A stretch of DNA of 31,736 nt from a virus (taxonomy: Duplodnaviria; Caudoviricetes). The notes beneath the pieces were generated by a model. It was given only the letters and a program-made list of their open reading frames with translations. It was not told where the DNA came from and did no database searches. The stretch is from positions 1-31,736 of the IMG/VR virus record IMGVR_UViG_3300020045_004363. The stretch is one strand, 5' to 3'. Of this stretch, positions 1 to 31,736 are shown piece after piece (the stretch's first letter is position 1; every line of letters begins with the position of its first letter). A program made the position numbers and the translations under genes.

Positions 1-1
1 A

Positions 2-427
2 ACTGACAAAGATGCGAAAGTAGAAGTAAGTGGCGTAATTTTGTCTGGAGATTTCAGTAAAATAGATTCATAAGGTGATTATAGTAACGTTGCTTCGTAG
101 GGAGATTCCAGTCGCGCAGCTTCGTCAGGTGATTCCAGTAGCGCAGCTTCGTCGGGTTATTCCAGTCGCGCAGCTTCGTCAGGTGATTACAGTAGCGCAG
201 CTTCGTCAGGTGATTACAGTAGCGCAGCGTGTGACACCAAAGGATTTGCTTGTATAGCTGGATTAGGTGGAAAAGTTAAAGGTAATAAAGGTTCTGCATT
301 ATCTCTAGGCTACAAAGATGAAAAAGGCAGATTAAGAATAGCAGTTGCTTATGTTGGAGAAAAAGGGATTAAAGAAGATACATGGTATAAAATAAACAAT
401 AAAGGCAAGTTTATGGAGGTTAAATAA
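2..427 (+). pseudogene. Phage repeat protein (GDxSxAASS repeats, C-terminus ...VGEKGIKEDTWYKI), 5'-truncated by the window, with two in-frame stops
   Basis: Frame 2 reads TDKDAKVEVSGVILSGDFSKIDS*GDYSNVAS*GDSSRAASSGD...AYVGEKGIKEDTWYKINNKGKFMEVK*. Stops are TAA 71-73 and TAG 98-100. The C-terminus resembles a common phage (DUF7666-associated) protein end. Confidence 0.75.
47..229 (+). repeat. 27-bp (9-codon) coding tandem repeat, about 7 units
   Basis: Unit GGTGATT(A/C)CAGTAGCGCAGCTTCGTCA repeated head-to-tail; the first two units are degenerate. Confidence 0.9.
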
Positions 428-507
428 TGCGCTCACTACTCATCACAATAGCTTTCGGCGCACTTTTTGGTTATTCGATTATGTGTCTTATTAGTGGAGG
501 GTTTTAG
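427..507 (+). CDS. Small hydrophobic peptide (26 aa, MRSLLITIAFGALFGYSIMCLISGGF)
   Basis: GGAGG RBS upstream, TAATG stop/start overlap with the previous gene, one TM-like segment. Not in the ORF track. Confidence 0.55.
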   Translation: MRSLLITIAFGALFGYSIMCLISGGF

Positions 508-572
508 TATGATCCCTCCCAGTAAAACTGGACACCCTAAAAACAAAGTAAACTGACTTTAGAGGTGAAACC

Positions 573-866
573 ATGAATAACCAAGTACCCAAACAGAAGA
601 ACAAAAGGCATAGCGATGAGTTCAAGCATGAGGCACTCAAGCTGGCTGATCGGATAGGTGTTGCCGAAGCGGCAGAGAAGCTGGGCATCTACCGTAGCCA
701 AATCTATAACTGGCGGAGCTCACTTAACAAGAACCGTCCCAGTGGTGAAAGAGAGTCCATTTTAGCGACCGAAAATGCCCGTTTGAAACGGCAGTTAGCC
801 GAGCAAGCGGAGGAGCTCGAAATCTTAAAAAAGGCGGCTACCTACTTCGCGAAGCTTCAAAAATAA
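573..866 (+). CDS. IS3 transposase OrfA (HTH + leucine zipper)
   Basis: Motifs SDEFKHEALKL...AAEKLGI...IYNWR and ENARLKRQL...EELEILKKAATYFAK. Confidence 0.95.
   Translation: MNNQVPKQKNKRHSDEFKHEALKLADRIGVAEAAEKLGIYRSQIYNWRSSLNKNRPSGERESILATENARLKRQLAEQAEELEILKKAATYFAKLQK
827..833 (+). promoter_or_regulatory. Programmed -1 ribosomal frameshift site A AAA AAG
   Basis: Slippery heptamer in the orfA frame with SD-like GGAGGA at 809-814. The -1 frame is open from 830 into orfB. Confidence 0.85.
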
Positions 867-880
867 AGCGTTACAACTTT

Positions 881-1732
881 ATGCTCGTGCATTGCGCGGT
901 ATTCTGCATTAGCAGGATGGCGTGTGTGCTTCGAGTATCGCGAAGTGGGTATTACCACTGGTTAAGTAATCTACCGAAGATAAAGGTGCGTGAGCAACAG
1001 CGGCAAGCCATTGATGAGGTGGTTAAGAAAGCGTTTGTGAATAGCAAAGGTCGTGATGGCGCTGAGCGAATTTTTTATCAACTGGAAGAACAAGGTGATC
1101 AATTGAACATCAAAACCATACGAAACAGCATGAAAAGACAAGGGTTGGTGCCGAAAGCCGCTAAATTATTTAAGGTGACTACTGACAGTAATCACACGCA
1201 ACCGATTGCACCGAATTTGTTGGAAAGAGATTTTTTTGCTAACCAACCCAATCAAAAATGGGTCAGTGATATCACCTATCTTCAAACGACTGAAGGTTGG
1301 TTATATTTGGCTATGATGATTGATTTGTATTCGCGGAAAGTAGTGGGTTGGTCAATGGGTGAAGCGATTGATGCAAAATTAGTGTGTGATGCATTAACCA
1401 TGGCGTTGTGGTGTCGGAAGTTTCCCACCCATGTCATTGTTCACAGTGATCGTGGCAGTCAGTACGCTTCTCATGCGTTTAGAAACTTGATTGAAAAACA
1501 CTCACTCAAACAAAGCATGAGTCGCAAAGGTGATTGCTGGGACAATGCTTGTGCTGAAAGTTTTTTTCATTCGTTAAAAGTCGAATTAATTATGGGCGAG
1601 CCATTAAAAAATCGCGCACAAACACGAGAAGCTATTTTTGAATATATTGAGGTAGACTACAATCGCTATCGCCGACACAGTGCGAATGGATTTGTCAGCC
1701 CAGATTGTTTCGAGGCTACATTTGTGAGTTAA
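881..1732 (+). CDS. IS3 transposase OrfB (DDE integrase core), expressed as an OrfAB fusion
   Basis: WVSDITY, HSDRGSQY and GDCWDNACAESFFHSLKVE motifs. Confidence 0.97.
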   Translation: MLVHCAVFCISRMACVLRVSRSGYYHWLSNLPKIKVREQQRQAIDEVVKKAFVNSKGRDGAERIFYQLEEQGDQLNIKTIRNSMKRQGLVPKAAKLFKVTTDSNHTQPIAPNLLERDFFANQPNQKWVSDITYLQTTEGWLYLAMMIDLYSRKVVGWSMGEAIDAKLVCDALTMALWCRKFPTHVIVHSDRGSQYASHAFRNLIEKHSLKQSMSRKGDCWDNACAESFFHSLKVELIMGEPLKNRAQTREAIFEYIEVDYNRYRRHSANGFVSPDCFEATFVS

Positions 1733-1761
1733 TGAACTGTCCAGTTTTGATGGTAGGGATC

Positions 1762-1971
1762 ATGGGTAAGAAATGTTTACATCGAGATACCAAGGTAGTT
1801 GATTCTAGGTCAACTGTGAAAGTAAAAGAATTAGTGCCTTTATATATTAGAAGATTCGGTAAAACTGCGGTTTTTAGACGCAGAGAATGTAAATTCTGCG
1901 GTCTTAAATTCCCAACAGTTGAATTATCTTTTGACGATATGAAAGAGTTGATAGCGGTTAATACGCCATGA
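1762..1971 (+). CDS. NrdR-like zinc-ribbon protein lacking the ATP cone
   Basis: MGKKCLHRDTKVVDSR...RRRECKFCGLKFPTVE. The likely start is ATG 1762; its original GGAGG RBS is on the far side of the IS. Confidence 0.75.
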   Translation: MGKKCLHRDTKVVDSRSTVKVKELVPLYIRRFGKTAVFRRRECKFCGLKFPTVELSFDDMKELIAVNTP

Positions 1972-2162
1972 CCTATTTTAATAATGGTCGAGCAGACCCT
2001 TGGAGTGGTAATTATTTGATGAAAGAGCGTGAAAAGGCTTGTTTTTATCATGCTCCGTTTGTCATTTTAAACCGGCGATTTTGTGAAAGCTGTCAAAAGT
2101 TTAAGCCTAGACGCGGGTTAGCTTTTAAGGGTTGGAAGTGTGATGATTGCATGGGGGTATAA
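1968..2162 (+). CDS. Hypothetical zinc-binding phage protein
   Basis: ATGA overlap with the upstream gene; two CxxC pairs. Confidence 0.6.
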   Translation: MTYFNNGRADPWSGNYLMKEREKACFYHAPFVILNRRFCESCQKFKPRRGLAFKGWKCDDCMGV

Positions 2163-2448
2163 CGTGGATACAAAAAAATGTAGACGGTGTAAGGTTCCTA
2201 AACTGCATTTTGATTTTGGGTTAGATGGGCGTGTTAATGGTGGCCGTCGAACAATCTGCAGAGAGTGTATTAACAAGCAGACAAAAAAACGAAAGGAAGC
2301 CACCCCCAAAAAAACAGCAGCAGCAGGATCATTTTTTTTAATTGATTTTGATTGTGCCCCACATAATCAGTTAATAAAAAAATGGAAGGGTTATAAGGCT
2401 TATCCGTGCGTTTGTTTATTACCAATTAATAAGATAATCAACTATTGA
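2140..2448 (+). CDS. Hypothetical zinc-finger phage protein
   Basis: KKCRRCK...ICRECIN motifs; the start may be GTG 2164. Confidence 0.55.
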   Translation: MMIAWGYNVDTKKCRRCKVPKLHFDFGLDGRVNGGRRTICRECINKQTKKRKEATPKKTAAAGSFFLIDFDCAPHNQLIKKWKGYKAYPCVCLLPINKIINY

Positions 2449-2460
2449 AGGAGTAATATC

Positions 2461-2667
2461 ATGGGGAAAATGGAAAGCATTGAAAGCATGGGAAGCATGG
2501 GAAGCATGGAAATACATGAATGCTGTCAATTAGGATGTCTGCATGGTTATTATGCTGCATGGGAGATGAATGGAAAACGCTGGCAAACCCGTATCTATCA
2601 AAACTCGGCTTTAGCTATGAAGGCGTATGATGACAAAATTAACACTGTTGGCAATACTGACACATAA
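2461..2667 (+). CDS. Hypothetical phage protein with a short 9-bp repeat (GGAAGCATG)
   Basis: AAGGAG RBS; co-directional with the array. Confidence 0.6.
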   Translation: MGKMESIESMGSMGSMEIHECCQLGCLHGYYAAWEMNGKRWQTRIYQNSALAMKAYDDKINTVGNTDT

Positions 2668-2881
2668 GGGGATAATAGGAAACATGGGAGATTTTCTAAC
2701 AATGATTGAAGGCATTAATTATAACGGTGTATATGTATCACTGACTAAGAGATATTTAATTGCTAGAGCGCGTATTGAAATTATTGCAAAAAAAGCCGGA
2801 TTAACTAACTATAAATGGTCACATCTTATTTTAAGCGATGATAAAAACGAATTTATTAGGGGAGGTACTCACGATGCTTGA
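2627..2881 (+). CDS. Hypothetical phage protein
   Basis: ORF track; overlapping, coupled gene array. Confidence 0.5.
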   Translation: MMTKLTLLAILTHKGIIGNMGDFLTMIEGINYNGVYVSLTKRYLIARARIEIIAKKAGLTNYKWSHLILSDDKNEFIRGGTHDA

Positions 2882-3095
2882 TAGCGACTATGTAAAAAAG
2901 GCCATTACCGCAGTGATTGACGATAGGAATATCGAACGTATTGCTAAAATGAACGGAATTTATGTAGAGGGTGATAAGTTAAATACATTTACCGATGGAA
3001 TTATGGCAGGGGTATTTGCTATGGCAAATGCTCTGGGAGTTGATAGTGAACAGATTATTAAATTAATCACAGGAGATGAACATGAAAAGCACTAA
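2838..3095 (+). CDS. Hypothetical phage protein
   Basis: A GGAGG RBS suggests the true start is ATG 2874. Confidence 0.6.
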   Translation: MIKTNLLGEVLTMLDSDYVKKAITAVIDDRNIERIAKMNGIYVEGDKLNTFTDGIMAGVFAMANALGVDSEQIIKLITGDEHEKH

Positions 3096-3390
3096 CGAAT
3101 CACGATTTCTAAAAACTGGTAACAGCATGGTTGGTGATGAAGATTCTGAAGATTTCCCAACATTAGAGCTTACAGAAGAAGGTAAAACAGGTTTGAGATG
3201 TGATCTTGCGTTTCATTTAACACACGAGCAAGTAGAAGAGTTTGATGGTATCGAGAACGCAGCAATTTATTTTGAAAGCCATATGGAGCACGATGATAGT
3301 GGATTGTTTGTAACTTTAACAAATCATCAAACACGCTGCGGAGAAAAAGTAAATTTATATTATTGTGATGGTGAGGTTCAAGAAGCATGA
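3076..3390 (+). CDS. Hypothetical acidic phage protein
   Basis: AGGAG RBS; coupled to its neighbours. Confidence 0.6.
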   Translation: MNMKSTNESRFLKTGNSMVGDEDSEDFPTLELTEEGKTGLRCDLAFHLTHEQVEEFDGIENAAIYFESHMEHDDSGLFVTLTNHQTRCGEKVNLYYCDGEVQEA

Positions 3391-3815
3391 AATACCAAGA
3401 AAGTGATTTTGATACGCTTTTTAAACGAGTTAGTGAGCTAGACACTAAAGTTACAGCTATGTCTGACTATTTAGATAGCTTCCCAGATTTAGATTATCTA
3501 CAAAAACAGTTAGATGCTATGCCTGATTTTATTAATAGAGCACCTATTATAGAAGTTCATCCTGATTTAAAAAAAATTGACAGATTAAGAGCGGCAATCA
3601 TCGAATTATATTATTCTGGTGGCTGTAGAGAAGTATTTAGCACTCAACTACTTAAAGGCATTATGAAAACTACTTGTTATAACAATATGTTATATAAATT
3701 GGTTGGATCAGGTGAAATTATAAAATTGGAAAGTCGTACTTATCAGATTACAGATAAATTTAAAGAATTGTACTTAATAGGAGAAAGAAATGAAAATGAC
3801 CAAAGAGCAGTTTGA
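3387..3815 (+). CDS. Hypothetical protein: N-terminal coiled coil, possible C-terminal winged helix
   Basis: ATGA overlap; LYKLVGSGEIIKLESRTYQIT resembles the end of a wHTH. Confidence 0.55.
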   Translation: MKYQESDFDTLFKRVSELDTKVTAMSDYLDSFPDLDYLQKQLDAMPDFINRAPIIEVHPDLKKIDRLRAAIIELYYSGGCREVFSTQLLKGIMKTTCYNNMLYKLVGSGEIIKLESRTYQITDKFKELYLIGERNENDQRAV

Positions 3816-3867
3816 ATTATTATCTAGGGCGATTGTAAACGCGATGTTAAAAGCAAGAGAGGAATGA
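3790..3867 (+). CDS. Mini-ORF (25 aa) ending AMLKAREE, the same C-terminus as 5342-5614
   Basis: AGGAG RBS; shares a 42-bp repeat with the 5342 gene end. Confidence 0.45.
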   Translation: MKMTKEQFELLSRAIVNAMLKAREE

Positions 3868-3880
3868 TATGAGTGAATTA
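3839..3880 (+). repeat. 42-bp exact direct repeat, copy 1 (copy 2 at 5586-5627)
   Basis: ACGCGATGTTAAAAGCAAGAGAGGAATGATATGAGTGAATTA spans a gene end, RBS and the next start. Confidence 0.95.
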
Positions 3881-4618
3881 GTAGAAGTTACTACACAAGA
3901 AGAATGCGATAGGGAAGCCGCAAAAGGTAATACGGTAATTGTGCTGGCTGGTTTTTTTATAGTTCGCGATTCATCACAAGTGAGGGCTTACGGTTCATCA
4001 CAAGTGACGGCCTGCTGTTCATCACAAGTGAGTGCTTACGATTCATCACAAGTGAGGGCTTACGATTCATCACAAGTGACGGCCTACGGTTCATCACAAG
4101 TGACGGCCTACGGTTCATCACAAGTGAGGGCTTGCGGAAACGTCTTTATCCGTCTTTACTCGGCTTTAAGTATTAAAGCATCGTCATCCGTTATCATACA
4201 TATTTTAGGTAAATGCAAGTCAATCAAAGGCGGCATACAGATTAAATCTAAAAAGATAAAAACTATTGATGACTGGTGCGATTTTTACGGAGCAAAAAAA
4301 GTAAAAGATTGTGTGATTTTATATAAAGCAGTTGATGATAATTATATGTCGATGTATGGAACTTGTTATAAACCAAAAACAAAACCAGAGGCGTTAGATT
4401 GGGATGGTGGTAAGCAGGCATGTGGGAAAGGTTTACATTTTTCAGCATCACCTAGAGAAGCTAGAGAGTTTTTTAGGGGGGCAACAAAGTTTGTAGCGTG
4501 TCCGATTAAAAAGAGTGAGATAGCAATTCACCCAAACTGTGACTCTCCGGAAAAAGTAAAAGCGAGAGCTGTATCAAAACCATGTTATGAAGTAGATATT
4601 GATGGGGTGAGGATATGA
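3869..4618 (+). CDS. Phage repeat protein (8-aa SSQVxAY repeats plus a DUF7666-like C-terminal domain)
   Basis: Seven SSQV units; LYKAVDD...CGKGLHFS...P...KVKAR motif. Confidence 0.75.
   Translation: MSELVEVTTQEECDREAAKGNTVIVLAGFFIVRDSSQVRAYGSSQVTACCSSQVSAYDSSQVRAYDSSQVTAYGSSQVTAYGSSQVRACGNVFIRLYSALSIKASSSVIIHILGKCKSIKGGIQIKSKKIKTIDDWCDFYGAKKVKDCVILYKAVDDNYMSMYGTCYKPKTKPEALDWDGGKQACGKGLHFSASPREAREFFRGATKFVACPIKKSEIAIHPNCDSPEKVKARAVSKPCYEVDIDGVRI
3968..4135 (+). repeat. 24-bp coding tandem repeat, 7 units
   Basis: Core TTCATCACAAGTGA repeated every 24 bp. Confidence 0.92.
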
Positions 4619-5013
4619 GCGAATTATTGCCTTGTCCGTTTTGTGGTGAGAAACCTGTACACATACAACCAGAAAATGCAGATCACTGTGATTATATCCG
4701 TTGCGATAAGTGCGGTTTTGATATGGAAGGTGAATATACATGGGATGGAATATTAAAAACAACGTGTAAAACTTTGTGGAACACACGCGCAGACGTTTGG
4801 TTGCCGATTGAGAGTGCGCCGAAGGCTGAAAGTATTTTGATATTTGACGATAGCGAGAAACGGCAGTTTGTTGGATACGTTGATGATGTGGGTGATGTGT
4901 GGGCTGATATACACGGCGAAGATGATACTATTTGTTGTGTCCCTACCCACTGGATGCCCTTACCAAAACCGCCAAGAGAGATATTTTGTAAGCGCATAGA
5001 GCGCAAGGAGTGA
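4615..5013 (+). CDS. Lar-family (restriction alleviation) zinc domain fused to a DUF551-like domain
   Basis: ELLPCPFCG...CDKCG...WNTRA followed by WLPIESAPK...PTHWMPLPKPP. Confidence 0.8.
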   Translation: MSELLPCPFCGEKPVHIQPENADHCDYIRCDKCGFDMEGEYTWDGILKTTCKTLWNTRADVWLPIESAPKAESILIFDDSEKRQFVGYVDDVGDVWADIHGEDDTICCVPTHWMPLPKPPREIFCKRIERKE

Positions 5014-5210
5014 TTATGAAAGAAGAATCAATAACAGTTTCTATTTGTAAATGTACACGTGTTGTATTTGCCGCAGTTTCTTATAGATTAGATGAAGATG
5101 ATGTTAAGTTGCTTGGACAAATGGCTGTAGATGGATATTCAATTTTAACAATTACTCGATCCGAATACGATAAATTAAAATTCGGTTGCAAATGCACAAC
5201 AGGAGATTAA
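5010..5210 (+). CDS. Hypothetical phage protein
   Basis: AAGGAG RBS; the start is probably ATG 5016. Confidence 0.6.
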   Translation: MIMKEESITVSICKCTRVVFAAVSYRLDEDDVKLLGQMAVDGYSILTITRSEYDKLKFGCKCTTGD

Positions 5211-5341
5211 GTGATGGATAACACCGCCACCAATTAGTAGATAGTTTATACGCATGGTGACTTGTTAATGCCCTTGAAAGCCGCATAGATATTGCATTTT
5301 ATGCGCGAGTCACCAGCCGCATAAATTAACAGGAGGATGAT

Positions 5342-5614
5342 ATGGATAAAAATATGCCAGCGTTTCCAAGCGCAAATGATGTAATGATAGACGAACAAAC
5401 AGGCACTAGTGGTCATGCGGGAATGACTTTAAGAGATTATTTTGCTATTCGTGCGCCTATACTTGATGAGCAAGTAGAAACTGAGCGGGCGCAAGACAGA
5501 TATAAAAATCCACATAATGAATCTCACAAACCAAAAATCAGAAGCGAGTTGGAAATACGCGCATCATTATCGTACAAATACGCAGACGCGATGTTAAAAG
5601 CAAGAGAGGAATGA
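5342..5614 (+). CDS. Conserved phage hypothetical protein (PAFP...GMTLRDYFA...Y.YADAMLKAR family)
   Basis: Characteristic motifs; AGGAGG RBS. Confidence 0.8.
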   Translation: MDKNMPAFPSANDVMIDEQTGTSGHAGMTLRDYFAIRAPILDEQVETERAQDRYKNPHNESHKPKIRSELEIRASLSYKYADAMLKAREE

Positions 5615-5627
5615 TATGAGTGAATTA
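5586..5627 (+). repeat. 42-bp exact direct repeat, copy 2
   Basis: Identical to 3839-3880. Confidence 0.95.
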
Positions 5628-6059
5628 AAACCTTGTCCGTGCGGTAAAAATAAATTATTCGCAGGTAGCTTTGATGAAATTATACCGGTTAAAGACGAAT
5701 GGAGTGGTGGATTTGGTGTAGCTTGCTCAATTAAATATGGTGGGTGCGGGATTAATACTGGTTGTTTTGATACGCTGGAAGAAGCAATTAAAAAATGGAA
5801 CACCCGGGCAGACGATTTGTTGCCGATTGAGAGTGCGCCGAAGGATGGTACTGAAATTCTTGGGTATAGAGTAGAGCAGACGATTGTCAAATACTACCCG
5901 AAAGGAAGCATGTGTTCAGCGTGCGCCCATGTTTTTGATGATTGCTCACATTTGGATTTTTCAAAGATGCGAGTTTTGTATTCGGCAAGAAATGGTAAAA
6001 ACGGTAGAGATATTGTGAACCAAGTTAAGTGTACTAATTTTGAGCGCAAAGGAGATTAA
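5616..6059 (+). CDS. Second Lar-family protein with a chimeric C-terminus
   Basis: ELKPCPCG...EEAIKKWNTRA, then PIESAPKDGTEIL, then an unrelated YYPKGSMCSAC...C domain. Confidence 0.75.
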   Translation: MSELKPCPCGKNKLFAGSFDEIIPVKDEWSGGFGVACSIKYGGCGINTGCFDTLEEAIKKWNTRADDLLPIESAPKDGTEILGYRVEQTIVKYYPKGSMCSACAHVFDDCSHLDFSKMRVLYSARNGKNGRDIVNQVKCTNFERKGD

Positions 6060-6091
6060 GTGATGTATAAATTAGAGCGCAGGGGGTGATT

Positions 6092-6265
6092 ATGGAACAA
6101 TTTAATACATTACCATGTTTTGAAAAAAACGGTACAAATACGTTTACTACAAAATGGTGTCAACTTGGTAATAAGTATGTTCATGTTGAGATTAAAGAAA
6201 CAGAATCGTTAATTGAAATATATGTAGATGGTTGTATTGTTTATAACAAGCATAAAGGAGCTTAA
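6092..6265 (+). CDS. Hypothetical protein (57 aa)
   Basis: Translated by hand (MEQFNTLPCF...HKGA); GGGGGT RBS. Below the ORF track cutoff. Confidence 0.55.
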   Translation: MEQFNTLPCFEKNGTNTFTTKWCQLGNKYVHVEIKETESLIEIYVDGCIVYNKHKGA

Positions 6266-6526
6266 GTGATGGATAGCAGAGAGGCGTTTGAAATATCCCA
6301 CAAAAAAATAAATAGAGTTATTGCACATGATTATTATACCATTTTGGAAGATGGCAAATATCAACATATTACTTGTGAGGCTGATTGGGAATTATGGCAA
6401 GCCGCAATCGAATATCAGAAAGAAAAGGATGCGGAAATTTGTGCGAATATTGCATCAGAATGTATTGATAGTGAACATAAAAAGGTTGCTATTGAATGTG
6501 AAGAAGTAATCAGAGAGCAGGAGTAA
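6266..6526 (+). CDS. Hypothetical phage protein
   Basis: SREAFE...WELWQAA...CANIA motifs typical of phage early proteins. Confidence 0.7.
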   Translation: MMDSREAFEISHKKINRVIAHDYYTILEDGKYQHITCEADWELWQAAIEYQKEKDAEICANIASECIDSEHKKVAIECEEVIREQE

Positions 6527-6528
6527 AT

Positions 6529-6687
6529 ATGACCAACTTCTTTAAAATGCTATTCGGGTTTATTTGTTATCTGATAATTATTTATTTAGTACCGGCGCAG
6601 TATTTAAAATGTAAACCGATATTTTGGATGTACGGATGGGCTGGACATTATGCGTATGGGAATTGGATGATTGAAAATGATGACTAG
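6529..6687 (+). CDS. Small hydrophobic protein (52 aa)
   Basis: AGGAG RBS; translated by hand as MTNFFKMLFGFICYLIIIYLV... Confidence 0.5.
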   Translation: MTNFFKMLFGFICYLIIIYLVPAQYLKCKPIFWMYGWAGHYAYGNWMIENDD

Positions 6688-6856
6688 TAAATACCAAAAG
6701 TTATTCAACCACATGATTGACGAGCACGGACTGACGTTATTAGAGAATGAGTTGCAGTCTATCGAATCAATCTGTATTGAAAATAAAAAGAAAGAGGCTA
6801 AACGTAAAGGTTATGATAAAAGTCCGTTCAACTCTCAACATCATCCCAATGAGTAA
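6671..6856 (+). CDS. Hypothetical protein; 3' end overlaps the convergent primase gene by 29 bp
   Basis: ORF track; last gene of the + strand array. Confidence 0.5.
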   Translation: MKMMTSKYQKLFNHMIDEHGLTLLENELQSIESICIENKKKEAKRKGYDKSPFNSQHHPNE

Positions 6857-8987
6857 ATCTATCTTGTGTGGGATTCATTAATGGTGGTGTTTTATATACC
6901 CTGCTTCCATGCTTATAAATAGGCTCTCCACACAGTTTAGAAAGCGCAGCAGCGCATGATGATCTATCTTTTGCACTAGGTCTTTGTATACCACATATCA
7001 TCATTATATCTGTAGATGTTCTTTCAATCCATAATTCTTTACGCGCATCAAAATCAAACCGTTTAATGATTAATTCTTCAACAACACTGATTGTTGTATA
7101 TCCTAAATTATGGGTATTTAATACTTTAATTTCGTCGCGGGTCATTAAATATGGAGTACCAGACTGCCATAAATTAAATGCTTCTGCCCATACTTGTTGC
7201 ATATTTATACCATGTTTGCCATTTAATCCTGTACCGCACTCGATCATCCAAAAACGTGTATTTCCTGTTTCATCATGTAAAACTTCTCTCTGATTTACCG
7301 TAGCCATAAAAATAGTTCGACGAGGATATTTGCTGTCTGTTTCTGCGTATGGTTTTCGTAATTGATCGAAGTCTTTGCTTAAAAAAGCTTTAAGCGCACC
7401 CATTTCAGCACGCTTGAAGATACTTTCTAGTTCTCCCAATTCACAAATTGCATAACTAACTGCTTGCATAACAGAATCTTTGTCTGATGGATTTAAGCTG
7501 CATGACTCTTTTCCAAACTCTTTAGAGCCATTTATTAAAGACCAAAACCACGTTGTTTTACCTAGATATTGTGAGCCTTGCAATACTAAAACTGGTGCGC
7601 GGGATACTCCGTTATGATTGAAGTTTGCTTCGATACCGGCAATCAACCATTTTTTAAGCATTAATAATCCAAATTCTTCATTTTCTTGACAATCTAATGT
7701 ATTAAATAATTCTTCTATTCTGCTAATACCATCCCATTCTTTAATTTTAATCCAGTCAGCAAACGGGTTATAAGCGAAAGCATCTGCAATCGCTATTAAG
7801 TATTGCTTAACGCGCCCTTCGGCTAATCCATGCCGTACAGCAAGTGATGATATTTCAGCAAGCGCACAATTCGCGTGATTATCAATTAACCATTGTCTTC
7901 CCGGAATAGAAACCTCAATATCTTTCTTAACAACATTGTAACGAATACTAATATTGTAAGCCCTAAGCAATATAGCTGTATTTTGAATCGTCGAAAGAGG
8001 TTTACCTTTATCTCCTGTATGCGCCCATTCAATAAAACCTACGTTTGAATCAATAGACTGATTAGGAGCTATACCCAATACTGAATCGGCAGGTATTATT
8101 TCTTTTTCCCTATGCTGGTATTCAGGTGTTTCTTTAACTAGCTTTATAAATTGCTCTTTTGTTCCTCCATTTTCAAGCCAGTTTGAAACATCTTTAACTT
8201 TTATGTTTCCGTTTTGAGGCATCTTAATTATTTTAACTAGCAGTGCTTTATCTTGGAGAATTTCAGCTTTTTTAATAGCTCCCTCTTCTCCGGCATCATC
8301 GTTGTCTTTGATTATATAAACTTTCCGACCTTCAAAGTATTTTAAATATTCTTTTTTCCATGCACCTGCACCGCCAGAAAACGTAGTAGTGATAAATCCT
8401 AAAACACCCAAGTTATCAGCGTCTTTCTCTCCCTCACATAAACAAATGCCTTCTTTTAATCTGTTTTTATCTACTAATCCGCTTGTAATACGATAAGGGT
8501 AAAATGTTTTTAGGCTGTCAATAAAAACGGAGTTTTCAACTGCTTTTTTAGGCTTACTCCAATCTCCCATAACATTTTTAACATACATTCCTTCGCCTAA
8601 ACCCCATATCCAGCTACCATCTTCATGTGGTCGCTTTTGGATGAATCTCGGTTTTGAATTAGTCCGGCAGACAACATAAGCGATATTGCTATGCTCGTCG
8701 GTGTATAGATATTCTTTGATTATTTTGAATTTTTCTTCTGATTGTGTTGGTTTGTATTCAGGCCATGCGCCCATTGATTTTAGGGCATTTATAACATCGT
8801 TTTGCTTACAACCAGCGAAGCATTTAACGAGTATTTTATCGTTATCTCCATTGTTTATTGAAAGGGCAGGAGTATCAGTATTATCATGTGCAGGGCAACA
8901 CGCTAACCAGCCCGTGCCTGAGCGAGATGACTTTAATAGCTTAGACGCAACATCCTCGGCCGAATATATGCCGTTAGTAATTTCCAT
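6828..8987 (-). CDS. Primase-helicase: Zn finger + TOPRIM + VirE/VapE-type P-loop ATPase
   Basis: CCPAHDN...KCFAGC; CEGEKDAD and DNDDAG (TOPRIM); LQGSQYLGKTT (Walker A); DETGNTRF (VirE). Confidence 0.92.
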   Translation of the reverse strand: MEITNGIYSAEDVASKLLKSSRSGTGWLACCPAHDNTDTPALSINNGDNDKILVKCFAGCKQNDVINALKSMGAWPEYKPTQSEEKFKIIKEYLYTDEHSNIAYVVCRTNSKPRFIQKRPHEDGSWIWGLGEGMYVKNVMGDWSKPKKAVENSVFIDSLKTFYPYRITSGLVDKNRLKEGICLCEGEKDADNLGVLGFITTTFSGGAGAWKKEYLKYFEGRKVYIIKDNDDAGEEGAIKKAEILQDKALLVKIIKMPQNGNIKVKDVSNWLENGGTKEQFIKLVKETPEYQHREKEIIPADSVLGIAPNQSIDSNVGFIEWAHTGDKGKPLSTIQNTAILLRAYNISIRYNVVKKDIEVSIPGRQWLIDNHANCALAEISSLAVRHGLAEGRVKQYLIAIADAFAYNPFADWIKIKEWDGISRIEELFNTLDCQENEEFGLLMLKKWLIAGIEANFNHNGVSRAPVLVLQGSQYLGKTTWFWSLINGSKEFGKESCSLNPSDKDSVMQAVSYAICELGELESIFKRAEMGALKAFLSKDFDQLRKPYAETDSKYPRRTIFMATVNQREVLHDETGNTRFWMIECGTGLNGKHGINMQQVWAEAFNLWQSGTPYLMTRDEIKVLNTHNLGYTTISVVEELIIKRFDFDARKELWIERTSTDIMMICGIQRPSAKDRSSCAAALSKLCGEPIYKHGSRVYKTPPLMNPTQDRFTHWDDVES

Positions 8988-8997
8988 AGGATAATTA

Positions 8998-9180
8998 CTA
9001 CTTGTCTTGTTTTAATTTTAATTCAAGCAATTCTAAAAGCGGGTCTGGGATTTGTTGCACTACTCTCTTTGCGGTCCATTGATAAACAGTACCTAAGCTT
9101 CTGTTTAAAATAAGCGCGATATCTTCGGGAGTTTTATCATACTGAATCATTAGGAGTTTGAGTTTGTTAGAGTTTTCCAT
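8998..9180 (-). CDS. Small HTH DNA-binding protein
   Basis: PEDIALILNRSLGTVYQW...IPDPLLELL. Confidence 0.75.
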   Translation of the reverse strand: MENSNKLKLLMIQYDKTPEDIALILNRSLGTVYQWTAKRVVQQIPDPLLELLELKLKQDK

Positions 9181-9203
9181 TTTATTGTCCTTTACAAAAC
9201 AAT

Positions 9204-9495
9204 TTAAAGGAGTCGTACTATCCTAGGGTTTGGTTATTCGGAAATAACATATTAAAAATACTATTGTTATCCCAGTCGGTCATGCGAGCGTTATATGTTA
9301 GCTGTTCTAGTAGTCTGAATTAATTCCTAACATTTGCCTTGGATTTGAACCAAGGACAAACTGATTAAAAGTCAGTTGCTCTACCAATTGAGCTATCAAT
9401 TAGTGGTTTACCACCATCGCAACGATATCTCGAAATATCTATCTTTTAAGGCAAGATGCAAGCCTTTCCCTAACGCAATAATACGACTCGTTTAA
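9204..9495 (-). ncRNA. Putative ~290-nt structured RNA closed by a long terminal helix, containing a tRNA-like domain
   Basis: The 5' arm UUAAACGAGUCGUAUUAUUGCGUUAGGG pairs with the 3' arm CCCUAGGAUAGUACGACUCCUUUAA (three G-U pairs on the - strand, one C-C, one 3-nt bulge). Several internal hairpins; no ORF in the track. Confidence 0.7.
9330..9402 (-). tRNA. tRNA-Lys(UUU)-like sequence with a defective acceptor stem (pseudo-tRNA)
   Basis: TA-GCTC-AATTGGTA-GAGC-A-ACTGA-CTTTTAA-TCAGT-TTGTC-CTTGG-TTCAAAT-CCAAG. Anticodon at 9367-9369. Acceptor TAATTGA/GCAAATG has A:G and A:A mismatches; no CCA. Confidence 0.8.
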
Positions 9496-9499
9496 CTTA

Positions 9500-9805
9500 T
9501 TAAGATTTAGATGCTGTATAGTCACCCATATTTGCATCTGTTAATTCTACTTCACAAGTCCAGTTAGCTTGCTGAATTGCAGCATCAACTAAACGTAATT
9601 GCCTAGCATAAAAATCAAATTCAGCAGTTACTTGGCTTGCAGTTAATTTAGGTACTTGAGCAACAATATCATCAAGGCTATCGCTTACCGCTTTACGTTG
9701 CGCTCGTAATTCAAATAAATCACGATCTTTTATATGTTGAAGAACATCAACTTTACCTTGCAATTCTTTGCGTCTTAATAATGCTTCAGCTAATTTTACT
9801 TTCAT
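9500..9805 (-). CDS. DIP1984-like (septicolysin-annotated) family protein
   Basis: N-terminal KLAEALLRRKELQ and C-terminal LVDAAIQQANWTCEV signature; shorter than typical members. Confidence 0.75.
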   Translation of the reverse strand: MKVKLAEALLRRKELQGKVDVLQHIKDRDLFELRAQRKAVSDSLDDIVAQVPKLTASQVTAEFDFYARQLRLVDAAIQQANWTCEVELTDANMGDYTASKS

Positions 9806-9847
9806 AATTAATTACCTTTTATTTGTTAATCCCGAATTGGGCAATAC

Positions 9848-9876
9848 ATACTATTACTAATCTTTCATACTTTCAA
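9848..9876 (-). promoter_or_regulatory. Sigma70-like promoter for the DIP1984-like/RNA cassette
   Basis: TTGAAA (9876-9871), 17-bp spacer, TAGTAT (9853-9848). Confidence 0.55.
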
Positions 9877-10216
9877 CATAATTTTGAATAATTTGTAAAC
9901 TTTCTTTATCAGAACGTGCGATTCCAGATATACCACCATTATTTTTAACCATTTCAATGAAGGATGACTGCTCTTTAGTCGGCTTTCCTTTGTCTGATTT
10001 AACTTCGATTGCTGTAAATACTCCAACAGTTTTACCAACCATTTTGTTAGTGACCACTATCGGTGTACACCCAATAATATCGCTACTTCCTGTACATAAA
10101 CCATAGTGAACATAGGTTCCGTTTTTGTCCTGTAATACACCTGAATTGTTTCTGAAGTAGCGACCAAACTTTGTTAGGGTTAGTAGGCATTTTCGCATGA
10201 TGGTTGTTTCACTCAC
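9857..10216 (-). CDS. VRR-NUC domain nuclease
   Basis: FRNNSG...GSSDIIG...AIEVKSDKGKPTKEQ...GGISGIARS. Confidence 0.9.
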   Translation of the reverse strand: MSETTIMRKCLLTLTKFGRYFRNNSGVLQDKNGTYVHYGLCTGSSDIIGCTPIVVTNKMVGKTVGVFTAIEVKSDKGKPTKEQSSFIEMVKNNGGISGIARSDKESLQIIQNYVESMKD

Positions 10217-11607
10217 TTCCTAACCCTCCTAGCACTATAAACCTTAGCCGCCCATTGTGCCGGGTATTTATAACCGCGTTGTTTACCTAGCTCTATTAAC
10301 TGCTCCAAACTGCCTGCCTGTGCCTGTTCGTGCTTTTGTCTACGCCTTAGAGCCTCTTTATCTATCTGCACAAGCTCGCCTTCTGACTCTATAATTTTCC
10401 TTGCTTTCACTTCATACTCATAATGACAATAAGGGCAAATAGGAGCGAACCTGTGTACTGCAAAGCATCTTTTACAGACTCTTATGTTGATGGTTTCTTC
10501 ACTATCTTCTTTCTTATCTCTGTGCTTACTACCTTCTAATGACCACTCTCTAACATCATCAGGTAATCCGTGCCTTAGGCAGTTACCAGCATGGTCTAAT
10601 ATGATAGCCTTGCTACCATCTGCTTTAGGCCTTAATGCTCTACCAACCTGCTGTAAATGTAATGCTACAGACTTTGTAGGTCGTGCTTGAATAATTGCAT
10701 CTACGGTTACATCGGTATTAGCCTGTGATGATAAATCGTATCCTTCACCAAACAGGTCTACGTTAAAGATAATATCGTACTCGCCGTTAGCAAATGCTTT
10801 AGCCACATCACGGCGATGACTACCTTCAGTGCTTCCATCTAAATGCGTAGCTCTTACACCTGCGTCACAAAACTGCTGAGTTAGAAACTTTGAGTATTCG
10901 ATTGAATGAGCAAAGCCAAGTGTTTTTTTACCTTGAGCATACTTCTTCCAGTGCTTAATAATATCACCTGTAATGCTTGACTTCTTGACAGCAGTATCTA
11001 ATTCTCCTTTATCATAATCTCCCATTCTAATATGCACACCAGTCAAATCGGGTGTATTTGGGCAGTATAGGTCATAGTCGCTTAAATAACCGTTTGCGAT
11101 CAACCATTCTACTGTCGGCCCACAAACCATATAATTGAAGTAGGCATCTAATCCTTTACCATCTAATCGCTGTGGTGTAGCTGATAGTCCAACCCAAAAA
11201 GATTTACCAAAATGTTGTTTAACCTTAGCCCACCCTTTAGCTGCGACGTGATGCGACTCATCAAGGATAACCAAATCTGGAATAATGTGATTTAATCTAT
11301 TTTGTAGTGTCTGCATTGAGCATATCTGAATAGGGCATCTAGCGTCGTAAGAGTATCCTGACGCTATGAAAGAGAAATAATTGATACAAACTTTAGTGAA
11401 TGTTTTAGCGGTTTGGTCTAATAATTCAGCACGGTGACAAATAAAGTAAACTATCTTACCTTTGCTTGCTGCGTTTAGAATCATGTAAGCGGCTAAAGCA
11501 GTCTTTCCTGCACCCGTAGGAGCCTGACACAAAACAGAACGGTTTTTTTTTAACGCAGTGCGTATGTCTGTTATCAGTTGTTTTTGGTATGGTCTGAGTT
11601 GTATCAC
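10213..11607 (-). CDS. Superfamily 2 DEAD/DEAH-like helicase
   Basis: LRPYQ, APTGAGKT, DESHH, SATP and QQVGRALR motifs; C-terminal Zn finger. Confidence 0.95.
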   Translation of the reverse strand: MIQLRPYQKQLITDIRTALKKNRSVLCQAPTGAGKTALAAYMILNAASKGKIVYFICHRAELLDQTAKTFTKVCINYFSFIASGYSYDARCPIQICSMQTLQNRLNHIIPDLVILDESHHVAAKGWAKVKQHFGKSFWVGLSATPQRLDGKGLDAYFNYMVCGPTVEWLIANGYLSDYDLYCPNTPDLTGVHIRMGDYDKGELDTAVKKSSITGDIIKHWKKYAQGKKTLGFAHSIEYSKFLTQQFCDAGVRATHLDGSTEGSHRRDVAKAFANGEYDIIFNVDLFGEGYDLSSQANTDVTVDAIIQARPTKSVALHLQQVGRALRPKADGSKAIILDHAGNCLRHGLPDDVREWSLEGSKHRDKKEDSEETINIRVCKRCFAVHRFAPICPYCHYEYEVKARKIIESEGELVQIDKEALRRRQKHEQAQAGSLEQLIELGKQRGYKYPAQWAAKVYSARRVRK

Positions 11608-11819
11608 GCCCCGTTATAACCTTCTATTTGATCCCCAATTAGAACATTTACTATGTTATTGGGTGATATTCTACAGTTCATACAGTTATCTACACCATAT
11701 TCATTTGTAGCGTAATAAGTCATTACCCTGCATTTTTTATTTTTGTTATCCTCACATACTGGGCATAATTTTCTTTCAGTATTAAAAATTATGTAGCGAC
11801 CTATATAAGTGCCCATCAT
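11604..11819 (-). CDS. Hypothetical zinc-binding protein
   Basis: Two CxxC pairs; coupled overlaps with neighbours. Confidence 0.55.
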   Translation of the reverse strand: MMGTYIGRYIIFNTERKLCPVCEDNKNKKCRVMTYYATNEYGVDNCMNCRISPNNIVNVLIGDQIEGYNGA

Positions 11820-11968
11820 TTCATCCTCTTAAACGCATTAACAACATGAGTTTTAACTAATCCTTTGAGATTATCCGGCACTCTTTTTAACGCTTCGGTG
11901 CGCTCTTGTTTTGTTTTTAATTGTAATATTTCTTTAGCGTAGTTTCTGGGAGGTTTATTTGTGGTCAT
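11816..11968 (-). CDS. Small phage protein (50 aa, MTTNKPPRNYAKEILQLKTKQERTEALKRVPDNLKGLVKTHV...)
   Basis: Translated by hand; ATGA overlap with the downstream gene. Confidence 0.65.
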   Translation of the reverse strand: MTTNKPPRNYAKEILQLKTKQERTEALKRVPDNLKGLVKTHVVNAFKRMK

Positions 11969-12032
11969 TATAAAGAATACCCATAATTATTATTAGCGCA
12001 ATAAGAATCATAAGATTTATATTAGCATCCAT
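11955..12032 (-). CDS. Small membrane peptide (25 aa)
   Basis: TAATG coupling to the cro-like gene; MDANINLMILIALIIIMGILYNDHK. Confidence 0.45.
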   Translation of the reverse strand: MDANINLMILIALIIIMGILYNDHK

Positions 12033-12241
12033 TACTGACGCCCAAAAATCAAATCCCTAGCAGAAATATGAACTCCCATCTTTTCAGCTAATTTTAGTAT
12101 TTTTTGCTGTGCTGGTTGAGGTATTTGTCCACCTCTACGCATCCATTGATGCCAAATAGTACGGTTATAATCAAGAGCATCTGCAAACTCTGGCGGTGTC
12201 ATATCAAACTTATCTAAAACTACTTCTGCGGGTGTCATCAT
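12032..12241 (-). CDS. Cro-like HTH regulator
   Basis: FADALDYNRTIWHQW.RRGGQIP...ISARDLI; AGGAG RBS; first gene of the leftward operon. Confidence 0.8.
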   Translation of the reverse strand: MMTPAEVVLDKFDMTPPEFADALDYNRTIWHQWMRRGGQIPQPAQQKILKLAEKMGVHISARDLIFGRQ

Positions 12242-12266
12242 AAGGTAATCTCCTAACTAATAGCTC

Positions 12267-12295
12267 ATTGTAATCTAAAATAATACCGATGACAA
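12267..12295 (-). promoter_or_regulatory. Leftward sigma70 promoter
   Basis: TTGTCA-17 bp-TACAAT. Confidence 0.75.
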
Positions 12296-12306
12296 GATAA
12301 ACACAG

Positions 12307-12335
12307 TTGACAAGAATACAACATAGGATTAAGAT
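12307..12335 (+). promoter_or_regulatory. Rightward sigma70 promoter
   Basis: TTGACA-17 bp-TAAGAT. Confidence 0.8.
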
Positions 12336-12359
12336 GACATAAATACTACAGGAGGATAT

Positions 12360-13355
12360 ATGCCTAAATTCATCGAATATACCAGCGAAGCGGAATGGCT
12401 AGAGTTAAGAAGCCAAGATATTAGCAGCACTGAGTCTGCTGCATTATTTGACCTTAGCCCGTATGTAACCAAGTTTGAGTTGTATCACAATAAACAAGGT
12501 CAAGCTAAGTCTTTTGAGCCTAGTGAGCGTATGCGTTGGGGTAATCGCCTTGAGTCAGCTATTGCTCATGGCGTTGCTGAAGATTATGGACTTACTGTTG
12601 AGCCGTTTAAGGTATATTGCCGACATAGTGATACATTGAGAATGGGTAGTAGTTTTGATTTTATGATAACAGGTATAGCTCAGTATGATATGGATAGCAA
12701 TAATAACCCAATGCCAAATAAATATCAGCAAGCGTTTTTAGATCACGGAACAGGTATTCTTGAAATCAAAAACGTAGATAGCTTGGTCTATCGCAATAAC
12801 TGGACTGAAGAAGAAGCACCTGACCATATCGAGGTACAAGTACAGCATCAAATGGAAGTCGCCGGAATGACCTGGACTATGATATGCCCGTTAGTAGGTG
12901 GTAATGAAGCAAAGCCTATTTTACGACAATATGACCCAGATATAGGCAAGGCATTATGTGAAGCGGTTACGGTATTTTGGGCTGACGTAGAAGCAGGTAA
13001 AGAGCCACAACCTAACTTTGCGCGTGATGCTGAGTTTGTAATTGCCTTACATCAAAACGCAGGTGGTGACACTTTAGATGTATCAGGTAATGAGCATATC
13101 ATTAGCTTACTGAAAGAGTATGACCTACAAGGTAAAATCGAGAAGGAAGTAGACGCAAGACGCAAGGCTATTAAAGCAGAGGTATTAGACTTAGTAGGCG
13201 ATGCTTCAAAATTAATAGCACCCGGCATTAGTCTAGCACTTAGTATGACAGCAGAAAGCCCACCAACAGTTATAACACCTGAGATGGTTGGTCAAACTTA
13301 TGGTGGTCGTAAAGGGTTTAGAAACTTTAGATTGACAATAAAGGAGGGTAAATGA
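12360..13355 (+). CDS. YqaJ-like viral recombinase / lambda-type exonuclease
   Basis: WLELRSQDISSTE, MRWGNRLE, SSFD, LEIKN and QVQHQMEV motifs. Confidence 0.92.
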   Translation: MPKFIEYTSEAEWLELRSQDISSTESAALFDLSPYVTKFELYHNKQGQAKSFEPSERMRWGNRLESAIAHGVAEDYGLTVEPFKVYCRHSDTLRMGSSFDFMITGIAQYDMDSNNNPMPNKYQQAFLDHGTGILEIKNVDSLVYRNNWTEEEAPDHIEVQVQHQMEVAGMTWTMICPLVGGNEAKPILRQYDPDIGKALCEAVTVFWADVEAGKEPQPNFARDAEFVIALHQNAGGDTLDVSGNEHIISLLKEYDLQGKIEKEVDARRKAIKAEVLDLVGDASKLIAPGISLALSMTAESPPTVITPEMVGQTYGGRKGFRNFRLTIKEGK

Positions 13356-13630
13356 AACTAATAATGAGAAAATCAGTTGGTATTGATTATTGTAGTACTA
13401 AAGAAGTAGTTGAAATAACAAGGTATGATGTTCTTTTTTTTAATAAACAGTTCGGTATCGATTATTTAGAAAACACAACTAAAGGTTTAAATGAGGTGAA
13501 AGATGCAGCTATGAAATTGCTTAGTATGATAATTTCAGAATCAAACAATCAAACAATAAATTTGCAGATAGGATGTAATAAGTTATTGGAACAATCTTTT
13601 GTAGAGTATGAAATTAAGGAGGATAAATAA
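13352..13630 (+). CDS. Hypothetical protein
   Basis: ORF track; a GGAGG RBS suggests the start is at 13353. Confidence 0.55.
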   Translation: MKLIMRKSVGIDYCSTKEVVEITRYDVLFFNKQFGIDYLENTTKGLNEVKDAAMKLLSMIISESNNQTINLQIGCNKLLEQSFVEYEIKEDK

Positions 13631-13910
13631 TATGTGGGTAAATAAAGATACTTGGAATAGTACACTAGAGCGTATTGTGGCATTAGAGAAAGCTGTAGTC
13701 ACTCTACAAAAAGACAATTTAATAACAGAATATAGGAGTAATAGCCAATTATTACCAGGGACTTCATTTTATAGGGATAATAGTAAATACCATAGTGTAA
13801 AAGATGTTTTAGAGAAGGTGCTAACACATCTAGGTCTTAAAATTGAAACAAAAGAAGCAACCGAATATGTACATCTGGTTGAAACCCCTCTTGCCGTCCA
13901 AAAGGGGTAA
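13608..13910 (+). CDS. Hypothetical protein
   Basis: An AGGAGG RBS favours ATG 13632. Confidence 0.6.
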   Translation: MKLRRINNMWVNKDTWNSTLERIVALEKAVVTLQKDNLITEYRSNSQLLPGTSFYRDNSKYHSVKDVLEKVLTHLGLKIETKEATEYVHLVETPLAVQKG

Positions 13911-13913
13911 ATA

Positions 13914-14081
13914 ATGTATATCCTAATAATGCAAGTCGAAAACGGTTATGTCATAACCATGAATGAAGGTGTTAATAAAATGCACGTTGCTAAAACAATA
14001 GAAGAAGCAGAGTCAATAGTGCATGAATTATTAAAAGGTCAAACTAACGTAACGCCGTTTCCGGCAAGGATAATACAATGA
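13914..14081 (+). CDS. Hypothetical protein (55 aa)
   Basis: Translated by hand as MYILIMQVENGYVIT...; ATGA overlap with recT. Confidence 0.55.
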   Translation: MYILIMQVENGYVITMNEGVNKMHVAKTIEEAESIVHELLKGQTNVTPFPARIIQ

Positions 14082-14941
14082 GCCAACAAGTATCAGTTAT
14101 AAAAGAGATATGCCAAACTATTGACAAAATGGATAGTCAGTTAAAGCAAGCGTTACCGCCCAACATGGATGTTAGTCGGTTTATAAGCACTACCAAAAAC
14201 GGTATACAAACGCATCCACAAGCAGATAAATTAGCTCAGGCTGATAGACGCACACTGTTTGCGTCATGCGTTAAGGCGGCATCTGATGGGCTTGTATTAG
14301 ATGGTAGAGAAGCAGCATTGGTTGTATTTGCTAACAATGTTACTTATATGCCTATGACACAAGGGCTTGTTAAATTAGCTCGCAATAGTGGTGAGATTGC
14401 TAACATTACGGCTGAGGTTATCTACAAGAATGACAAGTTCACCTATCGCTTAGGTATGGATGAAGTACCTTTACATGAGCCTGATTGGTTCGGTGATAGA
14501 GGCGAGCCTGTAGGTGTATGGGGATTAGTTAAACTTAAAAGCGGTGAGAATATCGTCAGGATATTACCGAAAGACAAGGTAATGAAGATTGCCGGCAAGA
14601 CTAAAAACGCTTCTCAGTATGATCCGAAGTCTGGATTATATTTTGACGAGTTCTGGCGTAAGACCGCTATTAAGAATGTATTGAAATATGCTCCTAAGTC
14701 TACTTATCTTGAGTCTGCTATGAATCACGATAACGAAGCGCAGGGTTTTGATTTCAGTGATAAGGAAGCATCTACACCAGAAGCACCAAAAGGCGAAACT
14801 CGTGCCGCTAGTAAGATTAAAGCGGCTATAGCGAAGCAAGATGAAGCAGAAGAGGCTACTTTTACAGAGATACCTGAAGATACAGTTATGGAGCCATGTC
14901 CTACTATAGCTGAAGATTTACCGTTTGATGATGATATTTAA
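14078..14941 (+). CDS. recT: RecT-family single-strand annealing protein
   Basis: GLVKLARNSGEI, VIYKNDKF and WRKTAIKNVLKYAPKS motifs; lies downstream of the YqaJ exonuclease. Confidence 0.9.
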   Translation: MSQQVSVIKEICQTIDKMDSQLKQALPPNMDVSRFISTTKNGIQTHPQADKLAQADRRTLFASCVKAASDGLVLDGREAALVVFANNVTYMPMTQGLVKLARNSGEIANITAEVIYKNDKFTYRLGMDEVPLHEPDWFGDRGEPVGVWGLVKLKSGENIVRILPKDKVMKIAGKTKNASQYDPKSGLYFDEFWRKTAIKNVLKYAPKSTYLESAMNHDNEAQGFDFSDKEASTPEAPKGETRAASKIKAAIAKQDEAEEATFTEIPEDTVMEPCPTIAEDLPFDDDI

Positions 14942-15103
14942 ACTGTAGGGCGACCACATCATTTCCGTGTGGGTACTGCCGCTAGTCTGGTATCTGAAAA
15001 GGGTAGATGCCTAGAATATATTGCCCTAGTATTAATAGATATATTCAATAGGTCAAATCCGCGTGGTCTTAAAGCGAAAGCGGTAAATCTATCAAAACTA
15101 GCA

Positions 15104-15132
15104 CAAATAAAACGGGGCACTTCCTGTGCCCC
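15104..15132 (-). terminator. Intrinsic terminator of the late (- strand) operon
   Basis: GGGGCAC/GTGCCCC hairpin followed by GTTTTATTTG on the - strand. Confidence 0.7.
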
Positions 15133-15134
15133 TT

Positions 15135-15176
15135 AGTAGTGAAGCGAGGAAAGGATATAAACCTCGCTTTACTATT
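15135..15176 (+). terminator. 15-bp hairpin, probable end of the + strand transcript
   Basis: AGTAGTGAAGCGAGG/CCTCGCTTTACTATT with G-U pairs on the + strand. Confidence 0.55.
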
Positions 15177-15179
15177 CTA

Positions 15180-15599
15180 TCACTGCCATTCACCAGTTTC
15201 CATTTGTTTAGCAAGTCTAATTGCTCTATTTTTAACCTGTTTAGCCCATAGGCTGTTAAGCATATTTATAGCAGATTGCTTGTAGTCGCCATCTTCTACA
15301 TATTTAAGCGTATTCTTAAACTTCAATAACCCGTCAATTCCCAAGTTAAAGCACATATTGACAAGCACATAAAACCTTACTTCATCAAGTTTGTTAGCCC
15401 AAGGAATACGGTGTAATACTTGAGAGAGAGACTTAGCAATATCACATTCAAGCAATTTAGTTGCTTCTGCTTCAGTAATAGTATCGCCTTCTTGTACGTT
15501 ACCTGTATGCCCATATCCAATAGTCCAAACACCTGCTGTGCATTTGTACGCATTTAACCTTAACCCTTCATCGCGTTTTAACTGTTTGGTTATATTCAC
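15180..15599 (-). CDS. Endolysin, GH24 / T4-like lysozyme
   Basis: DEGLRLNAYKCTAGVWTIGYGH (E-x8-C-x5-T triad), NMCFNLG and SLWAKQVKNRA. Confidence 0.95.
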   Translation of the reverse strand: MNITKQLKRDEGLRLNAYKCTAGVWTIGYGHTGNVQEGDTITEAEATKLLECDIAKSLSQVLHRIPWANKLDEVRFYVLVNMCFNLGIDGLLKFKNTLKYVEDGDYKQSAINMLNSLWAKQVKNRAIRLAKQMETGEWQ

Positions 15600-15976
15600 T
15601 TATTCTCCGTTTTCATATTATAACGCTCACCGAATAACCAAAACACTACAGTAGAGCATAAATTACCAACCATAGTTTGAGCATCAATGCTACCTAGATT
15701 GTAGGCTGACATAAATAGGAATGTAATAAATGATGAATACACAACCAAAGGTCTTTGCAGTTTAATCATAGCAATAACCCAAGGATATGTTGATCCTTCA
15801 GTATCACCTGCTTTAATACGGGCTTCTAACTGCTTTGTTTCGGCTTCCATTAGTTGAATAAGCTCGGCTGTATTAGAAGGCTGTCCTGCAGCACTACCTG
15901 TCCATTTTTTAATTAAAGCCATTGTTCCGTCTTTGATAGCAGGGCCGAATAAAGCTAAAAGTGTCAAAGGATCCAT
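15596..15976 (-). CDS. Putative holin
   Basis: Two C-terminal TM segments, RP..Y and FWLFGER motifs; adjacent to the lysozyme. Confidence 0.7.
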   Translation of the reverse strand: MDPLTLLALFGPAIKDGTMALIKKWTGSAAGQPSNTAELIQLMEAETKQLEARIKAGDTEGSTYPWVIAMIKLQRPLVVYSSFITFLFMSAYNLGSIDAQTMVGNLCSTVVFWLFGERYNMKTENK

Positions 15977-15983
15977 ATAAAAC

Positions 15984-16232
15984 CTACATTAGTTTCGAGA
16001 TAATTTTATAAACAAAAGGAGCAAGTATCGTAGCCGCGCCTATAATCATTCCAAGCCTATTTGACAGTGACGACATTTTATCCATAACGTCTACTTTCAA
16101 TCGTTGCATTTCAGCGGACAGCTCGTCAAACTTTTTAAAAAGCGTTTCGATGTTATTCCTGTTATGGTCATTCTCTGCTTTCAGTCTGCCTATTGTCATA
16201 GCGTCCTCGCGCTCTTGGTCTGGTAGCGACAT
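15984..16232 (-). CDS. Coiled-coil plus C-terminal TM protein (lysis-associated)
   Basis: Architecture and position in the lysis cassette. Confidence 0.6.
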   Translation of the reverse strand: MSLPDQEREDAMTIGRLKAENDHNRNNIETLFKKFDELSAEMQRLKVDVMDKMSSLSNRLGMIIGAATILAPFVYKIISKLM

Positions 16233-16248
16233 TATCCAATCTCCTTTT

Positions 16249-18681
16249 TTAAGCGTAAACTAATGCTGTTACCCAAGCGGCATCAAGGTATGTATCCGCG
16301 CTATCATCTCTAGTCCAAACTTGCACCGTGCTTGTCGCTCGTGTGCTTACACCAGCCGTTTTATCACCAGTTGAGCAAGTAGCCAAAACACCATAATTAG
16401 TATCGGCGGCGGCGGAAGTGAATGTAATAGTGTATTTACCGGCACTGTTCCGCTCTACAGATGTCACATTATACCCGTTAGCAGGAGGGTTGCTCCCTGT
16501 GGCCGTACCATCAAAACAGCACCATGCAAATGGAAGTCTATCAACTACAGCAGTCGCTAATTTATCCTCAGTTACCGCATCATCAACTATCTGGTCTGTG
16601 TTTACTGCATCGTCAGCGATATTTGCATTAGTTACCGCATCATCAGCTATCTGAGCCGTGTCTACAGCATCATCAGCTATTTTAGCGTTAGTAACCGCAT
16701 CGTCGGCTATCATATCTGTAGCGATAATATCGTCAGGTATCATTAACGCATTTAATACAGATGGGCTATCAATAACACCTGCTACCAATACAGAGTCGTA
16801 ATGGCAGAATAAACAAACGTCATTAGCGCAAAACCCAATAGGCGGTGGGTTGCCGTCAGGCATTAAAATATCCATCGTGCCCAAAGATACATCATCATCA
16901 TCAAGGATAATCACATTAACGTCAGTTGAGTCGTTAGTGTTTGCAGGAGTGAAATTAAACTCTAAACCATTGAAATACTCGGTAGGTCTTGGAGCATCAT
17001 CCATTTTTGTTAATGTGTATGTGTTAGTGCCTGTAGATGTGTAGTGATTGCTAAATGGACCACCACTAATTCCAGTAATGCCGTAAGTAGTTGCAAACTG
17101 GCTAAGAGATGCAATTCCTCCGTTAAACTCTACATCTGATGCGTTATCTGTGTATATTTTAAAACCGACAGGTATCTCATCTGTTTGAAAATAACCTGTA
17201 GCGGAAACTTGTCTTACACCGTCAAGCTCTGGGTTTTCAATATGTCCATCAGCCTCTACATTCCAAGTATAAACACCTGCACCACCGTCAATGCCTTTGG
17301 TTATGGTGATATTGCCCGTGTAAAGGTCTGCGTCGCTTTCTAAAAAGTCACAAAATCCGATATAGGTATTACCTGTTAATGCGGAAGAGAAAACCTGATT
17401 CCAATCGTTGTAAGCTAGATTAGTGCCGTAGCCTGAGTAAATAGTGCTTGTTAATTCACCACCATTAGTAATAACTCTAAGAGCTAATGAGCCACCATTC
17501 CCGTTTTGAACGCTAGGCGCTGCAGGGGGTGTATATGATGCAGTATGTAAACAAACCCCTTTAATGAATGTAGCATAAGCCCACGACCCGTCTAATACAC
17601 TGCTGATAACTTGCGGGAAGTCGGCATCTCTCAAACGTGAGCAAATGTTAATAAATGAATCTGTGTTATATACACCCGCGTAATCAAACGCACCACTACC
17701 TACTAACAAATCCCCGTCTTGGAAGAAGTAAATCTCGCTTCCATCGCCGCACACTTCAATAAACGTAGCAACATCTTCTACAAAATTAGCCGTTGCTTCT
17801 ATCGTACTAAAACCACCTGCACCATCCCCAATAGATAATCCTATTACCGTAGGGTCGTTTGAATAAATGTCCAAGTTACAAATTGACAACCCCATATTTT
17901 TACCATCCAAGAAAAACCTAACATCGTCCGGAAATACAGCAGGTAAAGTATTGAAGGTTACCCAAATTTGAAATGTGAAGGGCGACCTATTTGATATAAC
18001 GTCAAATTGATGGGGGTCTACATAAGTTTGTACTCCAACATAATCAACAGGCACCTCATTACTTCCGTGCATCCGCACCATATCAGCACCGAATAACGTA
18101 TTGTCTGAATTAACCTCCGCACCGTTAAATAAAGTCACGACAGTATTGGGTGCAAAGTTAAATAAATTTCCGTTCGTTGGGTCTGACAGAGTACCAGGCA
18201 CTGCTAAAGGAGTATCATCAAAATAAGTATTGTAATCAATAGCAGTAGATATAATTGATGCGCGTGTAAGACCTATTTTAAATTGTGTTGCCGTTGGACT
18301 AATACTTCCACCGCTCCATGTATACGAAGATAATGTACCAACACTTTGCTGACCAGTACCAACAGATGCAAAAGACGGTATCAGTATAGAAGAAGCGTTT
18401 CCGTTGGAATTGATACCACCTAAAGCATACTCAAACGTATACATTAAATTATCATCAGAATCAGTTACTTTACCGTCATAAATACCATTAAGATAAACAG
18501 TGCGCTGACCACTTGAATCTAAAATAACAGGATTTTCTAAAGGTGTAGTACCTGTAGGGTCAGAATAAACATCTTGGTAGTCTGTAGTACCTGAAGCGTA
18601 GAAATAAACCTTACCGCCAACTAACGGTAATCCATTAGCATCAAACTCTCTGAATTTTAACATTGGGCATAGTGTAGCCAT
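16249..18681 (-). CDS. Tail fibre/spike protein
   Basis: N-terminal anchor FDANGLPLVGGKVYFY...NPVILDSSG; lectin/LamG-like middle; IADDAVT repeats; AWCCFDGT...YNVTSVER..GKYTITF C-terminal domain. Confidence 0.85.
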   Translation of the reverse strand: MATLCPMLKFREFDANGLPLVGGKVYFYASGTTDYQDVYSDPTGTTPLENPVILDSSGQRTVYLNGIYDGKVTDSDDNLMYTFEYALGGINSNGNASSILIPSFASVGTGQQSVGTLSSYTWSGGSISPTATQFKIGLTRASIISTAIDYNTYFDDTPLAVPGTLSDPTNGNLFNFAPNTVVTLFNGAEVNSDNTLFGADMVRMHGSNEVPVDYVGVQTYVDPHQFDVISNRSPFTFQIWVTFNTLPAVFPDDVRFFLDGKNMGLSICNLDIYSNDPTVIGLSIGDGAGGFSTIEATANFVEDVATFIEVCGDGSEIYFFQDGDLLVGSGAFDYAGVYNTDSFINICSRLRDADFPQVISSVLDGSWAYATFIKGVCLHTASYTPPAAPSVQNGNGGSLALRVITNGGELTSTIYSGYGTNLAYNDWNQVFSSALTGNTYIGFCDFLESDADLYTGNITITKGIDGGAGVYTWNVEADGHIENPELDGVRQVSATGYFQTDEIPVGFKIYTDNASDVEFNGGIASLSQFATTYGITGISGGPFSNHYTSTGTNTYTLTKMDDAPRPTEYFNGLEFNFTPANTNDSTDVNVIILDDDDVSLGTMDILMPDGNPPPIGFCANDVCLFCHYDSVLVAGVIDSPSVLNALMIPDDIIATDMIADDAVTNAKIADDAVDTAQIADDAVTNANIADDAVNTDQIVDDAVTEDKLATAVVDRLPFAWCCFDGTATGSNPPANGYNVTSVERNSAGKYTITFTSAAADTNYGVLATCSTGDKTAGVSTRATSTVQVWTRDDSADTYLDAAWVTALVYA
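16556..16712 (-). repeat. 30-bp (10-aa) coding repeat IADDAVTxAK, about 5 units
   Basis: Visible in both translation and DNA. Confidence 0.85.
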
Positions 18682-20729
18682 TATTTTTCTTCCTCTTGGT
18701 TAACTTGTGAAGGCAATCCTAGTGCCCCCGCTTTAGCTGGTTTGCTCATAATTTGGTTAATTGCTTCTATATAACCCCTGTTTGGAGCATTTAATAACTG
18801 AATTGCTTGCTCTGGTGTTATTAAAGCATCGTTAATAAGTTTATCGATTTCTGATAATCTTTTACCATAACCCGGTATCTTTTTTAATGCCGGTTTAATT
18901 AAATCAAAAGCAATTCTAGCTCTATAAACATCACCAAGACCAGCTCCCGGCACTGAAGCGGCGGCAGTTCCAACCGCTCTACTACCAATACTGTCTGGTG
19001 TTACAGTGGCACCCATATTGCTTGTTTTAATTTTTGATTCTGTAGCTTTCTTAATAGCAGAGTCTTTGGCTGCGTTAACAAAAGCATCATATTCAGATTT
19101 TGTAAATAATGGTCTGTTACCCCCATATAAGCTATCAAAGTATTTAGCGTTATCACCCAATAACTTCTTTAATTTTTGCGAGTCAGGTACTTTTGAATTA
19201 ACAATATCAAAAACTTTATCAGGCTTAAATTCTGAAGTGAGTATACTTTCTCCTGTTTTGGCGTATTTAGGGAAAGACTTATCAATTATTTCATTAACAG
19301 CTTTCTCTCTAGTGATAGCAGACTCTAGTTGATAATTAATAGTGCGCGCATCTGCAAAAGGTTGATATACCTGACCAATCTTATCTTCAAGTGCTGTACG
19401 AATATCTTTAATGCCTGTTTTAGATAAACCAGGACCATACTCTTTATTATCTAAAACGTGTTTACTAATCGTCGTGATTACAGTTTTAACAGCGCGTGGG
19501 TCTGTTTTTAAATTACCTTTCTTATCATATAGCTCGCTAACTGCTTTTTGGACAAGAGCTTGTTCTGGCTCACTTAAAGAAATATCATTAGCTAGTTTAT
19601 TCAAAGAACTAGCTTCAGCAGATATATCAACTCTAGGCAAACCTTCAGGTATGTCATACATTTTGTTTTGTATGGCTTTTGCTTCAAGCTCCATTAATTG
19701 TATTCTTGATAACGGTTTAGATTCGGCAGTTAATGACTTTCCTAAAACATCTCTATTTACTGATTCTGTTTCTGCTACTTGTCTTGCAAAATCAGGTTCG
19801 GCACTAACCTTCTCTTTTATGTAAGATTGTAACGATTTTGCTAGTTGACTATCTTTTCCTTCAGACAATGCCTTTTGAGCTAATGCCTCTGGTGTCATTC
19901 CTTGATAGCCTTTAGTGCTTGCTGAATACTGCTCTAATGCTTTAGTTACCGCAGGTATTTCTGCTTCTGATATGCCCCATGCTTTTATTAACTCACTTTT
20001 AGCGGCAGACGCAGTAGAAGGTAAAACATTACCTTTTGCTTTAGCCCCAACCGTCATAGGAACAGCAGTAAATAATCCTTCAGCAGTAGCGGCAGCAGCC
20101 GCGCCTAAGTCAGAGCCACTTTCTTCAGCAGTATTCATAAAAGGCTCTAAAACTGTTTTGGCAATACCTTCTTCCCTGATTTTATCTGCTATTTGTTTTT
20201 GTTGTTCGCCTGTTAATGCTAATGATTCATCACCGTACCAATTCCCGCGACCAATATTATTTGCGCCCAAAATATCAGCAGGAGTAGCAGCAATCTCTCT
20301 AGCTCCTTTAACTGCTAACTCTCCAGACTTGTTTAATATGCTCATTACCATTTGAGCTATTGCGCTTTTTGGTTTTACTGTAGGCGTTAATTCTCTTTCA
20401 ACGGCTTGCTGATATTGTTCTGCTTTACCGCCCGCACCTCTAACGTTAGGATTAAATACGTCTTGTTCTCCACCAGCTAAACCAGCCAAACCACCAGCTA
20501 TAGGAGCAATTATATTTGAACCTACAACACCAACAGTTTCACCTAAACTAGGGGCGATAGGCACAGTTTCCTGCATTGACTGGATTGTTTTATCCATCAT
20601 TGTTTGTTGTGGTTTTTGCTCGCTTATAAAAGACTCAAGGTTATTTGAAAAACTATTATCTTGTTTTTCATTTTCTTTTATAAAAGATGATAATGAATCA
20701 GAAAAGTTTTCCATTACTTGATTTCCCAT
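18681..20729 (-). CDS. Putative internal virion/ejection protein
   Basis: Large Ala/Gly/Lys-rich helical protein, third of three genes after the tail genes (P22 gp16-like position). Confidence 0.65.
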   Translation of the reverse strand: MGNQVMENFSDSLSSFIKENEKQDNSFSNNLESFISEQKPQQTMMDKTIQSMQETVPIAPSLGETVGVVGSNIIAPIAGGLAGLAGGEQDVFNPNVRGAGGKAEQYQQAVERELTPTVKPKSAIAQMVMSILNKSGELAVKGAREIAATPADILGANNIGRGNWYGDESLALTGEQQKQIADKIREEGIAKTVLEPFMNTAEESGSDLGAAAAATAEGLFTAVPMTVGAKAKGNVLPSTASAAKSELIKAWGISEAEIPAVTKALEQYSASTKGYQGMTPEALAQKALSEGKDSQLAKSLQSYIKEKVSAEPDFARQVAETESVNRDVLGKSLTAESKPLSRIQLMELEAKAIQNKMYDIPEGLPRVDISAEASSLNKLANDISLSEPEQALVQKAVSELYDKKGNLKTDPRAVKTVITTISKHVLDNKEYGPGLSKTGIKDIRTALEDKIGQVYQPFADARTINYQLESAITREKAVNEIIDKSFPKYAKTGESILTSEFKPDKVFDIVNSKVPDSQKLKKLLGDNAKYFDSLYGGNRPLFTKSEYDAFVNAAKDSAIKKATESKIKTSNMGATVTPDSIGSRAVGTAAASVPGAGLGDVYRARIAFDLIKPALKKIPGYGKRLSEIDKLINDALITPEQAIQLLNAPNRGYIEAINQIMSKPAKAGALGLPSQVNQEEEK

Positions 20730-22072
20730 CCATCATCTTTTGCCTTTTTGATAGCTTCATCTTCAGACATTTTGTTTTTATAAGCAAAAGCTCTTATTGT
20801 ATCAATAGATACTGTTTTCTGATTGCTTGAGAATATAGGATTTTTGTTAACGTACTCTCTCCTTATTTTGTTAAACCCTTCATCTATCATACCGTTATTT
20901 TTCGCGGCGTATTCAGACGCTAAAACACCTATTTCTTGGTTTCTTTGAGCGGCTTTCCTCATTATTTGTGACAGTTTTTCAACACCCTGCTCATTCATAT
21001 ATGTTTGAGGTGTCATATCTTTCAAAAAAGAAAGGTCAGTATTAGAAAAATTATTATTAAAAGACGTTCCAGCAGCTAAAGACTTTATCTTCATTGTTAA
21101 TTGTGCGGCAATAGCATCAGCCGCCTGTTTATTATTTAAGCCTTCGATATTTGCATCAATTCCAGCAGCTTTTGCTAAACCAGCAGCAGAAGCCCAAAAG
21201 TCAGCACCAGAACCTTTTATCGCGTCTTTATAAAGTAGATTAAAATTATCCAATAACCCAACCATTGAGATAGCGTCTTGCTCTGCTTTTTGTATTTCTG
21301 TATAGTTTTTAGCGTTTAAATCCTCAACATTTTTGGTTCTTTCTTGTGTTTTAACTTCCTCAGCTTTTTCTTCAAGGTCGCTTCTTAATGGACCTTCGTT
21401 TACAGGCAAATCATTTTTAATAGCTTGTATATCTTCTTGATTCATAGAAGCATCAACATTTATTGGCGAGCCATCTTGCGCGTAACCTATAGTTATTTTT
21501 TCTGCGGGAGCTTCCATATTCCCACCGTAATAAGTGAGCACCTCAGCTTCAGGTATATATTTAATTATCTCTTGTTGGGAGGGCGGTCTTTTGTTTTGAG
21601 CCATAAATCTCTTACTGAAATCCTCAACAATAGATGAAACCTGACCTAATCTAGCTTTGAATCTTTCTTGCTCGTTTTCTACGTTGGATTTAAGATTTAA
21701 ATTAGGTTCATAATAACTCTGAGCGGCGGCACCTCTAATTGTATCAACAGGCTCCCAATCTTCTTGACTAACTTCTTGACCATCAATAACTACTCTTCCG
21801 CCTGTAGAAAACTGACCAGTTCTAATGACGTTAGGGTCTTTTCTACTTCTAAAGATTGCCGCACTTGTCCCAGTTTGGAACGGTACCCCCCCATCCTCCA
21901 TTTTCATGCGATTCATTTCATTTTCTAATCTAGCCGCCTCAATAACATCATCCTCAGTAGCATTACCGATTCTATTCTGGCGAAACATATCCGCTAGTTT
22001 AATACCAGATGCTAATGCTTGGGGAATGTTAGCTACTTTACCGCCTTGTGCTATTGCGTCGTATATGCTCAT
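20714..22072 (-). CDS. Putative internal virion/ejection protein
   Basis: Position (P22 gp20-like) and the FSNTDLSFL..P motif. Confidence 0.65.
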   Translation of the reverse strand: MSIYDAIAQGGKVANIPQALASGIKLADMFRQNRIGNATEDDVIEAARLENEMNRMKMEDGGVPFQTGTSAAIFRSRKDPNVIRTGQFSTGGRVVIDGQEVSQEDWEPVDTIRGAAAQSYYEPNLNLKSNVENEQERFKARLGQVSSIVEDFSKRFMAQNKRPPSQQEIIKYIPEAEVLTYYGGNMEAPAEKITIGYAQDGSPINVDASMNQEDIQAIKNDLPVNEGPLRSDLEEKAEEVKTQERTKNVEDLNAKNYTEIQKAEQDAISMVGLLDNFNLLYKDAIKGSGADFWASAAGLAKAAGIDANIEGLNNKQAADAIAAQLTMKIKSLAAGTSFNNNFSNTDLSFLKDMTPQTYMNEQGVEKLSQIMRKAAQRNQEIGVLASEYAAKNNGMIDEGFNKIRREYVNKNPIFSSNQKTVSIDTIRAFAYKNKMSEDEAIKKAKDDGWEIK

Positions 22073-22209
22073 TTTAATACCTAATAGTATTTAGTTGGGT
22101 CTAATTGATTGTAATTAGATGGGTTGAAATCATACATGTTTGAATTACCAGCTACGTTAAAACTATCACCACTTAAACCTCCAAAATCAAACTGAGATCC
22201 TGACGGAAT

Positions 22210-22875
22210 TCATGCTGGCTTCATCATCCCACCAATCATACTTCCTAAACTTAACAGATTCTCAAAACCCGATTGCTTTTGTGCTTGTTTGCCTAAATAA
22301 CCTGATGCCTTCGCTTTACCAACGTCTTGTAATGCTCCTGCCTGACCAATCGTAGACCATCTTTTAGCGTCGTCAGTAGAACCTGTAGCATTTAATCCCA
22401 TAGCGCCTAATTGATAAAGCCTGTTAAACTGGTTAGCTTGATCTTGGTTGTATCTATTGTAAACGTTTTGATACTCGTTAGAAGCAAACTCTTGACCGTA
22501 CTCGTTTAATGCTTTACCTGCTTTACCTGAGAATAAATTACCTCTATTAGCCGCCGAGTTTTCTAAAACACTCAAACCTTGCTGTAATCTCCATTGATAG
22601 CCGGGGTCTGCTTGAAAGTCAGATGCCCCAAACTTACGCAACAAAGGCGAGTCATAGCTAGATGTGCCTGATTGAAGCATTGTATTTGCTTGCGTACCTG
22701 TCTGCATATAAGGCGCATACATAGCCTTAATTTGCTCGTAGGCAGGATTATACAATTTACCTGCTTGTTTGCTATACTTAGCCATAGCTTTTGCCGCATC
22801 ACCAGCCGCGCCGCCTCCGCCCATGCCGAGAATACCGCCTACGCTCTTTCCTATACTACCCAATGATAAACCCAT
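22210..22875 (-). CDS. DNA transfer/pilot protein (P22 gp7-like); the frame continues past TGA to 22081
   Basis: PYMQTG, FQADPGYQWRLQQG, SAANRGNLFSG and YGQEFAS motifs; GGAGG RBS before ATG 22875. Confidence 0.85.
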   Translation of the reverse strand: MGLSLGSIGKSVGGILGMGGGGAAGDAAKAMAKYSKQAGKLYNPAYEQIKAMYAPYMQTGTQANTMLQSGTSSYDSPLLRKFGASDFQADPGYQWRLQQGLSVLENSAANRGNLFSGKAGKALNEYGQEFASNEYQNVYNRYNQDQANQFNRLYQLGAMGLNATGSTDDAKRWSTIGQAGALQDVGKAKASGYLGKQAQKQSGFENLLSLGSMIGGMMKPA

Positions 22876-22895
22876 ATCAACCTCCAATTCACCTA

Positions 22896-22925
22896 ATTAT
22901 AACAAAAAAGTTAGTAACCACTAAC
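22896..22925 (-). promoter_or_regulatory. TATAAT -10 box plus palindromic site GTTAGTAACCACTAAC
   Basis: Perfect -10 at 22901-22896; the palindrome at 22910-22925 covers the -35 position. Confidence 0.55.
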
Positions 22926-22930
22926 ATAAA

Positions 22931-24157
22931 CTACACATAGTTTCCTGTATTTGGCGGAACAATCCTGCAAGACCATCTACTGCTTTTGTAAGCAGTTAAT
23001 GTGCCCGCCGCCGTTGATACTGTTGTAACAAGGTTTTGACTTGCCGTTGCATCAGTTAATAAATACATTCTCACGAAAACCGTATGGTTAGTATCAGCAG
23101 TTAGCGTAGGTGTTGTTACTGTTAATACCGAAGCCGCCCCCCTATACCAATCAAACCCTATTTTATCGTTAGCAGGAGTAACTGCTCCAGCTCCCTGTTG
23201 GACACCCGTCGCAGGACATTCATCCCATGTAACACCCCAATCAACAGGCGTAGCACTTGGCGTAAAAACAAAAGTTACAATAGCGTTATTAGTGTTTTGC
23301 CTGAAAAATAACTCCATCTCGATAATATGATACTGGCTCGAAATTAAAGGTATATCACAAGACCCCGATGTACCAAAAAAATTAGATGAGGTTGTAATCC
23401 CCGTTTTATTGCTAGGTACTACAAACTCATTATAAACCTGCCTAACATTCCTACCCGCCCTTGTTGTAATAGTGTCGTAATATGAGACGCCGTCAAACTC
23501 AGAAGCGCCAACTGCCGCCGTAGATAAAAGACTACCTGAAGTATTGTATAAAGAAGCACTCCCTGAAGCGGTGCCACCTGCATTTAAAATAACCTTAGAT
23601 GTAATATGACCACTAACAGCGTCATAAGTAATCCCATCATCAGTTTTACATCCTAAAGTCCCCGTTGCATCAGTAAATAAAGCAACATGAGAAGTTGTGT
23701 CTGAACCAATCGTACTGACAATAACGCTATCTGCTATGCCATCCCCCGATAAAGTGCCACTTGATAACGCTAAATGATTTCCTACATCTATTTCCTCCAT
23801 TACTCCAGTAGAATCACTACTACGCCCTATGATCCTCCCCGTGTCCATAGAAGTTGAAATAGTGCCGTTATTGTAATAAATGGGCAATACAATACTAGTC
23901 GCGCCTAAAGCAGTCCCATTACCATAAGCCAAACCATTAACCGTTGTGTTTAAGGTAAGAGTCTGTAAAGGTACTAACCCATCACTACTACCACTAAACC
24001 CATTAGCTGTATCAATAGCAACGGTGCTAACATAAATACCAGCCGTAGCAATAACTTGTATACTTCTGAAATACTCAATCCATGGTTTAGTTACAATACC
24101 TTTTTCGTCTGCAATAATCCCTCTAATGGGCATTGGTTGGGTAGCAATAGTTGTCAT
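22931..24157 (-). CDS. Tail-associated structural protein (needle/fibre-like)
   Basis: Follows the gp10-like gene; N-terminal G.VTKPW..YF motif; Thr/Gly/Ser-rich. Confidence 0.65.
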   Translation of the reverse strand: MTTIATQPMPIRGIIADEKGIVTKPWIEYFRSIQVIATAGIYVSTVAIDTANGFSGSSDGLVPLQTLTLNTTVNGLAYGNGTALGATSIVLPIYYNNGTISTSMDTGRIIGRSSDSTGVMEEIDVGNHLALSSGTLSGDGIADSVIVSTIGSDTTSHVALFTDATGTLGCKTDDGITYDAVSGHITSKVILNAGGTASGSASLYNTSGSLLSTAAVGASEFDGVSYYDTITTRAGRNVRQVYNEFVVPSNKTGITTSSNFFGTSGSCDIPLISSQYHIIEMELFFRQNTNNAIVTFVFTPSATPVDWGVTWDECPATGVQQGAGAVTPANDKIGFDWYRGAASVLTVTTPTLTADTNHTVFVRMYLLTDATASQNLVTTVSTAAGTLTAYKSSRWSCRIVPPNTGNYV

Positions 24158-25575
24158 GTGCCGCTACCGTCTGCTTCAATATAAGCGGCAAGTAGGTTAC
24201 ATTTAGTTTTGCCTGTTACCTCATAATCTACAACCAAGTCACGCGCCTGACCGATGCGATTAAACTTAACTCGCTTGCGATATTGCCCAACAGCACCTAT
24301 GTTCAACTCATGCTCCGGCCCGTATGTCATCCCGCCATCTTTTGAGAATCGAATTGTAGCTAATGGGTCTGGGTCGTCTGAATTACCAACACCAACTTCC
24401 ATATCTATCTGAATAGAATAATAGCGTATGCGTTTTTGCTCATTTTTAACGTGCGGGCATACTCTCTTGCGCTTAATAACCCTACCATTATGAGTATAAA
24501 TGTCGCTATCCATGCGATATATATTGCCTTCTTCAGCGTCTATTAAATAATGGTTTCCAAAAATATAAGTGTGATAGTTAGACTTCTCTCTTTCTAACTG
24601 CCCATCTTCATTCAAATAAGCTCTCTCGCACCATAATCCCGTTGATAAGTCATAAGCCCAAGTAGTATTCCCTGACGAGAAATTAACCACATAAAACGTA
24701 TGTCCGTCTTTTTGATAAGAATACGCTGTAGCATCAGACACACTGTTAAATGACTGCATACTTTGTTCAACAGCCGAATTTGATATTTTCTGCAACTGAT
24801 AGCCTGTAATAGCGTAAACAACAGCACCGCCTCTTACATCGTCGCTTACAAAGAAAATTGTATTTCCTGCCTTAGCTACCGAGTTGATAGCGGCAAGCCC
24901 AACTTCCATTGTTGAGCCTTGAGTGATTGATATTGGTTGGTTAGCATCATCATTTGGATAGTAAACGGTAACGCTATTAGTACCAAAAGCATAAATGTCT
25001 TGATAGCACTCAAACATTAACAGTAAATTATCAGGGCTTGTTTCATCTGTTGCGAAGTTTAAAGCATCAATATCTAACCCATCATACAAAGCAGACCAAA
25101 AATAAATCCCCGTATTTGTATCTACAAAGTAGAAACGCCCATTAAGGAATGTAACGCAAACTGAGCCTCTCCAACCATCGGCAGTAATCTCAGTAAATGT
25201 ATTTGTCGCAAGGTCTAAAATATAACCATGATCTCCGCAAGCTACACATAATTGAAAGCCGTTATCAGCCATACCAACAGTATTTGTACCAAGCGATATG
25301 TTGCCCCTAATAACAAATGTCGCATCACTGAAAACCTCATATAGCCTTGAATATGTCGCAATAAACCATCTACCATTTGCATTGTATGAGCCTCTTGGGT
25401 AGGCTTGAATAGCGGTGTCATTAAACAACTCATATCCGTCAGTACCAACAAGATAGTATTCCTCGTTTTCACCAACAGCTTCTATTTTTTCAGGATATAA
25501 ATTGACAGTACGTTGTGCAGAGGCAACCGTAGCTCTTAGCTTGTACGAAGAACCGACAAAGCCCTCAAACTTCAT
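24154..25575 (-). CDS. Packaged-DNA stabilisation/tail hub protein (P22 gp10-like)
   Basis: QRTVNLYPE, MADNGFQL, YQKDGHTFYV, TWAYDLSTGLWCER and SKDGGMTYG motifs. Confidence 0.9.
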   Translation of the reverse strand: MKFEGFVGSSYKLRATVASAQRTVNLYPEKIEAVGENEEYYLVGTDGYELFNDTAIQAYPRGSYNANGRWFIATYSRLYEVFSDATFVIRGNISLGTNTVGMADNGFQLCVACGDHGYILDLATNTFTEITADGWRGSVCVTFLNGRFYFVDTNTGIYFWSALYDGLDIDALNFATDETSPDNLLLMFECYQDIYAFGTNSVTVYYPNDDANQPISITQGSTMEVGLAAINSVAKAGNTIFFVSDDVRGGAVVYAITGYQLQKISNSAVEQSMQSFNSVSDATAYSYQKDGHTFYVVNFSSGNTTWAYDLSTGLWCERAYLNEDGQLEREKSNYHTYIFGNHYLIDAEEGNIYRMDSDIYTHNGRVIKRKRVCPHVKNEQKRIRYYSIQIDMEVGVGNSDDPDPLATIRFSKDGGMTYGPEHELNIGAVGQYRKRVKFNRIGQARDLVVDYEVTGKTKCNLLAAYIEADGSGT

Positions 25576-25576
25576 T

Positions 25577-26302
25577 TTAATTACCTACTAACAGGTCAGC
25601 GTAGGTATATGTATAAGGAGGTCTGCCGGAAGGAATAGCCCCATCAACACCAATGGTTTGGAATACTGTGTTTTGACGCTTAACGTCTGCTAATGAATCT
25701 TTAGCAATTTTAGCTACTTCTGCCGATATAGACACACCATATTCAGGCGCTAAGTCAATCGCTAAATTATAACGAAGCATTCTTAAATAGCCGGGAGGCA
25801 AGGTTATCGCCGTATCTAAAGCGAAAGTGCTGATATATGACTGATAATAAATAGTCGCACCGTAACTAGCAGATGAAGGCACAGGCCAAAAAGTAAGGTC
25901 TTTAGAATTATTAGCTTGTTGCTCGATTAAAACATAAAAAGGTATTGGGCTTGCGGTATCTTTTAAAACAATAGCCGAATAATCTTTATCAGTAATAATC
26001 ACGCAAGGAAGGTCAATCTCGTTATCAATATCTCGGATAGTTACATTAACAATTTCAACCGGTGGGGTAGCTATAGCGAAATCACCGCCAGTACCAAAAG
26101 TATAAGTAGCCTGATTACCAATAAACGGATATGTCTGACTAAGAGTCTGATAGGAAATTAAATCTTGCAGGTTGAGAGAGTCTTTTAACTCATTTAATGA
26201 TGCAAGAGCATCGTTAATTTCATCGGCAGATGGATTCTCTCCTGCTTCGTAAACACCTAAAAGCCTAAAAGCACCTTTTATTAAATCTCTTCCTGTAGCC
26301 AT
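25577..26302 (-). CDS. Head-tail adaptor (P22 gp4-like)
   Basis: TGRDLIKGAFRLLGV...GE.P, FWPVP and LPPGY..MLRYNLAIDLAPEYG motifs. Confidence 0.85.
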   Translation of the reverse strand: MATGRDLIKGAFRLLGVYEAGENPSADEINDALASLNELKDSLNLQDLISYQTLSQTYPFIGNQATYTFGTGGDFAIATPPVEIVNVTIRDIDNEIDLPCVIITDKDYSAIVLKDTASPIPFYVLIEQQANNSKDLTFWPVPSSASYGATIYYQSYISTFALDTAITLPPGYLRMLRYNLAIDLAPEYGVSISAEVAKIAKDSLADVKRQNTVFQTIGVDGAIPSGRPPYTYTYADLLVGN

Positions 26303-27032
26303 TTAATTTCTCTCTTAACGCATTAGCAAAAGACTCATTAGTTTTTAATCCGCCATGAACACCATCAGATGCCTTATCGCATTGAAACTGAATTATTGAT
26401 AGCGGGCATAAATCAATCATATCGGCTATCAACTTTAATTCAGTGTTCAAGTTATCAAGTTTTTCAACACACATCATAATTAACGGTATGTTTTTTGTTT
26501 TACAGTAAAACTGAAGTAATAGCATTTGTGTTAGCGTATTTGCTTTCCCTTCAATCTGCGTATAGTGCTTGTAATAACTTGCCGCCCAACTTTTAACTTC
26601 TTCAACCTTGTCTGCGTATTTGTCACCAAGATTGTCTATATCTAATACCCATTTACCAACCGGCGCGTGACAAAAAATCTCATTCTCAAACCAGTAATCG
26701 ACGCGCTCAAAATAACTAAAATGTGCAATCACTAACTCTGGTTTATGCAATTCACACTGAGCGATAAGTGTGCGGGCTATGTAGGCGTTTCCTGCGCCGC
26801 CCTCGCTAAAGTTAAGGTGATTCTTTCCTAACTTAAACGCCCATGTATCTTCATAATCTAACCCAATCCCAAGCGTGTGACTGCAACCACAAATATAAGT
26901 TATCGGTTTACTTAAATCGTGGTTAGTTTCCCGATAACCGTATTCGTTAAAGTTGTACGTGCCTTTGCTCTGCCCGTAAGCACTCGCTTTTCCTTCCCAA
27001 TGTCTTTGTATAGACCCACTATATTTGTTCAT
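26265..27032 (-). CDS. SGNH/GDSL hydrolase-like protein
   Basis: ICGCSHTLG (block I Ser), NFSEGGAGN (block II), DGVH (DxxH). Confidence 0.65.
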   Translation of the reverse strand: MNKYSGSIQRHWEGKASAYGQSKGTYNFNEYGYRETNHDLSKPITYICGCSHTLGIGLDYEDTWAFKLGKNHLNFSEGGAGNAYIARTLIAQCELHKPELVIAHFSYFERVDYWFENEIFCHAPVGKWVLDIDNLGDKYADKVEEVKSWAASYYKHYTQIEGKANTLTQMLLLQFYCKTKNIPLIMMCVEKLDNLNTELKLIADMIDLCPLSIIQFQCDKASDGVHGGLKTNESFANALREKLNGYRKRFNKRCF

Positions 27033-27130
27033 TAAAAAATCGGATAAATTGACTTCTTCTTAGTTTTGTTAGCTCTGTAACTAACAAAAATCCAAATTAA
27101 TAAAATAAGCACCGCTCCTAAAGCTATCAT
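27032..27130 (-). CDS. Small membrane protein (32 aa)
   Basis: MIALGAVLILLIWIFVSYRANKTKKKSIYPIF; TGATG and TAATG coupling on either side. Confidence 0.55.
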   Translation of the reverse strand: MIALGAVLILLIWIFVSYRANKTKKKSIYPIF

Positions 27131-27981
27131 CAAGGCGCTTCTACAATTGTGTACGGATTGCCCTTAGCTGTACAAAATCCGTACCATAACTGGTTAGTGT
27201 CGATCTGGTCTAATTGCATTGTGGTTTCAACGCTATACCCGTAGTCGTTGTGATAACGGATCGCCGCCATTATTTGTGCGCCAACTCTGTCAGGCACAAC
27301 GGCAGTATTCCCCCACGCAAATATCTCAATCGGGTCTGTACCTTCTTGTATTAACCAAACGTACTCTAAATAAGTCGGTTGGTTTGTGAGCAATGAAGAT
27401 GTGCCCGGCTGAAAAATAACCGGAGTGACAGTTGCGCCTACCCAAGTCCTGATATTTTGATCGACTGCTTCAGTAACAATAAGCGATAAATTAGCACCGA
27501 CCACCGCATTATCAACACCATCAAATTCGTCGCAAAACATCTCGCAGATACCAGTAACTCCAATCGCTGTTAAAACAGGCTCGGGGGCTAAACATCTGCC
27601 GCCAACAAAAAATTTATAATCCTGCGCTTGCAAAACTCCAACACCGCCAAAACTAATGCCGATATTTTCATCAGCATAAGGCGCTTCGTTGCTTGTATTC
27701 ATATGGTCGTAAACAAGGCCTGTATAAAAACCATCCTTGTCTTTAGCACATTTTGCAGTGTTGAAATATAAATTTCCATCAGATACTGAGTATTGCTCAT
27801 AGATAGACCAACCGGCACCAAACTCAGGAGCTATAGTGCCTGAGTTGAACACTCCACCATTTACAGATGAGCCTGATTCGATTGCTATACCTCTAACTAA
27901 ATAAGTATCAATAGACTCAGCTTCAGTTTCTATAAACGGATATTCTAAATCTTCTGTAGTTGTTAACGGTCCTTCAGTCAT
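27130..27981 (-). CDS. Putative virion decoration protein 3
   Basis: Shares the N-terminal YPFIETEAE motif with the two upstream genes. Confidence 0.6.
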   Translation of the reverse strand: MTEGPLTTTEDLEYPFIETEAESIDTYLVRGIAIESGSSVNGGVFNSGTIAPEFGAGWSIYEQYSVSDGNLYFNTAKCAKDKDGFYTGLVYDHMNTSNEAPYADENIGISFGGVGVLQAQDYKFFVGGRCLAPEPVLTAIGVTGICEMFCDEFDGVDNAVVGANLSLIVTEAVDQNIRTWVGATVTPVIFQPGTSSLLTNQPTYLEYVWLIQEGTDPIEIFAWGNTAVVPDRVGAQIMAAIRYHNDYGYSVETTMQLDQIDTNQLWYGFCTAKGNPYTIVEAP

Positions 27982-27992
27982 TTAATCACCTA

Positions 27993-28730
27993 TTAAGCAG
28001 CAGTAGTAATAGCAGTCCAAGTAGTACCCGCGTCAGTATTAACATATACGCGGTCATTAGTAGTTGAACCATCAGTACGCATATACAAACTACCTTTTGC
28101 TGCTGTAATTGATGGTGCACCTGAGCCAAAGAAAATACCAAGCCCTGCATTACCAAGAACAACACCAGCAGTAGCAAATCCACCAGCAGTAGCAGGAGTT
28201 GCGCTTAACGCTGTTACAGATGATGTTAATACCGCAGAAGTACCTGTAGCAGCACCAATCGCAGGTGTAACTAAAGTAGGAGTATTAGCAAATACCAAAG
28301 CTCCTGTACCCGTTTCATCACTAATAACACCAGCAAGCTCAGCAGACGTTGTAGCCGCAAATGCGTCTAATTTATTTGCTGTATAAGCAACAGTACCACC
28401 AGTACCGCAAGCAACAGAGCTTCCATCAGTTCCGGTAAAAGTAAGAGTATTACTTACCGTAGCAGTTTTACCATTAGCAACCGTTAAAGTAGCAGACGTA
28501 GCAGGGGCAGTAATCGTTACTTTGTTCACAGACGTAGCAGTAGCAACACCTATAGTTGGTGTAACAAGCGTAGGCGACGTAGCTAACACCATAGCGCCTG
28601 TACCTGTTTGCGTAGCCGGTAAATTCTGTATTGCCGCAAAGTCAGCAGCCGAAACTCCAACGCTTTCTAACTCCGTTTCAACAAACGGATAAGTAACCTC
28701 AGTTGTAGTAGTATAAGGAACACTAGCCAT
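27993..28730 (-). CDS. Putative head fibre/decoration protein 2
   Basis: Thr/Ala-rich with repeated TGTGA.V.A..PTLVTP.IG.AT units; GSGAP...KGSLY C-terminal domain. Confidence 0.75.
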   Translation of the reverse strand: MASVPYTTTTEVTYPFVETELESVGVSAADFAAIQNLPATQTGTGAMVLATSPTLVTPTIGVATATSVNKVTITAPATSATLTVANGKTATVSNTLTFTGTDGSSVACGTGGTVAYTANKLDAFAATTSAELAGVISDETGTGALVFANTPTLVTPAIGAATGTSAVLTSSVTALSATPATAGGFATAGVVLGNAGLGIFFGSGAPSITAAKGSLYMRTDGSTTNDRVYVNTDAGTTWTAITTAA

Positions 28731-28743
28731 GATTTATCTCCAA

Positions 28744-28962
28744 TTAAGATGCTGTAGTAACAGCAACCCAAGTCGTAGAACCTGTGCTGTTAATGTACAA
28801 ACGAGTGCTTGAGCTAGAGCCATCTGTGCGGATATACAAACTACCTTTCTCGGCAGATGCGCTTGGCGCGCCTGAGCCTGATGTGATAGTAATACCACCA
28901 GTGTTTTCAAGTTCCTCTAAAACAAAAGGATATTCAACTGTTTCTGTAACTGTATTAACCAT
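28744..28962 (-). CDS. Putative head decoration protein 1 (72 aa)
   Basis: AGGAG RBS; YPFVLEELE N-terminal motif and GSGAPS...KGSLYIRTDG domain. Confidence 0.75.
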   Translation of the reverse strand: MVNTVTETVEYPFVLEELENTGGITITSGSGAPSASAEKGSLYIRTDGSSSSTRLYINSTGSTTWVAVTTAS

Positions 28963-28974
28963 TTTAATTCTCCT

Positions 28975-29001
28975 AAAAAAAGGGGAGGAATTACCCTCCC
29001 C
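28975..29001 (-). terminator. Intrinsic terminator following the coat gene stop
   Basis: GGGGAGGG-TAAT-TCCTCCCC followed by T7 on the - strand. Confidence 0.9.
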
Positions 29002-29012
29002 ATATTATATTA

Positions 29013-29045
29013 TTAACTGCAAATACGGCAAGCTAATTCAGGTCT
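29013..29045 (-). pseudogene. Detached C-terminal fragment of the major coat protein (RPELACRICS*)
   Basis: AGA CCT GAA TTA GCT TGC CGT ATT TGC AGT TAA TAA; RPELACRI is a typical P22-like coat C-terminus; a terminator follows. Confidence 0.8.
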
Positions 29046-29759
29046 ATGCGTTATATGGGTAAGGTTATACTTGGGATGATTCCGTCTATTTATGATACAG
29101 CAAGAGTTGTGAGAATAATCGGTGAAGATGGTACAGAGGATCAAGTAGGTCTAAATACACCAACCAAATATAAAGGTATCGAGCGCATATTTGACCCGTC
29201 TGTAGGTAAGTATGACGTAGTGGTTAATGTCGGACCATCTTACACAACACAACGTCAAGAGTCAGTTGAGTCAATGATGAGCTTAATGAATAGCGCGCCT
29301 GAAGTTATGTCTGTTGCGGCTGATTTAATGGTTAGGAATATGGACTGGCCGGGTGCTAGACAAATTGCAGACAGGCTAAAACGTGCAGTACCACCACAAT
29401 TATTAGGTGACGATGAAGAAGAAGATATACCGCCTCAAGCTATGGCTAAAATGCAAGAAATGGAGCAACACTTACAAGCACTTAACGCCCATGCCGAGCA
29501 AATAGAGCAACAAGCACAGCAATTAGCCCAAGAAAACGAACAGTTGAAAATGCAATCGCAAGACAAGCATGAAGAGATGATGCTTAAAAACAAAGAGTTA
29601 GAGGCTGATATTGCGTTAAAAATGCGCGAATTGCAGATAAAAGAGGCTGAGCTAGAGATTAAAAACTCTGAGTTGGAGATTAAAGAGGCTGAAACTCTTA
29701 TCAAGGCTCATACAGCATCACAGCCTAAAAACAATGTGTTGCAAAATACGAAACAATGA
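29040..29759 (+). pseudogene. C-terminal part of a P22-like portal protein (N-terminal part missing at the inversion junction)
   Basis: RSMRYMGKVILGMIPSIYDTARVVRIIGEDG, GKYDVVVNVGPSYTTQRQE and NMDWPGA motifs plus a coiled-coil tail; no RBS; in-frame TAA just upstream. Confidence 0.88.
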
Positions 29760-29791
29760 TCTAAAATGTTAGTTAGTGAGTAATCACTAAC
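29739..29791 (+). promoter_or_regulatory. Sigma70 promoter with a palindromic operator upstream of the scaffold gene
   Basis: TTGCAA-17 bp-TAAAAT (29739-29767); GTTAGTGA-GTAA-TCACTAAC at 29772-29791. Confidence 0.65.
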
Positions 29792-29832
29792 CTTATCGGC
29801 TAGGTAAACCGAGCAAATTCTTGGAGCAATCC

Positions 29833-30738
29833 ATGTCAGATGAAATAGATGTAGTGGTAACTCAACCAATTACACGGTTGCAACAGATTGAACAATCTCT
29901 AGTCACTGAATTAGAGAGAGAACAAACCGAAGCAGAACCTGTAGAAACTGAGGAAACCGAAGCCGCGCCTGAAACTGTTGACGAAGGCGAAACGAATACC
30001 GAAGATTCGGCTCCTGAGGAAGAAGATGTTGAACAGGAAGAACGGCCTAAAAAGTCAAAAGGCGGTGGATTCCAAAAGCGTATTGACAAGCTAACCAAAA
30101 AGGCTAGTGAGTTAGAAAGGCAGTTAGAAGCTGAACGTGCTGAAAAAGCGCAGTTATTAGCAAACAAACCGCCAGAAGCGCAAAAGGCACCCACTGATGA
30201 CGGGGCACCAAACCCTGAAGAGTTTGATACTTACGCTGAATACAATCGCGCTTTAGTCAGATTTGAGGCTAGGCAGATTAGGGAAGAGGAAAAGCGGCAA
30301 GAAGCCCAACAGCGTATAAATGCGGAATTAGCAGATGCCGGTAAGAAGTTTGAAGAAAAACTTAAGGCAGTAGCTAAAACGCATGATGATTTTGATGAGG
30401 TATTTGACCCTGACCTAACGGTTAATGGGGCTATGCAAGCAGTAATGCTAGATTCCGATGTAGGTGCTGAGATAGCTTATTACCTATGCAAGAATCCTGA
30501 AGAAGCTGCTGAAATTGCCGCTATGAACCCGATACAGTCAGCAAGAAAAATGGCTCTCATTGAAGCTAAATTATCAAAGTCTGAAGAAACGCCTGAACAA
30601 CGGAAAAGAATTAGTAAAGCGCCAACTCCTGTAAACACAACAGGTGGTACATCAAATGCTAGTGGTGGTAAAGACCCTAACAAAATGTCCCCTGAAGAAT
30701 TTGGAGTTTGGTTTAAAAAAACTTATGGTAGACGTTAA
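29833..30738 (+). CDS. Capsid scaffolding protein
   Basis: Acidic N-terminus; QKRIDKLT, PNPEEFD..EY, GAEIAYYL.KNPEEA and SKAPTP motifs; lies between portal and coat; GGAG RBS before ATG 29833. Confidence 0.9.
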   Translation: MSDEIDVVVTQPITRLQQIEQSLVTELEREQTEAEPVETEETEAAPETVDEGETNTEDSAPEEEDVEQEERPKKSKGGGFQKRIDKLTKKASELERQLEAERAEKAQLLANKPPEAQKAPTDDGAPNPEEFDTYAEYNRALVRFEARQIREEEKRQEAQQRINAELADAGKKFEEKLKAVAKTHDDFDEVFDPDLTVNGAMQAVMLDSDVGAEIAYYLCKNPEEAAEIAAMNPIQSARKMALIEAKLSKSEETPEQRKRISKAPTPVNTTGGTSNASGGKDPNKMSPEEFGVWFKKTYGRR

Positions 30739-30764
30739 AAACTTTGGTTTAGGAGAAAACTGAC

Positions 30765-31736
30765 ATGGCCACAAATACATTTGTAACAATTAGTATGATT
30801 ACGCGCAGAGCGTTATCTGTACTTGAAAACTCGCTTACTTTCGCAAAAAACGTTAATCGTGATTATGACGATCAATTTGCTAAAACTGGCGCTAAAATTG
30901 GTAACACTTTAAACATACGCAAACCTGCACGGTTTTCTGGTCGTTCTGGTGCTACTTTATCGCCTGAAAACTACACAGAAACATATACCCCGTTGGTTTT
31001 AAGCAACCAATTCGGTGTTGACTTGGAAATGTCAAGCGTTAACAAAACTCTTGATTTTGACGACTATAGTGCTCGTATTATCGAACCTGCTGTAGCTCGT
31101 ATTGCCAACCAAATAGACCAAGACGGTATGCAACTCTACAAAGATGTATATCAAGCTGTTGGTACGCCGGGTACTGTTCCTGCTACTACTGCCGCTATGG
31201 GTATTTACCTTGATGCTGGTGTTAAGCTGAACAATGCTGCTGCTCCTATGGCTCCGATGCGTAGTTTGGTTATTAACCCGCAAATGCAAGCTAGTGCTGT
31301 TGCTGCGTTCTCAAACTTGTTCCAATCATCTGCTCAATTAAAAGAGCAATATGAAACAGGTAGCATGGGATTAGCATTGGGCTTTAACTGGTTTATGGAT
31401 CAAAACACTGCCGTTCATACGGTTGGTAACTTGGGTGGTGCCGGAGAAATGAATGGCGCTACTTCATCTGGTGCTACTACGTTAGTAACGGATGGTTGGT
31501 CAAATAGTATTACTGACCTGTTAAAAGAAGGTGACATTATTACTGTTGAAGGAGTATATGCTCTTAATCCGCAAAGCTATCAAAGCACTGGTCAATTACA
31601 GCAATTTGTTGTAACGGCTGACGTTGACTCTGATGGTAGTGGTAATGCTACTATTCCTATTAGCCCAACAATCGTATCTGCGGGTGCTTTTAGAAACGTA
31701 GATTCCTTACCGGCTGATGGTGCAAACATCACTGTA
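30765..31736 (+). CDS. Major capsid protein (P22 gp5 coat family), runs off the window
   Basis: AGGAG RBS; MATNTFVTISMITRRALSVLENSLTFAKNVNRDYDDQFAKTGAKIGNTLNIRKPARF.... Absent from the ORF track because there is no stop within the window. Confidence 0.93.
   Translation, partial: MATNTFVTISMITRRALSVLENSLTFAKNVNRDYDDQFAKTGAKIGNTLNIRKPARFSGRSGATLSPENYTETYTPLVLSNQFGVDLEMSSVNKTLDFDDYSARIIEPAVARIANQIDQDGMQLYKDVYQAVGTPGTVPATTAAMGIYLDAGVKLNNAAAPMAPMRSLVINPQMQASAVAAFSNLFQSSAQLKEQYETGSMGLALGFNWFMDQNTAVHTVGNLGGAGEMNGATSSGATTLVTDGWSNSITDLLKEGDIITVEGVYALNPQSYQSTGQLQQFVVTADVDSDGSGNATIPISPTIVSAGAFRNVDSLPADGANITV

Follow-up and report, generated by a model that had tools for sequence, protein, structure and literature searches.

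A tRNA-Lys(UUU)-like element carried as cargo by a gene-linked, pseudoknotted phage RNA

The locus and its features

The DNA analysed here, called the window throughout, is a stretch of 31,736 nucleotides, positions 1 to 31,736 of a linear virus record (IMG/VR IMGVR_UViG_3300020045_004363) that is 62% complete. It encodes a portal, head, tail fibre, lysozyme, RecT, helicase and primase. An IS3-type transposase pair lies at 573-1732. The C-terminal part of a portal and a scaffolding gene, at 29046-30738, are encoded by the plus strand, whereas the other virion genes point the other way. Since the match to the portal profile is confined to its positions 430-593, a rearrangement or an assembly join is possible.

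On the minus strand, the 319-nt gap that follows a small gene is occupied by a structured RNA (Table 1), and none of 100 shuffled sequences was equally stable. Between a pseudoknotted core and a periodic tail this RNA carries a cargo that resembles tRNA-Lys(UUU). A first-pass annotation of the window had described the tRNA-like piece and proposed that it was an unchargeable mimic within a larger RNA, acting as a decoy, a cleavage sensor or a processing signal. The mimic is indeed cargo of an RNA of about 280 nt, and not a stand-alone gene; that annotation mentioned neither the partner gene nor the pseudoknot, nor the periodicity of the tail.

Table 1. Features of the RNA-protein module in the window
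Feature	Position	Strand	Basis
Partner gene, 101 aa; short phage subfamily, DUF6847/DIP1984-like; helical hairpin	9500..9805	-	PF20935 match
Whole structured RNA, about 280 nt	9210..9489	-	Fold z -4.2; ends placed by the closing stem (inferred)
Closing stem, 5' strand, with conserved GCG motif	9468..9489	-	Duplex energies; GCG in 102/117
Double-pseudoknot core: stem a; loop segments b and c, pairing downstream; hairpin d	9419..9465	-	Covariation
Small pre-cargo hairpin, using U1 and A2 of the tRNA-like piece	9401..9416	-	Ensemble
Cargo, tRNA-Lys(UUU)-like cloverleaf with weak acceptor and no CCA	9330..9402	-	Rfam match, arm parsing, ensemble
D arm of cargo, complete	9393-9378	-	
Anticodon arm of cargo, complete	9376-9360	-	
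T arm of cargo, complete	9354-9338	-	
Periodic tail, about 12 units of 7.6-7.7 nt, predicted single-stranded	9232..9326	-	106 tails
Closing stem, 3' strand	9210..9228	-	Folding, duplex energies
A/U-rich hairpin between the RNA and the next gene	9189..9210	-	Folding; not called as a terminator

The tRNA-Lys-like cargo

Read on the minus strand from 9402 to 9330, the cargo matches the Rfam tRNA model with 53.1 bits (E = 6.8e-9). A low or pseudogene-like tRNA score had been predicted for it, and ARAGORN made zero tRNA calls across the window. The D (4/4), anticodon (5/5) and T (5/5) stems consist entirely of Watson-Crick pairs and have standard loops, with the anticodon UUU at 9369-9367. The acceptor stem is paired at only 5 of 7 positions, with U1-G72 at its end and the mismatches A3:A70 and A7:G66. 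The discriminator is U73, a non-purine; it is followed by UAG, so CCA is absent, and the 3' side continues into the tail. The Levitt position holds a non-standard pair, A15:C48. The first-pass description of perfect inner arms, a broken acceptor, U73 and no CCA was accurate.

In the predicted secondary structure ensemble of the window's RNA, each of the seven acceptor pairs has a probability of 0.0. The small upstream hairpin captures U1 and A2 (pair probabilities 0.82 and 0.59), in line with the overlap that had been noticed before, and C48-G66 lengthens the T stem (0.97). The D stem (0.28) and the anticodon stem (0.54-0.59) are partly populated, and the D stem rises to 0.84 when the pseudoknot and the tail are kept open. 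Similar small hairpins, read by eye, precede the cargo at the same place in many relatives. The anticodon loop retains the U36AAUC|A41 site that is sensitive to AriB (site as given in passages of PMC12409363).

Where does this piece come from? Its positions 18-43 are identical to true tRNA-Lys genes and match 53 stretches in viral contigs, many of them at contig ends, while the acceptor strands differ throughout. All 51 parsed tRNA-Lys genes that share this core have G/C-rich acceptor stems paired at 7/7 positions, 50 of them have CCA, and none sits inside a scaffold RNA. The acceptor strands in the window resemble those of other cargos rather than those of tRNA-Lys. Since every parsed core-sharing tRNA-Lys gene has such an intact acceptor, the one in the window does not look like a lightly damaged Lys acceptor; to judge from its sequence, it looks like linker sequence common to other cargos. 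Two relatives with the same 5' strand (L027 and L060) pair A7 with U66. The contig of the window is represented by one sequence, so its G66 may be an error or a change private to it. When the helicase and primase of this phage were used as queries no close relatives were found, and hence no ortholog of the exact Lys insert. The Lys-like feature is real, exceeds what chance would give, and belongs to a larger phage RNA-protein module not described before; the piece is very probably a tRNA mimic that is not chargeable.

The scaffold RNA

The two strands of the closing stem place the cargo and the tail on one loop. This stem is kept across relatives despite changing sequence, and each 5' strand pairs better with its own 3' strand (median duplex energy -32.4 kcal/mol) than with swapped partners (-18.1). 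When 37 diverse cores are aligned with MAFFT, substitutions on both sides are seen at 15 of 16 pairs, and 92.6% of cells are paired, compared with 36-44% in slid controls; these counts lean favourable, since the structure was read from the same sequences and the cores were picked with a profile seeded on well-pairing examples. In 58 of 117 RNAs (7.7 in shuffles), the window's not among them, another pseudoknot stands ahead of the tail. The nested pseudoknot order is similar to that of HDV-like or theta ribozymes, but there is no Rfam match to these and the core has neither the P3 helix nor the catalytic C linker of such ribozymes.

The tail is built of two types of unit, CCGAHU and AAC, and ends in CCGAHURACC. 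In 106 tails the CGA motifs stand at fixed offsets (-75, -45, -37, -14 and +1) over a span of 76 nt, and 83 of these tails are less structured than shuffles. This regularity makes the tail a likely, if putative, protein-binding track. The span from core to tail is 194-366 nt across relatives, and the whole RNA measures about 230-400 nt. A promoter scan returned 4 sites against 4.2 expected.

The scaffold matches no Rfam family in the window or in the 20 further loci searched. We found no paper on it by title or start of abstract, a search that left subscription journals and bioRxiv supplements outside and in which an unnamed motif prediction could be missed; for DUF6847 no paper was found, and for DIP1984 nothing related.

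The partner gene and its linkage to the RNA

The partner protein matches PF20935 with 32 bits (E = 1.4e-7), above the Pfam cut-off of 27, and NF038048 with 34 bits, below the NCBIfam cut-off of 70. It has 1932 homologs, and its Atlas clusters are mostly viral. DUF6847 is the only family that Pfam offers, and neither PHROGs nor PADLOC has one for it. A structure model (pLDDT 70.5) gave 3kdq as the top Foldseek row (E = 0.83, probability 0.85, 27% identity), and a VIA fold search returned only generic helical hairpins with Z up to 8.7; these fold searches thus yielded neither a significant match nor an enzyme fold, and a sequence search of solved structures found nothing under E 0.4. Set against the DIP1984/DUF6847 family (PF20935, NF038048, PDB 3kdq), the partner scores above one curated cut-off and below the other, and it is shorter, about 100 aa compared with about 150 aa.

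We fetched 176 loci with homologs of the partner gene, duplicates across collections included, which makes 177 with the window. A tail profile built from 58 of the fetched loci matches downstream of the gene in 165 of the 177. Seven of the loci without a match are too short and five were missed, of which four have a core match or an upstream copy of the RNA; L133 has neither. A pattern scan that was independent of the protein found 29 matches. Eleven of these also fit the core profile, ten with the gene in the locus and one at a contig start. The remaining 18 lack the gene as well as any match to the core or the tail. Taken together, the scaffold and the partner gene appear, from their sequences, to be an uncatalogued phage RNA-protein module.

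The RNA need not be a simple 3' UTR, as it lies 200-1000 nt downstream of the gene in several loci (L017, at about 1 kb, L020/L022, L040, L055 and L026), some with an intervening ORF. In L161 a copy of the RNA (2714-2975) lies upstream of the gene, and the near-identical L162 has a downstream core match.

Most genes around the module serve replication and recombination; none of them is a constant companion and no effector is conserved there. Among 73 neighbour proteins scanned with PHROGs there was no Ro60-like name. One copy is in a prophage (L067). The gene is also carried by 13 cultured Vibrio phage records, 12 of which are identical over the module. These carriers are Zobellviridae records, which we take to be lytic. 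In the Vibrio phages 1.264.O and PS32B.1 the scaffold is nearly the same and the largest differences are in two cargo hairpins: by eye, each phage combines a UAA-type with a UUGGA-type hairpin, and the order is reversed between the two.

Cellular DUF6847 genes also precede a conserved non-coding stretch, but this RNA is unlike the phage core and tail. In 17 full-length cellular loci the stretch after the gene has no tRNA call and the core and tail profiles find no match. By eye, a 3' motif that includes GAGGGYGGG recurs in most of these loci, and three (L224, L225 and L231) have T-loop-like hairpins.

Cargo types across relatives

The 166 RNAs found hold 131 distinct cargos between core and tail, of about 47 to 216 nt. 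For the 126 with a usable protein, our parser recognized 38 cloverleafs, 23 permuted tRNAs, 20 bare anticodon-like hairpins, 9 hairpins with a T arm and 12 T arms only, and it found none of these in 24.

The cloverleafs were compared with free phage tRNAs parsed in the same way; the parser requires the D, anticodon and T arms in both sets. Of the 37 control tRNAs, 9 are free tRNAs from family loci. The other 28 are all that the parser recovered of 61 annotated in control regions, which had been chosen because BLAST found them similar to the Lys-like piece. An acceptor stem paired at 7/7 positions occurs in 3 of 33 non-redundant cargo cloverleafs compared with 33 of 37 controls (P ~5e-12), CCA in 2/33 compared with 32/37 (P ~2e-12), and U33 is kept in 24/33 compared with 35/37. 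For the anticodon stem the order is reversed, 33/33 being complete in the cargos and 26/37 in the controls. On these counts the cargo cloverleafs seem to keep the shape of a tRNA but not its decoding function. This also bears out the earlier suspicion that the weak acceptor is not random decay; intact acceptors in relatives, which would have told against it, are rare. Three cargos (L003, L077 and L083) have ACCA and 6/7 acceptor pairs.

A blocked acceptor end is thus, as far as sequence can tell, a trait of the family, and Lys identity is incidental. The anticodon UUU is found in just 3 of 33 cargo cloverleafs, and the tRNA body of the window resembles those of L056, with a Leu-like loop, and L060, with a Gln-like loop. 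The specific link to tRNA-Lys(UUU), PrrC and PARIS that had been drawn for this element finds no support at the level of the family. Nor is U36A37A38 enriched (19/33 cargo cloverleafs compared with 19/37 control tRNAs, P = 0.64). Anticodons such as UUA and AAU are unusual in bacteria. The cargo of L157 has UUA, which would read a stop codon, and those of L138, L164 and L171 have AAU; such odd anticodons fit a non-decoding role.

In the permuted cargos the T arm comes first, followed by a capped acceptor-like stem and the D arm, and in some by an anticodon arm. The capped stem has at least 4 uninterrupted pairs in 21 of 23, and many permuted cargos are without any anticodon loop. Five loci (L020, L036, L058, L062 and L155) hold complete four-arm mimics opened at the variable loop, which consist of T arm, capped acceptor, D arm and an Asn-like anticodon arm. 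Two permuted mimics appear to stand in tandem in L036, L058, L062, L155 and L039.

Across 121 cargo clusters, a 7-nt hairpin loop ending in UAA occurs in 58 (1.25 in shuffles) and a Gln(UUG)-like loop, UUGG[AGU], in 26 (1.6 in shuffles), and in 21 no tRNA part was detected. UCA follows the UAA loop in 6 of 55 cases, which is no enrichment of the AriB site.

Turnover of the cargo

Comparison across homologous loci, proposed in the first-pass annotation as a way of telling a constant tRNA core from a variable insert, shows that the tRNA part is a variable insert. For example, L082 and L084 have identical proteins and 28 of 28 identical flanking bases, and have GCU and UUU anticodons respectively. 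Identical proteins are likewise found with different anticodons in L002 and L003, and with different cargo types in L004 and L005. Cargo type has changed at least 52 times on a quick, poorly resolved protein tree. A single clade of cloverleaf carriers is rejected on a quick protein tree of 59 rows (AU p = 9e-9), restricted to cloverleaf and permuted cargos and excluding identical proteins and the long-branch L059; recombination between gene and RNA would equally produce this rejection. At loop positions 34-37, differences are seen in 9-12 of 35 same-body pairs, compared with a rate of 13% in the flanks; the pairs are not independent and were picked for similar flanks. The tRNA shape seems, then, to have been rewired repeatedly in one slot: in normal order, opened at the anticodon arm or the variable loop, or reduced to a hairpin only.

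Likeness to known systems

In layout the closest system is YrlA with Ro60, where an ncRNA likewise adjoins its presumed protein partner and carries a tRNA-like domain whose acceptor is usually sealed. The permuted cargos have the T-acceptor-D order of YrlA (passages of PMC4201824) and match its model weakly: RF02553 scored below its cut-off (30-44 bits compared with 69) at 9 of 13 loci scanned, two of the 13 being Vibrio loci without a permuted cargo. The partner here, however, is a 101-aa helical hairpin, not a TROVE ring, and the RNA has a pseudoknot core and a periodic tail. Its mimic can be missing, is wired in several ways and often has a variable anticodon loop. The window's copy has normal tRNA order, no RF02553 match and DUF6847 rather than TROVE next to it, and is not a Y RNA; the comparison with YrlA made in the first-pass annotation holds for the permuted relatives only. 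There is no TROVE/Ro60 match on the 62%-complete contig. The Ro-binding motif GNCGAAN(0-1)G is absent from the window's RNA and found somewhere in 19 of 117 relatives, a count made without a chance control.

Other candidates fit less well. A functional tRNA-Lys(UUU) would have these arms, but not a 5/7 acceptor with ensemble probability 0.0, U73 and no CCA. ARAGORN and Rfam call no tmRNA. GOLLD and ROOL are large structured phage RNAs too, and tRNAs sometimes lie in a GOLLD linker, but they form RNA-only cages and many GOLLD exceed 800 nt (passages of 10.1101/2024.12.08.627333); the present RNAs are of about 230-400 nt and gene-linked, and no Rfam match to either was found in the window or 20 loci.

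In type III toxin-antitoxin systems, pseudoknotted RNAs with tandem repeats are encoded ahead of an RNase toxin gene and restrain the protein. Here the RNA lies downstream, the window has one core pseudoknot and the partner is without a PADLOC match. Evenly spaced single-stranded motifs do suggest one site per subunit, as in TRAP-type rings or these antitoxins, but this is an analogy only, and no sequence or fold link to the module was found.

Phage-encoded tRNAs are also known in counter-defence. AriB requires U36AAU, and the tRNAs that it cleaves are Lys(UUU), Thr(UGU) and Asn(GUU) (passages of PMC12409363); P2-OLD has a preference for Thr(UGU) (passages of PMC12445682). The counter-defence tRNAs described in passages of PMC11464382 and PMC12445682 replace the cleaved tRNA by cleavage-resistant functional copies; non-productive binding is merely suggested, in the discussion of PMC12409363. 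The anticodon classes of the cargos overlap these targets (Lys UUU, Thr UGU and Asn GUU). The replacement tRNAs are functional and have escape changes, though, whereas the piece in the window keeps the sensitive site, has no usable acceptor and is embedded.

A possible function

What might a module do that combines gene-RNA linkage, a covarying pseudoknot, a fixed periodic tail and variously wired cargo with changing anticodons? The reading that we favour, at a probability of about 40%, is that a protein-bound scaffold displays a tRNA bait for host tRNA nucleases or toxins. The RNA would be transcribed together with the partner gene, its 12 or so tail units would wrap an oligomer of the partner protein, and the cargo would point outward from the particle. 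The acceptor end would be an attachment point or sealed, so that the mimic would be neither charged nor matured. The enzymes bound could be anticodon nucleases or tRNA-modifying toxins, and loop turnover might follow the defences of different hosts. Unchargeable mimics would then tie up the host's tRNA-attacking defence enzymes during infection.

In favour of a decoy, the mimics keep the shape of a tRNA but not its decoding, anticodons change even between identical proteins, the cargo loops overlap known targets, being of the kinds read by the tRNA-targeting defences AriB and P2-OLD, and the window keeps the sensitive site. That said, a cleavable decoy should, by simple reasoning, only weakly inhibit a multiple-turnover enzyme unless it is very abundant. 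The known rescue works through resistant functional tRNAs, U36A37A38 is not enriched in the cloverleafs, AriB-type UCA is rare, cargo can be absent and an anticodon loop is missing from many of the permuted forms. What the particle did ancestrally may require no tRNA mimic, given that the cellular DUF6847 RNAs differ and have no tRNA call. A more elaborate version of the bait, in which a DUF6847 oligomer grips the 12-unit track and shows exchangeable mimics, at times with two loops together, whose loops are re-tuned to each host's nucleases or toxins, is somewhat less probable than the bait reading itself.

Alternatively, and with rather less probability, the tRNA shape (elbow and/or anticodon loop) could let the particle dock with tRNA-binding machinery of the host (the ribosome, PNPase, a synthetase or the t6A enzymes, for example) and steer host RNA metabolism rather than block immunity, much as a Y RNA acts as a tether. 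U36A37A38 is a t6A signal, which would suit such docking, as would the sub-threshold YrlA matches with their shared arm order and the T-loop-like hairpins of three cellular RNAs. A phage Ro60-Yrl particle binds and dampens host PNPase (PMC12135203). Yet a fixed host partner should fix the mimic, and both topology and anticodon vary even between identical proteins; Ro60, moreover, is absent from the partial contig.

A third reading leaves the work to scaffold and protein, with tRNA pieces captured by recombination as stable, tolerated filler in a permissive slot. The cargos without a tRNA part and the wide range of cargo lengths would be expected of such a slot, and Chen et al. raised nuclease protection as a role of the YrlA tRNA fold (passages of PMC4201824). 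We think it improbable: the permuted forms persist although they require a newly capped acceptor, bare 7-nt UAA loops are found far more often than chance would give, and loop positions 34-37 change in 9-12 of the 35 same-body pairs against the 13% flank rate.

Slightly less probable still is a tripwire, in which cleavage of the bait would unlock the closed RNA and thereby release the protein or switch it on, sensing a tRNA nuclease in the manner of a type III toxin-antitoxin system. The closing stem, with cargo and tail on one loop, the cleavage-sensitive site and the prophage copy would suit it. The partner has no PADLOC match and no enzyme fold, however, there is no conserved effector nearby, and the cultured carriers are presumably lytic.

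It is very improbable that the piece is a precursor of a working tRNA-Lys or a recently decayed tRNA gene. The core identical to real tRNA-Lys, the cargos with ACCA and 6/7 pairs and the possibly private G66 could be read in that way, but against this stand the intact, G/C-rich acceptors of all 51 core-sharing genes, none of them in a scaffold, and the cargo-like acceptor strands with their pairing probability of 0.0 in the window. Attachment-site cores usually keep the 3' acceptor strand and CCA. A remnant of integration into a host tRNA-Lys gene is barely credible, even if many of the 53 matches lie at contig ends as prophage junctions would, for the 3' acceptor strand and CCA are exactly the parts that differ, the partial contig has no tyrosine integrase, the slot is inside a conserved RNA, and permuted and hairpin-only cargos in the same slot largely refute it.

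Bacterial immunity often ends in tRNA cleavage, and the phage counters in the papers cited are replacement tRNAs and tRNA repair. If the bait reading is correct, a protein that holds non-coding tRNA mimics on display would counter immunity in a different way. In its more elaborate version, the module would be an RNA sponge against tRNA-targeting immunity, and its loops would record which tRNAs natural bacterial defences attack (Asn GUU, Ser GCU, Ile GAU, Lys, Thr and Gln UUG). Even without a decoy role, there remain an uncatalogued phage RNA-protein module, a testable role for DUF6847 and a case of repeated tRNA rewiring. As cultured phages carry the module, these ideas are directly testable.

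Free intact tRNA genes lie near the module in L002 (3655), L006 (3652), L009 (2900), L164 and L169. They are Asn GUU, Ser GCU, Thr UGU, Met, Gln and Pro, with UAA loops in 6 of 9, and bait and replacement tRNAs may travel together. Among 14 control genomes, Deinococcus radiodurans, a possible laboratory host for the cellular form, is the only one with a DUF6847 gene, and Ro60 is present there as well.
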